Of a DNA stretch of 64,000 bases, positions 1-64,000 are shown in pieces. Positions within the stretch are counted from its first letter, which is position 1. The number at the start of each line of letters is the position of its first letter. This DNA comes from Candidatus Aenigmatarchaeota archaeon (lineage in GTDB: Archaea; Aenigmatarchaeota; Aenigmatarchaeia; Aenigmatarchaeales; JACQIB01): positions 160,001-224,000 of the forward strand of contig JACQIB010000004.1 of assembly GCA_016198755.1 (NCBI GenBank), read 5' to 3'. The translations under genes and the position numbers were made by a program. The notes beneath the pieces are model-generated. The model was not told the origin of the DNA, did not search any database, and worked only from the letters and a program-made list of their open reading frames with translations.

Positions 1-143
1 TGTTTTCTGACACTAAACCAGCTAGAGCTGTTGTTGGTGTATCCTCTCTTCCACTGGGAGCTTTAGTGGAAATCCAGTGTGAGGCAGCAGGCGACACTGT
101 TCCCCGCAGACTACTGGAAACTCCAGTTATGAATAATGCATGA
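1..143 (+). CDS. RidA/YjgF/UK114 family protein, C-terminal part (5'-truncated by window)
   Basis: Frame starting at nt 3 reads FSDTKPARAVVGVSSLPLGALVEIQCEA...; PAR...LPLGALVEI is the RidA C-terminal motif; TGA at 141-143. Confidence 0.8.
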   Translation, partial: FSDTKPARAVVGVSSLPLGALVEIQCEAAGDTVPRRLLETPVMNNA

Positions 144-151
144 AACCGCCG

Positions 152-289
152 CTATAGCAAATCGCTTATTTTTTTGTTTCTATGTACCTTTTCCTGTCCA
201 GATTTCACCCTCCTATCCAGTTCTATCAGAGAGTTCACAAAGCTGGGTTTGAAGGGCGGTTCAAGCACTCTTTCTTCAAATTGTACCAT
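152..289 (-). CDS. 45-aa antitoxin-like small protein (DUF2683-like), not in ORF track
   Basis: MVQFEERVLEPPFKPSFVNSLIELDRRVKSGQEKVHRNKKISDLL, preceded by GGTGA Shine-Dalgarno; follows the wHTH gene. Confidence 0.45.
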   Translation of the reverse strand: MVQFEERVLEPPFKPSFVNSLIELDRRVKSGQEKVHRNKKISDLL

Positions 290-311
290 ATTATTTCACC
301 TTGCCCAATCT

Positions 312-662
312 CTAGGCGGGAATGGGATGCTTTGTTTCTGTAGATTTTTTACTTTCTAAAATCTCTTTTGAAGCCATATCAGCAAGGGTCAATTCCAATT
401 CTATTATTTTTTTGACTACCGGACTCTCTTCATTAAGCTTATATAATTTTGTTTTCCCAAAAATCCTGGACACCTTTACGATGTTTGTTTTATCTAGCTT
501 GTTCCAGTATTTAAAAAGCGTAAGCCTTCCAATTCCCGATCCCTCCGCTATCTGCTTTTTTGAATAATCAAAGAGTCTATTTTCTAGAAGGAAATCTATA
601 ATTCTTATGATAGGATGGTTTCCTAAATACTCAATGAGTACGGATTTTTCAGTTTCTTGCAT
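312..662 (-). CDS. winged-helix DNA-binding protein
   Basis: IIRIIDFLLENRLFDYSKKQIAEGSGIGRLTLFKYWNKL HTH plus GKTKLYKLN wing; ATG at 662 fits upstream TATA. Confidence 0.75.
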   Translation of the reverse strand: MQETEKSVLIEYLGNHPIIRIIDFLLENRLFDYSKKQIAEGSGIGRLTLFKYWNKLDKTNIVKVSRIFGKTKLYKLNEESPVVKKIIELELTLADMASKEILESKKSTETKHPIPA

Positions 663-768
663 ACACAACAACCTTTGAAAGTTTGTTTAAATATACTTTG
701 AACGGTAAGTTTATATATAAGTGCCCTTATATGTATATACATATTCGAGAGAATATAATGTGGTAAAA

Positions 769-1095
769 ATGGATTACACAACAATTAAAATACCAGAACA
801 AACCTATGAACTTACTAAAAGATTGCAAGCGGAAATAGCAAAAAACGGATTCAAAAATCTCCCACTCGAAGTTAAAGGTTTACTTGCAGACAAAACATGT
901 CCCTTTGATTTTAACACCCTACAAAAAAATGAAGAATTAGGATATAATTGGTATATATGTAGAAAATGCAATTACCAGAAACAAATTGTAGATACATATC
1001 AAGCTAGTACACAAGAGATATTGGGATCTATTGCACTGGCGGCTATTATAACATTGGGTCTTGTTGCACTCGCAAATTACTTAGCAAAAAAGTGA
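769..1095 (+). CDS. hypothetical protein (RHH-like N-terminus, Cys motifs, C-terminal TM)
   Basis: YTTIKIPEQTYE start, CPFD...CRKC, hydrophobic C-terminus. Confidence 0.55.
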   Translation: MDYTTIKIPEQTYELTKRLQAEIAKNGFKNLPLEVKGLLADKTCPFDFNTLQKNEELGYNWYICRKCNYQKQIVDTYQASTQEILGSIALAAIITLGLVALANYLAKK

Positions 1096-1099
1096 TAGT

Positions 1100-1378
1100 A
1101 TGTCTGCCAAAATATCCGATGAACAGATAGAGGCAGACATACTCCACAAACTTTACAGAAAAAGAAAATGGGGCGCTTCTCATACAGATTTTACACATTT
1201 GTATAAAGGCGTCCCTCCAGAGTACGTCAGAGAGTATAAACAAATGGCAGAAAAGCTGATTCGAGAAGGCGTAATATTACGCAAGATAACATCTTATGGA
1301 TTACACGTTTCCCTAAATCCCAATATGAGCAAATATATAAAAGTTCGTATTAGGAAATTCTTTGAAAATATAATCTAA
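1100..1378 (+). CDS. small basic hypothetical protein, possibly a toxin-antitoxin component
   Basis: 92-aa ORF 4 nt after previous gene; LHKLYRKRKWGASHT motif. Confidence 0.55.
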   Translation: MSAKISDEQIEADILHKLYRKRKWGASHTDFTHLYKGVPPEYVREYKQMAEKLIREGVILRKITSYGLHVSLNPNMSKYIKVRIRKFFENII

Positions 1379-1779
1379 CTTTTCATTTTGATAGCTTCCA
1401 GCGCCTTTTCAGCCAGCTCTTTCAGGTTATTATACCCAATTCTTTCTAAAACTTCTTTCAGTTCAACCCATTCTGCTCCCTTAATTTCCCACTGTACCTT
1501 TATTTCCCCTGTCCCCCCCATTAGGAAAACATGAACAGTTTTAGCAATTGTTTTACCATCCCTCCTGTAAAAATACTTGTTCTCCCCCAGCTTTTCCAGT
1601 ATTTTTGCCTCAATCCCAGTCTCCTCTTTCACTTCTCTCAAAGCAGCCTGTTCAGGAGTCTCTCCCTTTTCTATTAATCCTTTTGGCACAGCCCATTTCC
1701 CATAACTGTCCAGAATAAGAAGCATTTTTCTGCTCTTTTTGTCCCATACAAACCCACCCGCAGAAACCTCGATTGGCAT
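1375..1779 (-). CDS. NUDIX hydrolase (Ap4A hydrolase-like)
   Basis: Nudix box GLIEKGETPEQAALREVKEETG; SAGG N-terminal motif. Confidence 0.9.
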   Translation of the reverse strand: MPIEVSAGGFVWDKKSRKMLLILDSYGKWAVPKGLIEKGETPEQAALREVKEETGIEAKILEKLGENKYFYRRDGKTIAKTVHVFLMGGTGEIKVQWEIKGAEWVELKEVLERIGYNNLKELAEKALEAIKMKS

Positions 1780-1885
1780 GCTAAATATTCGTTTCACAGG
1801 AATATTAACATATCACAAAATATTAACCACTTTAAAGTAACAAACAATAGTTAGCTTTATATAGAACTTCAACCCTATTATTTGT

Positions 1886-2242
1886 ATGGCATTTAATGGT
1901 TCGGCTGGTGGAAAAGCATTTCCCTTGGATGACAGCCACCTTTGTGGAAGGGAAGATGTACAGGCTATTCTAACAACATATAAAGGCCCTCTAGAAACTG
2001 CAATGAGAAAAGACTTTTTCTCTGGCTACTGTCCTGAAACAAGAAGGGATTTGGGGCAGAGAACAGTGATTAATACTGCCAGAGTAATGAGAGGTATGCA
2101 AGACGATCCTGCGCTTGCTCCATATTTTCAAAGCCCAGCACAAAAACTGGAAGCAATAGGAAGATATGTTAGGGATATAAGATTGGAATTGATGGAAGAG
2201 CTGGACAGGGAAGCTACTCTTGACAGGTCTGCAAGGGACTAG
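1886..2242 (+). CDS. hypothetical protein
   Basis: 118-aa ORF with TTTATATA box ~25 nt upstream (leaderless). Confidence 0.6.
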   Translation: MAFNGSAGGKAFPLDDSHLCGREDVQAILTTYKGPLETAMRKDFFSGYCPETRRDLGQRTVINTARVMRGMQDDPALAPYFQSPAQKLEAIGRYVRDIRLELMEELDREATLDRSARD

Positions 2243-2302
2243 ATAATCTATTGGCAACGGAACTGCTTTATAAATGTGAACATATAATATTTTATTGATA
2301 AA

Positions 2303-2962
2303 ATGTCCACTAGCACAAGCTCTGTTGTAGTAGCATTAATTATTGTTGTTCTTATTGGTTTATTTTTCTTACAGGTTTCTACTGGTTATATTACTACTAA
2401 TGGAGCATCAGTAACTCTTCCAGCTCCTGGAGGAAAACCAGATCTATATGTGAAAAGCATTAGTTTTTCCAATGGGAATTTAGTTACTGAAGTCGGGAAT
2501 AAAGGAGGTTTGGCTGCTACAATAAATGAAGATACTGTAGAGGCAGGAATACTCGGGAAGGATGGTATAGGACCTACAAAAGGATTATGCACTAATGAGG
2601 GAGCATATTGCAGCCCTGTATTTTACCCAAAATGCGGCGGGATAAAGCGTGCTGTTTGCAATACTAACACAAATCCAGGGCATTATTGTGCTTGTGGTTT
2701 CCCTTATGGAGATAATGAAAACAGTATAAAAAGCTATACAGTTCCGGCAGGTGGCAGCATCAAATTAAGCAAGTCTGTTTCCGGAATACCTGCGGATGAG
2801 TACCAGTTTGTTGTATCACTAGATACAAAGAATACTATAGCTGAGGCTGATGAAAACAATAACCAGCTTGCTAAAAATATAAAAATAACAGCTTCTACAC
2901 TTTCTCCTTTAGGCACACTATATAATAGGATAATATGCACAATTTTTAAGACTTCTTGCTGA
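2303..2962 (+). CDS. membrane-anchored CARDB-domain surface protein with Cys-rich insert
   Basis: N-terminal TM; KPDLYVKSI...VGNKG...DTKNTIAEADENNN CARDB motifs. Confidence 0.7.
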   Translation: MSTSTSSVVVALIIVVLIGLFFLQVSTGYITTNGASVTLPAPGGKPDLYVKSISFSNGNLVTEVGNKGGLAATINEDTVEAGILGKDGIGPTKGLCTNEGAYCSPVFYPKCGGIKRAVCNTNTNPGHYCACGFPYGDNENSIKSYTVPAGGSIKLSKSVSGIPADEYQFVVSLDTKNTIAEADENNNQLAKNIKITASTLSPLGTLYNRIICTIFKTSC

Positions 2963-3006
2963 TAGCTACGCAGTAGGCTTAAATATTTGGAAATCTATTC
3001 TGAGGT

Positions 3007-3645
3007 ATGGTTTTTAAGGAGCTGGCGGCTTTTGGCGGGAAAAAGAAGCCTTCTCAGAGGGATTTGGCGGAGGCTGTTCTGAAAGCTATACATACAATGG
3101 GTTTTGTAAGGCATTTTAAGGAAAAGGATATACCGCAGGATGTTCTGGATATGGTTTTGGAAGCTGGGACTAAAGCTCCGAGTGCTGGAAACCACCAACC
3201 ATGGGAATTTATAGTTGTTAGAGAAGAAGGGTTGAAAAAACATATACAGGAAGCTAGTTTTGAGGAAGACTGGATGATTTATGCTCCAGTCTATGTTGTT
3301 GTTTGTATAAACACTAAAATAGCTGCAACTACTTTTGGAGAGAGAGGAGAAAAGCTATATGGTATACAGGATACTGCAGCTGCAGCAGAGAACATGCTTT
3401 TGGCTGCCCATTCCCTTGGTTTGGGAGTAAGCTGGGTTGGTGGGTTCTCAGAACCGCAGGTTAAAACCCTTTTAGAATGCCCTGAATTTATCAGACCTGC
3501 AGCAATACTTTTGTTAGGCTGGCCAGCAGAAGAACCTGAATTGCACCCTCGCCATCCCTTATCACAGGTTTCCCATTATGAAAGATTTGGGAACAATGAG
3601 CAGTTTAAAAGATCAAACCCGCGCGAGCGCAGATATTCTCACTAG
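3007..3645 (+). CDS. nitroreductase family protein
   Basis: KAPSAGNHQPWEFIVV, AAAENMLLAAHSLGLGVSWVG. Confidence 0.9.
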   Translation: MVFKELAAFGGKKKPSQRDLAEAVLKAIHTMGFVRHFKEKDIPQDVLDMVLEAGTKAPSAGNHQPWEFIVVREEGLKKHIQEASFEEDWMIYAPVYVVVCINTKIAATTFGERGEKLYGIQDTAAAAENMLLAAHSLGLGVSWVGGFSEPQVKTLLECPEFIRPAAILLLGWPAEEPELHPRHPLSQVSHYERFGNNEQFKRSNPRERRYSH

Positions 3646-3697
3646 CAAAAACCCATGCTTTCTTAAAGGTTTCTTTCCAACTAAGTTTGGTTAATTT

Positions 3698-4876
3698 ATG
3701 GTATTGAAAGGCAATATAAAGGGAAGAGCAGAATATTTAGGGAAAGGACAAATTACAGACAACCCGCTATTTAATGTAGGAGTTGGAAAATTTGAAGCTT
3801 GGTTAGAAGGAAGCCAGCAGAGAGGATTGGTATATGGCGGTCCAGGTTCTGGAAAAACCTTCCTTTTAAGGCATTTTGCAGACAGCGCTGGAATAGTACA
3901 TTATACTTTAGACAAGGAAACATACGAAATGAAGCATTTGTCTTCTCCTAGAGGGGATGAAAAGATAGTTGTATGCGATGATGCCAATTATGCACTGAAG
4001 GCTGCTAGGATACGGGAACTTAGGGGTGAAAGGGGGATAGTTAACGAAGTTGTAGAACGTATTTTGGGGCTTGAAACAGAAGCTGAAAAATCAGGGCAAA
4101 GATTTTTGCTTGCAAGCACAGAGAATATTGGAACTCTTGCCAGCAGGATAAAAGATCCTGAAACAAGGACAAAATTCGTGCGCAGGTTTGCTGATGTTTG
4201 CACTCACTACGATGTGGGTGCTTTAAAGTATGCGGGTCTTCCACCTATTATAGAAATAGAACATTTAGATAATGTTATAGAAAGAGAGTTTGATCCTAAT
4301 GCCAAGCACGAAGGATTTAGAATTAGCGGTGCTGAGCGTGAACTTGAACTTATAGTTAGAGAAAGTTTTGGTATGAAAAATATACCATTTTTATGGAAAT
4401 ATAATTGGGAATTCGAAAGCCAAGATCGTAAAACAAAAAAATGGGTAATGGATCATGATAGTATGTTTATTATTGATTTGAAATTACTTAACTCTTTCGA
4501 TGCTATATCACATTTGAATATTGGTTGGAAATTAAATAGCTATATGTATCTCTCTACTTTAAGAAAACTTTATTTAGCACAATCAGAATTAGGCAGAATT
4601 TCAATTAATTCTATAAATAGATATCTCGATAAAATACCCGCATCCAGCAGGTTACCAGTACCAATAAGCAGAGCTATTCCAGAGTCCAAATTGCCAAATG
4701 ACGAATGGCATTTCACAACTGATAGCAGGCCCTTAGGTACTATAAAATTTGTTCTGGATACAATATACAGGGAGGCTATGCACGATACACTGTCCACTGC
4801 ACGGGAGCTTTTCAGTGCACCAACAGATCAGGAAGCTGAAGCAGTTCTGCTTGGAACAGCTATAGCTGCGGAGTAA
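3698..4876 (+). CDS. divergent AAA-type P-loop ATPase
   Basis: Walker A GGPGSGKT, Walker B IVVCDDA. Confidence 0.7.
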   Translation: MVLKGNIKGRAEYLGKGQITDNPLFNVGVGKFEAWLEGSQQRGLVYGGPGSGKTFLLRHFADSAGIVHYTLDKETYEMKHLSSPRGDEKIVVCDDANYALKAARIRELRGERGIVNEVVERILGLETEAEKSGQRFLLASTENIGTLASRIKDPETRTKFVRRFADVCTHYDVGALKYAGLPPIIEIEHLDNVIEREFDPNAKHEGFRISGAERELELIVRESFGMKNIPFLWKYNWEFESQDRKTKKWVMDHDSMFIIDLKLLNSFDAISHLNIGWKLNSYMYLSTLRKLYLAQSELGRISINSINRYLDKIPASSRLPVPISRAIPESKLPNDEWHFTTDSRPLGTIKFVLDTIYREAMHDTLSTARELFSAPTDQEAEAVLLGTAIAAE

Positions 4877-4888
4877 CAAGTGAATTTT

Positions 4889-5488
4889 ATGAGTGACAGG
4901 ATTTTGCTTTCTATAGCACATGGAAGAAAAGAACTTTTAGATATGGTAGAACAGGCCATTGGACTATATGCGCCTAAAACTCTTGGTTTAGAGCTTCCGC
5001 CTTCTTATGAGGAAATGTACAGGAATGGCGTGGATGTGAGCTTTCTAGGTCCTTTGTCAAGATATGCAAAAGAAGGCAGGATAGGTGTTATACCCCTTGA
5101 TGATGAAGACCTTAGTGCCTGTCATTTAATGCTTGGCATGGCAAAGGAAGAATTGAAGGGTAATAATGAAATTGGAAAAACAAGGCAAAGGATAGCACAA
5201 ATTAGGGCCAATAGTAAAATGCTAGAACATAAAAGGAACTATGCTGCCGCTTATCTTGGAAGAAGAATTGATCTTGCTGAGAAAACACTTTCTGCCCTAA
5301 AAGAACTCACAAGAGAGGAAGCTCTTGCGGAAGTTGGAAAAGAATTCAAATTGAAGCTTTCCCAGCAGGCAATACACGCAAGAAAGATTATTGAGGAGAG
5401 AGCACCAGACATGGTAGCTCTTATAGATCAGGGAGCTAATTTACTTGCCCCACTTATACCTGACTATACTGTTGTTGTAGTGGCTTAA
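4889..5488 (+). CDS. hypothetical protein
   Basis: Long ORF directly after the ATPase; LGLELP...IPLDD TraB/GumN-like elements, weak. Confidence 0.55.
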   Translation: MSDRILLSIAHGRKELLDMVEQAIGLYAPKTLGLELPPSYEEMYRNGVDVSFLGPLSRYAKEGRIGVIPLDDEDLSACHLMLGMAKEELKGNNEIGKTRQRIAQIRANSKMLEHKRNYAAAYLGRRIDLAEKTLSALKELTREEALAEVGKEFKLKLSQQAIHARKIIEERAPDMVALIDQGANLLAPLIPDYTVVVVA

Positions 5489-5655
5489 GCAGGCTTTCTA
5501 TAAGCCTATTTATGCTTTTAATATTGACGAAGAATATAATGATGGGAGCTATCATTTCAAGGATCCTTTTATCCCAAAGGAGGGCAAAATACCCGCCAGT
5601 GAAATTGGAGAATGGATTATAACATATCCTGTAGCTTATATGCTCTCTATATAGT

Positions 5656-6687
5656 TTACCTTCCAAAAAAATTCCATCTGCTTTGGGTTGTAGCTGCCAC
5701 CAATTCTCTGTCAGAGCTTTTCATCAGCCCCAGTTTCAAAGCTTCCGGAAGCGGCAGGCTCTTTAATCTTCTAAGCCCATCCCTGTATGGACTATCAACT
5801 GCGCAGGAAGGTGCATAGTTTGTATCCTCCGCATATCCTAATTCCTGTGAAACCTGATCAGAAACCCAGGAAGCAAATCCCTCCCTTAACATTTTTGATC
5901 CACGCATTTTATTTTCATAAGATCCTAGTTTATCTCCCCGTTCTTTTACCAAACTTCTATATTTTGTCATTTTATCATTGAAAGTCGTTGTATGTCCATT
6001 AAATATTGGTATTAGTCTAAGCATAGCATTGCTGAACGCATCTGATGTAAGTGGGGCTTGAGCAGGTTCCACACCTTTAATTTTACATAGTTCATTCCAG
6101 AGTGCTTGCATAGAACCTTCTAAAGCAACAAATTCTTTTGCATCCATTCCTATAGCTCCATACTCAAACTGCGGTATATGCCCTAATTCATGTGCAAGAA
6201 CCCTCTGAAAACGTTCCTTAGGCAGAGACAGCCTTGGGTCTGTATACATCTCTATAATGTATCTCCACTCTCCATCAACTACGCGGGGAATAGTTAATCC
6301 CCTATCTACAACACCAGCCATTCCTTTTACAAGTTCTACTTGTATAGCAGAAATATCCCCTGTTAATCCCGATTTATCTAAACTCCCTTCCAAAGCTTCA
6401 TCATACCTTTGTTCTTCTGTTAGTAAAGTTGCTTTTACCCTATCATAAGGTATAAATTCCTCCCTACCTTCACCATCAAATAATTCTTTAAATTCACCAA
6501 CAACTTCATCTGCAGCTGTTTGAAATTCAGCAGAAGCAGGAACAATGCCCAATGACCTGTGCATATTAGAAAGGCCCCTTTCAGCTATGATATCAAAAAC
6601 ACCATCCAGCTGTTCTTCTGGTAATTCTCTCAATGCCTGTTGGATAACAGCCTTAGGCTGCACCATCTCTACAGCTAGCCTTCCCAT
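5656..6687 (-). CDS. HExxH zinc metallopeptidase-like protein
   Basis: VLAHELGH plus downstream REGFASW third-ligand motif (gluzincin pattern). Confidence 0.65.
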   Translation of the reverse strand: MGRLAVEMVQPKAVIQQALRELPEEQLDGVFDIIAERGLSNMHRSLGIVPASAEFQTAADEVVGEFKELFDGEGREEFIPYDRVKATLLTEEQRYDEALEGSLDKSGLTGDISAIQVELVKGMAGVVDRGLTIPRVVDGEWRYIIEMYTDPRLSLPKERFQRVLAHELGHIPQFEYGAIGMDAKEFVALEGSMQALWNELCKIKGVEPAQAPLTSDAFSNAMLRLIPIFNGHTTTFNDKMTKYRSLVKERGDKLGSYENKMRGSKMLREGFASWVSDQVSQELGYAEDTNYAPSCAVDSPYRDGLRRLKSLPLPEALKLGLMKSSDRELVAATTQSRWNFFGR

Positions 6688-6760
6688 ACTATATAATTGG
6701 TTCTAGGTTGTATATAAAGCTTTTATCACTTACAAGTGGTAATATAATTGACTCTTAGCC

Positions 6761-7264
6761 TCAGAACCTATACTCCTCTATCTTGTAAACCTGTGCGGTT
6801 GTAACTTCTTTCCACTCTGCAATTAGCTCAGAAAACTTCTGCCTTATGTCCATCATAGTTTTGCTCATGTTTGAATTATTTTCAGAAATCATTAACATAT
6901 ACAAATCAAAATCCCCCATCATTGAAATTAAAATAGGGATGCGGTCATGGAACTTCAGGTAGTCTATAAGTTCCTTGTAACGAACTTCAGTAATGTTCTG
7001 AAGCCTTATGTAAACATGGGAAGCAACTGGAAAGCCAAGCTTTGAGGGATTTATCATTATTGTAAACCTGTCTATAACCCCATTTTTCTTTAGTTTATCA
7101 ATCCTGTCCTTTACAGCATCTATCGAGAGCCCAACCTCCTTTCCAATTTCTTTCAGCGTAGCTCTCGAGTTTTTGTTCAAATAATTCACTATAGCCCTGT
7201 CTTTCTCGTCAATTTTCAATTTCCCCTCTAGTTTTTCGGTTTTTACCTGTTCTTTTCCTTCCAT
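6761..7264 (-). CDS. Lrp/AsnC family transcriptional regulator
   Basis: IDEKDRAIVNYLNKNSRATLKEIGKEVGLS...RIDKLKKNGVI; GDFDL in RAM domain. Confidence 0.92.
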   Translation of the reverse strand: MEGKEQVKTEKLEGKLKIDEKDRAIVNYLNKNSRATLKEIGKEVGLSIDAVKDRIDKLKKNGVIDRFTIMINPSKLGFPVASHVYIRLQNITEVRYKELIDYLKFHDRIPILISMMGDFDLYMLMISENNSNMSKTMMDIRQKFSELIAEWKEVTTAQVYKIEEYRF

Positions 7265-7381
7265 ATTAGCTAATTATTCGTTCTAATATATAAATATACC
7301 TTTTTTCTCGCTCAAAATAGGGCAAAGTATCTAATATATGGGATGCTTAATAATAGATAACTACTATGAGGTGATTAAAAA

Positions 7382-7513
7382 ATGTTCGCATCATCAAACC
7401 AAATACCAGACCATATACAAAGGATATTGGACACAGAGAACAAGGCAACGTTCTCAGACCCAGAGAAGAGGTTTAAAGAACATGACCCTCTCCTGAGCGA
7501 GATGGAGACATAG
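7382..7513 (+). CDS. 43-aa small protein, not in ORF track
   Basis: GAGGTGAT Shine-Dalgarno; MFASSNQIPDHIQRILDTENKATFSDPEKRFKEHDPLLSEMET; next gene starts 11 nt later. Confidence 0.6.
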   Translation: MFASSNQIPDHIQRILDTENKATFSDPEKRFKEHDPLLSEMET

Positions 7514-7524
7514 AGGAGAGTTAA

Positions 7525-8088
7525 ATGGGTGAAAATTCAAGCGATCCAAAAGAAGCTGCTGCTTTGCCAGTAAGGACAAGGTATGCTTTTGATGGGAGAG
7601 GCGGCAGGGACAATCCACATTATCTTGCAAATCTAAAGGCTGTTTTAGAGGCCGAAACTGGAGGTAGGGTAACACAGGTTTTACCTGGATTAGCTGTAGT
7701 TGAGAACCCCCAAAAGGCTTCGCATGAAATTATGTTAGGAGCAGATAGATATGTACGTGGAGGGGATGAGTTTCCTGCTCCAGAAGTTAGTGAGCCTGAA
7801 AGCCCTCCAACCAGAGCAGCCTATGGGATTGCAAGCGTTCATACTCTTGATAATCCACGCGGCTGGAAACAAATATTAGATAATGGGATTTCAGATAGGA
7901 AAGCTGCAAGACATACATACGCTGAAACAGTGAGCAGAAGATTGAAAGAGACAACAGGAGGGGAAGTCACACCAGACGGGATTGATATATATTTGATAAG
8001 CAATCCTCCAGCGAAGCTGCCAGATAAAGTAACAATTCCGGAATTTGGAGAAAGGTTTGAAAAACTCTGGGAAAAATGGGAGGGATAA
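7525..8088 (+). CDS. hypothetical protein with internal duplication
   Basis: TRYAFD...LEAETGGRVT recurs as AAYGIA...LKETTGGEVT. Confidence 0.6.
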   Translation: MGENSSDPKEAAALPVRTRYAFDGRGGRDNPHYLANLKAVLEAETGGRVTQVLPGLAVVENPQKASHEIMLGADRYVRGGDEFPAPEVSEPESPPTRAAYGIASVHTLDNPRGWKQILDNGISDRKAARHTYAETVSRRLKETTGGEVTPDGIDIYLISNPPAKLPDKVTIPEFGERFEKLWEKWEG

Positions 8089-8089
8089 A

Positions 8090-8668
8090 ATGGATAATAC
8101 AGCTGCCCATTACTTAGATGCTTTTGAAAAAGCACAAGCTCTGCCTTTTGACAGCGACCACATAAAGCCTTTCCCGCGACATACACTTACAAGCGCTTAT
8201 GTTTTCTCCCCAACTTACAAAACTGATGTTTTAAGGGAGAGGATTGAGGAGGTTGTTGGTGTTATACCCAAACTTCCAGAAAGTATAGCAAGAGCTCCGG
8301 TTTTGTATGTTCTTGAAGCTGCTGTGCCAGAAGGGTTTGGAAAGGCTTACAGGGAAAACATTATGGCTAACCAGAATTTGGAGTATTCTAGAGAAAAAAA
8401 GATAGAAATGGTAGAAGGATTTTTGGCATCCCTTCCAAATCAACATACAAGTGCAGTTTTCATGAGGGCTGCAACAAATCCTCATGTAGATGATGAAGCA
8501 ACAAAAGCCAGTGGAAATGTGCTTTTGAAAGCATTCGAACCAATGGAAAAGGAAATCTCGTGGAGGTTTAAAGAAGCAAGTCAACACATGATGACTCCCA
8601 TAATGGAAATACGCGATATTCTTCGGTCCTGTGATCCGCGGCTGGTAGATAGAGAGTTCAATAGATGA
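8090..8668 (+). CDS. hypothetical protein
   Basis: ATG at 8090 with GGAGG SD, immediately after the previous stop. Confidence 0.6.
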   Translation: MDNTAAHYLDAFEKAQALPFDSDHIKPFPRHTLTSAYVFSPTYKTDVLRERIEEVVGVIPKLPESIARAPVLYVLEAAVPEGFGKAYRENIMANQNLEYSREKKIEMVEGFLASLPNQHTSAVFMRAATNPHVDDEATKASGNVLLKAFEPMEKEISWRFKEASQHMMTPIMEIRDILRSCDPRLVDREFNR

Positions 8669-9261
8669 ATGAGGTAGAGAAAATGAGTGATGTAAAAACA
8701 GAAAACGGGAATGGGGTTAAGCTTGAGATACATAAAATTGGGGAAGGGATAGAAAAATACAGGGTGCTTAACTGGCCAATGCCATTTACATTTTATACAG
8801 ATCCTGATGTAAGGAGACTTACTGGTGTCTATTCCCCAGGCGTTGTGCATGTTAAGGATGGGCTGGGTGATATAAGCAGCTCAAGGATTGGATGTGCTTT
8901 CCCTCCACAAGAACTGGCACTAGAAAAGGTTGTACATCCAATAGTTTCAATTTCAACTGCTCTTGGAGAGTTTGGAGGCGTTGATTTAGAGAGCCACAGT
9001 ACAGCTGTTAAATGGGCTAACTATTTTCTGCAGGAACAGAAACATCCTTTTAGGGCAGATCATAATCCGGAAAATCTCAAAAGAGCTGAAAAAGCTGGAT
9101 ACTTGCGTGTAGGAACTATAGAAGGTGTAGAAGTTTATTTCCCGCAGGAAAAGGCTGTGAGAGCAATGTGCAATCAAAGAATGGAGGATGTTCTTTATTC
9201 TATATCACTGCATACTGGAGCAGCAATTGGAACTGGGCATAAAAGGCCCCCGCCCGATTAA
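8665..9261 (+). CDS. hypothetical protein
   Basis: Overlaps previous stop; last gene of an apparent four-gene operon. Confidence 0.6.
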   Translation: MNEVEKMSDVKTENGNGVKLEIHKIGEGIEKYRVLNWPMPFTFYTDPDVRRLTGVYSPGVVHVKDGLGDISSSRIGCAFPPQELALEKVVHPIVSISTALGEFGGVDLESHSTAVKWANYFLQEQKHPFRADHNPENLKRAEKAGYLRVGTIEGVEVYFPQEKAVRAMCNQRMEDVLYSISLHTGAAIGTGHKRPPPD

Positions 9262-9463
9262 TTAAACCCGTCTGACTTGAAAAGCAGGAAAACTGGGGGT
9301 GCTTCTCCGACCCAAACTTCAAACCCTTTTTCAAACTCCATTTTTCTCAACTCCTAATTTTTCATCGGGGGTGGGAAAGTATTTTGTAAATATTGTTAAT
9401 ACAGCTTCTCTGTCCATTTTCTTCACCCTGTTTTTTGTTTTTTTATATGTTAGTTAAAGTAGA

Positions 9464-9600
9464 GGGGCGGGCAGCCCATTTGGTTGCGCTTGTTTCCAAT
9501 TCACTTGCTGCGCGAAATTGTTAAGGCTGCCCAGCCCCAGCGAATGCCCATTCCACACCGCTAAAGTGGGGGTTGTGCGGTGTTTACTCAGGCATTGCGC
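9464..9600 (-). ncRNA. candidate structured RNA (two GC-rich hairpins with internal loops) downstream of ftsZ
   Basis: Stems AATGCCT/GGGCATT + CACCGC/GCGGTG and GGGCAGCCT/GGGCTGCCC + GCGC/GCGC; G-U wobbles favour minus strand. Confidence 0.45.
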
Positions 9601-9617
9601 AAAAGTACTGGTTCATT

Positions 9618-10778
9618 CTACCGCAGTATTACGGGAATGCCCAGTTCGCTCTCTCTTGCTCTGGCGACTTCAGCCTTTTCCATAGGTCCTAGGAGGTATG
9701 GGCTTTTTACTCCAGTGACTATTGCAATCACTTGGACTTTACCTGTGTATTCAGGCAATACCCTCGCTCCCCAGATAACCTGTGCTTCCGGGCTGAGTCT
9801 CTTGCTTATCAATTCACCAGCTTCATTTATCTCAGCTAGAGTGCAGTCTGGTCCGCAAACCACATGTACTAGTGCTCCCAAAGCTCCCTGGTAATCTACC
9901 TCGAGCAATGGATGGTTTATGGCTTTCAGTACAGCATCCTTTATCCTTGTCTGGGAATCAGATTCCCCAACGCAGATTGCTGAAACTCCTCCGCAGCTCA
10001 TTATAGCCTTTACATCTGCGAAGTCTAGATTTACGAGTGATGGTACTGTTATTGTTTCTGTTATTCCCTTTATCATCATTGAGATTAACTCATCTGCAAG
10101 GGCGAATGCTTGTGCTAGAGGCATTGAGCCTGCATACTCAAGCAATTTCTGGTTCTCTATTACAACAACTGTATCAGTGACTTGGCGCAGCTTGGAAAGA
10201 CCATCTTCTGCTTTCTGTATCCTTGTACCTTCCATTTTGAAAGGCATTGTAACTGCTCCAATAACTATTGCTCCTAAACTCTTTGCAATCTCTGATATAA
10301 CTGGTGCAGAACCTGTTCCTGTTCCTCCACCTAGACCAGCTGTTACAAAGACAAGGTCAGCTCCCTCAAGAGCCTGTTTTACCTGTGTCCTGCTCTCAGT
10401 TGCTGCCTTTTCTCCTACCTGTGGGTACCCACCAGCTCCTAACCCTCTGGTTGTATCCTTTCCTATAAGGATTTTCTTATGAGCTTTTGTGATTGAAAGG
10501 TGCTTTGCATCTGTATTCAATGCAATAATCTCTGCTCCTGCTGCCCCAAGATCTGTTAACCTTGTTACAGTGTTGCAGCCTCCTCCTCCACAGCCAACTA
10601 CCATTATTTTGGCTTTGTGCATTTGGAGATCAAACTCCTCTTCAACTCTCTTCTCCCAATCTTGAGAAGCTACATCTTCTATTCTGCCTTGTACTCCCGG
10701 TGAACGGGCTGTTGTTTGCGCTGGCCCAGAGCCGAAAGCCCTGTCAAACGCTGAACTTACTAGGGATGAATTCGCCAT
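9618..10778 (-). CDS. ftsZ: cell division protein FtsZ
   Basis: VVGCGGGGCN, GLGGGTGTG tubulin signature, NLDFAD T7 loop. Confidence 0.97.
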   Translation of the reverse strand: MANSSLVSSAFDRAFGSGPAQTTARSPGVQGRIEDVASQDWEKRVEEEFDLQMHKAKIMVVGCGGGGCNTVTRLTDLGAAGAEIIALNTDAKHLSITKAHKKILIGKDTTRGLGAGGYPQVGEKAATESRTQVKQALEGADLVFVTAGLGGGTGTGSAPVISEIAKSLGAIVIGAVTMPFKMEGTRIQKAEDGLSKLRQVTDTVVVIENQKLLEYAGSMPLAQAFALADELISMMIKGITETITVPSLVNLDFADVKAIMSCGGVSAICVGESDSQTRIKDAVLKAINHPLLEVDYQGALGALVHVVCGPDCTLAEINEAGELISKRLSPEAQVIWGARVLPEYTGKVQVIAIVTGVKSPYLLGPMEKAEVARARESELGIPVILR

Positions 10779-11163
10779 TCAAACCCCCTCCTTTTTCCTG
10801 GTTTCCCAGTGTTGTCGTGTGTGCCAGAGCACACTGGTTTTGGAAATCTCTACTGCGGAAGCGAAATGCTTTTAAAGCACTGTTGTTAATCTTACTGTAC
10901 GCAGAAATCTTTTTGGAACACCAATTCCTGAGAGATACTTAACACTGTTCAACCAGAACCCAGTCTGCACAAACAAAATCGCGCCAACGATTTTGAACCA
11001 AACTCTGCGCCAACAGAGATATGGAAAAGTACTATTATAGTTTTACTCAGCCTATTTAAATAGTTTCTGACACGTCAAAATAGATTTTACAGTATATACT
11101 TCGTGCTTTTTTATTTTATTATAAAACTATTCTATCAAACTATTTATACAAAAAAAGAAATAT

Positions 11164-13365
11164 TTAGAAAAATTTGTGGAAAAATTCTATAATCAAAGAT
11201 TGTATATTTATTTCTTTTTCAAATTTTAATGTAAAGGCTCCTGTTGCGCTGGAAGTTCTTGCCTGCTGTGCTGCAGCCAGCATTTCCGGTGAAACCCCAT
11301 CCACAGCAGGAGCTCCTGAATTATACCAGGCTTCCCAGCTTGTAAATCCTGCTGGAGGAGCCGGTTGATTATAAGGCTGTGGGGCAGGCATTGGAAGTGT
11401 TGTTGGAACAATTATTGTTGTGGAAGTGGTTGTTGTAACTGAAGGCAATAAAGGCTGGATTTGCTGTGCAGAGTGTGCAGCATTTACCCAATCCTGCGGT
11501 ATCCCATCTCCTGCAGGTGCTCCAGCATTATACCATTCCTGCCAGCTTGAGAAACCAACAGGAGCCTCGGGGATAGTAGAAGGAACAACTGGAGGAACTG
11601 TTGTGGGAATTGGTGTAAATATTGTTGTTGGAACAGTTTGAACATTGTTTGTAACAGGAATTAATGTAGTTTGTGTGGTTGCGATGGACTCCCTTGCTCT
11701 TGTAACAATATCGCTTGAAACCCCCTCAACAGCAGGAGCTCCTGAACTATACCAATCCTGCCAGCTCGAGAAACCTGCTGGAGGAGCTGGTTCCTGTTGA
11801 GCTGGAATAACAGCTTTGTCTGACGGACAACCTTGAACCCAGCCTTCAGGAAGGCAGTTGTTTGGGAATGTTGAACAAACTAAACTAACAGGATTATAAG
11901 CCTGTGTTATAACCTGCATACATTTCTGTAATATAACAGTGGTTGTTGTTACAGGCGGAAGCCCATGTGCCATAGCATAGACTTCACTTGGTACATCTGG
12001 TAGGTTAGGAGATCCTGCTGACTGCCAGTCCTGCCATGAAGAAAACCCTTTCGGAGGCTGAAGATTGATAGATTTCTGTGCAAGCGAACGTGCAAAGTTC
12101 TCATAATCTGTCCAGCTTGCAAACCCTTCAGGAGGGGTTTGAGGCGGGGAACCAGGGATATAGGGCTTTCCAGCAGCTTCCCAGTCTGCAACAGAACTAT
12201 ATGGGAAAGAAGGATTTCCAGTTTTTAATCCCTCTGAAGAAACCATATCAGAAGGCGTTGGGACCGCTGTTAAGGTAGGTTCTGAACGCCTCTCAGGCAT
12301 ACTTTCTAAGTATTTTTGCATATCAGCAAGCATTGTTTTCTTTTGCTCCAAATCAAAAGAGCTTAAGCTCTCTTCTGGTATACTTTTTATAAGCTGGTAT
12401 ATATTTTCTGCCTCTCTTATACCAACTCCTGTTTCAGTCGGAGACATAACCATTCCAGAATTAGCAAAAATCCTTGAACATTCCTCAGCTGTCTTTCCAG
12501 AACATTCAACAGGCCTGTCTTTCTCATAAGCTTCTTTTGCAGCTTTCTGCACAATCTCCTTCAGTGAAACAGTCTGGAAAACAGCAAAAGGCGTTGGATT
12601 ATCCACTATTTTCTTATCAAGATCCATACAGGCTTGCTGATCTCCCTGAAACCCGCATTTTAATGCATTTTCACTGTTATGTACGCAAATATCCCTATAT
12701 TCTTTAACAAGTATAGCAGAACAGTCACACTTCCCTGAAGATACACAGTTCTGTACAACTCCAGTAACAGCCTGTTCAGAATCCTTCTCAACTGCTTTTA
12801 CTTCACTCTCAACAAACCTTCTTACCCCATCACTTGCTTTAGTTCCAGAACAATATGGGTCTGATTTAACGGCTTCTATGCTCTGTTTAGCAAGAGAACC
12901 GCAATATTCAGCAGCTCTTACAGCAGCTTCAGCTGAAACCATCATTTTCTCAGATCCTGCAATAGCTCTCTCAGAAAGCTCTTCTGTTGGCAAAGAATCT
13001 CTATTTTTCTGAACAAAACGTATTACTTGATTTGATAAATCCTTTGCATTTTCAGCCAGCTGCGGCGGCAGTTCCCTTTGCGCAATTTCCATAGTTTCAG
13101 TTGAGTGCTGGAGAGCAATTTCAGACTCTGCTGGCTTTCCAGCTTCACTCATCGCACTAGCTTCATACAACCTTTCTTTCGCTATATCCATTGCAAGCAA
13201 AGCTCTTTCATCCCCTGCTGCTATTGACATTGCAATATTGTCCATGAAAACGTCCATCCCATATAGTATATTGTCAGGAGCAATTCCCCCCCTATTCTCC
13301 TGTGCTAATACAGGCATTCCTAAAACAAGTAAACTAACTAAAATCCCAGCAACTGCTTTTTGCAT
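11164..13365 (-). CDS. large secreted/surface protein: DUF5667-like N-terminus, Cys-rich region, Trp-rich repeats
   Basis: Signal peptide; GIAPDNILYGMD...AKERLYEA; repeated PPxGFSSWQDWYxxGAP. Confidence 0.7.
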   Translation of the reverse strand: MQKAVAGILVSLLVLGMPVLAQENRGGIAPDNILYGMDVFMDNIAMSIAAGDERALLAMDIAKERLYEASAMSEAGKPAESEIALQHSTETMEIAQRELPPQLAENAKDLSNQVIRFVQKNRDSLPTEELSERAIAGSEKMMVSAEAAVRAAEYCGSLAKQSIEAVKSDPYCSGTKASDGVRRFVESEVKAVEKDSEQAVTGVVQNCVSSGKCDCSAILVKEYRDICVHNSENALKCGFQGDQQACMDLDKKIVDNPTPFAVFQTVSLKEIVQKAAKEAYEKDRPVECSGKTAEECSRIFANSGMVMSPTETGVGIREAENIYQLIKSIPEESLSSFDLEQKKTMLADMQKYLESMPERRSEPTLTAVPTPSDMVSSEGLKTGNPSFPYSSVADWEAAGKPYIPGSPPQTPPEGFASWTDYENFARSLAQKSINLQPPKGFSSWQDWQSAGSPNLPDVPSEVYAMAHGLPPVTTTTVILQKCMQVITQAYNPVSLVCSTFPNNCLPEGWVQGCPSDKAVIPAQQEPAPPAGFSSWQDWYSSGAPAVEGVSSDIVTRARESIATTQTTLIPVTNNVQTVPTTIFTPIPTTVPPVVPSTIPEAPVGFSSWQEWYNAGAPAGDGIPQDWVNAAHSAQQIQPLLPSVTTTTSTTIIVPTTLPMPAPQPYNQPAPPAGFTSWEAWYNSGAPAVDGVSPEMLAAAQQARTSSATGAFTLKFEKEINIQSLIIEFFHKFF

Positions 13366-13497
13366 ATAATATTTTGTTTCCAGCCTGAATAAAACATACC
13401 CCCATTAGACAGTCGTAGGTTTTGATTTGTCAGACATGTAAATGAAAAATTTGTCAAAATTAAGAAGGTTTAAATAAACTTCTTTCGAACCCTGAAT

Positions 13498-14403
13498 ATG
13501 GGAATGAAACAGGTTTGGAGCGGAGCAATTGGAAGAAAGCCGGATATGGATGCTCTTGCAAAAGAAATCGGAAATCCTCCTATGTACTGTTTTGTCCCGC
13601 GCTACATGATTTCCGGAGGTATGAAAGAGCTGTTCGGAAGCTATTCTCTTACCAATCCTTTTGAAATTTCAATACCTTGGGAGTTGTTTGCTGATCTTTT
13701 AGGTGATACAGATTACAGAATTAATAAATCTGCTTTTTCTGATCCTATAAGAAACGGTGTTAATAGAGGCAACAATTTAGTTGGGATGTATTTTGTTGAG
13801 TATGATGGACTATTGAGGGGAAGCGTTTCTGTTGTCAGCAAAGCAGAGACCAAATGGGGATCCCATTTAATTGCACTGAGCAAGCCACATACAATACCAC
13901 TGACTCCTCATGAGAAAAAACAACTGGAAAAAATTGATGGTTATAGATCACATGCCAGAACGCAACTGGAAGTTATTGGTAGTCATAAATCACGTATAAG
14001 CAGAGAAGCTTTTAATAAATTATCTGGCAATGATAAGGATGGTCTGCTCATAGCTTTATTAGCATCCACACCCTCTGGAGCTGTTATTGAGGATGTTACT
14101 CCTATAGGTAATGTTACTGGCTATGAAGAAGCTGTTAAGGCAGCAGAGTATAACAGAGTTCCTGTATCTGATATAGGAGAAAGGTTCAAAGAACTGGAAG
14201 CAGAGCTTGCAGAATTAAAAACCGCTTACAAAACAGACTTTCCAGATGTTGTTATGTTCAACGGTACTCTTCCAGAAAGATTAAAGGGCACTATTCCAAG
14301 CGAGTTTGGAACAAGGAGAGAAAGGATTTTGGCCAGATTAGGTTCTGAAGCATTTATCAGAGAACTTCGCAGTCAGAAGCTTGCTGCCCCAGTACTTTTA
14401 TAA
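13498..14403 (+). CDS. hypothetical protein
   Basis: 301-aa ORF, TTTAAATA box ~25 nt upstream. Confidence 0.6.
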   Translation: MGMKQVWSGAIGRKPDMDALAKEIGNPPMYCFVPRYMISGGMKELFGSYSLTNPFEISIPWELFADLLGDTDYRINKSAFSDPIRNGVNRGNNLVGMYFVEYDGLLRGSVSVVSKAETKWGSHLIALSKPHTIPLTPHEKKQLEKIDGYRSHARTQLEVIGSHKSRISREAFNKLSGNDKDGLLIALLASTPSGAVIEDVTPIGNVTGYEEAVKAAEYNRVPVSDIGERFKELEAELAELKTAYKTDFPDVVMFNGTLPERLKGTIPSEFGTRRERILARLGSEAFIRELRSQKLAAPVLL

Positions 14404-14430
14404 GCTTTCCATACACAAACTACAGCTTAT

Positions 14431-14516
14431 GCCCGGGTAGCTCAGCAGGAAGAGCGACTGGCTGTTAAATTGCGGAAACCAGTAGGTCGCAGGTTCGAGT
14501 CCTGCCTCGGGCGCCA
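14431..14516 (+). tRNA. tRNA-Asn(GTT) with 10-nt intron at 37/38 (14468-14477), CCA encoded
   Basis: Acceptor GCCCGGG/CTCGGGC, anticodon stem ACTGG/CCAGT, GGTTCGAGTCC T arm; CTGT/GCGG helix with bulge. Confidence 0.93.
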
Positions 14517-14517
14517 A

Positions 14518-15417
14518 TTATTCGTTTACGATAGCTCTATTTACCACGTTTAACCTGTCTGGATGGTTTCTTACTAAAGCTTTGCTGTAGGGATCTGAAA
14601 CCCATATTATTGCAGTTCTGTCAGGAACATTTTCTATAGGGTAAAATTCCGGAGGTGCAAACCCTAACAATTCCAGTTGAGCGCTCATAGCTGTTTCAAT
14701 CTCTCCTATATTATAGTTGTCAGGATCCTTATCAAAGAACGGCTCACATATTTTCCTTGCACCTTTATATCCCTTATCGCCCATTTTTTTCCATCTCTCT
14801 GGCACTGTTTCTAAGAGTTCTGCACAAAGCCTGCTCTTGTCAGGCAGCCACCTATCAAAGGCAGCTTCGAGGACCCCTAACTTCATAAGTTCCTCAGCAA
14901 CACTAAGATCTATAACTTCTGTTCCAAACAAATCACTTACAGCTTTAACATCTTCTTTTTCACAAACCATCCTATAATGGGCGTCACTGCTTCTATTGAA
15001 TGCAGTTAATTGAAGTTGAGCTGCGTTGTAAATGTCCAATAAGTCTTGCTCCCTTAATTCTACTCCGCCACTAATTCTGGGGTGCATCCTCCACAGATAG
15101 GCGTGTGATATATTATCCTGTATACCTGTATTTAGCTGTACAAGCGCTTTTTGAAAGCTATCTTTAACATTATCTGTGAGTCCGCTGGGATTTTTGAAAG
15201 TGCATGGAACAAACCAGGGAAACCCATTTTCTGCCATGTTTATGTGCAAATATTCATGGGAAATATTAGCTGATGTAGGGTTGTTTGTATAAATTACCCA
15301 ATATCCCTGTTCGTATCTTGTATGTGTTTCTGAAACGCCCAAAGGATTTGCAGGCTTCCTTCTAATTTGTATATTTCCCCTAATGCCCAGTTCTTCTTTC
15401 CAGTTTACAGCTGTCAT
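14518..15417 (-). CDS. hypothetical protein with HExxH motif
   Basis: ISHEYLHINM near N-terminus. Confidence 0.55.
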   Translation of the reverse strand: MTAVNWKEELGIRGNIQIRRKPANPLGVSETHTRYEQGYWVIYTNNPTSANISHEYLHINMAENGFPWFVPCTFKNPSGLTDNVKDSFQKALVQLNTGIQDNISHAYLWRMHPRISGGVELREQDLLDIYNAAQLQLTAFNRSSDAHYRMVCEKEDVKAVSDLFGTEVIDLSVAEELMKLGVLEAAFDRWLPDKSRLCAELLETVPERWKKMGDKGYKGARKICEPFFDKDPDNYNIGEIETAMSAQLELLGFAPPEFYPIENVPDRTAIIWVSDPYSKALVRNHPDRLNVVNRAIVNE

Positions 15418-15507
15418 TTGGAAGACTAAACCACAAATCTTTAAATATGCACTGTTGTGTCGCAGGTACCATAAACATTAAATAGTCTGTTTTCCAGAGT
15501 TCTTAGC

Positions 15508-16191
15508 ATGGATTCTGTAATATCCCTTGAGAACGTTGGAAAAGTTTACAGGAATGGAGGGGTTGATACGCCGGCACTTAGCAGTATAAACCTGAAAATA
15601 GGGAAGGGGGATTTTGCTTCAATAATGGGTCCTTCTGGTTCAGGCAAATCTACATTATTGCACATTATAGGAGCATTAGACAAGCCAAGTTCGGGAAAAG
15701 TTATTATTGACGGGAAAGAAGTTTCAAAGTTAAAAGAGCCGGAAATAGCAAAACTGAGGGGGGAAAAGATAGGTTTTGTTTTTCAGTTTTTCAACCTTTA
15801 CCCTACTTTAACAGCCTTAGAGAACGTGGAACTGCCAATGGTTATAGCAGGAAAGGAAAAAAAAGAGAGAGTTAAACGAGCCAAGGAACTGTTGGAAATG
15901 GTTGGGTTAAAAGAAAAGGCAAACAGCTTCCCTTCCCAGCTTTCAGGCGGACAGAAACAGAGAGTTGCGATAGCAAGGGCGCTTGCAAATAATCCATTAT
16001 TTGTGCTGGCTGATGAACCAACTGGAAACCTTGACTCTAAAAGCGGAAAGGATATAATAGATATACTGGAAAATCTGAACAAGAAAGAAGGAAAAACTGT
16101 TGTGATTATAACCCATGACCAGTCAATAGCTTCACATTCGAAACATATAATAAGGATAGAAGACGGAAGAATAGTGGGTGGTGCAAAATGA
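15508..16191 (+). CDS. ABC transporter ATP-binding protein (LolD/MacB type)
   Basis: [39 protein letters not shown]. Confidence 0.95.
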
Positions 16192-17420
16192 CTGTATTAA
16201 AATCAATTATAATTGCAATGTCAATAGTTTTAATTTTCTCTTCAGCTGCTATTGCAGCTGCACCTGTAGTCCAAATAACTCTTGTAACAAATCCAATAAC
16301 AGCTTATCCGGGCGGAGACGGCTATATACAGGTAAACCTGAAAAACACTGGCACAGCTTCTGCACTAAATATTAAAGCAACAGTTACACCTCTTGATACA
16401 GGAATTGTTACAGACCAAACACCAATTAATATAGGAGGTTTAGCTGTAGGGGACAGTATTTCACAAACATTCAAGTTTTCAGTTCCTTCAACAACACCAG
16501 CAGGCCTTTACAGGATCCATATTGAAATAAGATATTGTCAGGATACTGGCTGCAGCGATACAGACCAGTATGCAATAATAAATGTGCAGTCGCAGCAAAT
16601 ATTGGAGCTGACTTCTATAACTCCAAATATAGTTAGCATTGGAAGAAATACAACAACTAAATTCAGCGTTTATAACAGTGGTCAGACTGATATCAGCAAC
16701 GTTGTTCTTACATGGCAGGAACAGAACAATCTTATTCTCCCCCTAGGTTCTAGCAACAGGATAGTTCTTCCTATAATACATGCAAACCAGACATTTGAAA
16801 TACCCATAGAAATGGTTACAAGCCCAAGCATTACACCAGGAGCTTATGCACTGAACATAAAAATGGAGTATACAGACAAGAGCGGAATAAAACAAAATAT
16901 CAGTTCAATTGCAGGGGTTATTGTTGGGGGAGCAGGTGATATTGATATTTCAATGCAGGAGTTTTCTGGCAGCACAATAACACTTTCAATAGCAAATATA
17001 GGCGTTAACCCAACAACTTCGGTTTCTATAACTACCCAAGACCAGAAAGATTTTAGGATACTGGGTGCACAGACTGTTTTCCTTAGCAACATGAACCCTG
17101 GTGATTCAACGGTTGCAACTTTTAATGTTGTTCCTCTTGCAAACATAAGCCAAGGAAGTGGGGCAAATCAGGGAGGTAGAACAGGAGGGTTTAGAGAAGG
17201 TGCACAGACATTGCATGTGACACTCTCATATACAGACACATCAGGCTTCAGGCAGAGTGCAGAGAAAGATGTTAAAATAACAGCAGGTGCAGCAGTTTCA
17301 ACGGGGCAAACACAGAGGTTTGGAAGACAGGATAATACAGTATATTATTTTGTTGCAATATTGGTTGCTGTAGTTGTTATTGTTTATGCTTACGTAAGGT
17401 TTAGAAGGAAAAAGGAGTGA
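16188..17420 (+). CDS. COG1361-like S-layer-domain protein
   Basis: Signal peptide, tandem Ig-like NxG repeats, C-terminal TM + RRKKE; sits between ABC ATPase and permease. Confidence 0.8.
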
Positions 17421-18691
17421 GCTATCCTATGCGGATAGAAGATATATTTAGGATGTCTTTGAACACAATTCTAAGCAGAAAACTAAGAAGCGGACTGACA
17501 ATACTCGGAATTGTAATGGGTGTTGCAGCTGTTATAGCTCTTGTTTCTATTGGGCAGGGGTTGCAGGAGAGTGTTAACCAGCAGCTAAGCTCTCTGGGCG
17601 GAAACCTTGTATTGATAACCCCAGGAAGTGAACGTGCAACACAGGGGTTTGGCTTTGCTGGTGGGTTTGGAGGGCAGAATTCAAAAACGCTTACTGATTC
17701 TGATTTGAGGATAATAAAAATAATCCCTGGTATTTTGTATGCAACAGGGGTTGTTTCCGGATCTGTCTCACTCGAATATAACAGCCAGAAATCCGAATCA
17801 AGAGCACAGGGAGTTGAACCTGGTGTATGGGAACTTGTGCAGTCTGTTGACCTTGAATCCGGCAGGTTTCTTTCAAAGAGCGATCCAAATGGTGTTGTTA
17901 TAGGCAACAGGGTTGCACACAGCCTTTTTAAAAAGGAAGTTGGAATAAACAGCCAGATAAAGATAAATAACAAAATTTTTCATGTTGTTGGTATATTGAA
18001 ATCTACTGGAGGTTTTATTGGCGGTTCGGGAGATAACAGCGTAATAATATCCAAAACCAGCGCAGATGACATAAATCTTGTAAGTTCAGGGGAAAAGGAC
18101 AGCTATTCTACAATATATGTAAAAACCACAGAAGGTTCTGATACAGAGACAGTTTCAGGCTATATACAAGACAGGCTTAGGTCAAATCATCATGTTTCAG
18201 AGCAAAACCAAGACTTTACAATTAACACTTCCAAAACAATACAGGCGCGCGTTGGTACGATAATAGGCACGATAACTCTTTTTCTTGGAGGTATAGCTGC
18301 AATTTCTCTGTTTGTTGGTGGGGTTGGGATAGCAAACACAATGTTCACATCAGTAATGGAAAGGACAAAGGAAATAGGCGTTCTTAAGTCCCTTGGAATG
18401 GCTAATTCTGATATTCTAAGGATGATACTTGTAGAGTCAGCTCTGTTAGGCCTTATGGGCGGTGCAATAGGAGTATTCTTCGGCACTCTTGCTTCTTCTA
18501 TTATTTCCAGTATAGGTGGTATTTCTCCTGCTGCAGGTCCGCTTGCAGGAAGGGCTGTAGGAACCTATGTATCTCTGGAAATGGTTTTGTTCGCTCTTTT
18601 ATTTTCTGTTTGCGTGGGCGCTGTTTCAGGCTTGTTCCCAGCAAGGCGTGCAGCAAACTTACAGCCAGTTGAAGCTTTGAGATACGAGTAG
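17417..18691 (+). CDS. ABC transporter permease (MacB/FtsX family)
   Basis: RSGLTILGIVMGVAAV, GIANTMFTSVMERTKEIGVLKSLG, PARRAANLQPVEALRYE. Confidence 0.95.
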   Translation: MSYPMRIEDIFRMSLNTILSRKLRSGLTILGIVMGVAAVIALVSIGQGLQESVNQQLSSLGGNLVLITPGSERATQGFGFAGGFGGQNSKTLTDSDLRIIKIIPGILYATGVVSGSVSLEYNSQKSESRAQGVEPGVWELVQSVDLESGRFLSKSDPNGVVIGNRVAHSLFKKEVGINSQIKINNKIFHVVGILKSTGGFIGGSGDNSVIISKTSADDINLVSSGEKDSYSTIYVKTTEGSDTETVSGYIQDRLRSNHHVSEQNQDFTINTSKTIQARVGTIIGTITLFLGGIAAISLFVGGVGIANTMFTSVMERTKEIGVLKSLGMANSDILRMILVESALLGLMGGAIGVFFGTLASSIISSIGGISPAAGPLAGRAVGTYVSLEMVLFALLFSVCVGAVSGLFPARRAANLQPVEALRYE

Positions 18692-18741
18692 GAGTATATA
18701 CAACAAGCAAGTTTATATACTACCTAATAGTGATAATATAT

Positions 18742-19068
18742 ATGCATGAACTCTCTGGAACAGCTAATGGGATAGATGTTTTAAAAGCTGCAATTGATAG
18801 CGTTGGCGGGAAAAGTCAATATTTGGGAAAAGGCAATACTGGTTTCGGTTCCTCTATTTTACATTCTGGGGAGAAAACAACTTCCGTAGTTTGGAATATG
18901 AACGGCGGACAATACAAAATCCGCGTTGAGGGTCCGCAGGAAGGGGAAGTATCAGGATCAATACAGCAAGCTTTGGAAGGCGCTGGAACAGTCTCTTCTT
19001 TAAAACCAAGAGAAATGAACGGACCTTATCTAGTAAACGAGCGCGGAACTCCATTGCTAGAGAGTTGA
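18742..19068 (+). CDS. hypothetical protein
   Basis: TTTATATA box upstream of ATG 18742. Confidence 0.5.
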   Translation: MHELSGTANGIDVLKAAIDSVGGKSQYLGKGNTGFGSSILHSGEKTTSVVWNMNGGQYKIRVEGPQEGEVSGSIQQALEGAGTVSSLKPREMNGPYLVNERGTPLLES

Positions 19069-19078
19069 AATATAAAAT

Positions 19079-20095
19079 TTACAATAGACCTTTTGGAAAG
19101 AAATTCAAGGTAAATTCTTCTGTTGTAATCATTGGTTCAATATCCGTTAAAACTCTGAAAAACTTGTTTTTAATATCTCTTACAAGAGCTTCAGCATTTT
19201 CCTGTTTATCTGTAGCATACCAGAAATATATTTCAGGCCTTCCAATAACTTTGAATGCCAGATGTATGTCATGTGTACTTTTGATATAATTTACAATTTC
19301 TGCTTCTATTTTCTTTGTCATATAACGAAAGTTCATTTGTACAAAATACTGTATAAGGCCTAATTTTTTATGGACAACAAAAGGGAAAAAAGTTCTGATA
19401 ATACCATCATGTACAAGCCTTCTGAAATGGTTTCTTGCTGTTTCCATTGAGCTTCCAGAAGCTTTCCCAAGCTCCTGATAGTTTGCTAGCCCATCCACAG
19501 TATTTAGATGGTGAAGAATCTTTTTGTCTATATCATCCAAAATATATATATTTTCTGTTGGAATCTCTTTATGTATTTTTTTATATGATTTTTTCCTTGT
19601 AAAAATCTGATGATCGAGTTTTATATTTTCCATTAAAGTTTTCGAATCATAAGATTCCAAACTATCTCCAAGAAAAGTTAATACATCATCCAGTATATTT
19701 TCAAATTCTGCGGGTTTTTTAACAAGAAACTGCACAAATAGATCCCATCTGCCGAATATGCTTCCTGCCCAGACAACATTGGGGTGGTTTTTGAAGTACT
19801 CTTTTATTTCTTTTTCTCTTTCAGCAGAAGCTCTAAGTTTAATAAAAACATGATATTGATAAATATCTAATTTCTTATATTCAACAGGAGCGAAAAATTT
19901 CCATATAATTCCCCTTTCCTTGAGTTTTCGTATCCTATATAGTATGGCATTCTTGCTTAAACCGACTTCTTTTGCCATTATTCCGAGAGGAGTCCTTGAA
20001 TTTTCAAGCAAAACAGCTAAAAGCTGCTTATCCTTCTGATCAATATTATATATCATATATGGTATATTATTAAACTGTATATTTAAATCTTTCAT
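19079..20095 (-). CDS. tandem (double) Lrp/AsnC family regulator
   Basis: Two HTH-RAM units: IDQKDKQLLAVLLENSR... and LDDIDKKILHHL... Confidence 0.88.
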   Translation of the reverse strand: MKDLNIQFNNIPYMIYNIDQKDKQLLAVLLENSRTPLGIMAKEVGLSKNAILYRIRKLKERGIIWKFFAPVEYKKLDIYQYHVFIKLRASAEREKEIKEYFKNHPNVVWAGSIFGRWDLFVQFLVKKPAEFENILDDVLTFLGDSLESYDSKTLMENIKLDHQIFTRKKSYKKIHKEIPTENIYILDDIDKKILHHLNTVDGLANYQELGKASGSSMETARNHFRRLVHDGIIRTFFPFVVHKKLGLIQYFVQMNFRYMTKKIEAEIVNYIKSTHDIHLAFKVIGRPEIYFWYATDKQENAEALVRDIKNKFFRVLTDIEPMITTEEFTLNFFPKGLL

Positions 20096-20163
20096 TTTAT
20101 AACATAAATATATCCAATGGCTTTATATAATGAACTGATATATCTACTGTAGAGTGATAAAAT

Positions 20164-20763
20164 ATGATAGAGAAAAAACCTGTTGAAGCAAGAAAAGTAG
20201 TTCCGTTTAGAATAGTTCCAAACACTCCTGGAGGATTAGGTGTGTATGTTAACAGTTCAATAGATAATCCAGATGGAGCAGAAATATCTGGTGAATTTTC
20301 CACTCTTTTACTGCCCAATATACGAGTAGAATCCGGTTCTGTATACGCAGTAGAAGGAACTAAAGCAATTTCGATGCTTCTAACAGGTCATGTGCCAAAG
20401 GGTGTAGATCTTACAGAAATGTACATTGAAAAAGAACTTGCTGCTCAAGGACTTGGAACATATTACTTAAAAGTAGGGGATGTAAGCGATCATATAGACG
20501 TTTCATGGGCAAAGATGGGTACTCTAGATTTAACCCTTTCTACATATTGTCCAAGCCTTGATATGAGAAGGGGAATTTTTGATACACTAGACTTTGGGTA
20601 TGATGTGAACAGAAAAGTTCGCGGGCTTGACTTGAGAAGCACTACAATAAAGAATGTAGAAGGTGTGTTGCCAGCTGACACATCTGATATACAAATGGAT
20701 AAAAATACGAATGTTCCTGAAAACTTAAGAGCATATTTGAAAAGAATGAGCGCTGTTATATAA
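20164..20763 (+). CDS. hypothetical protein, divergent from the double Lrp gene
   Basis: 199-aa ORF with TATA upstream; weak dCTP-deaminase-like feel only. Confidence 0.55.
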   Translation: MIEKKPVEARKVVPFRIVPNTPGGLGVYVNSSIDNPDGAEISGEFSTLLLPNIRVESGSVYAVEGTKAISMLLTGHVPKGVDLTEMYIEKELAAQGLGTYYLKVGDVSDHIDVSWAKMGTLDLTLSTYCPSLDMRRGIFDTLDFGYDVNRKVRGLDLRSTTIKNVEGVLPADTSDIQMDKNTNVPENLRAYLKRMSAVI

Positions 20764-20792
20764 ACACGTAGGTTAGAATTAGTCTTTACAAA

Positions 20793-21074
20793 TCAAGCAG
20801 TGGACATAGGAATTATGTTTTGAGGACCAGAAATAAATCTTCTTCCCATATTCGTTGGATAATAAATTTTAGACTTTCCTGAAGTACGCTTACCCTCGCC
20901 GCGTCTGCGATACACATAATGTCCGCTTTCCAACTTTCTAACAATCTTATAAGTATAGCTTGGATCTTTTCCTAAACCTCGGCAAATATCAGGAACAGAA
21001 CTGCTAGGGTTATTTACTATATACCCAAGAACCTGCATCTCAACAGTACCAGTCCTTGGAACATATTTTACCAT
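20793..21074 (-). CDS. winged-helix transcriptional regulator
   Basis: SSVPDICRGLGKDPSYTYKIVRKLESGHYV...SKIYY. Confidence 0.7.
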   Translation of the reverse strand: MVKYVPRTGTVEMQVLGYIVNNPSSSVPDICRGLGKDPSYTYKIVRKLESGHYVYRRRGEGKRTSGKSKIYYPTNMGRRFISGPQNIIPMSTA

Positions 21075-21118
21075 GAAAATAATTCGATAGAAAACCTTAT
21101 TAAGCCTCCTTAACATGC

Positions 21119-21898
21119 CTAAATCAGATTCACATCAGCTGTCCTTCTGGGCTCATATACATCCTCTTCTGAATAACCTTCCTGTAGAAAATCTCTTTCC
21201 AGTCTCCCACTCCACTTGAATTCCCCCCCAGTGTTAAAGCCCAATTTCTTTATTTTAGCCCTAGTGCCTATAGGCACAAATTCTTTAGCAAGCGGATTGA
21301 AACCTTTCTTTCTAACTGCTTTATGCAAAACAACCACATCCTCCAGAATACACTCCATAGCAGTTGGTTCTGTTATGTTCCTTTCAATTCTATATCTATA
21401 GGGCAAAACCAGCAATGGCAGTTGCCTGCTCATCATAGAACTCAATATTCCTGGGAGAAAATCATGCGATTGGAAGCTTGTCTCGTACATATCTCTCAGC
21501 TCTACCAAAGCACGTGTATGAGGATTTGCAACCCACGGGTCAAATTTCATTTTGTCTCTTGAAAAATCATTTGCACCCATAAAATCATCAACATAAAATG
21601 GACGTATAATACCAGCATCGTCCAGAACAGCATACACGCCAGGATATCGTGTCATCTCATCCTGTATTCTCATCTCCCCAATAGCCAGAATAACACCCCT
21701 GTTAACCAGCAAGGGTACTCCAGTTATCTTAGCTGGTCTTGACGAGCCTCTGTAAACTAATGAACCCGAACCTGAAGAAGTTTCTAATGCAGGCCCCATA
21801 TCAGGCACAACACCAAAAGTTACATTATAACCTTTCTGCACACTATTCTGCAAAAATGTTCTCATTCCCTTAATATCCCTGCTGCTTATGTCTACCAT
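21119..21898 (-). CDS. hypothetical protein
   Basis: ~260-aa ORF, no recognised motif. Confidence 0.55.
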   Translation of the reverse strand: MVDISSRDIKGMRTFLQNSVQKGYNVTFGVVPDMGPALETSSGSGSLVYRGSSRPAKITGVPLLVNRGVILAIGEMRIQDEMTRYPGVYAVLDDAGIIRPFYVDDFMGANDFSRDKMKFDPWVANPHTRALVELRDMYETSFQSHDFLPGILSSMMSRQLPLLVLPYRYRIERNITEPTAMECILEDVVVLHKAVRKKGFNPLAKEFVPIGTRAKIKKLGFNTGGEFKWSGRLERDFLQEGYSEEDVYEPRRTADVNLI

Positions 21899-21960
21899 GA
21901 AATTCAAATTATAATCTGTGGAGAAAAGGATAAATGTGTGTGTATTTGTATAGGATTCTG

Positions 21961-23106
21961 CTATTTTTTAGGAGATTGTTTTCTGGAAGCTAACTCGGCT
22001 TCCCTGAGTGTTGTTTCCATCGCATCCAAAGCTGTCTGGAATTTTGTCATATTCTTGTCAAATATCGAAAGCCTTTCATTCCATGCCGGTATAGAAAACT
22101 CTACATAAGGTTTTCCAAGAACTCCGAGTGCAGATTTCCTATTTGACCTTCCGGGGAAGCACAGGCTAGCATAATTTTCCACTTCCTCTCCAAGACCGAA
22201 TGCAGTTGCATACACAAGATATTTGTCCCAAATAATCAAAAATTTGGGTGGCCTCTCCTTTAATATGCTGAAATCTTTGATGAACATTTTCAACCCACTC
22301 CATTTTAGGAAATGTTCAGTTCCAAGTTCTGTGTAACACATTAAATATTTCTTATATTTTGAAACAAGAATTCCATAAAATAGAGCTATAAAAAAGAGAC
22401 TGAAAATTGAGAAACCTATAGTGGGGATAAATAAAAAGAAGGCAAGGATGAAGTTCAGAATAAAAATTATTTTGGTCCAATATACAAACCTTTCTAAGCC
22501 TGTAAAATCTACTAGCTTCAGTTTTTTAACATCCTCTTCTACAAGTTTTTCCCAGTTTTCAATGAATAATTCATATTTTGGGTTCAAATACACCTTCAAA
22601 GCCAGTTGGCTCATTTGTATACTATCGCTGACCATGTGTTCAGTATACAACTTATAGACAGCTTCCTCATAGGTCTTTAATCCCGGCTTTGAAGTCCTTT
22701 TCAGTCTAGTAATTAAGTAGTCCTTCTCCTTTCCGAATATTTTCAAGTATTTCTTGTGCCCAATTTCCTCTATCTTAAAATACCCCCTTCTAACCAAATC
22801 CAGAAATGTAGCTGTTATATCATCCTCCTTCAAGTACATATCCAGAATAAAAGAAGCTATAGCAGGTCCATAATCATATGGTATTTCCCTAACATAAGCC
22901 GATTCCGTTATCTCTGGCTTTTTCCCATACTTCTTTGAAAGAGAAAAAAATAATAGTGTTTCCAAACCAGCAAAGATAAAAAACAAGGCCAACGCAAAAG
23001 AAAATGATAACAAGAATATTATTCCGAGACCTGAAGCAATAGCTCCTATACAAAAGAACATAAACCATAAAGAGAAGAACAACAGTACAAAAATCACTGG
23101 ACGCAT
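21961..23106 (-). CDS. DUF2207-like membrane protein
   Basis: PAIASF, ATFLDLVRRGY, KWSGLKMFIKDFS, WDKYLVYATAFG. Confidence 0.8.
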   Translation of the reverse strand: MRPVIFVLLFFSLWFMFFCIGAIASGLGIIFLLSFSFALALFFIFAGLETLLFFSLSKKYGKKPEITESAYVREIPYDYGPAIASFILDMYLKEDDITATFLDLVRRGYFKIEEIGHKKYLKIFGKEKDYLITRLKRTSKPGLKTYEEAVYKLYTEHMVSDSIQMSQLALKVYLNPKYELFIENWEKLVEEDVKKLKLVDFTGLERFVYWTKIIFILNFILAFFLFIPTIGFSIFSLFFIALFYGILVSKYKKYLMCYTELGTEHFLKWSGLKMFIKDFSILKERPPKFLIIWDKYLVYATAFGLGEEVENYASLCFPGRSNRKSALGVLGKPYVEFSIPAWNERLSIFDKNMTKFQTALDAMETTLREAELASRKQSPKK

Positions 23107-23124
23107 AAGTATATTTATGATTCC

Positions 23125-24867
23125 CTATAATAAAACCTTTGTACTCCTGAAAACCTTTTTCAGTTCTGTAAAAGGCAGGGTGTTTACAACATCCTTCTGC
23201 TCAAGCCAGCCTCTGCGCGCTGTTTTTATTCCCAGTTCAGTATACCAGAAAGTATTTTTATCATGTGAGTCTGTGTCAATTGCAAACTTGCAGTCGAATT
23301 CTCTTGCAAGCCTTATGTGATCATCCTTCAAGTCCAGCCTGTTTGGCTGCGAATCTATTTCTAAAACAACTCCCAGTTCAGCAGCTTTTGCAAAAACCTT
23401 TTTCAAATCCAAATCAAAAGGCTTTCTCCGTGTTATTAACCTTCCTGTTGGGTGGCCCAAAATTGAAATTAATCCTGTTTCCATTGCTGCTAGCACGCGA
23501 GCAGTGATTTTTTCCTCCGGAGCTTTAAACCCTGAATGAATAGAACCAACAACAATATCCAGCTTTTTCAGCAAACTATCAGGATAGTCAAGAGATCCGT
23601 TTCCTTTAATGTCTACCTCACTTCCAGAAAGAATTTTTATTCCTTTAATTTTCTTCCTTGCCTCCTCTATTGCTTTCAGGTATTTTATCAGCCTCTCCTC
23701 GCTCATACCATGCGCTTGGTACTCTGATTTTGAATGGTCCGTTATTGCAATATACTCATACCCTAGGGATTTGGCTGCAAGAGCCATCTCCTCAATAGAA
23801 TGGTTTCCATCAGACCAGTTTGTGTGCAAATGCAAATCCCCGCGGATATCGGAAAGTTTAACAAGTGCTGGCAGTTTTCCTGCAGCCGCAGCTTCAATCT
23901 CCCCATGATTCTCTCTCATCTCAGGCTCTATCCAGTGCAGCCCCAAAGTTTTGTAAACTTCCTCTTCTGTTTTTCCAGCCAATTGCTTTCCAGTTTTCCT
24001 GTCAAATAACCCATATTCGGAGAGTTTATACCCCTTTGCAATAGCCATTGTCCTAAGCTCTACATTATGATCCATGTTTCCTGTAAAATACTGAAGAGCA
24101 GCTCCATAGCTTTCAGCTGGAAGTACCCTCAAGTCAGCCTGCAGCCCATTTTTCAGGACAACAGTGCTTTTTGTTGGCCCTTTAGAAAGAACCCTCCCAA
24201 CTTCAGAAAGTGTTGTGAAAACTTCCATTACAGCAGCAGGCTTCCTGCTTATAACCAAAATATCCAAATCCCCCACAGTTTCCTTCCCCCTTCTTGTTGA
24301 ACCAGCAATTTCCGCCTGTTCTACAGCCGGATTTTTCCTTAATTTTTCAACTATTTGCTTTGCAATCGGGAGCGCCTCGCCCAGCAAATAGCGTTCTTTG
24401 CTTTTCTTCAGCATATCCACAGACTGCAGAATATTTTTTTCAGATTTTTCCCCGAAACCAGGCAAGTTTCTTAATTTCCCTGCTTTTGCAGCAGCAGCTA
24501 AATCCTGCACTGTTTTGACTTTTAGTTTCTTGTAAAGGAAAATAGCTTTCCTCGGCCCAATACCTTCCAGTTTCATTAGATTCATCAACCCTTCAGGTAT
24601 CTTCTTTCCCAGCTGTTCTATCTTATTTATTCTTCCGGTTTTCAAATACTCCTCTATATTCGAGGAAATTGTTGCCCCAACCCCTGGTATCTCCTGCAGA
24701 GCTTTCACTCCCCCCTGCTTGTAAACTTCAGAAACCTCTGTAGGCAGGCTATCCAATACTCTGGCTACCTTCCTGTAAGCTATAGGCTCCCATTTTACTT
24801 CTAAAATATCCAGCATATCTGCTATTTCGTACAGCAGAGCAGCTATCTCTTTATTGGCTGAAGGCAT
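23125..24867 (-). CDS. polX: DNA polymerase X with PHP domain
   Basis: AGSTRRGKETVGDLDIL, DLRV, YFTG; PHP GDLHLHTNWSDG, ITDHS, GHPTGR, DTDSH. Confidence 0.95.
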   Translation of the reverse strand: MPSANKEIAALLYEIADMLDILEVKWEPIAYRKVARVLDSLPTEVSEVYKQGGVKALQEIPGVGATISSNIEEYLKTGRINKIEQLGKKIPEGLMNLMKLEGIGPRKAIFLYKKLKVKTVQDLAAAAKAGKLRNLPGFGEKSEKNILQSVDMLKKSKERYLLGEALPIAKQIVEKLRKNPAVEQAEIAGSTRRGKETVGDLDILVISRKPAAVMEVFTTLSEVGRVLSKGPTKSTVVLKNGLQADLRVLPAESYGAALQYFTGNMDHNVELRTMAIAKGYKLSEYGLFDRKTGKQLAGKTEEEVYKTLGLHWIEPEMRENHGEIEAAAAGKLPALVKLSDIRGDLHLHTNWSDGNHSIEEMALAAKSLGYEYIAITDHSKSEYQAHGMSEERLIKYLKAIEEARKKIKGIKILSGSEVDIKGNGSLDYPDSLLKKLDIVVGSIHSGFKAPEEKITARVLAAMETGLISILGHPTGRLITRRKPFDLDLKKVFAKAAELGVVLEIDSQPNRLDLKDDHIRLAREFDCKFAIDTDSHDKNTFWYTELGIKTARRGWLEQKDVVNTLPFTELKKVFRSTKVLL

Positions 24868-24869
24868 AA

Positions 24870-25127
24870 TTATCTATAAACCTCCTTTCTATGTTCAAAC
24901 CTGAGCAATATTATTTTATCTCCTTCAATAGAATAAATAAGCCTGTAGGGTTTAATGTATATTGTTCTCTCTCCCTTTAGATCATAACTAAGAGGTTTTC
25001 CAACTTCTGGCCTTTCGACAATCTTCTTTAACTGTTTTTTTATCTTCTCCTTAAGAGAACCATCCTTTATTTTTTTAATTTCTTCCTCAAATTTATCCGT
25101 TGGTATAATCAGCTTTATTTCTACCAT
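24870..25127 (-). CDS. RelE/ParE family toxin
   Basis: GKPLSYDLKGERTIYIKPYRLIY...FEHRKEVY. Confidence 0.85.
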   Translation of the reverse strand: MVEIKLIIPTDKFEEEIKKIKDGSLKEKIKKQLKKIVERPEVGKPLSYDLKGERTIYIKPYRLIYSIEGDKIILLRFEHRKEVYR

Positions 25128-25402
25128 TTTTCCAGCTCTTTAAAGAACTTTTCTTTAGTATAAATTTTATATCTGCCCTCTTCTATATCTTTCCATGCTT
25201 CCTCAACGAGCTTTAATGTTCTCAAATCTTCTTCTGTCATTTGTGTATTCAATTTTTTCAGAATAATAGTATCTTTTCTTGCGCTCACGGCAAATGAGCT
25301 ACCTTCCCTTATGCCAACCATCTTCCTTATATCACTTGGTATAACTATCTGTCCTTTTGAGCTGGCGCGTGTTATCTCAGGCAATATGCTCTGTTTTCTC
25401 AT
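25121..25402 (-). CDS. AbrB/MazE family antitoxin
   Basis: SSKGQIVIPSDIRKMVGIREG; overlaps toxin start. Confidence 0.88.
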   Translation of the reverse strand: MRKQSILPEITRASSKGQIVIPSDIRKMVGIREGSSFAVSARKDTIILKKLNTQMTEEDLRTLKLVEEAWKDIEEGRYKIYTKEKFFKELEKW

Positions 25403-25494
25403 ATATGTAAGATATTCTTACTAGTATATAAATATATCCTATTAATATTAGAGAGGAACATAACTCTTATAAACCTTCCCTTCCCATTCTGCGC

Positions 25495-25920
25495 ATGGAA
25501 GAGCAATGCATATTTTGTTCAATTGTAGAGGGAAAGATACCCGCCGCAATAATACATGAGGATGATGTTGGATTGGCTTTTCTGGATATAACTCCGGCAA
25601 CAAAAGGGCATACTGTACTTATTAGCAAAGAGCATTATGAGGATATTTTTTCTGTACCTTCTGAAAAACTTGAAAAACTTATTGTATTTGCAAAAGGGCT
25701 GATGGAGCATATAAAAGAAAAACTTTCTGCCCAAGGATTCAATATGGAGAGTTTTATAGGGTCAGCCTCAGGTTCGATGATAAAGCATTTCTCTTTCCAC
25801 TTAATACCCCGCTATGATGATGATGGACAGGAAAGGCCATTTGCAACGAGAATGAAGTTTGGGAGCAAAGAAGAGCTAACAAAGTATTTGGAAGAAACTG
25901 CTGAGAAAATAACAGAATAA
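25495..25920 (+). CDS. HIT family protein with altered triad
   Basis: CIFC, AFLDITPATKGHTVLI, HFSFHLIPR. Confidence 0.85.
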   Translation: MEEQCIFCSIVEGKIPAAIIHEDDVGLAFLDITPATKGHTVLISKEHYEDIFSVPSEKLEKLIVFAKGLMEHIKEKLSAQGFNMESFIGSASGSMIKHFSFHLIPRYDDDGQERPFATRMKFGSKEELTKYLEETAEKITE

Positions 25921-25938
25921 TTAATATTTTCAACACAT

Positions 25939-26346
25939 TTACAAGCTTTGTTGAGGTGCTTTTGGTATTAACAACTCTTCTAACTGTTCCCTGACAGCCA
26001 AAAGTCTAGCCCAATTATCAAGATATGTAACCTGTTCTGTCGGAACCCACTCTTTAGACTCTTTGGCTCCGTCAGCAAGAAGTTTTTTCCTGAAGGCATC
26101 ATAATGATCACTATCCACTCTTCTCGCCGTATAGATTGCAAATATATCTGAAGATGGAGGTGATGTTCTGGGACTTTCAACAGGTTTTACCAAAAGTTTC
26201 AGCGAAGGAATATAAACAACACGTCTTGCACCATGTGACATAGATTTTCCATCAGGAAATTCTGTGCTAGTATCATAAGTAAAAACTATGGCCCGTATAG
26301 CAGATATTTCTGCAGGACTTCTGCCAGATAAAGAATCACTTTCCAT
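25939..26346 (-). CDS. hypothetical protein
   Basis: 135-aa ORF with TATA-like element upstream. Confidence 0.5.
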   Translation of the reverse strand: MESDSLSGRSPAEISAIRAIVFTYDTSTEFPDGKSMSHGARRVVYIPSLKLLVKPVESPRTSPPSSDIFAIYTARRVDSDHYDAFRKKLLADGAKESKEWVPTEQVTYLDNWARLLAVREQLEELLIPKAPQQSL

Positions 26347-26412
26347 AGAAACAATTAAGTATACATAAAGGATTTATAGGCTGTTGATATGTAAAATTCC
26401 TTTACCGAATAG

Positions 26413-27324
26413 TTATAAAACACATTTTTCTTCAATCAAAATTATTTTCTTGTCTGCATCTATTGAAACCTTAGCTCCGATGGGCAGGGTTGCAACAGGA
26501 GTATGGTGGCCAAAATCTTCTGTTTTCAGAATTGGAAAATCCTTTCCAGCTGTTAGCTCCAATAAACTTTGTTCCAGCTGCTTATCTTTGGGCCATTCTT
26601 TCTGCAGCCCATAAATAAAACCCACAACAACACCCTTTACTTTATCAAAAACTCCCAACTCTTTCAATTTTTCCAGTGCTTTGTAAACGTCATCACACCT
26701 CATGTGGTAGTCTTCTAACATTAGGATAGAGTTTGAAAAATCAGGCCAGAATTCTGTTCCAGCCAATTTAAGCAGAGCCCTCAGGTTCCCTCCCAAAAAC
26801 TTTCCCTGCGCATGTCCTGCGCGGATTGTTTTTCTCTCTCTCAAAGCAGGAACCTCCCCTATTTTCCCTTTTACGAGCCTGTCTAGGAAAATTTTCCTGT
26901 CATAATCTGTAGAGTATAATCCAAAGCAGTGCCTTATTTCCGGTCCCTGAAAAGTTATAAGTCCTATTTTTACATAGATTGCATTCAACAAAGCTGCAAC
27001 ATCGCTGAAACCAACAAAAACTTTTGGATTTTTCTTTATTGTTTTCCAGTCTATAAATTCTAAAGTTTTTTGTATATTATTCCCCCCAACCGTAGAAACA
27101 ATCCCTTTCACCTCAGGGTTCTGGAACAGCTCATTCAAGTCCTCAGCTTTCTTTTTTGGGTCTGTGCTGTTAAAGTTTTTGCTCAGTAAAACCTTAAACC
27201 CAAGCTTTTCCAGCTCTCCAACACCCTTCAAAAAGCGCGGATCATTTGGCCCACCCTCTACTGGGTCAGAAGGAGTGCAGGTTCCCAGTTTATCTCCAAT
27301 TTTCAAACGCTTTGGTATAATCAT
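26413..27324 (-). CDS. S66 peptidase (LD-carboxypeptidase/MccF-like)
   Basis: GFSD (Ser), GGNL, LED (Glu), FGH (His), TLPIG. Confidence 0.9.
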   Translation of the reverse strand: MIIPKRLKIGDKLGTCTPSDPVEGGPNDPRFLKGVGELEKLGFKVLLSKNFNSTDPKKKAEDLNELFQNPEVKGIVSTVGGNNIQKTLEFIDWKTIKKNPKVFVGFSDVAALLNAIYVKIGLITFQGPEIRHCFGLYSTDYDRKIFLDRLVKGKIGEVPALRERKTIRAGHAQGKFLGGNLRALLKLAGTEFWPDFSNSILMLEDYHMRCDDVYKALEKLKELGVFDKVKGVVVGFIYGLQKEWPKDKQLEQSLLELTAGKDFPILKTEDFGHHTPVATLPIGAKVSIDADKKIILIEEKCVL

Positions 27325-27330
27325 AATGTC

Positions 27331-28029
27331 TCACTCAACAATCTTCTTTGATTCGCAGTTGTCTGTGCAGGGTTTTGGGATAAATTCCCTTAAAACCATT
27401 GTTTCACCCTTCACTAGCTTTGAAAAATTTTCCTCAGCTTCGCGTGCCTTCTCTTTCAAAACCATTTTATAGTGCATTGGAATTGTAAGCTTTGCCTTAA
27501 TAGTGTTAGCTGCCTCAGCAGCTTCCTCCACGCCCATTGTAAATTTTCCCCCCATTGGCAGGAGAGCAACATCTATGTTTTTCAATTCTCTCATCTCAGG
27601 GACAAAATCTGTGTCCCCAGCATGGTATAATCTGCCAGCAGGCAGGTTTAGAACAAACCCAACCCAGTTATTTGCACGTGGATGGAAGCTTAGCCTGTCT
27701 TCTTTAGTGTTGTAAGCAGGAATTGTCTCAACTTTAATACCGAAAATATTGTAGGTTTTTTGCGATTCAACTGGTATAAAACGTGCTGGAGAAACCAGTT
27801 CTTGCTGTAGGTTCGCAGGCCCAACCAGAACAGTCTCGGGCTTCAATATTCTTTTCAAATCCTGCTCACTAAAATGGTCATAGTGGGCATGGGTAATAAA
27901 AATCACATCAGCTTTCTCTTTTGTTTCAGGTATTTGAAACGGGTCTATATACAGGAAGTTTTTCTTGTTCAGGAAAATGGAAAAGGAAGCATGCCCAAAC
28001 CAGCGCAGGTCGCGAAGTAAGTCTGACAT
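27331..28029 (-). CDS. MBL-fold metallo-hydrolase
   Basis: WFGHASF, THAHYDH, YHAGDT, IPMHY. Confidence 0.9.
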   Translation of the reverse strand: MSDLLRDLRWFGHASFSIFLNKKNFLYIDPFQIPETKEKADVIFITHAHYDHFSEQDLKRILKPETVLVGPANLQQELVSPARFIPVESQKTYNIFGIKVETIPAYNTKEDRLSFHPRANNWVGFVLNLPAGRLYHAGDTDFVPEMRELKNIDVALLPMGGKFTMGVEEAAEAANTIKAKLTIPMHYKMVLKEKAREAEENFSKLVKGETMVLREFIPKPCTDNCESKKIVE

Positions 28030-28076
28030 GAAACCTATTGGCGAAAAGGATATTTATAGGTTTGAACCTGCGCAAC

Positions 28077-28286
28077 TCAGCCGCTGCGGTTCATAACAAG
28101 TGATAAACTCTCATTCAAAACACCCTTTACTGTTTCATTTACAGTGTGTGTTCCGAGAGTTGCTGTGTTCTGCAGGTTTAATGTTATCTGGGCGACAGCA
28201 ACAAGCACAACAGCTGCAACCAAAAGCATTGCCAAGTACTTCAGAGGAAGGCCTTCTATTCCCTTTAAACGAAATACTTTCATCAT
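28077..28286 (-). CDS. pilin-like protein with class III signal peptide
   Basis: RLKG|IEGLP followed by hydrophobic helix; last gene of pilus operon. Confidence 0.7.
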   Translation of the reverse strand: MMKVFRLKGIEGLPLKYLAMLLVAAVVLVAVAQITLNLQNTATLGTHTVNETVKGVLNESLSLVMNRSG

Positions 28287-28291
28287 TTATA

Positions 28292-30085
28292 TCACGTCAA
28301 ACTCTGCAGCAATAGTATGCGCGTTGCCAATAATGTAACAGTAAAGACTATTAAAACCGCTGGAAATGATTCTGCCAGTTCAATACCGTTTGCAACAGGA
28401 TCAGAACCCCAGCCTATCTTGCTAACATACCTTACAAGTACAAAGTTCAGTCCAATAGCATAAATCCCAACAATAAGTAAAAGTATATCAGGAGTTATGC
28501 TTGGTTTTGAAATAAGTGTCGGACCTATGTTAGGAAGGTTCTGGGTTTGTATAGACTTTGTTATCATTTGAAAGAGCACAATTATAATTGAGGTTACAAG
28601 CGGGGAGAAAACCAAAGCTGTTGCCTTCATCATTGTAAGGCTTTTTCTTAAAAGTTCTTTTATCCAGTCATCAACAGCATTCAACTTCTCTAGATAAGAC
28701 AAAATAAGGGAAGCTGTGGAAGCTGCAGCAGCTGTTCCTCTGCTAAGGGAAGCTGCAATAAGTATAAGGAAAGACCTTATTAATTTTGAATCTATTTTCT
28801 CAAACTCAAGCGCTTTATTCAAAGGTAAGGAACCTGCACGCACTTTGTAAACAAGCCTGTCCAAAAGCCCTGCTATATCGCTCCCTTTGAGCAGTTTAGC
28901 TGTATAACTCAGAGCTTCTTCTATTGGCTTTCCCTCTGCAAGCTTGTTGCGTATATGGTAGAGAGCAGCAGGAAACTGTTCCTCTATCTTTCTAACCTCT
29001 TCCCGTTTTGCCTTGAACGGATAATAATTACTATAGTAGTAAACAAAAAACCCTATTCCAATACCCCATATTATAGGAAAAGTTGAGAGCGGCTTTACAG
29101 CAAGCAAAAACCACTGGTTAATAATAACCCCAAAATAACCCAAAAGATAAACAAATCCCGGGAATGCAACCAGAAGGGAAAGCAAAATAGCAGCAGGCAA
29201 GCTTTTGTTTTCCAATTTGAACTCTATACCTCCCATTGAGGGGGGCCTTTTCCTGAGTATATGCTCTGAGTAAAGAAAGCTTGCAAAAAGCGTTGTAAAA
29301 AGGAAGAGAGAAGTTGGCAAAGGACCAACATCTGCCCCTAAAAACGATATTATTGGAAAGAGGGAGATTATCATTAGCGGGACGATTGTTCCTATACTGA
29401 AAAGCAAAAGTGTTGGTATATGCAGACCTGAAGCATACTCTTTTATTTTTGCTATCGTATCCTTCAAAAGCGTTTTTGTTGCCCTATCCAAATCCTTTAT
29501 TTTAGCTTTTGGGTCAGACTCGCTGAAACTGGCTTCTATAAGAGAAACAGAAGACTGAAAAGCAGGGGAAAATTTCCCCCATTTCCTTCCAACTTTATCC
29601 AGTCCTTCCAAAGCATTCTTATACTTCCCAACAGCAACCTTCCAAACAGCTTTTTTCAGGTCATCAGCAACTAATCCAGTAGAATTCTCAGCTGCAAATT
29701 TCATTGCTCTCTCGGGTGAAGGGCTGCCTCTCAGGTATATGGAAAGCTGTGATAAAACTAAAGGAGCAGTACCCATGGCCTGCATAGCCTTGTCATTCGC
29801 AGCCATTTTAGGGTATTCTGTGAAAAGATAGAAAGTCAGGAAAGCTAAGGGAACTAAAAGTATAGTGTAGATTGGATTAAAGCCGAATAAAATAAATGAA
29901 AGAGACAATATTATTGCTACTGTTGATAAAACAAGTAAATAAAAATAGCCGGCTCCTAATATTACCGCAGGCTCTGTTTTCAACTTTAACAATTTAGCAG
30001 CATTTATCAGTTCTTTGCTTGGCTCTGATTTTAACAGAGAACCTGGAAAACAGGCTTTATCAAAAAGGGAAATATAGTTAACCAA
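28292..30085 (-). CDS. type IV pilus/Tad membrane platform protein (TadB/C, ArlJ-like)
   Basis: Two T2SSF-like repeats, multiple TMs, coupled to the ATPase gene. Confidence 0.75.
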   Translation of the reverse strand: MVNYISLFDKACFPGSLLKSEPSKELINAAKLLKLKTEPAVILGAGYFYLLVLSTVAIILSLSFILFGFNPIYTILLVPLAFLTFYLFTEYPKMAANDKAMQAMGTAPLVLSQLSIYLRGSPSPERAMKFAAENSTGLVADDLKKAVWKVAVGKYKNALEGLDKVGRKWGKFSPAFQSSVSLIEASFSESDPKAKIKDLDRATKTLLKDTIAKIKEYASGLHIPTLLLFSIGTIVPLMIISLFPIISFLGADVGPLPTSLFLFTTLFASFLYSEHILRKRPPSMGGIEFKLENKSLPAAILLSLLVAFPGFVYLLGYFGVIINQWFLLAVKPLSTFPIIWGIGIGFFVYYYSNYYPFKAKREEVRKIEEQFPAALYHIRNKLAEGKPIEEALSYTAKLLKGSDIAGLLDRLVYKVRAGSLPLNKALEFEKIDSKLIRSFLILIAASLSRGTAAAASTASLILSYLEKLNAVDDWIKELLRKSLTMMKATALVFSPLVTSIIIVLFQMITKSIQTQNLPNIGPTLISKPSITPDILLLIVGIYAIGLNFVLVRYVSKIGWGSDPVANGIELAESFPAVLIVFTVTLLATRILLLQSLT

Positions 30086-32075
30086 GCTCTCCCCTCAGCC
30101 ATTTCTTCCATCTCTGGAAGAGATTTTTCTTCCCTGATTCCAGAAGGGTATAATACATGCTGTTTGCACGCGCCAAAAAGTCGGCGCCCATGGCTTTAGG
30201 ATTTTTCTTTGAAACTTTCAAAAGCTCAGCCTTCATTTTTCCCCTTAATTTAATATTTTTCAAAACATCTCTTATTCCTATTCCTTTGCTTTCTGCAATC
30301 TTTTTCAAAGTCTCAGACTTCTCAAGGCCGGAAACCCTCCATTTTCCTGTCTTCCTGTTATATTCCAGCAGTGTTTTGAAAACAGGCTCTCCCTTCCAAT
30401 TCTTCCCAACCTCCTCTATGCTAAGTAGTTTCCTGTACCTTTTTAGGCTCTCCCCTTTCCTTATGCTTCCTGCAACAACCACAAAATCCACAGCCTTAAA
30501 GCTCGTGGAAGGAACCCCTAAATCATTTACAACCCTGTCCCATGTATCATATGCTGAAGAACCATGAATAGTTCCCATTACAGCATTTCCAGCTGCACCT
30601 ATTCTCATTGCTTCAAACAATGCATGTGCTTCCTTCCCTCTTACCTCACCCATAACCAGCGTGCTTTCTCCCAGCCTTAAGCTCGTTCTGAGAGCATCTT
30701 CAGCGGAAATTTCAAACCCTTTTGCAAAAGCCTCCGTTTTCAAATGTTCAATCTTGTATCCTATGGTTTGCAAAGCACGCACAGGTATTTCAGCAGTATC
30801 CTCTATTGTTACAATTCTTGTAGATTGTGGTATCTCTGCCATTAGAGAAGTTAGTATAGAGGTTTTACCTGAACCCCTCGAACCAGTAACCAGTATAGAG
30901 CTTTGTCCATCAACTAAAAAGCTCAAAAAACCTGCAGCTGCACTATCTAACATTCCTGCATTCATGAACTCAACCAAAGTCCATGGGCTTGTTTTTCTCC
31001 TTCTGAAAGCAAATCCTGTTCCTGAATAGGTAGAAGGCTGTGTTATACCACAAACCCTGATTCCCAGCTCCTCCAGCTCTGTATGTAAAACAGGGGTTGA
31101 AGCATCCAGCGGTCTGCCTGAAAGTTCCCTTAGTTTTGAGGAAATTTTCTCAGCACCCTCTTCAGTTAAAATAATGTTTGTTATGCATTCCCCGTGCTTT
31201 TCATGTACAATATGCACTAATTTAGAACTTGAATCTATATACAAATCCTGTATTGCCTCATCCCTTAGCAAAGTATCCAGTGCTCCAAACCCTAAAGTAT
31301 GGCGCAAAAGCATACCTTTCATAACTTCCCTGTCTTCAGGCTCAGCTGCCATTGAAAGCTCTTCTACCCTTCTCCCAACTTCCTCTTTCAAAAGATCTGC
31401 TGAAAAGCTCCAGTCTGCCATTACAAGTTTTTTATAGGCTTCAGCAGCCTGCTTTGCAGCTTTTGCGGTCAAATCCAATTCAGGAAAATGAATAAAATAA
31501 AGTAAATCAGGCCTGTTTTCAATTTTGTGTATGCTAACCCTGATTTTGCTCACAGAATAGGAATCTATCTCTTCCCCTACTTTTTCTTTGTCCAAAAATG
31601 CTGAAACAAAAGAAGGATATCCCCATGCACTGAAAACTTTGTAAGCATCAGAAACTTTCCCAGCTCTTACAGCCTGCCTTATTAAAACCCAGCTTTTCAG
31701 TCTATCCTTTATTTTATCCAATTCAGGATTGCACTGTTTACATGTTCTGTTATGAGCAAGCAGGAAGAAACGCACAGGATCTTCCCACCTGTTTCCTAAA
31801 GTTTGTTCACATCTTGGACAGAGCACAAACTTTCCCAGTTCTTCCAAATACTTTTTATGCTTTTCCATTGAATAGAACTTGTAAAATCTCTTTTTCAGGG
31901 CAATCTGGTCTGCGCCCTTTTGCGCAAGCTGAAAAACCCATTTCCTGCATTGAGGGAGTTTTAGGCTTGATTTGAAAATACAGTCTTTACAGTCTATTTG
32001 TAAGACCTTCCCCTTTGGCAAAACCTGTAAAACCGAAGGGCATACCTCTTCCTGCCCATCCTTTGTGCGCAACAT
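30078..32075 (-). CDS. type IV pilus assembly ATPase (TadA/VirB11/ArlI family) with Cys-rich N-terminus
   Basis: GSRGSGKT, TIEDTAE, MGEVRG, GTIHG. Confidence 0.9.
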   Translation of the reverse strand: MLRTKDGQEEVCPSVLQVLPKGKVLQIDCKDCIFKSSLKLPQCRKWVFQLAQKGADQIALKKRFYKFYSMEKHKKYLEELGKFVLCPRCEQTLGNRWEDPVRFFLLAHNRTCKQCNPELDKIKDRLKSWVLIRQAVRAGKVSDAYKVFSAWGYPSFVSAFLDKEKVGEEIDSYSVSKIRVSIHKIENRPDLLYFIHFPELDLTAKAAKQAAEAYKKLVMADWSFSADLLKEEVGRRVEELSMAAEPEDREVMKGMLLRHTLGFGALDTLLRDEAIQDLYIDSSSKLVHIVHEKHGECITNIILTEEGAEKISSKLRELSGRPLDASTPVLHTELEELGIRVCGITQPSTYSGTGFAFRRRKTSPWTLVEFMNAGMLDSAAAGFLSFLVDGQSSILVTGSRGSGKTSILTSLMAEIPQSTRIVTIEDTAEIPVRALQTIGYKIEHLKTEAFAKGFEISAEDALRTSLRLGESTLVMGEVRGKEAHALFEAMRIGAAGNAVMGTIHGSSAYDTWDRVVNDLGVPSTSFKAVDFVVVAGSIRKGESLKRYRKLLSIEEVGKNWKGEPVFKTLLEYNRKTGKWRVSGLEKSETLKKIAESKGIGIRDVLKNIKLRGKMKAELLKVSKKNPKAMGADFLARANSMYYTLLESGKKNLFQRWKKWLRGELG

Positions 32076-32190
32076 GAAAAGTATTGGAACGAAAGCTTTT
32101 TAAACCCTGCTCAGGGGGATGTTTTCCACCACAATCTAGACCTCTTTATAAGCTTAAATTCATAGCCTGCAAATTTTCCATGTGTTGCGC

Positions 32191-32655
32191 ATGAAGGGGT
32201 TTTCAATAACACCTGTTTTAGCTGTTGTACTGATACTTATAGCTGGCTTGACCCTGCTTACAATCTATACCATTGACAAAGAACAGGCTGCAGGAATACA
32301 GGCTGAGATAGAGGTAAACAGGCTTGGATATGAACTGGACCAGAACCGGACTTCAGAGCAGAATTTACTATTCCAGTTTGCTGCACAGGAGGCTGCTGAT
32401 TCTAGTACAGATATAGCCACTTTCAAAACAGCTGTTGAGGGAGATTTGGACTTAAAGACAGGAACGCTGCTCTTGGATGGTTGCAGCAGCAAGTGGATAA
32501 ATGTTTCCATTAACTCAGCTTTTAACTATACTATAGGCAGAGCTGGAATAAACGCACCCTATTTTGCAAATGCCAGCATTAACTGCGATGCTGTTAAGCT
32601 ATACGGTTCCACAGCAAACATAAACTGCGGCGGTGAAACTTTCAGCTGCCCTTAA
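32191..32655 (+). CDS. pilin-like protein with class III signal peptide
   Basis: MKG|FSITPVLAVVLILIAG; divergent from pilus ATPase. Confidence 0.6.
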   Translation: MKGFSITPVLAVVLILIAGLTLLTIYTIDKEQAAGIQAEIEVNRLGYELDQNRTSEQNLLFQFAAQEAADSSTDIATFKTAVEGDLDLKTGTLLLDGCSSKWINVSINSAFNYTIGRAGINAPYFANASINCDAVKLYGSTANINCGGETFSCP

Positions 32656-32661
32656 CAGAAT

Positions 32662-33744
32662 CTACCTGCGTTTCCAAGCCCTAGAGCCTTTAAGTCCGTG
32701 CGGAAATCCTGGGCGCGGGAAAGCTCTCCAAACACCCATTACACCATCCACTTTCCTTATCTCATTTCTGTGGAACCTGCTTACTTCCCTAGCTATTGCA
32801 GGTACATCACCATTATACCAAGCATCCACAGCAGGTTGGAGCAAATATTTTGCTCTTCCAATTGAGCTTCTGCGTTGATGTGTAACGTTTGATAAAGAAA
32901 CCCTGATAATTGGATTTTGTGATGCCATGATATTCGATCTTACTATCCAGCGATATGGTTTCACATTATCAACACGAATATGGTCAACATAACGCTGCAT
33001 CATTCTGAGAGAAAAATGATCGAATATGTTGTATAGACTTCCCATTAAGTCCAGAAAAGTTCCGTTAGTGGAATATTCAACATTCTTTATATTGAGTCCT
33101 GTATTTAATCTCAAAAAATCTAATTCATCTTTTGCATCCATAGAAACGCTGGGGTGATAAATTGTTCTTTTTACGTCTTCACTGACAACTCCAACTTGTA
33201 ACCTGTCGCTTGCATGTAAATCCCTGTTGCCAACCAACCCCAAGCTCCAAGCATAGGCAACAGCTTTTGTAAGATTGTCTATACTAAACTCTTTATCAGC
33301 AAAATCCTCTTCCATTGCTGGTAAAACATGGGTTTTTGCAGAACCTCCGCATGTATATTCTAACGGCCCACTAAAATCAACACCAGATGATTTACGTAAT
33401 TCTATCTTGTAAATCTCCGGATCACCGTTATGGAAATTGTTGCCTACAATTATTAGCGTACAGTGGAGATCTCTTTTTTTAGAGGCTTCTCCCCGCGCTA
33501 TAGCCACAGCAGAAAAGTACGGTGACATCCCCTTACTGAAATATACCGGATTATTCAATAATTCTTGTATATAATCTACACTTCCAGAACTCACAACCAA
33601 CGAACCGCCACAGTGATATAGTTTTTGTCTACCATTATACTTATGGTCAGAACCATTGGCCAAGTCATCTGCTACTACAACGGCATGTTTTGCCCTTGCA
33701 TTTGTAGTTGGTACAGTAAATGTAAATGCAGCTATATTAGTCAT
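32662..33744 (-). CDS. proteasome beta-like Ntn-hydrolase with C-terminal extension
   Basis: M-T start, VVVADD, QKLY, SGSV, GGSA, RDLHASDRLQVGVVS follow the beta-subunit motif order. Confidence 0.65.
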   Translation of the reverse strand: MTNIAAFTFTVPTTNARAKHAVVVADDLANGSDHKYNGRQKLYHCGGSLVVSSGSVDYIQELLNNPVYFSKGMSPYFSAVAIARGEASKKRDLHCTLIIVGNNFHNGDPEIYKIELRKSSGVDFSGPLEYTCGGSAKTHVLPAMEEDFADKEFSIDNLTKAVAYAWSLGLVGNRDLHASDRLQVGVVSEDVKRTIYHPSVSMDAKDELDFLRLNTGLNIKNVEYSTNGTFLDLMGSLYNIFDHFSLRMMQRYVDHIRVDNVKPYRWIVRSNIMASQNPIIRVSLSNVTHQRRSSIGRAKYLLQPAVDAWYNGDVPAIAREVSRFHRNEIRKVDGVMGVWRAFPRPGFPHGLKGSRAWKRR

Positions 33745-33890
33745 ACAAAAAGCTAAGAATGAAACTTATTTAAACCCAACTTGCTCCCCTGTTAAAGAAA
33801 GTTTCAGCTGCTAAGTCTGCACTCATTTATATATGTTTCTAAAACGGAAACGATATGTTTACAAATAGGAAACACAATGTTTCTATTTTG

Positions 33891-34172
33891 TTACCCATGT
33901 CCCAGTTTCCAAGTCCTCTGCTGCACATCCACGTCCACAGAAATACCAATTTTCTTTAATTTTGATTCAATCTCCTTTACCATTGTCCCTATAGAACCGC
34001 AGGCTCCGCAAGCCATATCCGGCGGAATAAGTTTCATGTGCAGCATTTTCCCATCCAGCTTTAAGTCCTGCAACATTCCCATCTGCAACAGCCCCCCGCC
34101 TGTATCAGGATCTTCCACGCTGTCCAAAACAGCCAGTATACTTTCGGGTATCTCTTTAACAGCCTGTTCCAT
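33891..34172 (-). CDS. DUF59/SufT-like Fe-S assembly protein
   Basis: LDSVEDPDTGGGLLQMGML...MACGAC. Confidence 0.65.
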   Translation of the reverse strand: MEQAVKEIPESILAVLDSVEDPDTGGGLLQMGMLQDLKLDGKMLHMKLIPPDMACGACGSIGTMVKEIESKLKKIGISVDVDVQQRTWKLGHG

Positions 34173-34197
34173 GTAAAACTATTTAACAGCGTCCTAT

Positions 34198-34917
34198 TTA
34201 AGCTTTTTGAGAAGCGTATTTTCCAGCTAAGCTGTTCAGTCTTATCTTAAGTATATCCAGAAACATTTTTGGCACATCCCTTATTACTGAAAGCTTGCTC
34301 TCTCCCTTATCAACCCAGCGCACAGGAACCTCCTTTATTTTCATTTCCTTCTTTTTGGCTATAAACAATAACTCTGTATCAAAAGCAAACCCAAAAATAC
34401 TCTGCTTTCTCACTATATCTTTGGCAAGCTCTGTTTTAAACAGTTTAAACCCACACTGGGTATCTCTTATTCCAGGCAAAAGTAACAGCCTTACAATCAG
34501 TGGAAAGCTCTTCCCTGCAAACTGCCTGTGCAAAGGCTGTTTCACAACAATATCCGACTCCGGAAGGTTTCTTGAGGCTATAACAACATCATATTCCTTT
34601 GTATACTGCAAAAATTTTCCCAGCTCTTCTATTGAGGTTGCCAAATCAGCATCCATGAACAGAACAAACTGATATTTTGCCTCTAAAATACCTGTGTGTA
34701 CAGCAAACCCCTTTCCCATGCGCTTTTCATTGTTAATTATTCTTACCCCCTTCCCAAATTCCTTGACAATTTCAGGTGTATGGTCCCCTGAATAATCGTT
34801 TACAACAATAACCTCAAACTTTTCAAAATTCTTTTTACAAAAGGCTAGAACAGACTCTAAACAAGCCCTAATCCTTGTCTCTTCCCTGTAAGTCGGGATA
34901 ACTATAGACATGTCCAT
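34198..34917 (-). CDS. GT2 dolichyl-phosphate glycosyltransferase
   Basis: SIVIPTYRE, VNDYSGD, GKGFAV, FMDAD, DTQCGFKLF, FAFDTELL. Confidence 0.92.
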   Translation of the reverse strand: MDMSIVIPTYREETRIRACLESVLAFCKKNFEKFEVIVVNDYSGDHTPEIVKEFGKGVRIINNEKRMGKGFAVHTGILEAKYQFVLFMDADLATSIEELGKFLQYTKEYDVVIASRNLPESDIVVKQPLHRQFAGKSFPLIVRLLLLPGIRDTQCGFKLFKTELAKDIVRKQSIFGFAFDTELLFIAKKKEMKIKEVPVRWVDKGESKLSVIRDVPKMFLDILKIRLNSLAGKYASQKA

Positions 34918-34953
34918 AGAACTATAGGCTGGGAAAATAGCTATATAAACCAT

Positions 34954-35175
34954 TCAGAATTTCTGCGCTGCAGCCTGTATCCTCAGAAACTCTTCCACCG
35001 CGCTTTCTATATCCTTGTCAGAGGCATTGCTTAATCCTCTATTCCTGAGAAACTCCATAAACATTGATAACAATAGCTTGTTATCATCCAGAGCTTTTCC
35101 AATCCTTTCCCTCTCCTCAGGCTCTGAAACCCCCAGTTCCAACAAAATTTGGTCTCCCCAGCTCATTTTAACCAC
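34954..35175 (-). CDS. hypothetical protein
   Basis: 73-aa ORF upstream of the GT2 gene. Confidence 0.5.
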   Translation of the reverse strand: MVKMSWGDQILLELGVSEPEERERIGKALDDNKLLLSMFMEFLRNRGLSNASDKDIESAVEEFLRIQAAAQKF

Positions 35176-35217
35176 TAAGTATTAGAAGCTTTAATATATA
35201 GGCTTTCAAATATTGTT

Positions 35218-35775
35218 ATGGTTGATCCAATTCTTTGGCTGAAAGTCCTGATAAAACCGAGGGAAACGTTTAGAAAAGCGAAAAATAAGGGGACTGTTGA
35301 AGGCATATTATTCAATATTGTTCCTGCGGTAATATCAGGAATTATTTTAGACCTATTGTCAAGGTTTGTTCTTGATCCCACTCGCGTAGGAACATCAGAA
35401 ATTTACATAGCAAATTATTTGTTATCAGGCATTGCCACCACCATTATTTTATGGACACTTATTTCCTACATTACTTATTGGACATCAAAAATTTTCCATG
35501 GAAAAGGTACCATTAAAATGCATCTCTGGTTAATCTCCCTGTTCACGGCTCCGATGTTCCTGTTATTAAATTTAGTCAGCTTCGTACCTTATATATATTA
35601 CAGCAATGTTTCAAAGGCTATTATTGTTGTGTATTCACTGTATTTGTTGTTTTTGGCGCTTAAGGAAACACATGGTTATTCTAGTATAAAATCTATTGTA
35701 AATATTTTAATACTGTGGATGTTTGCTATTGTTTTGGGTTTTATTATGACTATATTATATCCACCGTTGTATTAA
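35218..35775 (+). CDS. Yip1-family membrane protein
   Basis: WLKVLIKPRETF, FHGKGT, ALKETHGYS; five TMs. Confidence 0.75.
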   Translation: MVDPILWLKVLIKPRETFRKAKNKGTVEGILFNIVPAVISGIILDLLSRFVLDPTRVGTSEIYIANYLLSGIATTIILWTLISYITYWTSKIFHGKGTIKMHLWLISLFTAPMFLLLNLVSFVPYIYYSNVSKAIIVVYSLYLLFLALKETHGYSSIKSIVNILILWMFAIVLGFIMTILYPPLY

Positions 35776-35787
35776 CTAAATAAAAAT

Positions 35788-35917
35788 TGGTGGACTCGGT
35801 GGGATTTTCTCCAAACCCTTTTGGGGTTTGCAAAGACCTTTTCGGAAAAGGGATTTGCTTTGAACCCACAACCTCTTGCTTGCAAAGCAAGCGATCTTCC
35901 AGTTGATCTACGAGCCC
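35788..35917 (-). tRNA. tRNA-Ala(TGC) with 54-nt T-loop intron at 59/60 (35805-35858), CCA encoded
   Basis: Acceptor GGGCTCG/CGAGTCC, anticodon arm CTTGC-TT-TGC-AA-GCAAG; removing the insert restores GTGGG-TTCAAAT-CCCAC. Confidence 0.92.
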
Positions 35918-36040
35918 ATAAAGTTTGGGTAAATAGTGCTTAAATAGGTTTCATCTATACTTTTACATATAATATACAAAAATATATCGTATTTGAGAGA
36001 CCTTTAAATAGGTTGCTGTTCCACATTTTATACAGGCTAT

Positions 36041-38857
36041 TTGATGAACAAATACATTAAAATTTTGTCTGCGGTTGTCGTTTTATTGCCATTGCTGTCT
36101 GTTGGAGCTTATGCTATGGGCCAAACAGAAGTTACTAGTACAACAATTGATCCAACGAGATTCACTGGTATGTCAATTGCTCCGGCATTTGGATCTGATG
36201 GAATAACATATTTATCAGACACAACAGACATCTCAGCAGGCGTTTATGTTGGTGTAAATGGTGCTGACACAGAAAGCTGTAAATATAGTATAGATGGAGG
36301 GAATTCTTGGAACGCTGCAAACTGGAATAGCGATACAGGAGAATGTTATGAAAACAATATTGACACAACCAATGCCCAGGAAGCTATACAAATGAGAATA
36401 AATGATAGTTCCGGAAATCCAGTTTCAATATCCACAGTTGGAGCAATAGTTGTGGATACTACAAAACCAACAACCACAGCCACTGCAGATGGATATGTTT
36501 TTGGTACATATGCAAATCAGGATGTTGGAGTTACACTCTCCTGTAATGATGGAGACGGAAGTGGATGTGATTTAGTAGGGTATAAAATAAGGTATTGCAC
36601 AGATACTTCAGATTTATGCTTTCCAGATTCACAATATGAAAATCCAGTTGTCATAAGCGATGAAGGTATTACGTACATAAGATTCTTTGGCAGAGATTAT
36701 GTTAGTAATACAGAAGATGTGAAGAGCGAGAAAATAATAATAGACAAAACCATACCACAGGTATCAAGTGCAGAATCTTCAATGTCAACAATTACTGCAG
36801 ATAATATTGGGAATACTCTTACAATAACATTAACATACAATGAAGAGATGGATCAGGGCAGTTCGCCTGTTATAGAAGTGGCAAAAACAGGTGTTGAAGG
36901 ACCATATTCTCTTGGACTTGAAAACCAGAGAGGCGGATGGACAGATTCTACACACTACGAGGCAGTTTATGACATTTCCTCTGTTGATGGGGAAGGAAAT
37001 TATGATGTTAATATAGACTCGGCAAAAGACCTTGCAGGCAATACACAGGAATCAAGCTCAAATTCAAAATTATTCATGATAGATGCTGCTGCACCATCAA
37101 CAACAGATGATATGCCTATAGATTCTGGATGGACATCAGGTTCTGTAACTGTAATTTTAACAGCTACTGATGATGGTAGCGGTGTGTCTTCTATAAGATA
37201 CTCAATTGATAACGGGGAGTGGCAAATTGCAGATTTCTTAACTGGCAGAGACAGAGTTGAACAATCTATAAGCATAGAAGGAGACGGGAATCATTCTCTA
37301 ACATACTATTCTGTTGATGTTTCAGGAAATCCTGAAGATCCGAAAACAATATATATTGGAATTGACTCTGCGACACCATCAACATCTGTAACAGGAAATG
37401 GGGGGGAATATAATTTTGAGGATTGGAGCAATATACCTGTAACTGTTATGTTATCCTGTACAGACGAACCAAATGAGAACGGAAACTCAGGCTGCAACAC
37501 AATATACTATAGGATGAATGAGGATGATGATGTTACAGAATATACTGGTCCTATATTATTTCCTGAAGATGGAACATACACACTATATTATTACAGTACA
37601 GACGGTGCTGGAAATTATGAGGATGAACAGGAGACTGATATATACGTAGATAGAACACCTCCTGTAATTTCTGTTTCAAGCCCAGCCAGCGGCACAACCT
37701 ATACAGAGAATTCCGTTGAACTCAATTATGAAGTGTCAGATGATTTATCTGGTTTGAACCTAAGATCAGAAGTAAGTCCATGTTCATATTCATTGGATGA
37801 TGGAGAAAATGTAAGTGCTACATGCGGCAAGTCAGTAACATTCTCTGAGCTTTCAAACGGTATGCATATGCTTACACTCTATGCAACAGATTATGTTGGA
37901 AATACAAACAAAAATCCTATATCATTCTATGTTATAGTTCCGCAGGGCAATCAGACAGTTCCATTCGATGAAAGCATGACTATAGATGGAGATATAAATC
38001 AAATAATATTCGCTGCCGGCAGCAATCTAAAAAATGTTATAGTGCCTTCAAACATAGCCGATGATAAAGAAATATTTATGGATTTCTCCTATATTATGAG
38101 CGATGGAAAGATCACGCTCTCAAATGAATTTACTCTTGAGAGGAATTCAGATAACGATTATACTGTTACAATACCTTCAGGAACTGTTATAGATGGCGGG
38201 GCTTTATGGGAAGGAAATATGAATGTTCCAACTCTGAAGAGTATTTCAGACTATACAGCACCATCAGGATCCGTTGATATAGCAATAGATGTTGGAGCTG
38301 GGGTGTCTTTGAGTTTCTCAAAAGCAGTAAAGGTTGTAATAGGTGGAATGGCTGGCAAAAGAGCAGGATGGATTAGTGGAACAGGAGCATTGACAGACAT
38401 AACAACTCTTTGTGACAGCGTGGATAATCCTACTAATATAGCAGCAGATGGAACAAGAGAATGCTATATAGATTCTGGTAGCGACCTTGTTATATGGACA
38501 TATCACTTCACAACATTTGCAGCTTACACTCCATCATCTACAACAACTTCAAATTCCAACAGCAATAGCGGAAGCGGTTCATATAATTACTTGGAATCTC
38601 CAACAACCACAACACTTCCTCCAGTAGTTCCACCAACAGTACCCGAAACAACAACCACACAGGTATCTGAAACTCCAACAAACCCAAGCGAAACAACAAC
38701 TACAACTTCTACCACAACTACAATAAAACAGGGTCCATCTGGTCTTGCAACAGGATTGCCAACAAGTACTATAGTATCTGGCGCAGTGGTTTCTATTGCA
38801 GTATTACTTGGGTTGGTTTATTTTGGAAGAAATAGCATAAGAAAGAAATTCTTTTAA
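36041..38857 (+). CDS. large acidic surface protein with tandem Ig-like domains, Thr-rich linker and C-terminal anchor
   Basis: Signal peptide; repeated DxxxP...D..SG...Y...G.h.l.yy..D..GN units; HFTTFA; TM + basic tail. Confidence 0.8.
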   Translation: MMNKYIKILSAVVVLLPLLSVGAYAMGQTEVTSTTIDPTRFTGMSIAPAFGSDGITYLSDTTDISAGVYVGVNGADTESCKYSIDGGNSWNAANWNSDTGECYENNIDTTNAQEAIQMRINDSSGNPVSISTVGAIVVDTTKPTTTATADGYVFGTYANQDVGVTLSCNDGDGSGCDLVGYKIRYCTDTSDLCFPDSQYENPVVISDEGITYIRFFGRDYVSNTEDVKSEKIIIDKTIPQVSSAESSMSTITADNIGNTLTITLTYNEEMDQGSSPVIEVAKTGVEGPYSLGLENQRGGWTDSTHYEAVYDISSVDGEGNYDVNIDSAKDLAGNTQESSSNSKLFMIDAAAPSTTDDMPIDSGWTSGSVTVILTATDDGSGVSSIRYSIDNGEWQIADFLTGRDRVEQSISIEGDGNHSLTYYSVDVSGNPEDPKTIYIGIDSATPSTSVTGNGGEYNFEDWSNIPVTVMLSCTDEPNENGNSGCNTIYYRMNEDDDVTEYTGPILFPEDGTYTLYYYSTDGAGNYEDEQETDIYVDRTPPVISVSSPASGTTYTENSVELNYEVSDDLSGLNLRSEVSPCSYSLDDGENVSATCGKSVTFSELSNGMHMLTLYATDYVGNTNKNPISFYVIVPQGNQTVPFDESMTIDGDINQIIFAAGSNLKNVIVPSNIADDKEIFMDFSYIMSDGKITLSNEFTLERNSDNDYTVTIPSGTVIDGGALWEGNMNVPTLKSISDYTAPSGSVDIAIDVGAGVSLSFSKAVKVVIGGMAGKRAGWISGTGALTDITTLCDSVDNPTNIAADGTRECYIDSGSDLVIWTYHFTTFAAYTPSSTTTSNSNSNSGSGSYNYLESPTTTTLPPVVPPTVPETTTTQVSETPTNPSETTTTTSTTTTIKQGPSGLATGLPTSTIVSGAVVSIAVLLGLVYFGRNSIRKKFF

Positions 38858-38859
38858 AT

Positions 38860-39183
38860 TTACTTCTGCCCGCGCGCCATAAGCTGTATTCTTATAGAAT
38901 CTGGTCCAGTAACAAACTCATTCACAACCTTATACCCTAGCGCCTCCATGCTTTTGTAGACCTCGTCCAAACTGGAAACCCTAAGAGCAATATGGTTCAC
39001 AGACTGAGTTATTGGAAGTTCTGTCTTGAACAGGGCTATTGTCTGGCTCCCAATAGAAAGGAAAACCTCCCCCTCATATCTGCCAGTTACTTTCAACCCC
39101 AGCCCTTTAGCAAAAAACTCTTCTGCTTTCTGTAAATCTGTTACATACAGGGCTATATGGTCTATCAATAAAGGCTCTGCCAT
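38860..39183 (-). CDS. VOC/glyoxalase family protein
   Basis: IDHIALYVTDLQKAEEFF, NHIALRV, GPDSIRIQL. Confidence 0.85.
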   Translation of the reverse strand: MAEPLLIDHIALYVTDLQKAEEFFAKGLGLKVTGRYEGEVFLSIGSQTIALFKTELPITQSVNHIALRVSSLDEVYKSMEALGYKVVNEFVTGPDSIRIQLMARGQK

Positions 39184-39228
39184 AACCCTCCTATTATATA
39201 GGAGGAGGATTTAAACCTTGCTGGACTC

Positions 39229-40011
39229 CTATCTCATGTTCTTTCCCAAGAATTTGATACTGTTTATTTTTTTTCCATCCAGCTCAATCAGTGTATTAAC
39301 ATGCGAACCAAATCCAGCATTCAGTGCAACCGCACCCTTTATTTTTATTTTTCCAAAGTGCTCATGTATATGCCCACCAACAGAGACCAACGGTTTGTTC
39401 CACTCTATAGCTTTTCTGACTAAAATTGAACCTGCATGTTTCCCATAAGCAGGTGAACGTTTATCCAGAACTTTGTCTAATTTTGTATTATACGGAACAT
39501 TATGGGACAAAAAGATAACATGCCCCTTTGCTTTTTCAAACAGCCCCTTTAACTGGGAATAAGCTAAAACAAACTCTGCAGGCCCTTCAGGAGCTGTGGA
39601 AATTGCCCCTCCCCACACTGGATAACCTATAAGTGTATAGCCCATAAAAGTTTTTGATTCAAAACTAATATCCCTCAGATTTTTTAGTCCCTTTATCAGC
39701 TTTGAATATTCATGGTCCCAGTTTCCCCGAACAATAAACACTGGCTTCCCAAGGGAATTCAGCTTCTTCAAAACTCTCCTCCCATCTGCAAAAGATTTTT
39801 TTATCAGCCCCTTTGCTTTTTTAACTCCAGTAATTTCAACCCAGCTTATTTCCCTTCCTTCCTTCAAACTTTTCCTATAGGAAATCCACTCATACTTTCT
39901 CATAGGATCCGAACAAAAATCCCCCGGAGCTAACACAGCATCAAAATTCTTTACTCCAATTTTAGGAACCTGCCCATGCAAATCCCCTATCACTAAAAAC
40001 CTGAATGCCAT
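39229..40011 (-). CDS. metallophosphoesterase (Icc-like)
   Basis: GDLHG, PGD, GNWD, SHNVP, GHIHE. Confidence 0.9.
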   Translation of the reverse strand: MAFRFLVIGDLHGQVPKIGVKNFDAVLAPGDFCSDPMRKYEWISYRKSLKEGREISWVEITGVKKAKGLIKKSFADGRRVLKKLNSLGKPVFIVRGNWDHEYSKLIKGLKNLRDISFESKTFMGYTLIGYPVWGGAISTAPEGPAEFVLAYSQLKGLFEKAKGHVIFLSHNVPYNTKLDKVLDKRSPAYGKHAGSILVRKAIEWNKPLVSVGGHIHEHFGKIKIKGAVALNAGFGSHVNTLIELDGKKINSIKFLGKNMR

Positions 40012-40066
40012 ACAAAAGATTAGCTATTTACCCATATTTAATAAACCACCTAACTTAATTATGTGT

Positions 40067-40411
40067 ATGAAAATTAGCATATTTCCTTTGGTAATTATCT
40101 TCCCCCTGATTGTTGCAGGCTGCACTTCCCAGAAACCAACAGAAACAACAACTAATACCCTAGTACAGCAGCTTTCAGAGCTCTGCATACAGGCCTGCAA
40201 TAATGTTCTGGCTGCAGGCCAGCCTTTGGAAGAGGGGCCCTGTTTGTTGAATCCGATCCGTGAGGACAGAATATGGGTCTGCGATGTAGCACATAACCCA
40301 CGGCAGCCCATAGACGATCTGCCTGAAAACCAGTGCTCTGCCTACATAAGCGGGGAAGCAAACCATTTTGTGGAAGTTACACCAGACTGTAAATTTATAA
40401 GAGCCAAGTAA
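40067..40411 (+). CDS. Cys-rich lipoprotein-like protein
   Basis: Lipobox-like VAGC; GPCL, WVCDVAHNPR, NQC, HFVEV..DC. Confidence 0.7.
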   Translation: MKISIFPLVIIFPLIVAGCTSQKPTETTTNTLVQQLSELCIQACNNVLAAGQPLEEGPCLLNPIREDRIWVCDVAHNPRQPIDDLPENQCSAYISGEANHFVEVTPDCKFIRAK

Positions 40412-40462
40412 GTCGGTTGTTAGGAATTTTTGGAAATAGCTAAAGCTAAGCTGTAAAAATAG

Positions 40463-40494
40463 GTCGCGGCCGATGATATTAGCGCCCCGAATAA
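40463..40494 (-). other. 3' arm of 16S pre-rRNA processing stem with BHB
   Basis: Sense TTATTCGGGG-CGCT-AAT-ATCATCGGCCGCGAC pairs with 44021-44052. Confidence 0.8.
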
Positions 40495-40540
40495 AAAATT
40501 TTGGAGGTGATCCAGCCCCACGTTCCCGTAGGGCTACCTT

Positions 40541-40648
40541 CTCATAGGAGTGCAGCCTGGCAAAATTATCCCTCTCAATTCACCTCAGTCCCCACTTGGG
40601 GCCCGCCTTTCTTTCTTTCATAGAGGAAAAATACAGACTACACTTCCT
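40541..40648 (-). other. 16S intron 8 (108 nt, after E. coli ~C1501)
   Basis: Stem GGAAGTGTAGTCTG/CAGGCTGCACTCC; CATA/TATG helix; bulges ac|a and ag|a. Confidence 0.85.
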
Positions 40649-40650
40649 GT

Positions 40651-40681
40651 CTGTCAGTATTGCAGCTTTCACTGCAAAACA
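40651..40681 (-). other. 16S intron 7 (31 nt, after E. coli ~A1499)
   Basis: GTCA-ta|t-GTTTTGCAG...CTGCAATAC-TGAC-ag|a. Confidence 0.85.
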
Positions 40682-40822
40682 TATGACTTAGCCTTTCTTG
40701 TAAGTCTCTGGCTCGACTCTTCCCATACCCATTGCTGGAAACGAAAAAAGCCTCGCCAAAGGCTCACTCAAATGGCTTGACAGGCGGTGTGTGCAAAGAA
40801 CAGGGACGTATTCGGCGAACGA

Positions 40823-41667
40823 ATTCATGCTAGAAGCTTCGAAAAAGGTTTTATAATATTAATCAACTTATACACTGATTGATTAACAAGAACATCATTA
40901 TATTCTTCCTTTACAATATCTATAGCATCTTTTTGTATATTGCCTTCTAATATTGCTATCAATCTTACATAGGGATATTTTTGTCGAATTTTCATAGCTC
41001 TATAAGCAAGTTCTACGGCTTGCAAACGTTTCCTATAATTGAAATTCATTTGCTTTACCTCAATTATTATTTTGGGTATATTTTCAGAAGGCAAGGCAAA
41101 ATCTACTACAAAATTTCTATTGGTCCTCACTAGGGCATGAAACTTATGTGAAATGCCCAATTTCTGAAAGATTTCTATATATCTTTTTTCTTGTTCTGTA
41201 GGACCTTTTATTATTGCACCTTTCAGAGATCTTTCTTTAGACGCCTTTAAACTCATTTTTCTTGCGCGTTCAGTATCTCTAAAAGTGCCGCGTTCGGAAA
41301 TTTCATAATACCTGCGTATTAAGATTTCCCTAGAAGGAATTCTTTGCATGCATTTAATTTCTTCAAACACTTTGTTTATTACTTTTTCGTCTACACTTTT
41401 TCTAAATCCTTTCTCTATATTATAGACTGTGCCTTGACTCTTCCCTATAAACTTTGCTAATTGCCACTGACTCATATTCAATATTAAACGTAGAATCAGC
41501 AATCTCTGCGGTTTTGTATATATAATTTCAGGTTTCAGTTTCCTTAAACTGTCTGTTGTTCTATATACTTCATCACAGAGATTTTTTAATTTTAGCTTGT
41601 TTATGGTAATCACCGATATTATATTATATCGGTAACTACTATTTAACCCTTTACAGAGCTTCTAACT
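40823..41667 (-). mobile_element. 16S intron 6 (845 nt, helix 43 loop, E. coli ~1363) carrying an endonuclease-like ORF
   Basis: Full hBHBh': GGCGAACG/CGTTCGCC, TCAT/ATGA, bulges aa|a and at|t, GTTAGAAGCT/AGCTTCTAGC. Confidence 0.9.
40825..41613 (-). CDS. intron-encoded HTH(XRE) + PD-(D/E)XK-like putative homing endonuclease
   Basis: MSQWQLAKFIGKSQGTVYNIEKG HTH; PTEQE...VVDFAL...IIIEVK nuclease-like core; AT-rich, wholly inside intron. Confidence 0.75.
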   Translation of the reverse strand: MITINKLKLKNLCDEVYRTTDSLRKLKPEIIYTKPQRLLILRLILNMSQWQLAKFIGKSQGTVYNIEKGFRKSVDEKVINKVFEEIKCMQRIPSREILIRRYYEISERGTFRDTERARKMSLKASKERSLKGAIIKGPTEQEKRYIEIFQKLGISHKFHALVRTNRNFVVDFALPSENIPKIIIEVKQMNFNYRKRLQAVELAYRAMKIRQKYPYVRLIAILEGNIQKDAIDIVKEEYNDVLVNQSVYKLINIIKPFSKLLA

Positions 41668-41971
41668 TTATGACGTTCGCCTACTATGAATTCCGGCTTC
41701 ATGTGGGCGAGTTGCAGCCCACAATCTGGACTAAGATTGGGTTTAGGGGGTTAGCTTTGCCTTTCGGCATTGCATCCCATTGTCCCAACCATTGTAGGAC
41801 GCGTGTAGCCCAGAGAATTCGGGCCGTACGGACCTACCGTCGCCCACTCCTTCCTCTGCTTTAGCAGCAGCGGTCCCGCCATTGTGCTCTCTCCCCGGAG
41901 GGAAAGGTGGCAAATGGCAGCGTGGGTCTCGCTCGTTAACGGACTTAACCGCACGCCTCAAGGTACGAGCT

Positions 41972-42132
41972 TTCTCGTCTTAGCAGCCCTCATACAAAAC
42001 ATTATCTTACTTTTCTCTATGTTTTACATAATTAGCATTCCACCAACGTCGTATCAGTATTAAGTTTGAATACTGGTTGCATATCGTTGTTGAAATTTTT
42101 CAATATCCCAATTAAATTGAGACTGCCAAGAT
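41972..42132 (-). other. 16S intron 5 (161 nt, after E. coli ~C1066)
   Basis: ATCG-tc|a-TCTTGGCAGTC...GGCTGCTAAGA-CGAG-aa|a; restores CCATCGTCAGCTCG. Confidence 0.85.
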
Positions 42133-42675
42133 GACGATGGCCATGCAACTCCTCTCAGCTTGTCTGGTAAACCCGTTAGGCTGACCCTCATTCTGCTGTC
42201 TTCTCTGGTAAGATGTCCGGTGTTAAATCCAATTGAACCGCATCCTCCACTCATTGTGTGTTCCCCCGCCAATTCCTTTAAGTTTCAGCCTTGCGGCCGT
42301 ACTCCCCAGGTGGCCCGCTTAACATCTACACTTCGGCACTGCATGTTCACGTAGAACGTGCAACACCAAGCGGGCATCGTTTACGGCTGGGACTACTGGG
42401 GTATCTAATCCCAATCGCTCCCCCAGCTGTCGCCCCTCACTGTCAGACTCGTTTTCGGTAGACGCCTTCGCCACAGGTGGTCCTCCACGGATTAAAGGAT
42501 TTAACCCCTACACGTGGAATACCTCTACCGTCTCCCGATCTCAAGGCTTGGAGTATCTCCAGCGCGCCTGACAGTTAGCTGCCAGATTTCACCAGAGACT
42601 TTCAAGCCCAGCTACGGGCGCTTTAGACCCAATAAACGCGATAGCCATTTGGACCGCGGGTATTACCGCGGCGGC

Positions 42676-42706
42676 GTGTGCGAACAAAGTCTACTGACTT
42701 TGAACA
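42676..42706 (-). other. 16S intron 4 (31 nt, after E. coli ~A520)
   Basis: GTGC-ca|t-...CAAAGTC/GACTTTG...-GCAC-ac|g; restores GTGCCAGCCGCCGCGGTAA. Confidence 0.9.
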
Positions 42707-42918
42707 TGGCACCCGTCTTACCCAGTCCTTATTCGCCTAGGTTTTTAGCCTAAGCAAAAGCTCGTGCAAAGCACGAGCACTCGAGGTTCCCTTCTCACAC
42801 GCTAATGCATTGGAAAGTTTTCGCTCCTGCTGCGACCCGTAGGCCCTGCGCTCATGTCTCAGAGCGCATCTGGAGGCTCACACTCTCATGTCCCCTACCC
42901 GTCACAGGCTTGTCAGTT

Positions 42919-42979
42919 TTATAAAGCAGGTAGCTTATGCTACCAAAAATTATTTTGGCAAACTAAGTTTGCCTATGCA
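42919..42979 (-). other. 16S intron 3 (61 nt, helix 11 loop, E. coli ~265)
   Basis: GTCAGT/ACTGAC outer stem, GTAA/TTAT helix, bulges ag|t and aa|a. Confidence 0.8.
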
Positions 42980-43086
42980 CTTTACACTGACAACAACCTG
43001 ATAGGCCGCAGTCCCATTCTATGGCGCCGGAGCTTTCACTTTTGGTGCATTCCAGCATCCAAAAACTATGGGGCATTAGCCTCACT

Positions 43087-43115
43087 TTTGCGTTCACTTT
43101 CAAAAGAAAGTGGAA
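43087..43115 (-). other. 16S intron 2 (29 nt, helix 8 loop, E. coli ~161)
   Basis: TGCG-aa|t-..CACTTTC/GAAAGTG..-CGCA-aa|a; restores CTTGC-GAAA-GTGAG. Confidence 0.88.
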
Positions 43116-43161
43116 TTCGCAAGATTATTCCCCACCATAGAGTAGGTTAACTACGTGTTAC

Positions 43162-43833
43162 TCAGCAGTGCGCCGAGGGCAAGAGCGGATTAAATAGAAC
43201 CTTACCAGTCTTTTTACAATAAAAATAGTTTTTAAATTCCTTAGAAAGACATCTTACTTTTTCTAACTTTAGTGGATGTTTAAATTTTATTATTCTACAA
43301 AACTTTCTAAAATTTTTAGCACCTTTTATTCGCCACCAATATACATCGTTTTTTCCATAAACTTTTGATACATGAATACCATATGTTTCTAATAATTCTT
43401 TACTCCATATGCAAAAATCCTTAGATTTAATTTGTAGTTCTATTACAGGATATTCATATATAGACATCATGGTCTTTCTCTTATACCTTTGGACTTCTTT
43501 GAATACGGAACAATCACCATCAAAAAATCCTATAAGAAAATTCATCTTTTCTTTTCTATTTATGTGCACTGGTGGAGTGATGTCATGAGACTTTTTCCCT
43601 GGTTTTATATGATAAAGTCTCTTAAATTTTTCGTATAGCTTACGATCACTTACCCTTATCTGAAATACTCTTTTTCTTAATTTGTAAGTAACCTTGTTTT
43701 TTGCAAATTTTTGAAGATTTTTTACTATATCATCTCTGAAGCGCTTGTTATTTGTGTAGACATAGACATACGGTCTATATTTTTCTAAATGACCATCTGC
43801 AGCTATTAAACCGGCCATATAAGAAAATTTCAT
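43162..43833 (-). CDS. double-motif LAGLIDADG homing endonuclease (intron-encoded)
   Basis: YMAGLIAADG and FLIGFFDGDCS motifs. Confidence 0.93.
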   Translation of the reverse strand: MKFSYMAGLIAADGHLEKYRPYVYVYTNNKRFRDDIVKNLQKFAKNKVTYKLRKRVFQIRVSDRKLYEKFKRLYHIKPGKKSHDITPPVHINRKEKMNFLIGFFDGDCSVFKEVQRYKRKTMMSIYEYPVIELQIKSKDFCIWSKELLETYGIHVSKVYGKNDVYWWRIKGAKNFRKFCRIIKFKHPLKLEKVRCLSKEFKNYFYCKKTGKVLFNPLLPSAHC

Positions 43834-43901
43834 ATATTATTCTATGACGATATACAACTTATAGATTTCTATGTTTCGTTAGTAGTGTTCTACTTAATCC
43901 T
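43181..43901 (-). mobile_element. 16S intron 1 (721 nt, helix 6) with LAGLIDADG ORF
   Basis: GGATTAAGTAGAAC/GTTCTATTTAATCC terminal stem, GGGT/GCTC helix, bulges aa|a and tt|g; boundaries +/-1 nt. Confidence 0.88.
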
Positions 43902-44020
43902 TTACCCCTCTCGGCTCGCATGGATAAATCGAACCCCGATAACGGCTATCTCCGGCAGGATCAACCGGAATTAAATTAGGGGGGATTTCACAAACCTAAT
44001 GGTTTGCGTTCCCTGTTTTC

Positions 44021-44052
44021 TTACTCGGAGTTTCGCTAACATCAGCCACGAC
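44021..44052 (-). other. 5' arm of 16S pre-rRNA processing stem with BHB
   Basis: Sense GTCGTGGCTGATGTT-AGCG-AAA-CTCCGAGTAA pairs with 40463-40494. Confidence 0.8.
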
Positions 44053-44278
44053 TTCTAATCATGAACTCATCCGCACCCGCGCGCGCTTCCAAATTTCCCT
44101 CGCACTGGTCCGCTCATTGCTGCGTAAGCAGCTCGTTTGTATTTTTTCCCACAGGTTGGAACTGGGATGCTCATAGCGAGTTTACACTCTTGCTTGCAGC
44201 CCACACAGAAAGAGATGGAACAGCAGCGCCGTACCATTCATTTTGCCTGTGAGTACAGACTATAATAGCGTTATCGAA

Positions 44279-44330
44279 GGCTTTTAAAGGTTACTGCGGA
44301 TGCCGTTGGCTGGGGTTTAAAAGGTTTTCT
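44279..44330 (-). promoter_or_regulatory. tandem BRE/TATA candidates for the 16S transcript
   Basis: Sense GAAAAACCTTTTAAAC and ACCTTTAAAAG upstream of the rRNA leader. Confidence 0.55.
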
Positions 44331-44386
44331 TACGACCACTTTCTTATGGCAACCTCAAAACCACAGCCACAATACATGTTTTTGCC

Positions 44387-44848
44387 CTAAAACCTGACAG
44401 CACCCTCCAAAACTTTCAGCAAATTCACAGAGCGCATTTTGATTGTTTTTGTATGTAAACCTGGATTGAAAAAAACAAACTCGTTTTCCAGAACAGCATT
44501 GCTCAAATACGTTTTTAATTCCGTTTTCAAGCCAAAAGGCCCCACAGCCCCTATCTCCACTCCAGCTATCCTTTCAACTTCCTGCGGGTTTGCAAGCCCA
44601 ATATTTTTGCAGTTTTCTAACAGGCACAGTATTTTGGTGTCTGCCCTGCTGTCTCCTGGAACTAAAACCAGAATAAACTTTCCAGCATCTGTTTTAAAAA
44701 TTAAAGACTTAACACCAGCGCGCGCAGATGGCAGGCCGCGCACACGAGATGCATCTTCTGATGTATAAACATGCTCATGCTCTGTCTCTTCGAATGGGAT
44801 TTCTTTCTCTTTCAAAAGCTGTACTATTTTGTTGTATACAAAGAACAT
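44387..44848 (-). CDS. YbaK/ProXp aminoacyl-tRNA deacylase
   Basis: HEHVYTSEDA, GVKSLIFK, GVEIGAVGPFG, FNPG. Confidence 0.88.
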   Translation of the reverse strand: MFFVYNKIVQLLKEKEIPFEETEHEHVYTSEDASRVRGLPSARAGVKSLIFKTDAGKFILVLVPGDSRADTKILCLLENCKNIGLANPQEVERIAGVEIGAVGPFGLKTELKTYLSNAVLENEFVFFNPGLHTKTIKMRSVNLLKVLEGAVRF

Positions 44849-44969
44849 TTTTAGAAGTATGCTGGGCAGGTATAAAAGCTTGGTGGGCTAAATTTTTAGC
44901 TGTATGATATACAAGTGTAGGTATAACAGAAAAGTAAGCTTTATATACTACTTAATAGTAATAATTAAT

Positions 44970-45371
44970 ATGTCTGGAGATACATCTAATAGTCCTGAAA
45001 ATGCTAGGAATAGATTTATAGTTGCACGTCATGTTCAGGGAGGAATAAGATCGCCTGTTCTACATGGTGATAGCGCATTCTATAAAGAAGATGCTATGAG
45101 AAGGGCTGAAGAGCTTAATCATGGAACCTGGCCTTTGGGAGATTCCGGCTGGGGAGTTTATAGTGTGAGGGAGGCTGGAAACAGAATTGCTGATTCTGTC
45201 AGAACTTTTTTAGGAGGCGGAAGCTATGCTATCGGAAATCCAACAGCATATGGAGGATTCTATTTACATAAAAAAGATGGTGCAGTACCTGTTTTTGGAT
45301 GGAGATCACAGGTTGAAAAGGCTGCAGCCAGATCAGATCTTAGGGTACTTGTATTGACACCTGTTTTCTGA
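44970..45371 (+). CDS. hypothetical protein
   Basis: TTTATATA box ~25 nt upstream of ATG 44970. Confidence 0.55.
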   Translation: MSGDTSNSPENARNRFIVARHVQGGIRSPVLHGDSAFYKEDAMRRAEELNHGTWPLGDSGWGVYSVREAGNRIADSVRTFLGGGSYAIGNPTAYGGFYLHKKDGAVPVFGWRSQVEKAAARSDLRVLVLTPVF

Positions 45372-45420
45372 TAGTAAGCAGTTTAAATATTTAGCTGTAA
45401 AATACTTGTTTAGTGGACTT

Positions 45421-46281
45421 ATGTTAAGCGAAACAGTCTGGAACAGTAACCTGAAAGAACTGAAAATAGACTATCTATACCATTTGGGGCTAGATAATAC
45501 AGAAGATTTAAAAGGCACTTTCAAAGATACTAGATTTGTATGCATGTTCGGGAGCGCTCTAAGAGCTGAAATGTTTGCAAAAAAAGCAGGAAAACAACTT
45601 GGCTTTACTGTTGAGGGACCAATAGGAAAAACTGAGAGATTTTCACTTTACAAAATAGGGCCAGTTATTTCTGTTTCACATGGTATGGGCATGCCTTCTC
45701 TCCTGATTTTGCTTCATGAGATAACAAAATTGCTACAGTATGCTGAAGCCATAGATGTAGCCTATATAAGAATTGGAACCTGCGGGGGTGTTGGTATTGA
45801 ACCGGGAACTGTTGTTATAACAACTGAAGCTGTGAATGAAAAATTGGAAGCTGTTTTTGAGCATATGGAACTGGGAAAAGTTCGCAGATATATAACAAAA
45901 CTTGATAATAAGCTGGCTGAAAGTATTTTGAAGAGCGCAGGCGATATTAAGGCTGTGCTTGGAAAAACAATGGGCACTGATGATTTTTATGAGGGTCAGG
46001 GAAGGCTGGATGGAGCTTTACAACCTCGATATAAAGCAGAGGAGAAAATGGAATATCTGAAAAAAGCTGCTGAGATTGGGGTTTTGAATATAGAGATGGA
46101 AGCAACAGCTTTTGCTACCTTTTGCTCCAGAGCAGATATAACTGGAGCTATAGTGGATGCCGCATTGTTAGACAGGCTGAAAGTGGATCAGATTTATGTT
46201 GGGAAAGAAGAACTGGCTGGATTTTCTGAAAAGGCACAGCAAGTTGTTCTGAACTATATAAAAAGCAAAATAAACGGCTGA
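45421..46281 (+). CDS. uridine phosphorylase, eukaryote (UPP1)-like subtype
   Basis: DYLYHLGL, YKIGPVISVSHGMGMPS, IRIGTCGG, DDFYEGQGRLDGA, NIEME. Confidence 0.9.
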   Translation: MLSETVWNSNLKELKIDYLYHLGLDNTEDLKGTFKDTRFVCMFGSALRAEMFAKKAGKQLGFTVEGPIGKTERFSLYKIGPVISVSHGMGMPSLLILLHEITKLLQYAEAIDVAYIRIGTCGGVGIEPGTVVITTEAVNEKLEAVFEHMELGKVRRYITKLDNKLAESILKSAGDIKAVLGKTMGTDDFYEGQGRLDGALQPRYKAEEKMEYLKKAAEIGVLNIEMEATAFATFCSRADITGAIVDAALLDRLKVDQIYVGKEELAGFSEKAQQVVLNYIKSKING

Positions 46282-46368
46282 GCTGGCTAAGGCTTTTATT
46301 CTGCTTTCCCTAGGATTATGTATGGGAAAAACTATTAAAGTTTTTAACACCTCCAAAACCAAGAGGTT

Positions 46369-48189
46369 TTGATTGTGGCCAAGACACAGCTCTCGTTCTT
46401 TGAGATACTCTCGGTAACTATAGGCACTATACTTACAACAGCAGTGTTTTTGTTGCCAGGCCAGCTGGCTGCTGAGCATGGATTTTCCTCCCTATATATT
46501 TGGATTGCTATTGCTCTGTTAACAATACCAATAGGGCTTTCTTTTGCTGAATTGGCTGGTATGTTTTCACAGAGCGGAGGGCCTTTCATTTTTGTCAGGA
46601 AAGCTTTCGGAGACTTTGCAGGATTTGTTGCAGGCTGGAGCACATGGGTTTACTCTACAATTGCTATTGCTGCACTTGCAAAAATCACTGGAAGTTATTT
46701 TTCCTTTCTTTTTCCACTTTCAGGATGGGGGATGGCTCTATTTTCTGTTGGGATTATAGGGATTTTTACCCTGATTAACCTGTTAGGGGCAAAACAGGGA
46801 GCTAAGGTAGATATGCTAATGATTTGGGTTTCAATTGGAATTGCGCTGCTTTTTGTTGTACTTGGCTTTGGAACAGTGGATATAACTAGGTTTTCAACTC
46901 TTCCTTCTGCTTCTTTGCCAGCGCTTGCTTTAGCTGGTATACTGGCTATGGAGCTGTTTATTGGCTGGGAATCTGCAACAATTATATCAGAAGAAGTTAA
47001 AAGTCCGAAAAGGCTCATACCTCGCGCTTTAGTATGGACAATTTTTATTGCAACAATAGTTTATCTTTCTGTTATTTTCGTTTTCCTTGGGAATGCTGAT
47101 ATTGGAAAAGTTTCTGAGAGCCTGAACCCGCTTGCTGAAACAGCAAAAAGCTTTGCTGGAGCTTTTGCGCCCGTGTTTTCAGTAGGAGCTGTAATAATAA
47201 GTCTTGCTGTTGTAAACAGCTGGATTCTGACTGTTGCCAGACTTCCATATGCAATGGCCAAAGGGAAGCTTTTCTTAAAATATTTTGAAAAAGAAAACAA
47301 GTACGGAGCTCCATCTCATGCTCTGCTTCTGCAGTTCCTTTTTGCTTCTGCAGCTGTATTCTTCGATCTGGAGCATATTCTGCAGGTTTTGCTTTCAGTT
47401 GCCTTTATATTGTATATTGTAACCATGGCTGCCTTAATCAAATTGAGGAAAACAAATGAAAGCAGCTTTAAAGTCCCTAAAATACTTCCCTACATTGGAA
47501 TTGCACTTCTGCTGGGAATGCTGATTTTTATTCCATGGGAAATACTTGCTGTGGGCTTGGTTTTGCTTTTTACTGGCCTTCCGGCTTTCTTTGTTGTCAA
47601 GCTTTTCACGGACAGGGCTTTTGTGGAAGCTTACTGGGACAGGCTTGGAGGATTAATGGATGTCTATTTCCGCAGCCTGCTGGAAGGAGATATACTTGAA
47701 AAAGTTATATTAAATGCTGATATAAAGAAAAACCATACTGCACTGGATTATGGATGCGGTTCAGGGCATACAACAGATGATGTTGCAAAGCTGGCTGGGA
47801 AAGTTGTGGCCGCAGATCTATCTGTAAACCAGCTGCATAAAGCTGTTTCAAGCATACATAAAAAGGGTAATCTTACAAACATAATTTTTGTAAAACTCTC
47901 AAAACCAGCTCCTTTTGAAAAAGAAACCTTTGATAGAATTGTCTGCACACTTGCAACAAACTATTTTGTAAACCCTATAAAAGAATTTACAGCTCTTGCA
48001 AGGGTTTTGAAGCGGGGAGGAAAAGCCAGCTTTTTGTCTGTTCGCGCTGCAGGTATTCCGGAACATGATTTCCTGCACAAAGATGGCTCAATAAAATCTG
48101 TAATGATAAAAGCAGGATTTTCCAATATTGAAATAGAAAGGCTGAAAAAAGGACACAGGGAATATATGTTCATTGTTGCTGGCAAATAG
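46369..48189 (+). CDS. APC-family amino acid permease fused to a class I SAM methyltransferase domain
   Basis: FAELAGMFSQSGGPF, FIGWE, EEVKSPKR; C-terminal ALDYGCGSG, AADLS, FDRIV. Confidence 0.85.
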   Translation: MIVAKTQLSFFEILSVTIGTILTTAVFLLPGQLAAEHGFSSLYIWIAIALLTIPIGLSFAELAGMFSQSGGPFIFVRKAFGDFAGFVAGWSTWVYSTIAIAALAKITGSYFSFLFPLSGWGMALFSVGIIGIFTLINLLGAKQGAKVDMLMIWVSIGIALLFVVLGFGTVDITRFSTLPSASLPALALAGILAMELFIGWESATIISEEVKSPKRLIPRALVWTIFIATIVYLSVIFVFLGNADIGKVSESLNPLAETAKSFAGAFAPVFSVGAVIISLAVVNSWILTVARLPYAMAKGKLFLKYFEKENKYGAPSHALLLQFLFASAAVFFDLEHILQVLLSVAFILYIVTMAALIKLRKTNESSFKVPKILPYIGIALLLGMLIFIPWEILAVGLVLLFTGLPAFFVVKLFTDRAFVEAYWDRLGGLMDVYFRSLLEGDILEKVILNADIKKNHTALDYGCGSGHTTDDVAKLAGKVVAADLSVNQLHKAVSSIHKKGNLTNIIFVKLSKPAPFEKETFDRIVCTLATNYFVNPIKEFTALARVLKRGGKASFLSVRAAGIPEHDFLHKDGSIKSVMIKAGFSNIEIERLKKGHREYMFIVAGK

Positions 48190-48219
48190 GCTTATATTCT
48201 GGGCAGGCAAAACATCTCT

Positions 48220-48693
48220 ATGCTTGTTAAAGACCATATGACTAAAAAGGTTATTACAGCAGAACCTGAGGAAAATCTGGGCTCTATTATAAGGAAGTTT
48301 GTAAAATATGATATTTCAGGGATTCCTGTTGTTGACGATAAAAAGAAGGTATTGGGAATTGTAACTGAAACAGATGTTGTGAAAGCAATAGACGTTTTCA
48401 CACCTAAAATACACTTTGATACTGAAACTAGCTTTGCCTTAGTTCTGGCTTTTTTGAAAAAGGGGAAGGGTATGAAACCGTTTAAGGAAGAAGTAAGGAG
48501 GGGAGAATCCGTGAAAGTTAGGGAATTTATGACATCTCCTGTGCGTACTATAGATTCCCACAAAACAGTTCTGGAAGCTGCCCAAATGATGAACAACTAT
48601 GGAATAAACAGGATACCTGTTGTGGAAAGGGAAAAATTGGTTGGTATAATTGCCCGCGCAGATGTTATCAGAGCTTTCGGCAGCGGACAGTAG
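48220..48693 (+). CDS. CBS-domain protein
   Basis: VKDHMT..ISGIPVVD..GIVTETD; VREFMT..INRIPVV..GIIARAD. Confidence 0.92.
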   Translation: MLVKDHMTKKVITAEPEENLGSIIRKFVKYDISGIPVVDDKKKVLGIVTETDVVKAIDVFTPKIHFDTETSFALVLAFLKKGKGMKPFKEEVRRGESVKVREFMTSPVRTIDSHKTVLEAAQMMNNYGINRIPVVEREKLVGIIARADVIRAFGSGQ

Positions 48694-48728
48694 ATGAGAT
48701 TTTTATTCTGGTAATATAAGAATTTATA

Positions 48729-49292
48729 ATGGATATGAAAGGTTTCTGGAAACTTATTAAGAAAGAGGAAATGAAATATGGTAACCTGCTCCTGCTTTTA
48801 GTAAGCCTAATTGTTGCCTATATAATTCTAACCCCGTCACTTTTCGGCTCTCTGGTTGAAGGAATAAAAGAAACTAGGGAATATGGGCTGTTGGGAGTGT
48901 TTATAGCAGGATTGTTTTTCTCATATGGATTGACAACGCCTGTTTCTATTGTTGTTTTGTATGCTTTTGGCTCTGTTTTTAACCCGCTTTCCGTAGCAGC
49001 CATTGGAGCTGCAGGCGCTGCCATATCAGACTATATAATTTACTATTTTGTAAAGAGGAGTTTTTCAAAAGAATTTGATAAAGGCTTGAAAAAATTTGGA
49101 AAACTATCAAAATGGCTCCATTACTTTGCCCCTGTTATAGCAGGATTGATAATAGCCAGTCCCCTGCCGGACGAGCTTGGAGCAGCTTTTTTAGGGATTG
49201 TTAAGTTTGAGAAACGCAGGTTTTTTGTGTTCGCCTATTTTGCAAACTTCTTTGGAATACTTTTGCTGGCTTGGCTGGGAAGTGCTATCTAG
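48729..49292 (+). CDS. DedA/VTT-like membrane protein
   Basis: GAAGAAISDYIIY, IIASPLPDELG; multiple TMs. Confidence 0.65.
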   Translation: MDMKGFWKLIKKEEMKYGNLLLLLVSLIVAYIILTPSLFGSLVEGIKETREYGLLGVFIAGLFFSYGLTTPVSIVVLYAFGSVFNPLSVAAIGAAGAAISDYIIYYFVKRSFSKEFDKGLKKFGKLSKWLHYFAPVIAGLIIASPLPDELGAAFLGIVKFEKRRFFVFAYFANFFGILLLAWLGSAI

Positions 49293-49300
49293 AATTAAAA

Positions 49301-49460
49301 TGGGGCCCGGACCGAGATTTTCCCGCCCCACCTGAGGGGGTAGGGCTGTAGGGGGAAACTTCCCCCTGAGCTTTGAACTCGGGTCTAGGGCTGTCTGCTC
49401 CGCACGCCTTAAGCGCGCTGGGCCACAGGCCCACATGCTAACCACTACACCATCCGGGCC
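49301..49460 (-). tRNA. tRNA-His(GTG) with encoded G-1 and two introns (37/38: 49393-49422; 59/60: 49318-49371)
   Basis: G-GCCCGGA/TCCGGGC-C-CCA acceptor; CTGT/GCAG helix at anticodon; T arm CCGAG-TTCAAAT-CTCGG restored. Confidence 0.9.
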
Positions 49461-49465
49461 ATGGT

Positions 49466-50088
49466 TCAGAAATATCTAAGCAGAGGAGATTTAAAAGGTT
49501 GCGCGGGATGGAAAAAGTGCTTGGAAACTTCGAAAATGTTGTCTGTTGGAAGAAGTATTTTTCCTATATTGACAGCTTCGACCATTGGAATATCATTTGC
49601 TCCATCTCCAAAAGCCATAGTAATTTTGGCTTCGCAAAAGTCTGAAAAGAAGTGAATCCAGCTGTCTTTTACAGAAACGTTTACCTGAACATCAAAGAGC
49701 TTCCCGCTCCTGAACAAAAGTTTATTGCATGCCAAATAGTCTATTCCTAGCTCTTTGCAAACCAGTTTGGCCTGCAAATCAAATCCTCCTGTTATAACAG
49801 CTGTTGCAAAATTATTTTTCTTAAACATCTTAACAGCTTCTTTTACTCCTTTTTTCAGTGTATACTTTTCTGATACTCTTAAAATATCCTTATACTCGAT
49901 TCCCTCAAGGATTTCAATTCTCCTTCTTAACCCATCTTCCCAGTTTATAACTCCGCACAGACCAAATTCTGTTATTTTCTTTATTTCCTTTTCTTTTCCT
50001 GTAAGTTTAGCAATTTCAATTAACATTTCTTCCTCTATCAAAGTCCCTTCTAAATCAAAAACAACGAGTCCATTGATTGGCTGTACAT
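49466..50088 (-). CDS. serB: HAD phosphoserine phosphatase (SerB-like), 5' end frameshifted or non-canonical start
   Basis: In-frame VVFDLEGTL upstream of 50041, ITGGF, FGDGANDIPM; ATGs at 50073/50088 are out of frame. Confidence 0.7.
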
Positions 50089-50156
50089 CGCACTCAGAAA
50101 ACTATATTGTAACAAGTGCTTTTAAGCCTGTTAGGCAGAACCATTGACCAGTAGAA

Positions 50157-50255
50157 TCAAACTGGCTTTGCAGGGTATATTGCCACGTAAATCGCGCCAA
50201 TAATTATAAGCGCAGCTAAAATAAACTGAACAATTCTTTTCAGGTTAATTACCAT
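50157..50255 (-). CDS. 32-aa single-pass membrane peptide, not in ORF track
   Basis: MVINLKRIVQFILAALIIIGAIYVAIYPAKPV; starts 5 nt after upstream stop. Confidence 0.55.
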   Translation of the reverse strand: MVINLKRIVQFILAALIIIGAIYVAIYPAKPV

Positions 50256-50260
50256 TCAAA

Positions 50261-50341
50261 TCAACAGCAGCCACAGCCGCCCTTGCCTGAACAGTCCCCG
50301 CAACCGCAGGAACTACCATGCTTTTTCTTTTCTTTTGCCAT
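50261..50341 (-). CDS. 26-aa Cys/Gly-rich metallothionein-like peptide, not in ORF track
   Basis: MAKEKKKHGSSCGCGDCSGKGGCGCC; TTTTTATA box ~25 nt upstream. Confidence 0.6.
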   Translation of the reverse strand: MAKEKKKHGSSCGCGDCSGKGGCGCC

Positions 50342-50413
50342 TATAAAAATTAGATAATTAGCTATAAAAAGCTATATCAAAAACCTCTTATTTGTGTAAA
50401 TACAATAATTTGT

Positions 50414-50869
50414 ATGGCTCTTTCAGCACAAAGGTTGATGCCACCAGAGCCCAGAAGGGTGGCACCTATCACACCTGCAGAGCTGACAGATAGAGAAAGA
50501 TTTGGCTGGCTTTACTCACCTCCGCGTGGAAAAACAGTTGGATTTGAGTATATAGAAGGGGATAAGTTTTGTCTTGTAGTTGGTGAATTAAGTTACAGAA
50601 AACCGCCAAAATATTCTACAAGAAAACCATATTCTATAGATGTTACATTTGCAAAATACGAAGGTAGGGTACTTGGAGATGTGCTGGACAATACTTCTGC
50701 ACGCATAGCTCCGGAAGGGCTTTTGTTCCGTTCGCATACCCCTGTTCATCTGTCCAGAGATACATTTTTGGAAAAGGTGCAGACTGTGAAGGGAATTATC
50801 AAAGGGACTAATGAACAGATAGATTATTTTGAAGGTATAGTTGAGGGAGAAAGATTTGCAGCAGACTAA
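50414..50869 (+). CDS. orphan-family protein, paralog 1
   Basis: GKTVGFEY...CLVVGEL...TPVHLSRDTF. Confidence 0.6.
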   Translation: MALSAQRLMPPEPRRVAPITPAELTDRERFGWLYSPPRGKTVGFEYIEGDKFCLVVGELSYRKPPKYSTRKPYSIDVTFAKYEGRVLGDVLDNTSARIAPEGLLFRSHTPVHLSRDTFLEKVQTVKGIIKGTNEQIDYFEGIVEGERFAAD

Positions 50870-50903
50870 TGGTTTATTAACCTTTTCTATTGAATAGGAT
50901 TCT

Positions 50904-51383
50904 ATGGGTATGGGAGGTTGGGGCATTTGGTTTGCCTTAAAAACTGCTGCAGAACAGGAAACAGCTACTAAGGCAAAATATGAAGTGGTGTTCCCTATAG
51001 CTGACATTTTAAGGCCAGCAGAATATGAGAGGTTCATAAATTGGGTAGGTCATAGGGCAGTTGGAGTTGGTTATGTTAATCCAGACCCTACTATGCCGCA
51101 GATGCAACTTGCAGTTGGTAAACTATCTACTATAGCTCCAACGGGAGGAAAACAGGACATTTCACTTAATTTTGATGGGGAAGGAACAGTGCTTTCAGCA
51201 GGTAGTATTTTTCACTCCGGAACAATGGAACTCCCTAAAAACACTCCTGTATATACGGGAAAGGCAGATTTTCTGCGAGAGGTAAGGAAACTGGACCCGC
51301 TTGTAAATTCTAGAAGGGTTGTGAGAGAACCTTATGAAGCGTTTATGAAAAAAGTGGAAGAGAGCAGGTTCCCGTTCCAGTAG
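50904..51383 (+). CDS. orphan-family protein, paralog 2
   Basis: HRAVGVGY...LAVGKL...TPVYTGKADF. Confidence 0.6.
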   Translation: MGMGGWGIWFALKTAAEQETATKAKYEVVFPIADILRPAEYERFINWVGHRAVGVGYVNPDPTMPQMQLAVGKLSTIAPTGGKQDISLNFDGEGTVLSAGSIFHSGTMELPKNTPVYTGKADFLREVRKLDPLVNSRRVVREPYEAFMKKVEESRFPFQ

Positions 51384-51432
51384 TTTCTGGAAAGTAATGG
51401 GTTTTTATCCTTTCTTATATAATAACTTTCTT

Positions 51433-51984
51433 ATGGGAATTCTTGGTTGGAGGAATGGAACGCGACACGAGCCTAGGACAAAGCCAACCAATGGACAGAC
51501 AGCAGTCAATTATCAGCAAAAACTTTATGTTAGCTCTCTGCTGGATCAAGCAAACCAACCAGCCTATAGGCAGCGGCTTGTTGGGAAAAATGTTGGAATT
51601 GCATACGAACAACCTTCTGGAACAGAACCCTGTTTACTTTCTGTTGGAACAGTTATGACACCGCCAGAAGGTGTTATGCCTTGGAGACATATAAATAAAG
51701 ATGGGATAGATTATGTTGAACTAAAGTTTGCAAATGGTATTTCTGTAGATAGGAATAGACTGAAAGTTAATGTTACTGCAGTAAAGGCCGATACTGTTGG
51801 GGTAAATGCTGATACTAGTGCAGAACCGTTCCTGCCAAGTGCTGTTATTTGTACTAGGAGAAAGGAATTCGCAGATTTAGCTGACAGAGTTGCTGGACTT
51901 ATAATGCGAGATATGACTATGCAAGTTAGAATGGAGGATTATTATACTATACTGAATAAAGCCAATAAAGATCTGGAAATATAA
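51433..51984 (+). CDS. orphan-family protein, paralog 3
   Basis: GKNVGIAY...LSVGTV...AVICTRRKEF. Confidence 0.6.
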   Translation: MGILGWRNGTRHEPRTKPTNGQTAVNYQQKLYVSSLLDQANQPAYRQRLVGKNVGIAYEQPSGTEPCLLSVGTVMTPPEGVMPWRHINKDGIDYVELKFANGISVDRNRLKVNVTAVKADTVGVNADTSAEPFLPSAVICTRRKEFADLADRVAGLIMRDMTMQVRMEDYYTILNKANKDLEI

Positions 51985-52027
51985 CAATAGAATAGAGTTT
52001 AAAAGCAGGCTTTTAGAATTAGTTTAT

Positions 52028-54622
52028 ATGCCTGAGGTCTGGGAAATAACTGCTGGTGAGGTTTTAAAAGAGTTAAATGGTTCTGAAGCTGGGTTAAGAA
52101 CAGAAGAGGCGCAGCGCAGGCTGAAAAAATTTGGGCCAAACACAATAGAAAGAAAGCATGGACATGGCCCGTTAACAATTTTTGCAGAGCAGTTCAAGAG
52201 CTTTTTGGTTTTGCTTTTGGTTTTTGCAGCTGTAATTTCAGTTTTTTTCGGGGAGTTTATTGACTCTGCTGCTATAGCTATAATATTAGTTATAAATGCA
52301 TTGTTAGGATTCTGGCAGGAATATAAGTCTGAAAAAGCCATAGAAGCCATTAAGAAAATGGTTGTTGAAAGAGCTATTGTTCTGAGGGATGGGACTAAAT
52401 TGGAAATTCCAGCTGAAGAGCTTGTGCTGGGAGATATTGTTTTTATAGAAGCTGGTGAAAGAATACCAGCAGATATAAGGATTTTGCAGAGTTTTGGATT
52501 AAGGCTGGATGAATCTATACTTACAGGAGAGTCTGTTTCTGTTGGAAAAATTACAGAAAAAGTACAGGGAAAACAACTGGGAGACAGAAAAAATATGCTT
52601 TACATGGGAACTTTGGCTGTTGAAGGTACAGGAAAAGGTGTTGTTGTAAGCACAGGTTCAGGAACAGAAATGGGAAAAATAGCAAAACTTATAGAAGAAC
52701 CTGAGGAACCTACAAAATTCCAGAAAGATATGGATAAGTTCGGGAAGAGAGTAGGCTATATAATAGTGGTTATTGCACTGGCTGTTTTCCTTTTGGATAT
52801 GCTGCGCGGTGCTGGTCCAGTTAACTCTGCACTCATTGCAATAACTTTGGCTGTGGCAGCTGTGCCCGAAGGTTTGCCTGCTGTTGTAACAATAACCCTT
52901 GCAATAGGAATCCAAAAAATGGCAAAAAGAAACGCTTTCGTGCGCAGATTATCCTCAGTGGAAAGTTTGGGTATGATAACTGTTATTTGCGCTGACAAGA
53001 CAGGCACAATGACTTCTAACCAAATGACAGTCAGGAAAATATGGGCTAAAGGAAAGGAAATTGATATTACTGGTCTGGGCTATACTCCTGAAGGGAAATT
53101 TTTAGACGGGAAGAAAGAAACAACACTTGGAAAGGAAGAACTTTTGCTTTTGCGCACTGGTATGCTCTGTAATAATGCTGCACTCAGGCAAAATAAAGGC
53201 TGGGAAATTATTGGTGACCCGACTGAAGGGGCATTAATTGTAGCTGCTGAAAAAGCAGGTGTTAATGTGAAAGTGGAGAGAATATATGAAATACCCTTTA
53301 GCTCTGAAAGGAAGATGATGAGTGTTGTTTCTAAAGAAAAAGACGGTTTGTATGTGTATACAAAGGGAGCGCCGGAAATTATTCTTAATCATTGTATAAG
53401 AGAAATCGGAGGGCAGATGACATCAAGTAAAAAATACAATATACAGGAAGAGTTCAGGAAAATGGCTGAATCCGGTTTAAGGGTGCTTGCTCTGGCTTAC
53501 AAACCTTTTGATGGGAATCTGAAACGAGCAGAAGAAGGCTTGGTTTTCATTGGATTAGTAGGTATGATTGATCCTCCAACAGAAGAAACAAAACATTCTG
53601 TAGCTGTCTGTAAGGAAGCTGGTATAAGGCCAATAATGATAACAGGAGATCATTTGCTTACAGCAAAAGCAATATCAAAAGAAGTTGGTATAGAAGGAGA
53701 AGCTGTTACAGGGGAGGATTTGGAAAAGACAGATGAGGAATTGACAAAAACTCTGGATAATATTTCTATATTCGCAAGGGTTTCCCCGCTACAGAAGCTA
53801 AAAATTATAGAAGCTCTGCATAAGCGCGGAGAACTGGTTTCAATGACAGGAGATGGTGTGAATGATGCACCGGCTCTGAAAAAGGCTGATGTTGGAGTTG
53901 CTATGGGCAGGAGAGGAAGCGATGCAGCCAGAGAAGCTTCAGATATAGTGCTTGCTGATGATAATTTTTCAACTATTGTTTATGCTGTGGAAGAGGGGAG
54001 GGGAATTTTTGACAATATAAAGAAATTTGTACATTATCTTATAGGAGCGAATATTGCAGAAGTTCTGGCTGTCCTTGGTTCCTTAGTATTTTTCCTTCCA
54101 CTGCCCTTTACTCCATTGCAGCTTTTATGGATAAATCTTACAACAGATGGTTTGCCTGCATTGGCGCTGGGCTTTGAGAAAAAACAGAAAGAAATAATGA
54201 AAGAAAAGCCAAAAGGAACTGAATCTGGTATATTGAAAGGGAGCTGGAGTTTCCTGTTTGCTGTAGCTGTTGTAGGTGCTGCAGCAGTTCTTTTTAGCCT
54301 GTTCCTCACACTTCCTCAGGGAATTGAAAAAGCCCGCACCGTGGCGTTCACAACAATGACGTTTTTTGAGTTGTTCCTCGTTTTCAGCATACACGCTGGA
54401 AAAGATGGGCTGTTAAAAGCAAACCCATTCTCAAACACTAAGCTTGTGCTGGCTGTATTAACTTCAGTTTTGCTTCAACTCTTAGTTATTTATTTTGTTC
54501 CTCTACAGACACTTTTCGATACAGTTCCACTCGCTTTAGGCGATTGGCTAACTATTTTGCTCTTGTCTGCGACAGGTCTATTTGTTTCTCCAAAGCTTTT
54601 CCTCGAGAAAAATCAGGTTTAA
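52028..54622 (+). CDS. P2A-type cation (Ca2+-like) transporting P-type ATPase
   Basis: LTGES, PEGL, DKTGT, KGAPE, MITGD, TGDGVNDAP. Confidence 0.95.
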   Translation: MPEVWEITAGEVLKELNGSEAGLRTEEAQRRLKKFGPNTIERKHGHGPLTIFAEQFKSFLVLLLVFAAVISVFFGEFIDSAAIAIILVINALLGFWQEYKSEKAIEAIKKMVVERAIVLRDGTKLEIPAEELVLGDIVFIEAGERIPADIRILQSFGLRLDESILTGESVSVGKITEKVQGKQLGDRKNMLYMGTLAVEGTGKGVVVSTGSGTEMGKIAKLIEEPEEPTKFQKDMDKFGKRVGYIIVVIALAVFLLDMLRGAGPVNSALIAITLAVAAVPEGLPAVVTITLAIGIQKMAKRNAFVRRLSSVESLGMITVICADKTGTMTSNQMTVRKIWAKGKEIDITGLGYTPEGKFLDGKKETTLGKEELLLLRTGMLCNNAALRQNKGWEIIGDPTEGALIVAAEKAGVNVKVERIYEIPFSSERKMMSVVSKEKDGLYVYTKGAPEIILNHCIREIGGQMTSSKKYNIQEEFRKMAESGLRVLALAYKPFDGNLKRAEEGLVFIGLVGMIDPPTEETKHSVAVCKEAGIRPIMITGDHLLTAKAISKEVGIEGEAVTGEDLEKTDEELTKTLDNISIFARVSPLQKLKIIEALHKRGELVSMTGDGVNDAPALKKADVGVAMGRRGSDAAREASDIVLADDNFSTIVYAVEEGRGIFDNIKKFVHYLIGANIAEVLAVLGSLVFFLPLPFTPLQLLWINLTTDGLPALALGFEKKQKEIMKEKPKGTESGILKGSWSFLFAVAVVGAAAVLFSLFLTLPQGIEKARTVAFTTMTFFELFLVFSIHAGKDGLLKANPFSNTKLVLAVLTSVLLQLLVIYFVPLQTLFDTVPLALGDWLTILLLSATGLFVSPKLFLEKNQV

Positions 54623-54647
54623 ATAGATTTCTTTTTACAACCTAATT

Positions 54648-55670
54648 ATGACTTCGATATCAGCTCTGGCTGGCAGTAGGCAAGTAGGTGGGATGCTCGG
54701 CAACACTGAAAGGTTTGTAGTCACGCAAACAGACAGCCAGGAAACCTTTGTAGATAACCATGGTCCATACCAGAAGGATGGGAACGCACTTAAAACAAGG
54801 TATTTGGGCAGATGCCTTGTAATGGGCACTGGCCAGGGATATCTTATTGAACATGCTACAGATAATTCACACATATTAGAACAGGATACACCAAAAGAGG
54901 TTGCAGAAAAACTTTTTGAAACGACAAACGGGAGAGAATATGGAACAAAGGGTCTGTCTTTTATAGTTGCCGGGAATGATGGGAAAACCTCAGAAATCTA
55001 CCATGTACACGCTTCCCCAAAGAAAAGCAGGAGGGTATCAGGACCAGTTGGTTGGATATTTGACGGGTCTGGGGCAAGGTTAATGAGGCCTGCATTTGAG
55101 AGAGATATAAAAAATGGAGCGCTTAATCTAAATATGGGCACCCTTCAGATGAGCATGGCAGATCTTATCTCATATCAGTGGAATCTTGGGGACAATGCAG
55201 CAAATGATATAGGTGTGAACGATAGGTGGGAAGTTGGATTGGTTACTCCTGATAAAATACGGACTCTTATAAGCCCAACAGTTCCTTTATGGAGCACAGC
55301 TCTTGAGGAGTATATACAGCTTAATTTAGGTGTGAACGTAACAGATTCGGAAAAGATGGGTCCTTTCTGGGGGGTAATGAACGACCTGCACCATGCGATA
55401 GAAATAGGATGCAGGAGACTGGGTCAGGCAGATTATAGGCTAAATCAAACCTTCGGTAATCAAAAATACAGACCCGCTGGTAATAGGGTAGACGAACTGA
55501 TTAAAAGCAAGCTCTCTGAGAGGGATGAAGAACGCAGAAAACTGGGTGTTCTGGTTGATGCATGGTATTCTGGAGAGTTGGAAACTGTTGTAACTGCTCT
55601 TGATATGTTTAGCGATGAAAGGAAAACTATGAGAACGAAGGCAGTGGAAATTGCAAGACAAGCTGCTTAA
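54648..55670 (+). CDS. proteasome beta-like Ntn-hydrolase with C-terminal extension
   Basis: M-T-S-I start, VVTQTDSQ, LKT, GTG, DGSG, NDIGVNDRWEVGLVT; paralog of 32662-33744. Confidence 0.65.
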   Translation: MTSISALAGSRQVGGMLGNTERFVVTQTDSQETFVDNHGPYQKDGNALKTRYLGRCLVMGTGQGYLIEHATDNSHILEQDTPKEVAEKLFETTNGREYGTKGLSFIVAGNDGKTSEIYHVHASPKKSRRVSGPVGWIFDGSGARLMRPAFERDIKNGALNLNMGTLQMSMADLISYQWNLGDNAANDIGVNDRWEVGLVTPDKIRTLISPTVPLWSTALEEYIQLNLGVNVTDSEKMGPFWGVMNDLHHAIEIGCRRLGQADYRLNQTFGNQKYRPAGNRVDELIKSKLSERDEERRKLGVLVDAWYSGELETVVTALDMFSDERKTMRTKAVEIARQAA

Positions 55671-56131
55671 GCCTGTTTAACCTGCTCAGCTAACAAAGGC
55701 TTTTTTCCGCCGAGCAAAACAATTATTTTGTCTGCAAAATCCTTAACTTCACTCTCTCCGGCAGATGTTAGAACTTTCTCACTGTCTTTTGGTATTCCGG
55801 CAGAATTTAACAGGGAAACTGCAGTACCGCTGGCTGCAACAATTTTCCCTGCATCAAAAAAATCCTTTGCCATTTTAACGGCTGCAGGGTTATTTTCCAG
55901 TCCTATAAAACCCGGAGAACAGCCAATAAAAACAACACCATCATACTCGTTTACCCTAACCTCTTCCAGCCTCATGTTAGGTAGATAGCTTTCCCCTTTC
56001 AAAGAAACAAGAGAAGTCTTCTGCGGCCCGCAAACAAGCTGCAGAATACCTGCGGCATCTATAAGCTTGCGCAGCTCAAAGAACTCTGCATCCGGAAACC
56101 CGCGCTGGGGGGTAATTTCTATTATTAGCAT
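55667..56131 (-). CDS. DJ-1/PfpI-like protein lacking the nucleophile Cys
   Basis: GFPDAEF, YDGVVFIG, GKIVAASGTA..L..AGI. Confidence 0.7.
   Translation of the reverse strand: MLIIEITPQRGFPDAEFFELRKLIDAAGILQLVCGPQKTSLVSLKGESYLPNMRLEEVRVNEYDGVVFIGCSPGFIGLENNPAAVKMAKDFFDAGKIVAASGTAVSLLNSAGIPKDSEKVLTSAGESEVKDFADKIIVLLGGKKPLLAEQVKQA
56039..56099 (+). repeat. 61-bp exact direct repeat, copy 1
   Basis: CTGCAGAATACC...CATCCGGAAAC identical to 59766-59826. Confidence 0.92.
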
Positions 56132-56259
56132 TTACCACATTGGAAAAGAAGGTATAAAAAGGTATAGTTAACACTCATTGCTTTATTTACAATCTACTAT
56201 ATTATGATTGGGGGGAGAGTGTGAGAACCTTAAATAGTAGCGTCAAAATATTTATAAAT

Positions 56260-59200
56260 ATGTCAAAAAAACTCTCGCCTGCATCTGTTATCGTTGCTGT
56301 ATTAATTGTTGCCGTTATTTTCCTGACATTTAGTGGGAATATTGTACTACATGCAGTAACTCCGGGACAGAATGTAACAGTCTGCGACGTGATAAATGCA
56401 GCAGGGAACTACTATATGAATGCCAGTATAGGAAATAGCGGTTCTTCCACCTGCGTAGATATAACCCAGGGCAATGTGCTCTTGGACTGCAGGGGATTTG
56501 CAATAGATGGAATCGATACTTCTGGCACAAACGGCATAAGAGCAGCAGCCACCAACAATGTAACAATAACAAACTGCACAGTTTCAGACTGGGGAACAGG
56601 AATAGACCTGTTAGATGTAAAAAACGGGACTGTAACAAATGTTACAGCAAGCTCAAACGGAAACGGTATATATATAGCTACGCTCGGTCCTGGATCACAT
56701 AGCATTTTGGTTGAAAATTCTACTCTGAACTCAAATGTGGATGGTGTACATATAGAATCTGCACATAATGTTACAATAGCCAACAGCACTGTTTTTTCTA
56801 ACACCGGCTATGGAATATATGATTTTGCAGGCAATAACACAACGATATTCAACAATACCATAAGCTTCTCTGCTCTGGATGGAATAGCCATTTTTGCCAA
56901 TATAACAAACATAACAAACAACACAATAAACTCCAACACAAGATACGGCATAAACATAACTACCACATCAGATACAAACGCTAGCATTATGGGTATGAAT
57001 TTTATAAAAAATAACACAAAAGCCGGCATACGTGCCTATGGATACGGTTACTATATAATTAACAACACTCTGCTATCAAATGGATGGGATGGCATAGAAG
57101 CGTATATAAACACTAGTGCTGTATTGAACAATACAATAACCTCAAATTTCTACAGCGGAATTTTTCTCAATGCTTCCTATAACACAACAATACAAAACAA
57201 TACATTGGCCTCTAATTCACAGGCAGGCCTGAATACCACAGACTCTAGGAACAATACAATAAGGGGAAACATTATAAAATCCAATTCCGCGGGCGGGGTT
57301 TTCCTGAACTTCTCTTCTAACAGCAGCATGGAAGGCAATATGATATTTTCCAATTCGGCGTCAGGCATACAATTTATATTCAACAGCACAAACAACACTG
57401 TTGTAAACAATACAATACAGCTTAGCGGCCAGAATGGCATTTATATTTTAGGCAATTCCACGAACAACTCTGTGATAAACACACTGTTGCTACAAAACAG
57501 TATAGATGCCATAAGAATAGAATCTGTTAGCAATTACACAAACATAACAGGCAACTTTATATCAGGCAACAACCGCGGCATTTATATTACAAATACAGGC
57601 GGAACAAGGCTGCATAACAATACTATGAGCTCAGATGGCACCGGAATGTATATACAAAACTCTGGGGGAGTAAACATGACAAACAACAGCATATCCAGTC
57701 TGAATGCAAGATTTGATGTGAGAGGATCTGTTGTTGCCGATTTTGACAACTGGATAGACACCAGCAATAATATAGATTTCAACCCGATATACTACTGGGT
57801 AAGGCAGTATAACCAGACAATGGATTCTGCTACAAATGCTGCCTATATAGCTGTGGTAAGCAGCAGCAACATAACTGTCAGAAATATTAACCTAAAAAAT
57901 AATGCTCAGGGAATTGTATTTGTAAATGCTTCAGATTCCATAATAAACAACACTAACACAACGTCCAGCAGCCAGTATGCGATATATATCCACCTCTCAA
58001 ACAACAATAGTATTGGAAATCTGTCTGCCGGTTCTAACAGCTTAGCTGATGGCATCTATATGTCAAACTCGACAAACAACACTATTAAAAATATAACAAT
58101 AAACAGCAATTCGCGGGGAATGAATATTTATTATTCAAACAATAACACAATTTATAACAATACATTCAACTCTAACTCAGGCACCGGCGTAGACTTGGAA
58201 ACTTCACATAACAACACTGTATCAAACAACACTATACGTTCGGGTGGCGGCCATGGTATAATACTTGGTGGAGCGAGTAACAATACTGTCTCAAAAAATA
58301 TTATCAGCCTTGTTAGAAACAGTGGTATACTTCTGCAGGTCTTCAGCAACGGCAATTATATAATAAACAATACACTTTCGAACAACACGCAGGAAGGGAT
58401 TTTAATGACACAATCCAACAACAATACTGTTAATAACAACACTATATCATCTAATATGCAAAACGGTATATACATAACTGGTGTGAATACTGTCGGACTG
58501 AATAGTATCAACAACAGCATCAACTATAACACCATATTTTACAATGGTAACAACGGAATTTATGCAGATACTGCCAGTGATAATAACAGTTTTACAAACA
58601 GCACGGTCTCCCACAATATCCTGAGTGGCATAAACCTTAGCCAGTCCAGTAATAATACTTTCCACAACATAATTCTCTCCAACAACACTCTATGGGACTT
58701 CTTTTCTGACAGCAATTCCATGAATAACAGCGCAACTTCAATGGCAGTTGGCTCGACAACATTAAGCTTTAGTGGAAGAGATATTGGTTTAAAGAACTCC
58801 AGCTCACCTGCTTCATCCCCTAGCGGATATACAGCTCTTGGCAAGTATGTTAATTTGAGCAATGCTACAACTTCCTCATGGTCTATATTGAACTTTTCCT
58901 ATTCTGACTCTGACATATCGGGCCTGACAGAAGGGAGTGCTATAATAGGTAGATATACTGAAAGTGCATGGGGAACTAATGTTTCTGCTTTTTCCTCGGG
59001 AGTTACAATAAACACTGCAAACAATTACATATATACAAATGTAAGCAACTTCAGCATCTTCGGTGCGTTTGCCCCCACTACTACCACTACTCCGTCTTCC
59101 CCGTCATCTACGAGCAGCGGGGGTGGAGGAGGTGGTGGATACAGCCCTTACGTACCATCTTATGATATAAAAGTGCATGCCAGTGAAACTGTTTTTAAGC

Positions 59201-59733
59201 TGGAAAAGAACCAAAATAAAACAATAACAGTAACTTTGGAAAATAATGGTACAGATAATCTTACAGGCATAATTGTAAGGCTCATTGGGATTAACAATGC
59301 AACATATAGGGTAAATGGGCTGCCTGATTCTCTAAATGTAAATGAAAGTGTTGTCTTCACAATTACATTTACCTCAGCAGAAGAAGCGTACAATGTAAAG
59401 AGATTATTTATAAACACAACGCAGGGTGTGCATACTGAACTGTCCCTTTCAATAACACCTGATGGTGCAACAACAACCCTGCAAAAGCAGTGCTCTGTCT
59501 GCCCTGCTGTCGGGGAATTCGGTATATGTGAAAACTTCAAACAACAACGCACAATATACAAGTGCGGTCCTGATACAGACTATGTTTGCAAAGCAAATAT
59601 AGAGGAAAGTGCATGTATACCACTAACTCCAGAGGAAAGGAAATCTGTTTCTGTTATAGCCATACTATCGATATTCTCTATAGTAATACTATTCAAACTT
59701 AAAGTACACGCTATAAGTTCCTTTGTAAAATAA
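56260..59733 (+). CDS. large Asn-rich right-handed beta-helix (NosD/CASH) surface glycoprotein
   Basis: Many GI.l..s.NNti.nNti repeats, abundant NxS/T sequons, N- and C-terminal TMs. Confidence 0.85.
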   Translation: MSKKLSPASVIVAVLIVAVIFLTFSGNIVLHAVTPGQNVTVCDVINAAGNYYMNASIGNSGSSTCVDITQGNVLLDCRGFAIDGIDTSGTNGIRAAATNNVTITNCTVSDWGTGIDLLDVKNGTVTNVTASSNGNGIYIATLGPGSHSILVENSTLNSNVDGVHIESAHNVTIANSTVFSNTGYGIYDFAGNNTTIFNNTISFSALDGIAIFANITNITNNTINSNTRYGINITTTSDTNASIMGMNFIKNNTKAGIRAYGYGYYIINNTLLSNGWDGIEAYINTSAVLNNTITSNFYSGIFLNASYNTTIQNNTLASNSQAGLNTTDSRNNTIRGNIIKSNSAGGVFLNFSSNSSMEGNMIFSNSASGIQFIFNSTNNTVVNNTIQLSGQNGIYILGNSTNNSVINTLLLQNSIDAIRIESVSNYTNITGNFISGNNRGIYITNTGGTRLHNNTMSSDGTGMYIQNSGGVNMTNNSISSLNARFDVRGSVVADFDNWIDTSNNIDFNPIYYWVRQYNQTMDSATNAAYIAVVSSSNITVRNINLKNNAQGIVFVNASDSIINNTNTTSSSQYAIYIHLSNNNSIGNLSAGSNSLADGIYMSNSTNNTIKNITINSNSRGMNIYYSNNNTIYNNTFNSNSGTGVDLETSHNNTVSNNTIRSGGGHGIILGGASNNTVSKNIISLVRNSGILLQVFSNGNYIINNTLSNNTQEGILMTQSNNNTVNNNTISSNMQNGIYITGVNTVGLNSINNSINYNTIFYNGNNGIYADTASDNNSFTNSTVSHNILSGINLSQSSNNTFHNIILSNNTLWDFFSDSNSMNNSATSMAVGSTTLSFSGRDIGLKNSSSPASSPSGYTALGKYVNLSNATTSSWSILNFSYSDSDISGLTEGSAIIGRYTESAWGTNVSAFSSGVTINTANNYIYTNVSNFSIFGAFAPTTTTTPSSPSSTSSGGGGGGGYSPYVPSYDIKVHASETVFKLEKNQNKTITVTLENNGTDNLTGIIVRLIGINNATYRVNGLPDSLNVNESVVFTITFTSAEEAYNVKRLFINTTQGVHTELSLSITPDGATTTLQKQCSVCPAVGEFGICENFKQQRTIYKCGPDTDYVCKANIEESACIPLTPEERKSVSVIAILSIFSIVILFKLKVHAISSFVK

Positions 59734-59765
59734 TGCTAAAATAACAATCAAAGAATGATATAATA

Positions 59766-59826
59766 CTGCAGAATACCTGCGGCATCTATAAGCTTGCGCA
59801 GCTCAAAGAACTCTGCATCCGGAAAC
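59766..59826 (+). repeat. 61-bp exact direct repeat, copy 2 (intergenic)
   Basis: Identical to 56039-56099. Confidence 0.92.
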
Positions 59827-59865
59827 AAAAGAGTATTTATATGCAGGTTTTGTATAAGTGTATTC

Positions 59866-61056
59866 ATGCCAGAGAAATACCATGTAAAACTGCTTATACT
59901 TGCATTGTCTATATCCATAGCAATTAATCTAGTCAGTGCTTCACATTGGATTTATATTACTAGTGCAGAAATACTAGCTGGCCCCCCAAACTCCACGCTA
60001 GATGTTGAACATATAGTAGACAATAACTTCCATTTGGATTATAGCAATAGCACATGCGTAAACACGCATTTTTATATTGTTGCTCACATAGACGATGACT
60101 TCACTTTTTTGAACCCAGATGAAGCAATAGATTTACAGAAAACAAATGACAATATAGTAATAATGTACCTGACTGCAGGGGACAAGGGAAGCGTATACCC
60201 AGACCCTGCAACAAGCAAGTTTTTTTGGCAGTCAAGGGAACTGGGAGGCCAGAAGGTAATTGAAACTCTTTTAACTGAAGCAAATAAGTCATGGACAAAA
60301 ATAAATGTCACAAGTATTATAGATGTGGGGGGGGCAAACAAAACATTATACAACATAAGATACACATCTGGGAAGAGGAATATCTATGTATACTACTTCA
60401 GGCTTCCTGATGGTTTCCCAAATGGATGCGGCAGGATAAACAACGGGTTCAATTCATTGCAAAAGTTGTATATAGGTGGTAACAATTCTATAGATAGATG
60501 CAGCTCAACTGGAACATATAGCATAAATACAGTAAAATCCTGCGACCCGGAAAGACCAAATGAATACTGCACAACGTGGAAAAAAGAGGAACTTACAACA
60601 GCAATAACCAGCATACTTAACTATAATTCAGCTCCTCAAGCATGCGATAATATAGTAAATATTCCACATCCATTTGAAGATGAATGCTGGGCCCCTAATA
60701 ATAAGCCTTATGCACATGCTGACCATGAATATACAGGCAAATTTGCATTCGATGCCTACAATAACTTTTACAAAAACCATAATAACACTCACTATGCTGC
60801 CTATAGAACTGACACACTTGCATTCGTGCAACGCAATGTCACTAAACGGCAGAGGGATGCTGATTACTTGCTGTTTTGGAATGTTTATGCACCAGAAGTG
60901 CTTAAAAACTGGCCAAAATATGTGGATGATGAGGAGTATAAGAGCAGCGGCAGGATTTTTGAAACCTTCTACCTAAAGCAATGGAAAGCTGTTGATACTG
61001 TTTCATGCAATGCTCTACCATATCCCAATCTGGAAAATAACCCAGTATCAAAATAA
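59866..61056 (+). CDS. secreted PIG-L/LmbE family de-N-acetylase
   Basis: Signal peptide from ATG 59866; VAHIDDD, YLTAGD, RELG, RLPDG, HADH. Confidence 0.8.
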   Translation: MPEKYHVKLLILALSISIAINLVSASHWIYITSAEILAGPPNSTLDVEHIVDNNFHLDYSNSTCVNTHFYIVAHIDDDFTFLNPDEAIDLQKTNDNIVIMYLTAGDKGSVYPDPATSKFFWQSRELGGQKVIETLLTEANKSWTKINVTSIIDVGGANKTLYNIRYTSGKRNIYVYYFRLPDGFPNGCGRINNGFNSLQKLYIGGNNSIDRCSSTGTYSINTVKSCDPERPNEYCTTWKKEELTTAITSILNYNSAPQACDNIVNIPHPFEDECWAPNNKPYAHADHEYTGKFAFDAYNNFYKNHNNTHYAAYRTDTLAFVQRNVTKRQRDADYLLFWNVYAPEVLKNWPKYVDDEEYKSSGRIFETFYLKQWKAVDTVSCNALPYPNLENNPVSK

Positions 61057-61125
61057 CAAAAGATATCCATGGAAGTTATAACTATAATACTTTGGTTTTT
61101 ATACTTAATGCATAAAGCTTCTCTT

Positions 61126-62124
61126 ATGATTGAAATTGATGGAAATGATGCTGGAGGGCAGCTTGTCAGAACCGCTGTTTCTCTGAGCGCCATAACAGGA
61201 AAGGCTTTTAGGATTGTTAACATACGCGGGGCGCGACCCCAGCCTGGACTGAAAGCACAGCATATGGAAGGTATTGGAACTGTGGCAGAACTCTGTTCTG
61301 CAAAAGTTTCGGGGTTGGAGTTAGGCTCAAAAGAGCTGGAATTTATTCCTGGAAAGCTGGAACCAAAAAATTTGGAGGTTAAAATCTCTACAGCAGGTTC
61401 AATTGGATTAGTTTTGCAGTCTCTGTTAATTGATGCAACAAAGTTTGAAAAGCCTATTAATGTTAAGTTTTCAGGCGGTGGAACATGGGGAAAGTGGGCC
61501 CCACCCATGCTTTATCTGGAAAAGGTTTTTCTGCCCTGCTTATGTTCAGGTTTAAAAACAAAAGTTAAGAGAGAAGGTTTCTATCCTCGTGGTGGGGCAG
61601 AAGTAGAGGTTGAAATAACTCCAATTAAAGTAAAATCTATAGAGATTCTGGAGCATGGAAAGCTGCTGGAACTGAATATTTTCTCTGTTGCTGCCCAATT
61701 GGAAGGGAAAAAAGTAGCTGAGAGGCAGGCTGAGGCTGCGCGCAGTTTCCTAGAGGAGAGGATTGGGGTAAAGGTTTCTGTGAAAACAACCTATTCTGCA
61801 GCAGAAAATCCTGGCTCTGGTATTTTGATTGTTGGGAAGTGTGAAAATTCAGTGATTGGAGCTGACTCTATTGGAGAGCTAAATGTTCCAGCAGAGGAGG
61901 TTGGAAAGAGAGCTGGAAAGGATTTTTTTAATGAGTTTGCAAACGGGGCTGTAGACAGGCACTGCGCTGACATGCTTTTGCCCTATATTGCTCTGGCTGG
62001 AAAGGGAAGAATAAAAACATCAGAGATAACCCAGCATATTGTTACCAGCATAGAACTAATAGAAAAGTTTCTGCCTGTAAAGTTTTCGATAGACAGGGAA
62101 AAGAAGATTATTTCTGTGCTATGA
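61126..62124 (+). CDS. rtcA: RNA 3'-terminal phosphate cyclase
   Basis: IEIDG...GGQLVRTA, RPQPGLKAQH, TAGSIGLVLQ, GFYPRGG, VDRHCAD. Confidence 0.93.
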   Translation: MIEIDGNDAGGQLVRTAVSLSAITGKAFRIVNIRGARPQPGLKAQHMEGIGTVAELCSAKVSGLELGSKELEFIPGKLEPKNLEVKISTAGSIGLVLQSLLIDATKFEKPINVKFSGGGTWGKWAPPMLYLEKVFLPCLCSGLKTKVKREGFYPRGGAEVEVEITPIKVKSIEILEHGKLLELNIFSVAAQLEGKKVAERQAEAARSFLEERIGVKVSVKTTYSAAENPGSGILIVGKCENSVIGADSIGELNVPAEEVGKRAGKDFFNEFANGAVDRHCADMLLPYIALAGKGRIKTSEITQHIVTSIELIEKFLPVKFSIDREKKIISVL

Positions 62125-62158
62125 AAGCTATTTAAAGTTTTCTTACTGTTTATTGAAC

Positions 62159-63130
62159 ATGGAACTGTCAAGAGAATTCCAAAGACCTGCAACTGTAAAA
62201 CATTTTATAGGGAAGGACGATATAACAGGCTTACAGGATGCAGTGAGAGGGAGATATGTTGGCATAACGCCTCCTCTCGGTAAACCTAAAACCGGAGCTT
62301 TTGCAATGGGAAGGTTAACAGGAAGAATTAATTCTTGGGAAGGAAATGTGGATTTAGGGCTTACTGATGGCTATCAAATTAGATGGAAAGATGGTAAGTA
62401 CATTATTGAATCTCTTGCATCTGGTGTAAAAGTACCTGAAACTTCTATTCTGTATACAGATAGCACGCTTTACAGGCAGAATACTGCCCGCTTTTTGAGG
62501 GGATATGCTATTGGGAGAAGGTTTAACGAACAAATGGAAAGGGAAGAATTTGGCTGGACTTCAGAAAAAAAGAGAGTGGTTTTCCTTGGAGGAGTACATG
62601 GAGTTGGAAAAGGGACAGCACTCTCTAAAGCAGATACAAAAGGTCTGGTAGTTAAAGGGTTCAGCGATGTAATGAAAGGGCTAATTGCTGGTGAAAGTAA
62701 AGATTCACTTAACAAAAAAAGCTATGAAGAAAGGAGAATAATGGTTGAAGGTGTATACAATATTTTGCTGGATATAGGATCTCCGGGTGTTATTATTGAC
62801 AGCCACTTTACAATGCCTATTAGAGATCCGCAGGGAATTGGAGTTGAAAGATGGGAGGTTGGACTGCCTGCACGCTATATACCGTATGTAACAGATTTTG
62901 TTGTGGTTACAGCTGATGAATCTCAGGTTTATTCCAGAAGGGCTGGAGATCCAGCTGGCAGGAGAATAACAACAAGACATTTAATTTCTGAGGAACTTGC
63001 AAACGAACTAAGCGGCGGAAGAGCAGCTGCAGGCCTTTCAGGCAGGTCACTGGTTGTTGTGGACAATAATCAAACTCCGGAAGAAGCCGGAGCACAGCTA
63101 ACTGAAATATTTGCCTCTGCAGCAGACTAA
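62159..63130 (+). CDS. orphan-family domain fused to archaeal adenylate-kinase-like P-loop domain
   Basis: C-half VVFLGGVHGVGKGT, IIDSH, GLP, RRAGDPAGRR (AdkA-like); N-half GRYVGI...FAMGRL. Confidence 0.7.
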   Translation: MELSREFQRPATVKHFIGKDDITGLQDAVRGRYVGITPPLGKPKTGAFAMGRLTGRINSWEGNVDLGLTDGYQIRWKDGKYIIESLASGVKVPETSILYTDSTLYRQNTARFLRGYAIGRRFNEQMEREEFGWTSEKKRVVFLGGVHGVGKGTALSKADTKGLVVKGFSDVMKGLIAGESKDSLNKKSYEERRIMVEGVYNILLDIGSPGVIIDSHFTMPIRDPQGIGVERWEVGLPARYIPYVTDFVVVTADESQVYSRRAGDPAGRRITTRHLISEELANELSGGRAAAGLSGRSLVVVDNNQTPEEAGAQLTEIFASAAD

Positions 63131-63155
63131 GTTTGGTTTATTTTAGAAAATAGTT

Positions 63156-63339
63156 TGGTGCGGGAGGCAAGATTTTCAGCCCTTTTGGGGTTTGCAAAGA
63201 CCTTTTCGGAAAAGGGATTTGCTTTGAACTTGCGTAGGGACTAACCCACTAGGTTTCTCATGCAGGTCTCTGAGCAACGCCTGCTCCTAAGCTTCGCTTA
63301 AATCATCTAGCGCCTTTGACCTGGCTGGGCCACTCCCGC
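63156..63339 (-). tRNA. tRNA-Leu(TAG) with three introns (30/31: 63293-63306; 37/38: 63255-63285; 59/60: 63173-63222)
   Basis: GCGGGAG/CTCCCGC acceptor, long variable arm; splicing restores CTAGG-CT-TAG-GA-CCTAG and GCAAG-TTCAAAT-CTTGC. Confidence 0.9.
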
Positions 63340-63372
63340 AAGAAAAGTATAGGGCAGAAGGTAATAAAAGCC

Positions 63373-63651
63373 TTACTCAGCCTTTCCAGGAGCCAGTTCT
63401 TCCCCTGTATCCATGTTAATAACCTTAATAACACGCACAGGGCAGCCGTTTGCACCTGCAATAATCCTGTCAATATCATCTGTTTCAATCTCTTTAACCC
63501 ACTTATCTCCTTCTACTGTTAGCTTTGTTCCCTCAACTAAATCAGCTTTAGCTTCATTATCATTCATTGCAAAGTTCTCAGAATCAATGGAAACACATGC
63601 CCAAGCTGCTATGCAGCCTCCTCTATCATACTCTATTCTCAGCTTAACCAT
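63373..63651 (-). CDS. monocluster ferredoxin (likely 3Fe-4S)
   Basis: CIAAWAC...CPVRVI (second Cys replaced by Ala). Confidence 0.85.
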   Translation of the reverse strand: MVKLRIEYDRGGCIAAWACVSIDSENFAMNDNEAKADLVEGTKLTVEGDKWVKEIETDDIDRIIAGANGCPVRVIKVINMDTGEELAPGKAE

Positions 63652-63692
63652 GCGGAAATAAGGGTAGAGAAGGTATAAAAGCGTTTTGCAGC

Positions 63693-64000
63693 TTAGGTTT
63701 TATTCTCTCTCAGCTCTCCCAAAACCTTTTCCAGATCCTGTTTTGTAAGCCCAAATCCTGGTATTCCATTTGCACGGGAGGTTTCTTTCCCTTCATTGAA
63801 AGCTACTATTGTAGGCAAAACGTCGACAGATATTGTATTATATAGGGGGTCATCTGGATCATCCAAAAAACACTGTGAAAACTTCAGGTTAGGATTCTCT
63901 TTTTCAGCCTTTTCAAACAAAGGAAAAAAAACCTTGCAAAAGCCGCACCAGTGTGCTGTAAACAAAACAATTGTTTTTTCTTTTTGCTTTATCTCTGTGC
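63693..64000 (-). CDS. thioredoxin family protein (5'-truncated by window)
   Basis: FTAHWCGFC, VLPT cis-Pro motif. Confidence 0.88.
   Translation of the reverse strand, partial: TEIKQKEKTIVLFTAHWCGFCKVFFPLFEKAEKENPNLKFSQCFLDDPDDPLYNTISVDVLPTIVAFNEGKETSRANGIPGFGLTKQDLEKVLGELRENKT

Follow-up and report, generated by a model that had tools for sequence, protein, structure and literature searches.

A hairpin core repeated in T-loop introns of unrelated tRNA genes of an Aenigmatarchaeota archaeon and its possible spread as DNA

Introduction

The Thermoproteales reportedly carry transposed ('translocatable') tRNA introns, as described by Fujishima et al. in 2010 (Mol Biol Evol 27:2233). According to the parts of three papers used here, very similar introns without an ORF recur in this group, in tRNA genes that are not related to each other and at more than one position (PMC4033280, PMC4090602, PMC4390854); the last of them, from 2015, states in the part used that no translocatable intron is located in class II tRNAs. 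T-loop introns at positions 59/60 and 53/54 were described in ARMAN-2 (Ca. Micrarchaeum acidiphilum), and the excerpted sections report that its splicing endonuclease (EndA) cleaves a 59/60 intron of the hBH type in vitro (PMC3239211). For the tRNA-Thr of Caldiarchaeum subterraneum, the delivery of an intron by an integrating element was proposed in the excerpt of PMC3293823 considered here. The mechanism by which archaeal tRNA introns are gained is called unknown in reviews. The idea that tRNA introns protect against integrating elements is said to come from Randau and Soll.

Here, a stretch of 64,000 nucleotides from a Candidatus Aenigmatarchaeota archaeon of the order Aenigmatarchaeales was analysed, namely positions 160,001 to 224,000 of the contig JACQIB010000004.1 (assembly GCA_016198755.1). 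This whole stretch is referred to as the window, and positions are window positions unless a locus label is given. This tiny archaeon comes from groundwater, and its genome, with 890,842 bases on 6 contigs, has an estimated completeness of 89%. An earlier note on this DNA had pointed to a T-loop intron shared by two tRNA genes of the window.

Results

The shared sequence and its two host genes

Both genes are located on the minus strand, contain an encoded CCA and are the sole copies found in the genome. The tRNA-Ala(UGC) gene (35788–35917) has one intron at 59/60, and the tRNA-Leu(UAG) gene (63156–63339), which encodes a class II tRNA, has three introns. The 59/60 T-loop intron of tRNA-Ala (35805–35858; 54 nt) consists of a 43-nt core with two hairpins (35816–35858), attributed here to family A, and an 11-nt tail. 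In the 59/60 T-loop intron of tRNA-Leu (63173–63222; 50 nt), an identical 43-nt core (63180–63222) is followed by a 7-nt tail. The cores are preceded by the common exon bases G53–A59 of the T arm (35859–35865 in tRNA-Ala), a near-universal tRNA sequence. Thus, the shared 50 bases (35816–35865 and 63180–63229) consist of 7 exon bases and the first 43 intron bases. The identity had been described in the earlier note with this composition and at this T-loop position, and it was found to be exact (BLAST E value of 1e-20 against the 0.89-Mb genome). The in silico excision of the inserts gave complete tRNAs, namely a 76-nt tRNA-Ala(UGC) and an 89-nt tRNA-Leu(UAG), both of which were accepted by ARAGORN. 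The Ala and Leu exons occur once each in the genome. When the raw window was submitted to ARAGORN, one gene was found, and the unspliced tRNA-Ala and tRNA-Leu were both missed; standard tRNA finders overlook most of these intron-bearing genes. The Rfam search at the two sites revealed nothing beyond tRNA.

The two other introns of tRNA-Leu, a canonical 37/38 intron of 31 nt (63255–63285) and a 30/31 intron of 14 nt (63293–63306), are unrelated to the core; their borders were set by eye and with the orthologue in locus L150. A CU-CAG-A stretch is part of the 37/38 intron; a scan of the genome gave no gene for tRNA-Leu(CAG). Bases 2–9 of the family-A core in tRNA-Ala (35850–35857) repeat positions 56–63 of the spliced Ala T arm. 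Owing to this repeat, another T stem can form when the sequence is folded; the repeat may be the remnant of an att duplication or may be due to chance.

Some other features of the window were recorded. Besides the Ala/Leu pair, the window contains one repeat of at least 30 nt (56039–56099), which is intergenic and possibly a self-inverted repeat. A gene encoding RNA 3'-terminal phosphate cyclase (61069–62124, plus strand) is located about 1 kb from the Leu gene; this enzyme acts on the type of end used in splicing, yet the closeness is probably due to chance. The 16S rRNA gene (41601–43975, minus strand) contains several inserts, one of which (about 700 nt) includes a LAGLIDADG ORF (43162–43833, PF14528), and an ORF at 40825–41613 begins at the end of the 16S Rfam match. 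No match of the intron families to the 16S region was found.

Verification of the assembly

The repeat was traced in four read runs of one study, which is possibly the source of the assembly, so the runs are not independent of it. In all four, the 50-mer formed its own unitig with a depth 1.2 to 2.5 times that of the flanks (133.8 versus 73–75, 109.5 versus 63–73, 19.9 versus 13–16, and 42.8 versus 17–18). The flanks run into this unitig, and no joint that bypasses the intron was found in the four runs. In addition, the tails of the two introns differ, the T stem and acceptor stem close properly across the insert in each gene, and family A is also present in relatives from other assemblies. 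A repeat-collapse artefact, which the earlier note had considered, could be argued from the possible common source of the runs and the assembly and from the fact that none of the listed contigs spans the whole locus. However, a separate unitig deeper than its flanks indicates that the Ala/Leu pair is no collapse, and the chance of such an artefact appears negligible.

Families of T-loop inserts in the genome

A T-arm scan of the genome gave 39 calls, and after the removal of two low-scoring ones, 37 genes were left, 22 of them with a 59/60 insert. A BLAST search with the inserts added two genes bearing both 53/54 and 59/60 introns, giving 59/60 inserts in 24 of the 39 tRNA genes found. Four families, A (5 inserts), B (7), C (7) and D (3), account for 22 inserts; the two others are short singletons. 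The hosts of family A are Ala(UGC), Leu(UAG), Ser(UGA), Val(UAC) and Thr(CGU); for Ser, Val and Thr, the anticodon was read by eye. Therefore, the identity of the Ala/Leu pair was confirmed and its uniqueness was not, since three further copies are located elsewhere in the genome. The Leu, Ser and Val copies are nearly identical over the whole intron.

In this genome, families A and B have a 10-nt tail in common, and family C is also present in a D-loop intron. Free copies of families B and C were found, and the five copies of family A are all located in tRNA genes. Two free family-C copies (L121, G000:C3:31444-31481, and G000:C2:192109-192134) lie a few bases behind a TATA-box-like A/T tract, and the family-C intron of tRNA-Arg(GCG) (L123, G000:C5:12206-12414) contains a nested insert of about 49 nt with two hairpins. 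Among 371 genomes of the phylum, the family-C core was found in this genome alone. The Rfam search of nine family-C loci with a relaxed threshold revealed tRNA and sub-threshold matches, and nothing else.

Predicted splicing of the inserts

The set analysed for pairing contained 128 distinct T-loop inserts; this genome contributed 22, and 106 came from 100 of 102 relative and metagenome loci, with two doubtful calls kept. T55 pairs with intron base −4 in 124 of them and C56 with base −5 in 121. Position 57 covaries with base −6 (A:T in 54, G:C in 14, A:C in 5 and G:T in 5; Fisher p of 9e-8, although kin are not independent); the other 50 inserts have a purine at −6 that is unpaired with position 57. 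Sliding the helix off register lowered the pairing from 0.87 to 0.40–0.61. Note that base −3 was fixed by the search pattern. The central helix contains 4 of 4 pairs in the Leu intron and 3 of 4 in the Ala intron. Both introns have a 3-nt lower bulge, the central helix and an irregular upper bulge, and hence belong to the hBH type. The lowest-energy fold of a 71-nt piece of the Ala copy differs from the splice structure.

Two tandem genes encoding EndA were found in the genome (L001:1462-2515; G000:C1:37748-38801). The 178-aa protein keeps the catalytic Tyr and His and has an extra loop ahead of the His, as in the chains of N. equitans and ARMAN-2; the 171-aa protein does not contain the His. 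Where the catalytic Lys is expected (K334 of M. kandleri), Ala is found here and in most homologues parsed, and Ser or Thr in a few. No Lys was found at this position in any EndA homologue parsed (Aenigmatarchaeota-like), while Tyr and His are kept. The loop ahead of the His is lysine-rich, and the best relatives of the EndA are mostly Ca. Aenigmatarchaeota records. The genome also contains a gene for the RtcB ligase. Kaneta et al. linked disrupted tRNA genes with a C-terminal 'L3' loop in the enzymes of DPANN archaea, according to the portion of their paper used here (PMC5829648), and from our reading of the alignment, the extra loop may correspond to L3. Of the 11 genomes of the order that have at least 5 T-loop pattern matches, 10 contain two EndA matches, an association that follows clades and is based on a pattern requiring encoded CCA. 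The genome G023 has a single EndA and yet contains a T-loop intron. The tandem His-less paralogue is common in the order, one family excepted.

Since the intron ends pair with T54–R57 and covary across the 128 inserts, splicing by the two-gene EndA is very likely. Judging from these sequence features, we are confident in predicting that both inserts are spliced out in the cell. Evidence against this comes from the Ala at the position of the catalytic Lys and, for the Ala intron, from the missing fourth helix pair and the lowest-energy fold.

T-loop introns of other kinds were also observed. One genome of the order (L015, G013 matches) contains many T-loop introns of 9–10 nt, which is near the minimum for the splice helix, and G007 contains more than 20 unrelated AT-rich T-loop introns.

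Family A among relatives

A comparison of the core with the genome and its relatives, which the earlier note had suggested, revealed the five copies described above and the presence of family A in 3 of the 42 genomes of the order. All 11 matches in these 42 genomes and all 12 metagenome matches lie within tRNA genes and have the sense orientation. When 18 distinct T-loop introns of family A were compared, 41–43 of the 43 core bases matched in 16, and 38 and 39 in two Ala copies, while the tails range from 7 to 37 nt; one copy in G006 seemingly has two stacked tails. The occupancy of orthologous genes varies. The tRNA-His gene carries family C in this genome and family A in L111, and the tRNA-Asp and tRNA-Lys(UUU) genes have no T-loop intron in G002 and family-A or A-like introns in G006, a genome of the same genus. 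In addition, family A was found in an anticodon-loop intron of the Trp gene in the metagenome loci L107, L112 and L113, which are probably one lineage. Thus, like the translocatable introns, family A is present in unrelated hosts (Ala, Leu, Ser, Val, Thr) and at different positions (59/60, anticodon loop).

The earlier note had proposed the recent spread of an intron without an ORF. The spread of such a T-loop intron agrees with the five tRNA hosts and with the orthologues in relatives that carry another family or none, but its recency cannot be derived from the identity of the copies alone. All 43 core bases are unchanged in L110 and L111, although the flanks are only 82% and 75% similar to this genome, respectively; the chance of this identity under neutrality is about 2e-4 for L110 and 6e-6 for L111. 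Because the core stays identical amid such flanks, the identity alone cannot date the spread, and the core is either under constraint or passed from species to species.

Free, reversed and islet-end copies of family B

The search for the family-B core gave 42 matches in 18 of the 371 genomes, and 30 loci were fetched and sorted by eye. Seven are T-loop introns, 4 are other same-sense tRNA introns, and 4 are reversed within tRNA introns; 3 copies are located at att-like repeats of the tRNA 3' end, 1 is beside a tRNA 5' end, and 11 are free. No single common upstream target motif was found for the free copies.

Three islets (313, about 590 and 870 bp) are each preceded by an intact tRNA and end in the cassette with a repeated tRNA 3' end. 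The tRNAs in front of them are those for Gly and Leu, the three genomes (L266:9600-10030, L267:9270-10000, L268:8880-9980) belong to a different family, and all three islets contain family B in reversed orientation. One includes a methyltransferase gene; no integrase or recombinase was found in them. Two of these islets have a repeat that starts at T54, with the cassette directly behind TTYGAA on the opposite strand, while the T-loop cassettes begin behind TTCRAA. A scan of 146 distinct tRNA-like ends gave 5 downstream repeats, namely 3 islets (two family-B and one Ser), 1 second tRNA gene and 1 unclear case; this count is a lower bound, as most loci are short.

The Ser islet (L126, G000:C3:245726-246800) is located behind the family-A tRNA-Ser(UGA) gene and is 1.06 kb long. 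Its 30-bp direct repeat consists of 17 intron bases, which belong to the tail, and 13 exon bases. The islet encloses one gene for a 314-aa protein with a motif that we take to be Fic-like, and has a short inverted repeat at its ends. The simplest reading is that it entered after the intron.

Exact patterns of families A, C and B gave 0, 0 and 0 matches in viral contigs. Genes for a Y1 transposase, a tyrosine integrase or a reverse transcriptase were not found in this genome (89% complete). Y1 genes are present in 6 of the 42 genomes of the order, and a motif scan revealed no cassette core adjacent to them. Reverse transcriptase genes are present in 9 of the 42 genomes, and none was found in G002 or G006, the two other family-A genomes (80–92% complete together with this genome).

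Discussion

Origin of the repeated core

The explanation that best fits these data jointly, to which we assign a probability of roughly 55%, combines a relaxed bulge-helix-bulge intron with a hairpin cassette copied as DNA by an outside enzyme and a tail kept by selection. The 59/60 insert would be a relaxed intron of this type, excised by the two-gene splicing endonuclease of the host. Its identical 43-base front would be a small non-coding hairpin cassette that is copied as DNA and lands directly behind TTCRAA through an enzyme supplied from elsewhere, where it would either give rise to a new intron or replace the first part of an existing one. Selection presumably holds the six bases at the 3' end of the intron, which pair with T54–R57, so the tail can vary while splicing is preserved. 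Candidates for the enzyme would be a single-strand transposase or a recombinase of integrating islets that targets tRNA genes, and short-tract gene conversion may contribute to the evenness of copies within one genome. DNA-level insertion is placed first because of the free, reversed and islet-end copies of family B, and on this sequence evidence the cassette does seem, on balance, to move as DNA. Since family A was never seen free or reversed, the argument is based on its sister families, and the exact 5' border at the splice site is equally compatible with a route through RNA.

In such an RNA route, an intron released by EndA would be joined by RtcB to the 5' exon of another pre-tRNA, and the chimera would be rewritten to DNA by a reverse transcriptase or by RNA-templated repair, with the 3' junction resolved within the resident intron. 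The identity starts exactly at the splice site, position 57 follows the host, family A lies wholly in tRNA genes and in sense, the Leu, Ser and Val introns are nearly identical throughout, and both RtcB and, in some genomes of the order, reverse transcriptases are available. However, the three family-A genomes yielded no reverse transcriptase, and the reversed and free family-B copies would be left unaccounted for; the part of a review used here also says that such gain is supposed to take place at the DNA level (PMC4090602). We therefore consider this route unlikely, and the reverse splicing put forward in the earlier note is not favoured. Less likely again is that gene conversion by the host, primed by the common T arm and a short likeness of the tails, copies introns among tRNA genes without a dedicated element. 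Such conversion would account for tails common to different families and for the same T stem in 3 of the 5 family-A hosts, whose common 5' exon runs exceed those of random sets (8.8 nt, p of 0.013, post hoc). Over all four families, however, the exon runs are no longer than with shuffled labels (p of 0.15 for 5' and 0.26 for 3'). In addition, family C stands behind both G57 (3 copies) and A57 (4 copies), family A stands behind G57 in relatives, and moves from one to another of the T, D and anticodon loops could not draw on any homology. Thus, the conversion through GTTCAAA suggested earlier is a weak candidate, as position 57 tracks the host.

In a further explanation, the core would be an old functional RNA module, a protein-binding site or a released circular RNA, under selection, with its identity uninformative on recency, as its 43 bases unchanged in L110 and L111 would suggest. 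Nevertheless, the core is lost or replaced in orthologous genes, the family is restricted to the three genomes of the order, Rfam added nothing at the two sites, and the folding z-scores are only −1.1 to −1.7, which makes this explanation very improbable. Somewhat better, though still improbable, is the idea, also raised in the earlier note, that the introns are kept and turned over since they interrupt the attachment site in the T loop that integrating elements use. Integrase genes were found in 14 of 21 genomes of a family poor in T-loop introns, against 2 of 6 relatives from the family of this genome and none here, but these counts are clade-bound. Two islet repeats in intron-poor genomes start exactly at T54, which shows that the T loop is indeed targeted. 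Against protection, the repeat of the Ser islet includes bases of the intron tail, and full-length integrase genes are located about 55–60 bases behind T-loop-intron tRNAs in the relatives G005, G014 and G023. These integrases may recombine downstream of the intron; in G023, an integrase-bearing and another continuation of the same T-loop-intron tRNA gene were found, while a search for the partner att in G005 and G014 gave none. At best, the T-loop intron would be a leaky barrier to integration.

Returning to a cassette copied as DNA, the cores could tentatively be regarded as non-autonomous ends of undescribed tRNA-targeting mobile islets in DPANN archaea, in which a TTYRAA-directed reaction would give an islet border or, flipped, a spliceable T-loop intron. 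We regard this as possible but doubtful. If true, tRNA introns would be footprints of the very elements that they supposedly block, and new elements would then enter intron-bearing genes.

Significance

The moving unit described here has a defined sequence and a fixed 5' border, is accompanied by parallel families, and shows gains and swaps among close relatives. Because the unit is defined and its turnover visible, an RNA swap, gene conversion and a DNA element give testable predictions, and the cassette is a concrete handle on the spread of archaeal tRNA introns. The finding also bears on the protection idea, since an islet repeat holds intron bases. Translocatable introns in Thermoproteales and T-loop introns in ARMAN-2 were already known from the parts of the literature used here; the present analysis adds the anatomy of family A, the count of covarying pairs, the copies in reversed orientation and at islet ends, and the att-like repeat that contains intron bases. 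Searches of an open-access library gave no description of these Aenigmatarchaeota families, although Fujishima et al. or supplements may list similar cases.

Comparison with known systems

Among small mobile repeats, MITEs are characterised by terminal inverted repeats and a target-site duplication. The ends of the family-A core and intron are not inverted repeats, and no host-specific flanking duplication was found, so family A was not attributed to MITEs. The REP/REPIN elements, as described in the excerpt used (PMC3733652), resemble families B and C as short hairpin repeats of a few tens of bases, present in both orientations and with copies behind genes. The family-A core likewise agrees with the short palindromic stem-loop (20–40 bp) of these bacterial elements; however, it has no GTAG or CGTC tag, its copies number only five and are all in tRNA genes instead of being numerous and extragenic, and no RAYT (Y1) gene was found in the genome (89% complete), so it was not classified as a REP/REPIN by the features given there. 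On the reverse strand, family C has GTAG at the hairpin foot.

The tRNA-Thr case of Caldiarchaeum, in the form given by the part of the source used, is similar in that an intron sequence is linked to an att-like tRNA repeat and a small islet lies beside the tRNA. It concerns a single gene, whereas here one core is found across many isotypes and the islets observed do not contain a recombinase. ARMAN-2 shares, by the sections excerpted, the intron position, the relaxed hBH junction, genes with double 53/54 and 59/60 introns (two here) and a heavily disrupted tRNA set. The intron tested there was 13 nt long and the enzyme was of the epsilon2 type, while here the introns belong to repeat families of 50–103 nt and the tandem EndA has Ala in place of the catalytic Lys.

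The translocatable introns of Thermoproteales, to the extent covered by the parts of the papers used, share very similar BHB introns without an ORF, unrelated hosts, several positions and an EndA of the two-subunit type. The present families differ in their DPANN host, the concentration at 59/60, the constant core with a variable tail, and sister cores that are also free, reversed and at islet ends. Finally, the class II hosts found here, Leu(UAG) and Ser(UGA), run counter to the statement in the 2015 paper (PMC4390854, part used), and the claim that such introns avoid class II tRNAs is thus overturned.

Follow-up and report, generated by a model that had tools for sequence, protein, structure and literature searches.

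The minus strand of the window (the whole 64,000-nucleotide stretch analysed) carries, at 40502-43971, a 16S rRNA gene that an Rfam match, end mapping, blastn and splice alignment divide into nine exons and eight predicted introns, exactly where the initial annotation had placed a 16S gene with eight inserts. RF01959 (Rfam) matches this strand with 1035 bits; this match, however, forces both gene ends, the true 5′ end (ATTCCGGTTGATCC...) lying at 43971 and the 3′ part (GAATACGTCCCTG... to GGATCACCTCC) occupying 40822-40503. The inserts add up to 1987 nt (721+29+61+31+161+845+31+108), 57% of the 3470-nt gene, and when they are spliced out the exons sum to 1483 nt, the normal 16S length that had been claimed, with the spliced product a colinear archaeal 16S rRNA. 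Exon 1 (43902-43971, from the 5′ end to the 5′ half of h6) was placed by end mapping, blastn and splice alignment, and exon 5 (42133-42675) by the Rfam match together with the latter two. Blastn and splice alignment gave exons 2 (43116-43180), 3 (42980-43086), 4 (42707-42918), 6 (41668-41971), 7 (40682-40822, the 1400 region and h44) and 9 (40502-40540, h45 and the anti-Shine-Dalgarno end). The remaining exon is the dinucleotide AC (40649-40650; E. coli A1500 and C1501), at which relatives read ...GTCATAACAAGG....

Outside the gene, and on the same strand, co-folding pairs 44017-44068 (3-nt bulge at 44031-44033) with 40448-40498 (3-nt bulge at 40476-40478) in a putative 16S processing stem of −101 kcal/mol, compared with −82 ± 4.8 when the 3′ flank was shuffled 100 times; in the minimum-energy fold 6 bp separate its bulges, and a 4-bp register can also be drawn. 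The genome, a metagenome assembly of 6 contigs, has this gene as its only SSU match. Its 0.89 Mb and 40% GC agree with the DPANN-like character proposed earlier, as do the labels (Nanoarchaeota and Micrarchaeota) of the carriers, in named collections, of the type of intron found at the sixth site.

In the following, E. coli numbers of insertion sites come from alignment together with known landmarks; bulges are bracketed and arrows mark predicted cuts, and all features lie on the minus strand. I1 (43181-43901, 721 nt) is in the hairpin loop of h6 at about position 79, with the bulge-helix-bulge (BHB) motif GGGU[AA↓A]...GCUC[UU↓G], an outer helix of 7 pairs and an inner helix of 12. I2 (43087-43115, 29 nt; UGCG[AA↓U]...CGCA[AA↓A]) is in the GNRA loop of h8 (161/162), where one relative (L011) has a 419-nt BHB intron. 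I3 (42919-42979, 61 nt; GUAA[AG↓U]...UUAU[AA↓A]) is in the h11 loop (265/266) and combines an outer helix of 8 pairs with a weak inner one, its site also holding inserts in L015, L017 and L024. The 530 loop is split as GUGCCA↓GCCGCC (520/521) by I4 (42676-42706, 31 nt; GUGC[CA↓U]...GCAC[AC↓G]), whose site and geometry recur in L015 (69 nt) and L017 (59 nt). The ORF-less I5 (41972-42132, 161 nt), with a central helix AUCG/CGAG and an inner helix of 11-12 pairs, splits h34 as CGUC↓AGCUCG (1066/1067), and no insert was seen at its site in 29 other loci compared. I6 (40823-41667, 845 nt; UCAU[AA↓A]...AUGA[AU↓U]) occupies the h43 loop at about 1363/1364, has outer and inner helices of 9 and 10-11 pairs, and has homologous introns in L015 (93 nt), L018/L037 (847 nt), and L035 and L036 (843/844 nt). 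I7 (40651-40681, 31 nt; GUCA[UA↓U]...UGAC[AG↓A]) follows position 1499 and has an inner helix of 9 pairs with the outer helix absent; none was seen in the relatives' loci compared. I8 (40541-40648, 108 nt; CAUA[AC↓A]...UAUG[AG↓A]) follows position 1501 and has a homologous intron in 11 relatives. The proposal that several sites fall in functional centres is thus upheld for the 530 loop (after 520), h34 (1066/1067) and the h44/h45 junction (1499, 1501).

The breaks between exon blocks in blastn against the genes of five relatives, which lack internal inserts in that comparison, coincide with these inserts. Aligned to four relatives (L004, L008, L010 and L012), the spliced 1483 nt is 80-82% identical and has a gap at none of the eight junctions, with L010 and L012 departing from it just past junctions 7-8, where their own inserts sit.

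Each insert had been credited with a 4-bp helix, 3-nt bulges and a closing stem, a description that is only partly sustained. All eight have a pair of 3-nt bulges in which the cut follows the second nucleotide, and the 4-bp central helix is complete in six of eight in the primary transcript (I1, I2, I3, I4, I6 and I7); however, I5 has three of the four pairs and one A.G, I8 has one of four until removal of I7 brings it to four (CAUA/UAUG), and the closing stem is variable. Complete central helices arise in 2.4% of 200,000 random placements, giving chance probabilities of 5e-9 for at least 6 of 8 and 4e-11 for at least 7 of 8, the latter being the count once I7 is removed. Judged against the strict hBHBh′ form, both flanking helices are good in I1 and I6, with I2, I3, I7 and I8 being relaxed forms and the outer helix down to 0-2 pairs for I2, I7 and I8. 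In the six cases tested (I2, I3, I4, I5, I7, and I8 after I7 removal), BHB-constrained folds are 0.5-3.3 kcal/mol above the unconstrained minimum, which for I3 takes the 5′ bulge into a 7-bp helix. Some latitude in register is also present: an alternative for I5 is fully paired, but leaves 2 extra nucleotides in h34, and for I1 and I3, whose boundaries are in variable loops, a 1-nt shift per splice site is also 4/4 and yields a product 2 nt shorter. Taken together, the motifs support the view that all eight inserts behave as BHB introns.

Comparison with relatives bears on the same point. Among 56 inserts of at least 20 nt from 21 loci, 7 of them rows of this gene, 45 combine a 4/4 central helix with six or more flanking pairs at boundaries within ±6 nt, as against 281 of 2800 random controls, and sites 454, 242, 133, 1301 and 1444 are shared. 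For the 1501 intron (the I8 site), compared in 12 genes, the central helix is kept in 11, including as CGUA/UACG in L021, and the inner helix has several pair types per position. The central helix of I6, UCAU/AUGA here, is UCAC/GUGA in L035 and L036, and the closing pair of the I4 hairpin changes in compensatory fashion from C-G to U-A in a relative from run X5. Single genes of relatives have about 5-6 BHB-supported inserts each, and in the class sample the span exceeds 1700 nt in 39 of 70 full-length 16S matches. As 16S genes rich in introns are common in the class, this one is an extreme member of a lineage trait. The initial description of eight introns as extreme accordingly holds against the published Thermoproteales record, though a 16S gene with multiple introns is in itself a trait of the lineage.

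Two of the introns encode proteins. A 223-aa ORF in I1 (43162-43833), whose last codons cross the 3′ splice site into exon 2, matches PF14528 (LAGLIDADG_3) in two stretches (E 1.8e-14, 54.2 bits against a cut-off of 22.5), and the motifs MAGLIAADG and LIGFFDGDC can be read by eye; the product is, from its sequence, a LAGLIDADG protein and a putative homing endonuclease. Alleles without I1 are present in DNA runs X2 and X5.

The 262-aa ORF of I6 (40825-41613), with its stop codon inside the central BHB helix, is of another type, an N-terminal Cro/C1-type HTH being followed by a predicted C-terminal PD-(D/E)XK-fold domain. Its structure model (pLDDT 91.7) has a core of H140-151, E157-162, E168-174, E182-189, H195-212 and E217-224, and candidate catalytic residues are D171 and E185-x-K187, all three invariant in A1, with D171 and E185 at least 90% conserved in 59 sequences. 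The best PDB matches are PD-(D/E)XK restriction enzymes, Foldseek returning PspGI (E 2.8e-4), Ecl18kI, BstEII, BbvCI and AF1548, though for the whole two-domain protein the TM-score is only 0.35; 4 of the 59 family members match DUF559 and 3 match HSDR_N. On the modelled alpha-beta-beta-beta-alpha-beta core and the D...(D/E)xK arrangement, the domain would belong to the PD-(D/E)XK superfamily. This genome, G023/L037, L035 and L036 all have an ORF of this type at one and the same 16S site (L037, a Nanoarchaeota record, shares its inserts and BHB strings with G023, a relative from this organism's order). Among loci of its relatives, 13 of the strongest 15 are inside 16S genes, at about five sites, and 12 of 30 loci of the family are outside rRNA. 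Where such loci are flanked on both sides, a 4/4 central helix with six or more flanking pairs was found in 10 of 14 tested, within 2 nt of the boundaries that alignment defines. Being intron-borne and at a fixed site in distant hosts, with intron-less alleles around, the family fits what would be expected of homing endonucleases; no report of this HTH and PD-(D/E)XK type in archaeal BHB introns was found.

The genome has the enzymes that splicing of this kind would call on, namely two full-length EndA paralogs in tandem (PF01974 and PF02778) and RtcB (PF01139, 469.8 bits). The mapping of metatranscriptome reads across the junctions, suggested with the initial annotation, was done for X19 and X20. 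No RNA of this organism was found in the two, only conserved parts of relatives being there, and splicing (cleavage, ligation and their order) is for that reason inferred; endonuclease activity, too, is a prediction. Exact joints at I3, I4 and I5 were encountered, though they are not attributable to this organism: a relative's RNA contig joins 42918 exactly to 42980 (I3), the I4 and I5 joints stand in DNA runs too, and intron-less genes could be the source of all three.

The explanation that we consider very probable as a whole builds on what can be seen directly, that is the anatomy, the colinearity of the spliced product, the motifs, covariation, presence and absence in relatives, and the enzyme genes. 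Transcription from the minus strand would give a precursor of about 3.5 kb with eight BHB introns; the tandem EndA paralogs would cut both 3-nt bulges of each motif, and RtcB would join the exons into the 1483-nt rRNA. Given that I7 interrupts the central helix of I8's BHB, it would have to leave first, with I8 following and the 2-nt exon AC (E. coli 1500-1501) being left between. At the DNA level I1 and I6 would be, or formerly have been, mobile through their encoded endonucleases, and the six ORF-less introns would be mini-introns, probably degenerated or co-converted.

Other readings of the inserts have been weighed. Some, most plausibly the peripheral-loop I1, I2, I3 and I6, might stay unspliced as expansion segments, or be excised with the exons left unligated to give a fragmented 16S rRNA. 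The hairpins h6, h8, h11 and h43 are at the surface, where extra RNA is sterically conceivable, and the lack of this organism's RNA in X19 and X20 also counts on that side. However, the four hold the best motifs (outer helices of 7-9 pairs in I1, I3 and I6), two are almost wholly ORF, relatives vary at the same sites in presence or absence and in length (29 versus 419 nt; 93 versus 845 nt), and RtcB is present, which makes this improbable. Retention is hard to square with function for I4, I5, I7 and I8, inserts of 31-161 nt that occupy the 530 loop, h34 and the 1500 region. Equally doubtful is that I7, AC and I8 form one 139-nt intron with the helix CAUA/UAUG, the 5′ bulge UG↓U and UG as mature 1500-1501. 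Its central helix is 4/4 as well and the product length is the same, but its inner helix is almost absent (H3 = 1), and each of the four aligned relatives extending this far has ATAAC, followed by AAGG or by an insert of its own. In addition, I7 by itself forms a clean motif, its inner helix being 9 bp long, and the I8 motif formed after its removal is the same as in 11 relatives (B1 being ACA in 10).

That the two long inserts, I1 and I6, are self-splicing group I or group II introns is very improbable, even though group I introns likewise carry endonuclease ORFs and, in the part of Nawrocki 2018 available (PMC6125680), occur in DPANN rRNA genes, including at SSU/1498. The ORFs take up 672 of 721 nt and 789 of 845 nt, leaving too little RNA for a ribozyme core, and each insert has a canonical BHB motif whose outer and inner helices are long. 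Neither in the window nor in the loci of 17 relatives did Intron_gpI or a group II model match at the Rfam gathering threshold, a result to be read with the point, from the same source (PMC6125680), that the generic Rfam model misses some subtypes. An assembly chimera, which was to be thought of with a metagenome-assembled genome in 6 contigs and had been named at the outset as something that would overturn the annotation, is scarcely credible, as is a dead gene: contigs from a second DNA sample (X2) span every insert with zero differences, and the exons of this sole SSU gene are intact and, as above, close to those of relatives with gap-free junctions.

If eight BHB introns are indeed spliced from it, the sole 16S gene of a genome of less than 1 Mb would need eight protein-dependent splicing events, one of them ordered, and ribosome biogenesis would hinge on EndA and RtcB to an unusual extent. 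With I4 in the 515F/519 target and I7 and I8 in that of 1492R, such organisms would be hard to detect by standard 16S amplicon surveys, a blind spot that bears on the counting of DPANN diversity. The family of intron-borne ORFs that join HTH and PD-(D/E)XK domains is a candidate scaffold for homing endonucleases with long rRNA targets, and the pattern of presence and absence across Nanoarchaeota- and Micrarchaeota-labelled genomes offers material on the spread of BHB introns and their decay to mini-introns. A joint reading, in which HTH-PD-(D/E)XK homing endonucleases of DPANN archaea in this class move BHB introns between 16S genes across lineages, leading here to a gene that is 57% intron, with an obligatory two-step splice around a 2-nt exon and eight new sites interrupting 515F and 1492R, may be given an even chance.

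Parallels exist in several known systems. Multi-intron tRNA genes of Thermoproteales also have several BHB introns per RNA gene, relaxed motifs and a proposed ordered removal, the host RNA there being tRNA and here 16S rRNA. I-Ssp6803I, the PD-(D/E)XK homing endonuclease of a cyanobacterial group I intron, is by description likewise an intron-encoded nuclease of restriction-enzyme fold in a stable RNA gene, though the intron class and host are different and the I6 protein adds an N-terminal HTH. Closer are the 16S introns of Thermoproteales and Desulfurococcales, surveyed by Jay & Inskeep 2015 (about 230 introns in about 115 genes; PMC4496867, available in part, as for what follows from it), which similarly have BHB motifs at their junctions, lie in conserved rRNA parts, break universal primer sites and mix long homing-endonuclease carriers with hairpin mini-introns of less than 50 nt. 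However, in the available part of that survey the 13 Thermoproteales loci are 374, 548, 722, 781, 803, 901, 908, 919, 978, 1093, 1205, 1213 and 1391, among which none of the eight present sites (about 79, 161, 265, 520, 1066, 1363, 1499 and 1501) is found, in keeping with the earlier suggestion of unreported ones. The variable regions are intron-free according to the same part (PMC4496867), whereas here V1/V2 hairpin loops contain three of the sites; further differences are the host, a mesophilic DPANN archaeon from groundwater, and an ORF of non-LAGLIDADG type. Pog.S1205/S1213 of Pyrobaculum oguniense (PMC4496867, in the part seen) resembles I7/I8 in having an ORF-less mini-intron a few nucleotides from a second intron, but that pair is 8 nt apart with independent motifs; I7 and I8 are 2 nt apart, I7 breaks the central helix of I8, and neither has an ORF. 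Finally, CPR and DPANN rRNA insertions, as far as the available portions of PMC11270868 and PMC6125680 describe them, likewise involve ultra-small groundwater organisms with insertion-filled rRNA genes and endonuclease ORFs; there the insertions are group I/II or uncharacterised, whereas those here are of the BHB type and would depend on a protein endonuclease.

Of the archaeal SSU rRNA gene, the Rfam match lies on the minus strand at 41601-43226 (1035 bits) with both model ends placed on unrelated sequence, and it is separate searches of the flanks that put the true 5′ end, ATTCCGGTTGATCCTGCCGGAG, at 43971 (-) and the 1400 region, h44 and the GGATCACCTCC end at 40822-40503 (-). Numbered 5′ to 3′ and all on the minus strand, the inserts are I1 (43181-43901, 721 nt), I2 (43087-43115, 29 nt), I3 (42919-42979, 61 nt), I4 (42676-42706, 31 nt), I5 (41972-42132, 161 nt), I6 (40823-41667, 845 nt), I7 (40651-40681, 31 nt) and I8 (40541-40648, 108 nt). 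These intervals coincide exactly with the breaks between exon blocks in blastn comparison to the 16S genes of five relatives, which showed no internal insert in that comparison (those at L010 and L012 carry an insert near the 3′ end). The initial annotation had claimed eight inserts summing to 1987 nt and leaving about 1483 nt; the intervals reproduce both figures (1987 nt being 57% of 3470), and the spliced 1483-nt sequence is 80-82% identical to four of the five relatives, and each of the eight junctions is gap-free in the alignment. The presence of eight inserts is thus confirmed, in what is the sole SSU match of the genome (890,842 bases, six contigs, 40% G+C).

An origin of the inserts in chimeric assembly is countered by DNA reads. 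More than 90% of sampled words occur in four DNA runs from a single groundwater study, one of which may be the source of the assembly, and contigs from one of them, X2, match the window with zero differences over 40511-41879, 41850-42251, 42394-42736, 42707-43175 and 43149-44050, so that each insert is bridged independently. Relatives lacking I1 exist, since in alleles of runs X2 and X5 only 7 or 2 other letters separate exon 1 from exon 2, and a relative in X5 retains I4 with two changes that convert the hairpin-closing C-G to U-A. Two RNA runs, X19 and X20, contain only about 6% of sampled words, and their contigs show numerous differences from the window and so come from relatives; none covers I1, I6, I7 or I8, joints at I3, I4 and I5 are unassignable to this organism (those at I4 and I5 are also in DNA runs), and neither run yielded anything attributable to it. 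That the eight are spliced is what we infer.

The initial annotation had read each insert as a bulge-helix-bulge (BHB) intron with a 4-bp helix, 3-nt bulges and a closing stem. Geometry was scored at its exact boundaries for an outer helix, a 4-nt central helix, a 3-nt bulge cut after nucleotide 2 and an inner helix, with the 3′ strand mirrored. The central helix is complete (4/4) in six: I1 (GGGU/GCUC, with an outer helix of 7 and an inner helix of 12), I2 (UGCG/CGCA, outer helix 2), I3 (GUAA/UUAU, outer helix 8, inner helix weak), I4 (GUGC/GCAC), I6 (UCAU/AUGA, outer helix 9, inner helix 10-11) and I7 (GUCA/UGAC, outer helix absent). It falls short in I5 (AUCG/CGAG, 3/4, with one A.G), and in I8 it is 1/4 in the primary transcript (ACAG/UAUG), becoming 4/4 (CAUA/UAUG) only once I7 is removed. 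When inserts of the same lengths are placed at random in this region, 2.4% of 200,000 placements give a 4/4 helix, for a chance probability of 5e-9 for at least six of eight and 4e-11 for at least seven. The closing stem fares less uniformly: flanking helices are good in I1 and I6, and I2, I7 and I8 have little or no outer helix, making several of the motifs of the relaxed kind. Folded together with their flanks and without constraint, the short introns I2, I4 and I7 recover both the central helix and the hairpin inside it, and a 7-bp helix takes up the 5′ bulge of I3; forcing the motif costs 0.5-3.3 kcal/mol across I2, I3, I4, I5, I7 and, once I7 is removed, I8. Other registers for I1, I3 and I5 were rejected, as those initially given fit relatives' loop lengths or conserved sequence. 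Overall, the reading as BHB introns is supported.

A special case is the pair nearest the 3′ end, where I7 sits two nucleotides upstream of I8, within the I8 central helix. With the I7 motif complete in the primary transcript and that of I8 incomplete, removal of I7 first and I8 second is the coherent reading; the conserved AC would stay as a 2-nt exon, and the spliced 3′ end of the 16S would read ...GUCAUAACAAGG.... In eleven relatives there is an intron of 104-278 nt after position 1501 whose CAUA/UAUG central helix comes from contiguous exon sequence, with a 5′ bulge of ACA in 10 of the 11. Counting this gene, the helix is 4/4 in 11 of 12 genes, including a compensated CGUA/UACG in L021, and the first inner-helix positions each show several pair types (GC in 5, AU in 5 and GU in 2 of the 12 at position 1). 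A weak alternative is that I7, AC and I8 form a single 139-nt intron, which would put UG in place of AC and has next to no inner helix. A further rival is that inserts are group I introns, which Nawrocki et al. (PMC6125680) report from other DPANN at SSU/1498, but the 31 nt of I7 and the 108 nt of I8 are too little for that class, and Rfam gave no group I match in relatives' long inserts (the generic model being insensitive). In a relative (L012, about 2940-3695), a 754-nt insert lies 1-3 nt upstream of the I7/I8 sites, next to the SSU/1498 group I site of PMC6125680; it has a 169-aa ORF with LAGLIDADG-like motifs, a 4/4 central helix and zero outer and inner helix pairs, and Rfam gave no group I match for it. 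The preferred reading, ordered splicing by way of a 2-nt exon, looks new, if splicing does proceed as proposed.

Two of the inserts contain ORFs. That of I1 (223 aa) has two LAGLIDADG motifs. That of I6 (262 aa) has an HTH as its sole Pfam match and belongs to a family with, by profile search, 288 representatives at E <= 1e-3 and 115 at E <= 1e-10. Its structural model has a pLDDT of 91.7 with a 59-sequence alignment versus 35 from the single sequence; the modelled C-terminal half runs alpha-beta-beta-beta-alpha-beta, conservation extends to D171 and E185-x-K187, and PD-(D/E)XK restriction enzymes lead the PDB matches, with Cro/C1-type repressors matching the N-terminal half. DUF559 is matched by 4 of 59 members and HSDR_N by 3 of 59; a PDB sequence search with an alignment of the homologues returned HTH proteins only, and no relatives were found in metagenome contigs. 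The nuclease activity of the intron ORFs is putative. Some members of the HTH-nuclease family (P0021-P0045, P0041) have 2-4 tandem profile copies, and 11 stretches match in a single 1927-aa protein.

An ORF of the I6 type occupies the same 16S site in a same-order relative (G023) and at L037, which shares the inserts and BHB strings of G023 and is probably the same genome, and also in two Micrarchaeota-labelled genomes with the motif UCAC[CA|A]...GUGA[AA|U] (bulges in brackets, cuts at bars). The family is matched in 38 of 371 genomes in a class search. Among 30 of its loci fetched, 16 have 16S exons on both sides, two on one side, and 12 are outside rRNA (one of these, L042, adjoins a tRNA gene); of the strongest, 13 of 15 are inside 16S genes. 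Fourteen both-flanked loci were tested: ten combine a 4/4 central helix with 6 or more flanking pairs no further than 2 nt from the boundary given by the alignment, five of them at spliced position 1135, four at 844-846 and one at 885, and in the other four (L044, L050, L052, L063) motifs are weak or shifted. A search of the open literature, with subscription journals and supplements outside it, found no report of a non-LAGLIDADG or HTH-PD-(D/E)XK endonuclease in archaeal BHB introns, and the family looks new.

For the proposed splicing, the genome encodes both an endonuclease, EndA, and the ligase RtcB. EndA is represented by two adjacent genes (178 and 173 aa), each with both EndA domains, and these full-length, tandem, overlapping paralogs (contig C1:37787-38576; L002:1462-2521) suggest a heteromeric enzyme; their catalytic His and Lys positions appear, by eye, to differ. 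DPANN lineages with insert-bearing EndAs have more disrupted tRNA genes (PMC5829648). The RtcB match is split (model 1-50 and 48-426, about 1.44 kb apart in one 1010-aa frame; contig C5:42797-45628, L034), a split suggestive of an intein in the very ligase needed. The 5′ and 3′ flanks of the 16S gene pair as a long processing stem in which two 3-nt bulges oppose each other. The 23S gene, on another contig than the 16S (C5:27827-32081; L001:1501-5755), spans 4255 nt versus a model of 2987 positions, with ~1.27 kb of inserts, a 309-aa ORF with LAGLIDADG-like motifs (L001:2813-3742) and no group I model reaching threshold. In the window, a partial tRNA match at 35848-35917 (-) (model 8-63, E 0.018, anticodon GCA, extra T-loop nucleotides) is missed by ARAGORN, and no matching 3′ acceptor strand was seen over the following 60 nt; this may be a split tRNA or one interrupted by a non-canonical intron. 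At 14431-14516 (+) the two programs disagree, Rfam placing an 11-nt insert behind the anticodon loop and ARAGORN calling an intron-less tRNA-Leu(taa).

Site numbers come from aligning the spliced sequence to a 1539-nt E. coli rrs copy, corrected by 2-3 nt against landmarks, namely the 515F site, the 1100-1114 primer site, A1492/A1493 and A1518/A1519 (a 1517-nt copy was discarded as it shifts numbers by 25); helix names are our reading of the standard 16S structure. I1 falls in the h6 hairpin loop (about 79), I2 in the h8 GNRA loop (161/162), I3 in the h11 loop (265/266), I4 in the 530 loop between GUGCCA and GCCGCC (520/521), I5 in h34 between CGUC and AGCUCG (1066/1067), I6 in the h43 loop (about 1363/1364), I7 at 1499/1500 and I8 at 1501/1502. 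The placement of several in functional centres is, on the alignment and landmarks, borne out for I4 (530 loop), I5 (h34) and the I7-I8 pair (h44/h45 junction). Also foreseen was that unreported sites might be included, and none of the eight coincides with the 13 loci (374, 548, 722, 781, 803, 901, 908, 919, 978, 1093, 1205, 1213, 1391) of Jay and Inskeep (PMC4496867), who describe the variable regions as intron-free. We take the numbering there not to be simply offset, since their locus 548 hits no primer and I4 is within the 515F/519 target. Relative to these published loci, the eight sites look new.

Comparison within the lineage, by gap-tolerant alignment of 30 loci from the 28 genomes with an SSU match among 41 searched, reveals inserts at many sites. 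Searched within +/-6 nt of the boundary given by the alignment, 45 of 56 inserts of at least 20 nt at 21 well-covered loci have a 4/4 central helix and 6 or more flanking pairs (7 of the 56 being this gene's own), and random controls pass in 281 of 2800. Sites shared with this gene, by spliced position, are 454 (L015, L017), 240-242 (L015, L017, L024), 129-133 (L011, L023), 1301 (L015, 93 nt; L018, 847 nt) and 1444 (eleven loci); no counterparts of I1, I5 or I7 were seen among the other loci. Supported introns number about 6 at L017 and about 5 at L015. In a class-wide sample, 39 of 70 whole-model matches of at least 840 bits span more than 1700 nt, the longest 3493 nt, and such spans underestimate true gene length, as they do for this gene.

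In the two Micrarchaeota-labelled genomes with the I6-type ORF, a further 517-532-nt insert (L035:1616-2147, L036:1625-2141) lies in the GUUAAGUCC region, h35-h36, with a BHB-like motif at L035 (inner helix 9 pairs) and a weak one at L036 (inner helix 3, outer none); it may be the 'position 1093' insert of ARMAN-2 and ARM-1. A Micrarchaeota insert at 1093 has been described, its splicing called uncertain (PMC8784108), and introns are noted in general terms as frequent in DPANN 16S genes (PMC7906910; PMC7507113); the open literature, searched with subscription journals and supplements outside the scope, yielded no description of BHB introns in them. The epithet extreme, initially applied to the gene, stands against the published Thermoproteales record, but multi-insert 16S genes are common in the class: the gene lies at the extreme of a trait found across its lineage and is no isolated curiosity.

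What the first reader, a model, noticed from the sequence alone, without database searches (positions are those of the whole stretch)
40541..40690. Two-nucleotide micro-exon in the 16S decoding region that implies obligatory ordered splicing
Seen: the sense strand reads AAGTCATA|31-nt intron|AC|108-nt intron|AAGGTAGCC. Removing both at canonical BHB cut positions restores the conserved AAGTCATAACAAGGTAGCC (E. coli ~1492-1510). Intron 7 uses the helix GTCA/TGAC with bulges ta|t and ag|a. Intron 8 needs the helix CATA/TATG plus the bulge ac|a. That bulge exists only after intron 7 is ligated, and CA is shared by the two mutually exclusive helices. Inference: a strict 7-then-8 cascade builds the decoding site through a 2-nt exon. 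Sequential BHB formation is known for multi-intron Thermoproteales tRNAs; I do not know of it in an rRNA.
Basis: partly seen in the sequence, partly recalled or inferred. Interest (0 to 1): 0.92.

Follow-up and report, generated by a model that had tools for sequence, protein, structure and literature searches.

The report
Two-base exon between two rRNA introns
In the only 16S ribosomal RNA gene of a tiny groundwater archaeon, two protein-spliced introns sit two bases apart in the decoding region, so the first must be removed and the RNA rejoined before the second can even be recognised.

Summary
The 16S gene lies on the minus strand (~43971 to ~40503) and has eight introns. At its 3' end the sense strand reads AAGTCATA | 31 nt | AC | 108 nt | AAGGTAGCC.

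Comparison with relatives fixes the reading:
- Intron-less relatives carry the 19-mer uninterrupted.
- 15 other unique sequences carry a homologue of the 108-nt intron right after ..CATAAC. Its bulge-helix-bulge (BHB) motif co-varies, including CGTA:TACG in one genome.
- About 30 sequences in the class, including a family member, have a BHB intron at the 31-nt intron's site, after A1499.

Only this genome and G265, from another family, occupy both sites and leave the same AC exon.

The 31-nt intron splits the central helix of the 108-nt intron (CATA) from its 5' bulge (AC|A). That helix scores 1/4 in the primary transcript and 4/4 after in-silico removal of the 31-nt intron. Pair probability rises from 0.002 to 0.65.

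The genome encodes an (alpha-beta)2-type splicing endonuclease and RtcB. A contig from a second sample matches the DNA exactly.

No RNA evidence could be obtained, so the ordered cascade stays a well-supported inference. I rate it a new variant of a known kind.

The parts
40503..43971 (-). 16S rRNA gene with eight introns; the only SSU gene found in the 0.89-Mb genome
   Evidence: Rfam RF01959 scores 1035 bits over 41601-43226. The 5' end motif GGTTGATCCTGCCGGAG is at 43966-43950. The 3' end GGATCACCTCC was read. G000 gave 1 SSU match.
40682..40822 (-). Exon holding helix 44 and ending in AAGTCATA (to A1499)
   Evidence: Alignment to intron-less relatives.
40651..40681 (-). Intron 7: a 31-nt hairpin mini-intron inserted between A1499 and A1500
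   Evidence: Central helix GTCA (40687-40684) pairs with TGAC (40656-40653), 4/4. Bulges are TA|T and AG|A; inner helix 7/8. The MFE fold equals the BHB, z = -2.68. P(helix) is 0.66-0.68 in the precursor. No similar sequence was found in 41 other genomes of the order.
40649..40650 (-). Two-nucleotide exon AC (A1500, C1501)
   Evidence: It is needed to restore the 19-mer that relatives carry uninterrupted. It is collinear with the AC|N 5' junction of all 16 intron-8-type sequences. The same AC exon occurs in G265.
40541..40648 (-). Intron 8: a 108-nt structured BHB intron after C1501, member of a family shared with the order
   Evidence: After in-silico removal of intron 7 the central helix is CATA (40685-40682) paired with TATG (40546-40543), 4/4. 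Bulges are AC|A and AG|A; outer helix 6/8. In the precursor the helix is 1/4, with P = 0.001-0.002, against 0.65 in the intermediate. The conserved core is shown.
40503..40540 (-). Last exon: AAGGTAGCC, helix 45 and the CCUCC tail
   Evidence: It matches the 3' exon found in 183 of 371 genomes of the class.
40823..41667 (-). Intron 6: 845 nt, a perfect BHB, holding a 262-aa ORF
   Evidence: TCAT:ATGA 4/4, inner helix 8/8, outer helix 8/8. The ORF at 40825-41613 matches only HTH_3.
41972..42132 (-). Intron 5: about 161 nt
   Evidence: Alignment. Central helix 3/4 at the boundary implied by homology, inner helix 8/8.
42676..42706 (-). Intron 4: a 31-nt hairpin mini-intron in the GTGCCA|GCCGCC (515) region
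   Evidence: GTGC:GCAC 4/4, bulges CA|T and AC|G.
42919..42979 (-). Intron 3: about 61 nt; boundaries good to about 1 nt
   Evidence: Alignment. GTAA:TTAT 4/4, outer helix 8/8.
43087..43115 (-). Intron 2: a 29-nt hairpin mini-intron
   Evidence: TGCG:CGCA 4/4, inner helix 7/8.
43180..43903 (-). Intron 1: about 721-725 nt with a LAGLIDADG ORF; boundaries good to about 3 nt
   Evidence: The ORF at 43162-43833 matches LAGLIDADG_3 at 1.8e-14.

Best explanation
Two archaeal BHB introns occupy neighbouring sites in the 16S strand between helices 44 and 45, after A1499 and after C1501. They leave a genuine two-base exon, AC.

Intron 7 is a hairpin-only mini-intron. It lies inside the recognition motif of intron 8, between that motif's central helix strand (CAUA, all exon) and its 5' bulge (AC|A).

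The proposed pathway is:
1. In the primary transcript only intron 7's motif can form (GUCA:UGAC plus its hairpin). It is also transcribed about 100 nt before the 3' half of intron 8's motif.
2. The (alpha-beta)2 splicing endonuclease cuts at UA|U and AG|A.
3. RtcB joins A1499 to A1500.
4. This frees CA and brings CAUA next to AC, so CAUA:UAUG can pair and intron 8's motif exists for the first time.
5. Intron 8 is then cut at AC|A and AG|A, and C1501 is joined to A1502.

If all four cuts came before the first ligation, the AC dinucleotide would be lost.

Shown here: the DNA sequence, the motifs, their dependence on one another, homology of each intron to single-intron relatives, and the presence of the enzymes. 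Inferred: that splicing occurs, and its order.
For: Sequence and motifs:
- Intron 7: central helix 4/4, inner helix 7/8.
- Intron 8: central helix 1/4 in the precursor and 4/4 in the intermediate, with outer helix 6/8.

Pair probabilities:
- Precursor: GUCA:UGAC 0.66-0.68; CAUA:UAUG 0.001-0.002.
- Intermediate: CAUA:UAUG 0.65, 0.65, 0.64 and 0.24.

The MFE of the precursor shows intron 7's BHB, and the MFE of the intermediate pairs the CAUA region with UAUG.

Homology:
- 9 of 21 relatives with a 3' end are uninterrupted, 11 of 21 have the intron-8 homologue after ..CATAAC, and 1 has another intron.
- In 16 unique intron-8-type sequences the central helix pairs in 16/16, 16/16, 16/16 and 15/16. 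One compensatory A-U to G-C change is present (L018). Inner-helix pairs 1-4 are kept in 15-16 of 16 through 3-5 pair types.
- The site after A1499 carries BHB introns in about 30 unique sequences of the class. These include hairpin minis of 29, 32 and 43 nt and a 350-nt intron with a LAGLIDADG-like ORF in family member G005.
- Within the family, G001 has neither intron, G005 has the 1499 site, G002 and G003 have the 1501 site, and G000 has both.
- G265, from another family, has the same AC exon between a 302-nt and a 921-nt intron. Its downstream central helix goes from 1/4 to 3/4, and both inner helices are 8/8.

Enzymes:
- Two adjacent endonuclease genes were found.
- The 178-aa protein is closest to the Nanoarchaeum equitans alpha subunit (3IEY_A, 8.8e-29) and shares that protein's loop insertion before the conserved EH residues.
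- The 173-aa protein has no His at the corresponding position.
- RtcB is present.

Other support: this is the single SSU gene in the genome, and a contig from a second sample is identical.
Against: There is no RNA evidence. RNA runs X19 and X20 show zero depth over 40598-40715 and no joint there, and nothing shows that this organism's rRNA is in them.

Intron 7 has almost no outer helix (3/8), so its 3' bulge is not closed on the exon side. It is a relaxed motif whose cleavage depends on a broad-specificity enzyme, which is inferred from sequence only.

The thermodynamic model gives the fourth pair of CAUA:UAUG only 0.24. It also prefers to extend the helix by one U-A pair rather than leave a clean 3-nt bulge.

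An alternative 139-nt excision (cuts TG|T and AG|A) also has a 4/4 central helix and a 6/8 outer helix.

The genome is 89% complete, so a second, uninterrupted 16S gene cannot be excluded.
Confidence: 0.75

Rival explanations
1. The whole region leaves in one step. The helix CAUA:UAUG forms in the primary transcript, and the endonuclease cuts at TG|T and AG|A. This removes 139 nt and gives a 16S of the right length but with UG in place of A1500 and C1501. A variant uses intron 7's 5' site and intron 8's 3' site and deletes AC.
For: For the 139-nt cut, the central helix is 4/4 and the outer helix 6/8, with a canonical 3' bulge. A broad-specificity endonuclease can accept motifs that lack one flanking helix (PMC5829648, passages).
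Against: The inner helix is 1/8, and P(CAUA:UAUG) in the precursor is 0.001-0.002, because CA is held in intron 7's helix. The 141-nt variant has a central helix of 1/4. The product would break a motif that every examined relative keeps: all 21, and 70 of 143 unique class sequences have it uninterrupted. AC lies exactly where the family's AC|N junction lies in 16 of 16 sequences. The same AC recurs in G265.
Confidence: 0.06
2. Both introns are removed and AC is kept, but the order is not strict. The 3' site of intron 8 may be cut early, or one enzyme-bound complex may resolve both motifs. '7 then 8' would then be a tendency rather than a rule.
For: Intron 8's long inner stem and its outer helix GGCUA:UAGCC can form in the precursor, so its 3' bulge region is partly built. 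In other systems several BHB motifs are processed in an order set by stability even when each folds on its own (PMC3978253, passage; PMC5829648, passage).
Against: The 5' cut at AC|A needs CAUA next to AC, which is impossible with 31 nt between them (helix 1/4). If both cuts flanking AC preceded ligation, a free dinucleotide with nothing to hold it would be lost. So at least 'ligate intron 7's junction before cutting intron 8's 5' site' is forced.
Confidence: 0.1
3. One or both insertions are not spliced and rejoined. They might stay in the rRNA as expansion segments, or be cut out without ligation to give a fragmented 16S. Alternatively this gene copy is defective and another copy serves the cell.
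For: No RNA data. The genome is 89% complete. Intron 7 lacks an outer helix.
Against: Both insertions have exact BHB geometry at positions that restore the conserved sequence. The BHB of the intron-8 family co-varies. The gene has six further BHB introns. Endonuclease and RtcB genes are present. Only one SSU match was found in the genome. Double occupancy recurs in G265. From general knowledge of the ribosome, the 1492-1506 strand is tightly packed at the decoding centre; this was not tested here.
Confidence: 0.07
4. Assembly artefact: the arrangement is a chimera of strains that each carry one of the two introns.
For: The genome is metagenome-assembled, and single-intron relatives exist.
Against: A 1369-nt contig assembled independently from a different sample (X2) spans 40511-41879 with 0 differences. 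No joint skipping either intron appears in DNA runs X2 or X5, though contigs can hide rare variants. An independent genome shows the same architecture.
Confidence: 0.02

Closest known systems
Neighbouring 16S rRNA introns of Thermoproteales: the hairpin intron Pog.S1205 beside the endonuclease-coding Pog.S1213 in Pyrobaculum oguniense, and loci 901/908
   Same: These are BHB introns in a 16S gene. A short hairpin-only intron (<50 nt) sits next to a larger intron, and several intron sites cluster in conserved strands (PMC4496867, passages read; it cites Nakayama 2003, which I did not see).
   Different: There the introns are 8 and 7 nt apart, enough for the downstream motif's six exonic bases to stay intact. 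The passages I read propose no dependence of one splicing event on the other. Here the exon is 2 nt and the upstream intron splits the downstream motif. The lineage differs too: a small-genome groundwater archaeon, GC about 38%. The site (1499-1501) is not among the 13 loci listed there.
Multi-intron pre-tRNAs processed in order (Cyanidioschyzon merolae; Methanopyrus kandleri pre-tRNA-Glu; Thermoproteales tRNAs with up to three introns)
   Same: The same enzyme system acts on several BHB motifs in one transcript, and an order of removal is observed or proposed (PMC3978253, passage; PMC5829648, passage).
   Different: [quoted passage not shown] Here the second motif does not exist until the first splice is finished. 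The paper (PMC1852824) is not held.
Twintrons and recursive or micro-exon splicing in eukaryotes and organelles (recalled, no call)
   Same: One splicing event must precede another, and exons can be very short.
   Different: The chemistry and machinery differ (spliceosome or self-splicing). Here intron 7 is not inside intron 8's own sequence. It lies in the exon part of intron 8's recognition motif.
Group I introns at SSU/1498 in DPANN archaea (Nawrocki et al. 2018, PMC6125680)
   Same: The same few nucleotides of the 16S act as an intron hot spot in related lineages. One class member's intron after U1498 (L368) matches Rfam Intron_gpI at 70 bits.
   Different: Introns 7 and 8 have no Rfam group I match and are too small. 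They carry BHB geometry instead.

Membership tests
Archaeal bulge-helix-bulge (BHB) intron: intron 7 | 4-bp central helix flanked by two 3-nt bulges on opposite strands, with cuts after the second bulge base | tested here: met
   GTCA:TGAC 4/4, bulges TA|T and AG|A. The MFE fold shows it.
Archaeal bulge-helix-bulge (BHB) intron: intron 7 | Flanking helices h (exon side) and h' (intron side), as in the strict hBHBh' form | tested here: inconclusive
   The inner helix is 7/8 but the outer helix only 3/8. This is a relaxed HBh'-like form.
Archaeal bulge-helix-bulge (BHB) intron: intron 7 | Removal restores the conserved host sequence | tested here: met
   Removing introns 7 and 8 gives the 19-mer that 9 of 21 relatives carry uninterrupted.
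Archaeal bulge-helix-bulge (BHB) intron: intron 8 | 4-bp central helix, two 3-nt bulges and flanking helices | tested here: met
   Met only in the intron-7-spliced intermediate: CATA:TATG 4/4, AC|A and AG|A, outer helix 6/8, and a long inner stem with one bulged A. Not met in the primary transcript (1/4).
Archaeal bulge-helix-bulge (BHB) intron: intron 8 | Motif kept by covariation among homologues | tested here: met
   In 16 unique sequences there is one compensatory change in the central helix and 3-5 pair types at inner-helix pairs 1-4.
Archaeal BHB intron (both) | Host encodes the splicing endonuclease and the RtcB ligase | tested here: met
   Two adjacent tRNA_int_endo genes and RtcB at 469.8 bits.
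Archaeal BHB intron (both) | Excision and exon ligation seen in RNA | not testable with these tools
   The only RNA runs offered do not cover the region.
Hairpin-only mini-intron (the 'HP' class of Jay & Inskeep 2015): intron 7 | <50 nt, forms a single hairpin, no ORF, at a site that elsewhere holds longer introns | tested here: met
   31 nt made of 1 + 9 + 6 + 9 + 4 + 2. The same site holds 29-795-nt introns in the class and a 350-nt ORF-bearing one in G005. The class definition comes from a PMC4496867 passage.
(alpha-beta)2 splicing endonuclease with broad specificity | Separate catalytic alpha and structural beta genes | tested here: met
   Adjacent 178-aa and 173-aa ORFs, each with N- and C-terminal endonuclease domains. 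The best PDB hits are the N. equitans alpha subunit and the first (EndA-like) half of the M. kandleri fusion chain. The 173-aa protein has no His at the aligned position.
(alpha-beta)2 splicing endonuclease with broad specificity | Specific loop insertion with a conserved Lys that confers cleavage of relaxed motifs | tested here: inconclusive
   An insertion (KGVKPLKRGPKSAGEH) aligns with that of N. equitans alpha and is absent from M. kandleri. Equating it with the 'L3' loop of PMC5829648 is my inference. Activity was not tested.
Group I intron | Match to the catalytic core model | tested here: not met
   No Intron_gpI match in the window at the gathering or E-value thresholds. The same model does detect L368.

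The most novel reading that the evidence does not exclude
The 2-nt exon is the extreme case of a class-wide habit. BHB introns stack on the 1492-1502 strand of the 16S and leave exons of 2, 5, 7, 9 and 10 nt. Many of these introns carry a box C/D-like module. Its guide-like stretches are complementary to the two strands that build the decoding centre: GUCAAGCCA at about 1405-1413, and the UCACCUCC tail.

On this reading the introns act in cis as guides or chaperones. The forced order of their removal, with RtcB joining a 2-nt piece that is templated by the next intron's motif, would be a built-in checkpoint for the last steps of small-subunit maturation.
Probability: 0.2. Interest if true: 0.85.

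Novelty: new variant of a known kind. Interest (0 to 1): 0.66.

Why it matters
BHB splicing is usually described as one self-contained motif per intron. Here the motif of one intron is built by the ligation product of another, and the intervening exon is too short to be held by base pairing.

That sets a hard requirement on the timing of endonuclease and ligase, in the most conserved strand of the ribosome, in an organism with a single 16S gene. It also offers a simple defined substrate of about 300 nt for asking how archaeal endonuclease and RtcB are coordinated.

There is a practical consequence. Covariance-model annotation put the 3' end of this 16S gene about 1.1 kb too early. Universal primers that reach the 1492 region would fail, so such lineages are easily mis-annotated or missed.

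Tried and rejected
RNA evidence. One run search and one read laying were allowed. RNA runs X19 and X20 hold only conserved 16S parts. They gave no cover of 40598-40715 and no joint at either intron, so they say nothing either way.

Wide pattern scans. My pattern for a mini-intron after TAAGTCATA was too permissive (15 specified bases with a 30-nt variable gap). 0 matches among all loci fetched after L064 (scan loci included) lay in a 16S context. These scans therefore show nothing about absence, and their caps are spent.

BLAST of intron 7 in the 42 genomes of the order found only the genome itself. This holds for those genomes, not for nature.

Class survey. Of 371 genomes, 183 had a 3'-exon match. 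I fetched 100 of the 150 listed places, plus the 30 loci returned by the call. The other listed places and 39 unlisted matches were not examined.

Automatic searches for double introns:
- A first regex count took wrong 5' sites and was discarded.
- A loose automatic scan gave many implausible parses, such as 'introns' of 1300 nt reaching back into the 16S body, and it missed both 2-nt cases. I use from it only parses with 4/4 central helices and at least 7/8 inner helices, and I checked L356, L424, L421 and L315 separately.

Group I reading of introns 7 and 8: rejected, with no Rfam match.

Boundaries of introns 1, 3 and 5 could not be fixed to the base. The best BHB and the best alignment differ by 1-4 nt.

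PMC1852824 is not held. Supplements were not opened.

Literature. Searches for a micro-exon or ordered BHB splicing in rRNA found no description. This covers only the held library and those terms.

No structure prediction, complex prediction or large protein search was run, because none would bear on the question.

Full report
WHAT IS THERE. The window holds one archaeal 16S rRNA gene on the minus strand. Rfam aligns only 41601-43226 (1035 bits) and forces a false 3' end. The true 5' end (GGTTGATCCTGCCGGAG) is at 43966-43950, and the true 3' end (GGATCACCTCC) is at about 40513-40503.

Alignment with three relatives and BHB scoring give eight insertions:

| Intron | Size | Note |
|---|---|---|
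| 1 | ~721-725 nt | ORF matches LAGLIDADG_3 at 1.8e-14 |
| 2 | 29 nt | hairpin mini-intron |
| 3 | ~61 nt | |
| 4 | 31 nt | hairpin mini-intron |
| 5 | ~161 nt | |
| 6 | 845 nt | perfect BHB; ORF matches only HTH_3 |
| 7 | 31 nt | hairpin mini-intron |
| 8 | 108 nt | |

The genome (G000) is 0.89 Mb in 6 contigs and 89% complete, and it has one SSU match. Runs that hold the DNA are groundwater metagenomes. I take it to be a DPANN-type archaeon from its size, its relatives and its endonuclease. That is an inference, not a classification.

THE OBSERVATION. On the sense strand the exon ends with AAGTCATA at 40682. Intron 7 is 40681-40651. AC is 40650-40649. Intron 8 is 40648-40541. The exon resumes with AAGGTAGCC at 40540.

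A contig of 1369 nt, assembled independently from another sample of the same study (run X2), covers 40511-41879 without a single difference. The arrangement is therefore not an artefact of one assembly.

WHY AC IS AN EXON. Three lines of comparison agree.

First, of 21 relatives in the order whose 3' end I could read, 9 carry AAGTCATAACAAGGTAGCC uninterrupted. Another 11 carry an insertion directly after ..CATAAC, and one has a different large intron.

Second, those insertions are homologues of intron 8, with a shared core. In 16 unique sequences, with ours taken after intron 7 is cut out in silico, the findings are:
- the 5' junction is AC|N in 16 of 16;
- the central helix pairs in 16/16, 16/16, 16/16 and 15/16;
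- L018, which has G at 1497, has the compensating TACG;
- inner-helix pairs 1-4 are kept in 15-16 of 16 through three to five pair types.
Our sequence fits this family only if AC is the end of the exon.

Third, the place of intron 7, after A1499, is itself a common BHB-intron site in the class. A right-anchored parse found 34 of 50 candidates with a central helix of at least 3/4 and an inner helix of at least 5/8. Most read GTCG:CGAT or GTCG:CGAC with bulges TA|A and AA|A. They include hairpin minis of 29, 32 and 43 nt; a few of these parses took a wrong 5' site.

In the same family as G000, the distribution is:
- G005 has a 350-nt intron with a LAGLIDADG-like ORF at this site (GTCA:TGAT, 4/4) and nothing at 1501.
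- G002 and G003 have only the 1501 intron.
- G001 has neither.
- G000 has both.

Intron 7's own sequence was not found in the other 41 genomes of the order.

A SECOND CASE. G265, in another family of the class, reads ..GGGCTAA | ~42-nt intron | AGTCGTA | 302-nt intron | AC | 921-nt intron with a 265-aa LAGLIDADG-like ORF | AAGGTAGCC.
- The upstream intron has GTCG:CGAC 4/4 and an 8/8 inner helix.
- The downstream intron has a 1/4 central helix in the precursor and CGTA:GACG 3/4 once the upstream intron is removed, with an 8/8 inner helix.
- These introns are unrelated in sequence to introns 7 and 8.

The two-base exon has therefore arisen at least twice, which argues that it is workable rather than a dead gene.

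WHY ORDER IS FORCED. A BHB needs, on the 5' side, four exon bases of the central helix followed at once by the two exon bases of the bulge. For intron 8 these are CATA and AC, and intron 7 lies exactly between them.

| State | Helix | Score or probability |
|---|---|---|
| Primary transcript | intron 8 central helix (ACAG:TATG) | 1/4 |
| Primary transcript | CAUA:UAUG | P = 0.001-0.002 |
| Primary transcript | intron 7 helix GUCA:UGAC | P = 0.66-0.68 |
| Intron 7 removed in silico | CAUA:UAUG | P = 0.65, 0.65, 0.64, 0.24 |
| Intron 7 removed in silico | intron 8 motif | 4/4, outer helix 6/8 |

The minimum-energy folds show the same switch. Intron 7 with its flanks folds as a BHB on its own, with z = -2.68.

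Intron 7's motif is also complete about 100 nt of transcription before the UAUG of intron 8 exists, which favours it kinetically. That point is inference.

Because a free dinucleotide cannot be held by pairing, the junction A1499-A1500 must be ligated before AC|A is cut. The 3' cut of intron 8 is not bound by this argument.

THE ENZYMES. Two adjacent genes encode proteins of 178 and 173 aa, each with both endonuclease domains.
- The first is most like the Nanoarchaeum equitans alpha subunit (8.8e-29). It shares that protein's insertion before the conserved EH residues.
- That insertion is missing in the Methanopyrus enzyme. The Methanopyrus enzyme lacks the specificity loop and cuts relaxed motifs poorly (PMC5829648, abstract and passages).
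- The second protein has no His at the aligned position. It matches the first (EndA-like) half of the Methanopyrus fusion chain best.

This fits an (alpha-beta)2 enzyme able to cut relaxed motifs such as intron 7, whose outer helix is nearly absent (3/8). RtcB is present, with a large insertion.

WHAT IS NOT SHOWN. No transcript was seen. The two RNA runs offered hold only conserved 16S segments, have no depth over the introns and show no joints at them.

Rivals are scored in their own section: a one-step 139-nt excision giving UG for AC, a looser order, no ligation or a second gene copy, and a chimeric assembly. Together I give them about a quarter of the probability.

COMPARISON WITH WHAT IS KNOWN. 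The nearest precedent is in Thermoproteales 16S genes. There, hairpin-only introns under 50 nt sit 8 nt (loci 1205/1213) or 7 nt (901/908) from endonuclease-coding introns (PMC4496867, passages). Those spacings leave the downstream motif intact.

Group I introns at SSU/1498 are known in DPANN lineages (PMC6125680, passages). One class member here has one (L368, Rfam 70 bits).

My six literature searches found no description of a BHB-flanked exon of a few bases in an rRNA, or of a BHB motif created by a preceding splice in an rRNA. This covers the held library only.

VERDICT.
- Novelty: a new variant of a known kind.
- Interest: 0.66. It would surprise specialists in archaeal RNA processing and can be tested directly with a 300-nt substrate, but it extends known BHB biology rather than overturning it.

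Noticed in passing
L315 (G265), about 1300 nt before the 16S 3' end: Three introns lie within ten bases of the mature 16S..GGGCTAA | ~42 nt | AGTCGTA | 302 nt | AC | 921 nt (with a 265-aa LAGLIDADG-like ORF) | AAGG... This is a second, independent 2-nt AC exon.
   Followed up: yes
L356 (G286), L424 (G285), L421 (G005), L410/L411 (G112/G109), L346, L387, L427, L390: Other very short exons between two BHB introns in the same 16S strand: TCGTA (5 nt, where the downstream central helix loses one pair until the upstream 31-32-nt hairpin intron is removed), AGTCATA or AGTCGTA (7 nt), 9 nt and 10 nt. L356, L424 and L421 were checked separately. The rest are script parses at stringent thresholds.
   Followed up: partly
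Introns in L314, L340, L341, L355, L425, L426, L434, L411, L317; window 40541-40648: Introns of other families in the class contain a box C/D-like layout: AAGATGA .. TGGCTTGAC. CTGA .. ATGATGA .. GGAGGTGAAT. TGA. They have 9-10 nt complementary to their own 16S at GTCAAGCCA (about 1405-1413) and 8 nt complementary to the 3' tail TCACCTCC. Intron 8 and its 15 homologues keep AGGTGA..TGAG, an AGGCGG-like stretch (with variants such as AGGCAG and AGGCGA) and a closing stem. Box names and the target positions (about A1408 and C1535) are my reading; nothing was tested. Six-base matches alone are not significant.
   Followed up: partly
L368, L009, L417: These are large introns after U1498 that end in G. 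L368 matches Rfam Intron_gpI (70 bits, E = 1.3e-16). L009 and L417 gave no match at the gathering threshold. The site agrees with SSU/1498 of PMC6125680.
   Followed up: partly
G000 contig C5 42797-45628 (L063/L064): The RtcB match is split: profile positions 1-50 and 48-426 lie about 1.4 kb apart within one 1010-aa open frame. This suggests an intein or other large insertion.
   Followed up: no
window 40825-41613 (-): The 262-aa ORF inside intron 6 matches only helix-turn-helix families (HTH_3, 1.7e-05) and no LAGLIDADG family, unlike the ORF of intron 1. Its role is unknown. My guess of a C-terminal nuclease fold was not tested.
   Followed up: partly
L324, L326, L331 and introns of L314, L340 and others: Several class members read AAGTCGCCACAAGG, with CC instead of UA at 1498-1499. 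This is an unusual change in a near-universal strand.
   Followed up: no
window 35848-35910 (-): There is a weak, partial tRNA match (30.9 bits, model positions 8-63) that ARAGORN does not call. It may be an interrupted or split tRNA gene.
   Followed up: no
window 41601-41690 and 43180-43226: The Rfam SSU alignment invents both ends of the gene inside introns 6 and 1. Automatic annotation would report a 1.6-kb gene instead of the 3.47-kb one.
   Followed up: yes
run X5 contigs laid on window 41751, 41935, 42209 and 42473: Relatives in another groundwater study carry 30-35-nt insertions at further 16S positions (table 5c). Hairpin mini-introns therefore seem common in these communities.
   Followed up: no

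Follow-up and report, generated by a model that had tools for sequence, protein, structure and literature searches.

An HTH and PD-(D/E)XK protein within a 16S rRNA intron likely belongs to an undescribed enzyme family by which archaeal introns are copied into genes that lack them

In the available text of two accounts, only LAGLIDADG ORFs are reported from archaeal rRNA introns (PMC4496867, PMC6125680). In the 64-kb stretch of DNA analyzed here (the window), an intron of the 16S rRNA gene carries an ORF for a helix-turn-helix (HTH) joined to a predicted PD-(D/E)XK nuclease domain (Table 1), which raises the question of whether a nuclease class unrelated to LAGLIDADG enzymes also spreads introns of this type.

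Table 1. Coordinates of the 16S rRNA gene, its insertions, and the elements of the helix 43 intron and its ORF within the window.
Feature	Position	Strand	Basis or remarks
16S rRNA gene, archaeal	43971-40503	minus	Rfam RF01959; eight insertions relative to an intron-free relative
LAGLIDADG insertion near the 5' end of the 16S gene	43901-43181	minus	223-aa ORF 43833-43162, Pfam
Short ORF-less 16S insertions (three of six)	43122-43094, 42978-42918, 42706-42676	minus	29, 61, and 31 nt; boundaries approximate
Short ORF-less 16S insertions (rest of six)	42132-41972, 40736-40721, 40681-40543	minus	161, 16, and 139 nt; boundaries approximate
BHB intron, 845 nt, helix 43 loop of 16S	40823..41667	minus	Motif scan, spliced alignment, RNAfold
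BHB 5' strand: h GGCGAACG, H UCAU, bulge AA^A, h' GUUAGAAGCU	41657..41681	minus	Motif scan
BHB 3' strand: h' AGCUUCUAGC, H AUGA, bulge AU^U, h CGUUCGCC	40814..40838	minus	Motif scan
Left arm of predicted homing site, TAGTAGGCG, 5' exon	41678..41686	minus	Role inferred
Right arm of predicted homing site, CGCCGAATA, 3' exon	40809..40817	minus	Role inferred
TATA-like box TTAAATAG, candidate internal promoter	41639..41646	minus	Read by eye
Inverted repeat TAGTTACCG-N14-CGGTGATTA	41606..41639	minus	Candidate operator and/or RNA hairpin
ORF, 262 aa from GTG	40825..41613	minus	ORF list; starts of relatives
XRE/Cro-type HTH, residues 41-82	41368..41493	minus	Pfam HTH_3, E 1.7e-5, above cut-off
PD-(D/E)XK domain, residues 139-261	40831..41199	minus	Alignment, predicted model, profile
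Nuclease residue E142	41190-41188	minus	
Nuclease residue D171	41103-41101	minus	
Nuclease residue E185	41061-41059	minus	
Nuclease residue K187	41055-41053	minus	

A preliminary description of this locus had proposed a clean hBHBh' (bulge-helix-bulge) intron with the TGA of its ORF inside the BHB helix, and our analysis confirmed both points. An initial BHB scan with permissive criteria yielded hundreds of chance rows; the ends given in Table 1, with 18 paired positions, had the top score among the candidate rows listed. The exon helix (GGCGAACG/CGUUCGCC) is 8 bp and the intron helix h' is 10 bp, and the 4-bp central helix UCAU/AUGA, in which the stop codon sits, is flanked by the 3-nt bulges AAA and AUU. 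Cutting after the second base of each bulge releases 845 nt from 41667 to 40823. RNAfold of the whole region recovered these ends (z -7.6 relative to 20 shuffles), and removal of the intron left a gap-free alignment to an intron-free relative, with the host RNA colinear. The GC content of the intron is 0.31, compared with about 0.5 in the exons. The spliced helix 43 site, previously put forward as the intron-less allele, occurs letter for letter in two related genomes (L035 and L049), and no further copy of it with up to 4 mismatches was found in the host genome. We take the insertion point to be approximately E. coli 16S position 1363 (±1); all site numbers use the E. coli 16S gene as the reference and were calibrated with landmark positions.

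The intron is not a one-off assembly error, because another run from that study (X2) yielded a contig that reproduced 40511-41879 without any difference. More than 0.9 of the sampled words were present in four groundwater runs from one study. Two RNA runs (X19 and X20) contained small shares of the words, none of the intron sequence, and no clean sign of the organism; one RNA contig across the intron site carries five other letters and thus belongs to another allele. The insertion near the 5' end of the 16S gene has 14 bp paired at its ends, with a weak exon-side helix. The gene looks unlinked, since no 23S or 5S rRNA gene was detected at the Rfam cut-off in the window. The 0.89-Mb host genome encodes splicing endonuclease (EndA) subunits and RtcB ligase. 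RtcB (G000:C5:42797-45628) matched in two pieces inside a single 1010-aa frame, which suggests that the ligase predicted to join the spliced rRNA contains an intein.

The preliminary description had assigned an XRE-type HTH and a PD-(D/E)XK/Vsr-like nuclease core to the protein. The HTH was borne out by the HTH_3 match; Pfam, NCBIfam, and single-sequence PDB searches found nothing beyond it. A first model from 5 rows (pLDDT 74) had no Foldseek match below 1e-3, and a second model from an 86-row alignment reached a pLDDT of 92.5. The predicted models contain the alpha/beta restriction-endonuclease core of PD-(D/E)XK enzymes, and together with the family alignment they uphold the C-terminal nuclease fold and its catalytic residues. 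Foldseek comparison of the C-terminal domain gave a match at E 7e-4. The best structural match was PspGI (3bm3; Z 13.1, rmsd 2.2 over 118 residues, 17% identity), followed by a row at Z 10.1; because response-regulator folds reach Z 8-9.5 against the same domain, PspGI alone stands clear as a fold match. The structure of I-Bth0305I (Z 8.9, rmsd 3.1, 96 residues) falls inside that unrelated response-regulator range.

In profile searches, the best PDB match to the C-terminal domain was the I-Bth0305I catalytic domain (3r3p, E 0.004). The T-x-x-E motif, the strand-2 Asp, and IE align between the two, with Lys at Asn208 and G-x-Y-W-H absent; the family profile reads IEcKel opposite IEVNGVYW(H213A) of 3r3p. 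The classical part of the earlier assignment therefore stands, with an E...D...ExK arrangement, but the Vsr-like part does not because Lys replaces Asn208 and G-x-Y-W-H is missing. Membership in Vsr/EDxHD was rejected on the same alignment, in which neither the catalytic His (H213 of I-Bth0305I) nor the Asp that follows it is matched, although the layout of an N-terminal DNA-binding module and a C-terminal nuclease is EDxHD-like, with an XRE HTH rather than NUMOD as the module. As judged from alignment and model, the active site is a canonical PD-(D/E)XK one, close to but not EDxHD/Vsr. LAGLIDADG membership was also rejected, as the protein has no such Pfam match and its predicted model has another fold; no LAGLIDADG family was among the 21 Pfam families matched by the 86 aligned members, 6 of which weakly matched DUF559. 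I-Ssp6803I was not among the matches listed in the sequence-profile and structure searches.

R42, E67, G109, E142, L149, and D171 are conserved in at least 90% of the 86 rows. Among the 40 members found inside introns, E142 and D171 are invariant, E/D185 is kept in 35, and K187 is kept in 23; all four catalytic residues are present in the eight members at site 1363. The replacement of K187 in 17 of the 40 members, and the lack of the ExK motif in the pair at site 144, count against reading the protein as a homing endonuclease.

We found homologs of the protein inside many other rRNA introns. A word search gave 4 relatives, and a profile search gave 286 representatives (E≤1e-3), some of them longer and with several matched stretches. 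In the phylum of the host, 42 of 371 genomes match the family (E≤1e-8), and mapping to intron-free 16S placed 25 family ORFs inside 16S genes of 22 genomes at sites near 144, 511, 697, 908, 946, 947, 1197, and 1363. We sampled 401 genomes of Micrarchaeota, the phylum of a Micrarchaeia record (L122); 17 contained a match, and each of the 18 matches fell within a 16S gene, with nine copies at site 1197, seven at 1363, and single copies at 932 and near 200-260. Overall, we mapped 40 relatives to 16S insertions, which occupy ten sites and come from two archaeal phyla, and every 16S-borne family ORF in both phyla lies on the rRNA strand. BHB ends were resolved for 36 of the 40 (weakly for G205) and by eye for G454 and G464; G186 and G684 were placed approximately, near 890-916 and near 200-260, respectively. 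The later end scans required a colinear spliced junction together with a BHB motif, and the BHB in relatives is thus not independent evidence because it formed part of the search rule. Metagenome scans added no new family members, and no family member lay in a 23S gene at the Rfam-scanned loci, which does not by itself establish absence from 23S genes. Four genomes (G334, G348, G349, and G352) had weak matches to the HTH only, and 16S was not found at the locus of the matches in G015 and G327.

Both classes of ORF share host genes, since 36 of the 40 other long ORFs in the same 16S genes match LAGLIDADG families; site 908 hosts either a LAGLIDADG or an HTH-nuclease ORF. We also observed a 278-aa ORF (L065:1022-1855, minus strand) in a 16S insertion near 1310 with a weak CI-type HTH (E 0.004), which matches neither the HTH-nuclease family nor LAGLIDADG and possibly represents a third class. 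Three other 16S insertion ORFs (L038:3183-3743, L125:633-1133, and L130:2387-2938) had no Pfam match at 0.01, and those of L125 and L130 resemble, by eye, the weak LAGLIDADG ORF of L132. Helix 43 loop insertions at or a few bases from site 1363 were seen in L005, L011, L012, L014, L015, and L055.

Other relatives are free-standing. At 10 of 17 non-rRNA loci (L053, L054, L056, L058, L059, L063, L064, L102, L104, and L107), the gene lies tail-to-tail behind rps11, often with repeated HTH units. Most of these loci are multi-HTH, five have rpoD on the other side, and two copies are broken. Seven of the multi-HTH proteins, including six that are rps11-linked, form a single clade. In the host genome, rps11 and rpoD are about 7 kb apart (G000:C3:234893-242112), and the two genes are neighbors in several relatives. 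A 366-aa relative outside rRNA (L057:3251-4351) has two nuclease-domain matches and no HTH match. In Micrarchaeota, a free-standing gene of the site-1363 clade (L121:2492-3271) has an ATG start and retains the head repeat, and it lies 150 bp behind a 16S gene with an empty site. The placement of the rps11-linked and L121 copies would fit the intronless homing described for T4 (PMC2988022, available text). The empty site next to the L121 gene should be cut unless the allele is immune, which counts against the homing reading.

If these proteins mobilize their introns, lineages would be expected to follow insertion sites, and the protein tree has this form. The ten site labels require 9 changes, the minimum, compared with a mean of 23.7 after shuffling. 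One label (G186) was joined to 908 after the tree had been seen; kept separate, it brings the count to 10 changes among 11 labels, which is again the minimum. Host phylum required 6 changes where 1 was possible, and a tree with one clade per phylum was rejected (p-AU 9e-112). Support was 99-100 for sites 1197, 946, 947, and 144 and 96 for the site-1363 clade. Left off the tree were two broken copies (G151 and G413), one at a contig end (G088), and L116 and L123, whose 243-aa frame is like that of G016 and was counted once. The recognition helix of the HTH is constant within a site and different between sites, and dN/dS values of 0.09-0.20 in ten close pairs (two pairs were saturated) show, for the aligned genes, that the family is under purifying selection.

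Empty and decayed copies accompany the intact ones. Helix 43 was covered in 25 of 30 same-order 16S loci, representing 24 genomes, of which 21 had an empty site, 2 had an ORF-bearing intron, and 1 had a 93-nt ORF-less intron. Broken copies comprised a frameshift (G016) and a remnant (G413) at site 1363 and a split ORF (G151) and an early stop (G713) at site 1197. The coexistence of empty, full, broken, and ORF-less alleles is the gain, decay, and loss pattern expected for homing elements, and the homing-like behavior proposed in the preliminary description gains support from these alleles and from site-linked lineages across phyla. Because the relatives group by rRNA site and not by host, they likely constitute an undescribed enzyme family that copies archaeal introns into intron-free genes.

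The heads of the introns may hold a record of the target. We searched for 8-mers with one mismatch that relate the intron head to the exon and compared the counts with shuffles (p≤0.05). Such exon look-alikes were found in 14 of 35 family introns and in none of 18 LAGLIDADG introns, the latter being those with confident ends among 35 entered as controls. By group, sites 1197, 1363, and 947 each gave 0/200 shuffles, with the group p-values overstated since members at the same site are kin; no look-alikes were found at sites 144, 511, 697, 908, and 946. Most site-1197 heads have two direct GGTCNGTA repeats around an AT-rich box upstream of the ATG, and GGTCNGTA is the exon sequence at the site-1197 junction; one head (G097) contains a 12-mer identical to the spliced junction, including the unusual base of its host. 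Site-1363 heads have a TATA-like box followed by an inverted pair, TA(G/A)T..CCG-N12-15-CGG...CTA/TTA, which resembles the empty site TAGTAATCG-N15-CGGTGAATA; the 12- to 15-nt spacer is loose for a rigid dimer, a point against the operator reading. The site-947 head has an inverted TT(A/G)AACC...GGTTTAA across the start.

These findings support a model in which the protein is probably a homing endonuclease. Splicing endonuclease and RtcB of the host would excise the intron from pre-rRNA, and a short transcript would start from the TATA-like box within the intron. Two HTHs, probably in a dimer, would bind the inverted repeat arms of helix 43 (TAGT...CG-N15-CG...A.TA), positioning the nuclease domains to cleave between the arms, where the intron lands, with repair copying the intron into the intron-free site. 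Insertion would separate the arms, which are 15 nt apart in the spliced or empty allele, by 845 bp, so that the occupied allele would be protected; a preference for the intron-free allele is accordingly part of the model. Binding of the protein to the look-alike repeat that overlies its promoter would, in addition, lead to self-repression of the kind seen with I-TevI. The helix 43 sequence named in the preliminary description does exist as an intron-free allele, but the predicted target is likely wider than the 23-mer given there because intron heads resemble the outer arms TAGTAGGCG-N15-CGCCGAATA.

Whether the host copy itself is active depends in part on its start and head. The frame of the 262-aa ORF first described is present, but its GTG start is doubtful, and no in-frame ATG occurs in this copy. 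Genes of site-1363 relatives begin 8 to 11 nt past the same upstream motif (ATG in four of nine genes of the clade, GTG in one, ATA in three including the host copy, and ATT in one), and ATA at 41604, giving a protein of 259 aa, is therefore the probable start. An AT box comparable to the TATA-like one is seen by eye at the equivalent place in the site-1363 relatives. The inverted repeat of the host copy is a candidate operator that may imitate the empty site; it also folds as a 14-bp RNA hairpin across an SD-like GGUGA and the GTG, and such a hairpin over GGUGA is possible and compatible with an operator role. The resemblance of the host copy's head to the site in its host is within the range given by shuffles (p 0.54). 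Its repeat matches its own arms at 6/9 and 6/9 positions, compared with 7/9 and 8/9 for a Micrarchaeota-type site, perhaps a sign that the intron was imported from another host or that this host has escaped.

These features could also mean that the family homes but that the host copy is silenced or decaying, having lost its ATG while host helix 43 drifted from the recognized sequence. Consistent with this, besides the missing ATG and the better fit of the head repeat to the Micrarchaeota-type site, the same-site neighbor G016 is frameshifted, and dN/dS between the two is 0.29, above the values elsewhere. We regard this reading as unlikely, since the frame is intact with its four catalytic residues kept, and ATA, ATT, or GTG starts recur in 5 of the 9 site-1363-clade genes, two of which have a mutual dN/dS of 0.14; a weak start may thus reflect regulation rather than decay.

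A passenger role is still less probable in our view; in this reading, an HTH-nuclease resembling restriction enzymes, toxins, or repressors would use existing BHB introns as safe havens without homing itself. In fold, the protein comes closest to restriction enzymes and to HTHs of the C-protein/HipB type, free-standing forms occur outside rRNA, and the co-resident LAGLIDADG introns could drag neighbors along by co-conversion. However, a passenger would not be expected to sort by insertion site across phyla, to have site-specific recognition helices, or to have flanking exon copied into its promoter region. Finally, we consider a role on RNA very improbable, in which the protein would serve as a maturase or assist rRNA processing and the exon look-alikes would be elements of RNA structure: the site-1363 repeat does form a stable hairpin, and some PD-(D/E)XK folds cleave RNA (the fold matches include Can2 and Cdn1), but ORF-less BHB introns at the same site suggest splicing without a helper, XRE HTHs bind double-stranded DNA, and DNA binding is favored over an RNA hairpin because the site-1197 look-alikes are direct repeats that form no hairpin and the site-1363 repeats of G473, G651, and G589 contain non-wobble mismatches (A-C, T-T, or G-A), with GGUGA missing from G651, G589, and G464.

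The homing endonuclease reading invites comparison with known systems, as given in the available text of the sources cited. Like I-Bth0305I and other EDxHD enzymes, the family has an N-terminal DNA-binding region, a linker, and a C-terminal restriction-like nuclease (PMC3239194, PMC2677866) with a shared T-x-x-E, D, and IE core, has intron-borne and free-standing members, and has upstream control hairpins; a dimer on a pseudo-palindromic site is shown for those enzymes and inferred for the HTH-nuclease family. In contrast, the family has ExK without G-x-Y-W-H and an XRE HTH in place of NUMOD repeats, and it occupies protein-spliced archaeal rRNA introns, whereas EDxHD enzymes are found as stand-alone inserts, within split inteins, and in the group I introns of phages (PMC3239194, PMC2677866). 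I-Ssp6803I (PMC2677866) has the same canonical PD-(D/E)XK chemistry and also resides in an intron of a stable-RNA gene, but in a cyanobacterial tRNA group I intron rather than a BHB intron. The best structural match, PspGI, is a type II restriction endonuclease, whereas the family protein has a fused HTH and its intron has no methyltransferase partner. I-Ssp6803I is a single-domain tetramer that is not known to carry a separate HTH.

LAGLIDADG BHB introns (PMC4496867) belong to the same class of intron and reside in the same host gene, with the ORF likewise on the rRNA strand; they too cluster by site, occur as remnants and without ORFs, and use site 908, but they encode an unrelated nuclease fold, and the 18 control heads had no exon look-alikes. 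Position 1363 is absent from the main text of that study, as far as this was available. I-TevI (PMC2988022) offers a parallel in control, since it binds a homing-site-like operator over its own promoter and represses itself, with a hairpin over its ribosome-binding site, and the T4 seg and mob genes (PMC2988022) are free-standing relatives beside conserved genes; those enzymes, found in phage group I introns, are nucleases of the GIY-YIG or HNH type, and sequence kinship is not expected. The same tree argument has been applied to LAGLIDADG insertions in CPR bacteria (PMC11270868), and in the available part of its supplement DUF559, PDDEXK, and Vsr were not found, with the HTH matches listed (2/8) being accession letters. 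The accessible text of PMC13565253 covers seven families, including PD-(D/E)xK and EDxHD, and that of PMC8813620 concerns a subject other than the HTH-nuclease family. A literature search with most subscription journals outside its scope returned no description of an HTH and PD-(D/E)XK family in archaeal rRNA introns.

We tentatively extend the homing reading to a broader proposal that may well hold but that we stop short of favoring, in which a new DPANN HTH and PD-(D/E)XK homing family uses a recognition helix specific to each target, is self-repressed by operators copied from the target, and is seen at all stages of invasion. The stages would be free-standing genes behind rps11 or beside an empty 16S gene, BHB introns at ten sites, jumps between phyla, and decay. 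The free-standing L121 copy beside an empty site would be a test case for the way in which mobile introns originate. Several family introns lie in or near conserved 16S stretches and may bias DPANN amplicon surveys. The family offers natural pairs of small modular enzymes (about 260 aa) and predicted long targets, and specificity is directly testable because the target is written into the intron head; if true, operator copies would reveal the recognition sequence of each enzyme ahead of experiment. If these introns also host an enzyme class unrelated to LAGLIDADG, BHB introns would be shown to be open vehicles for any nuclease.
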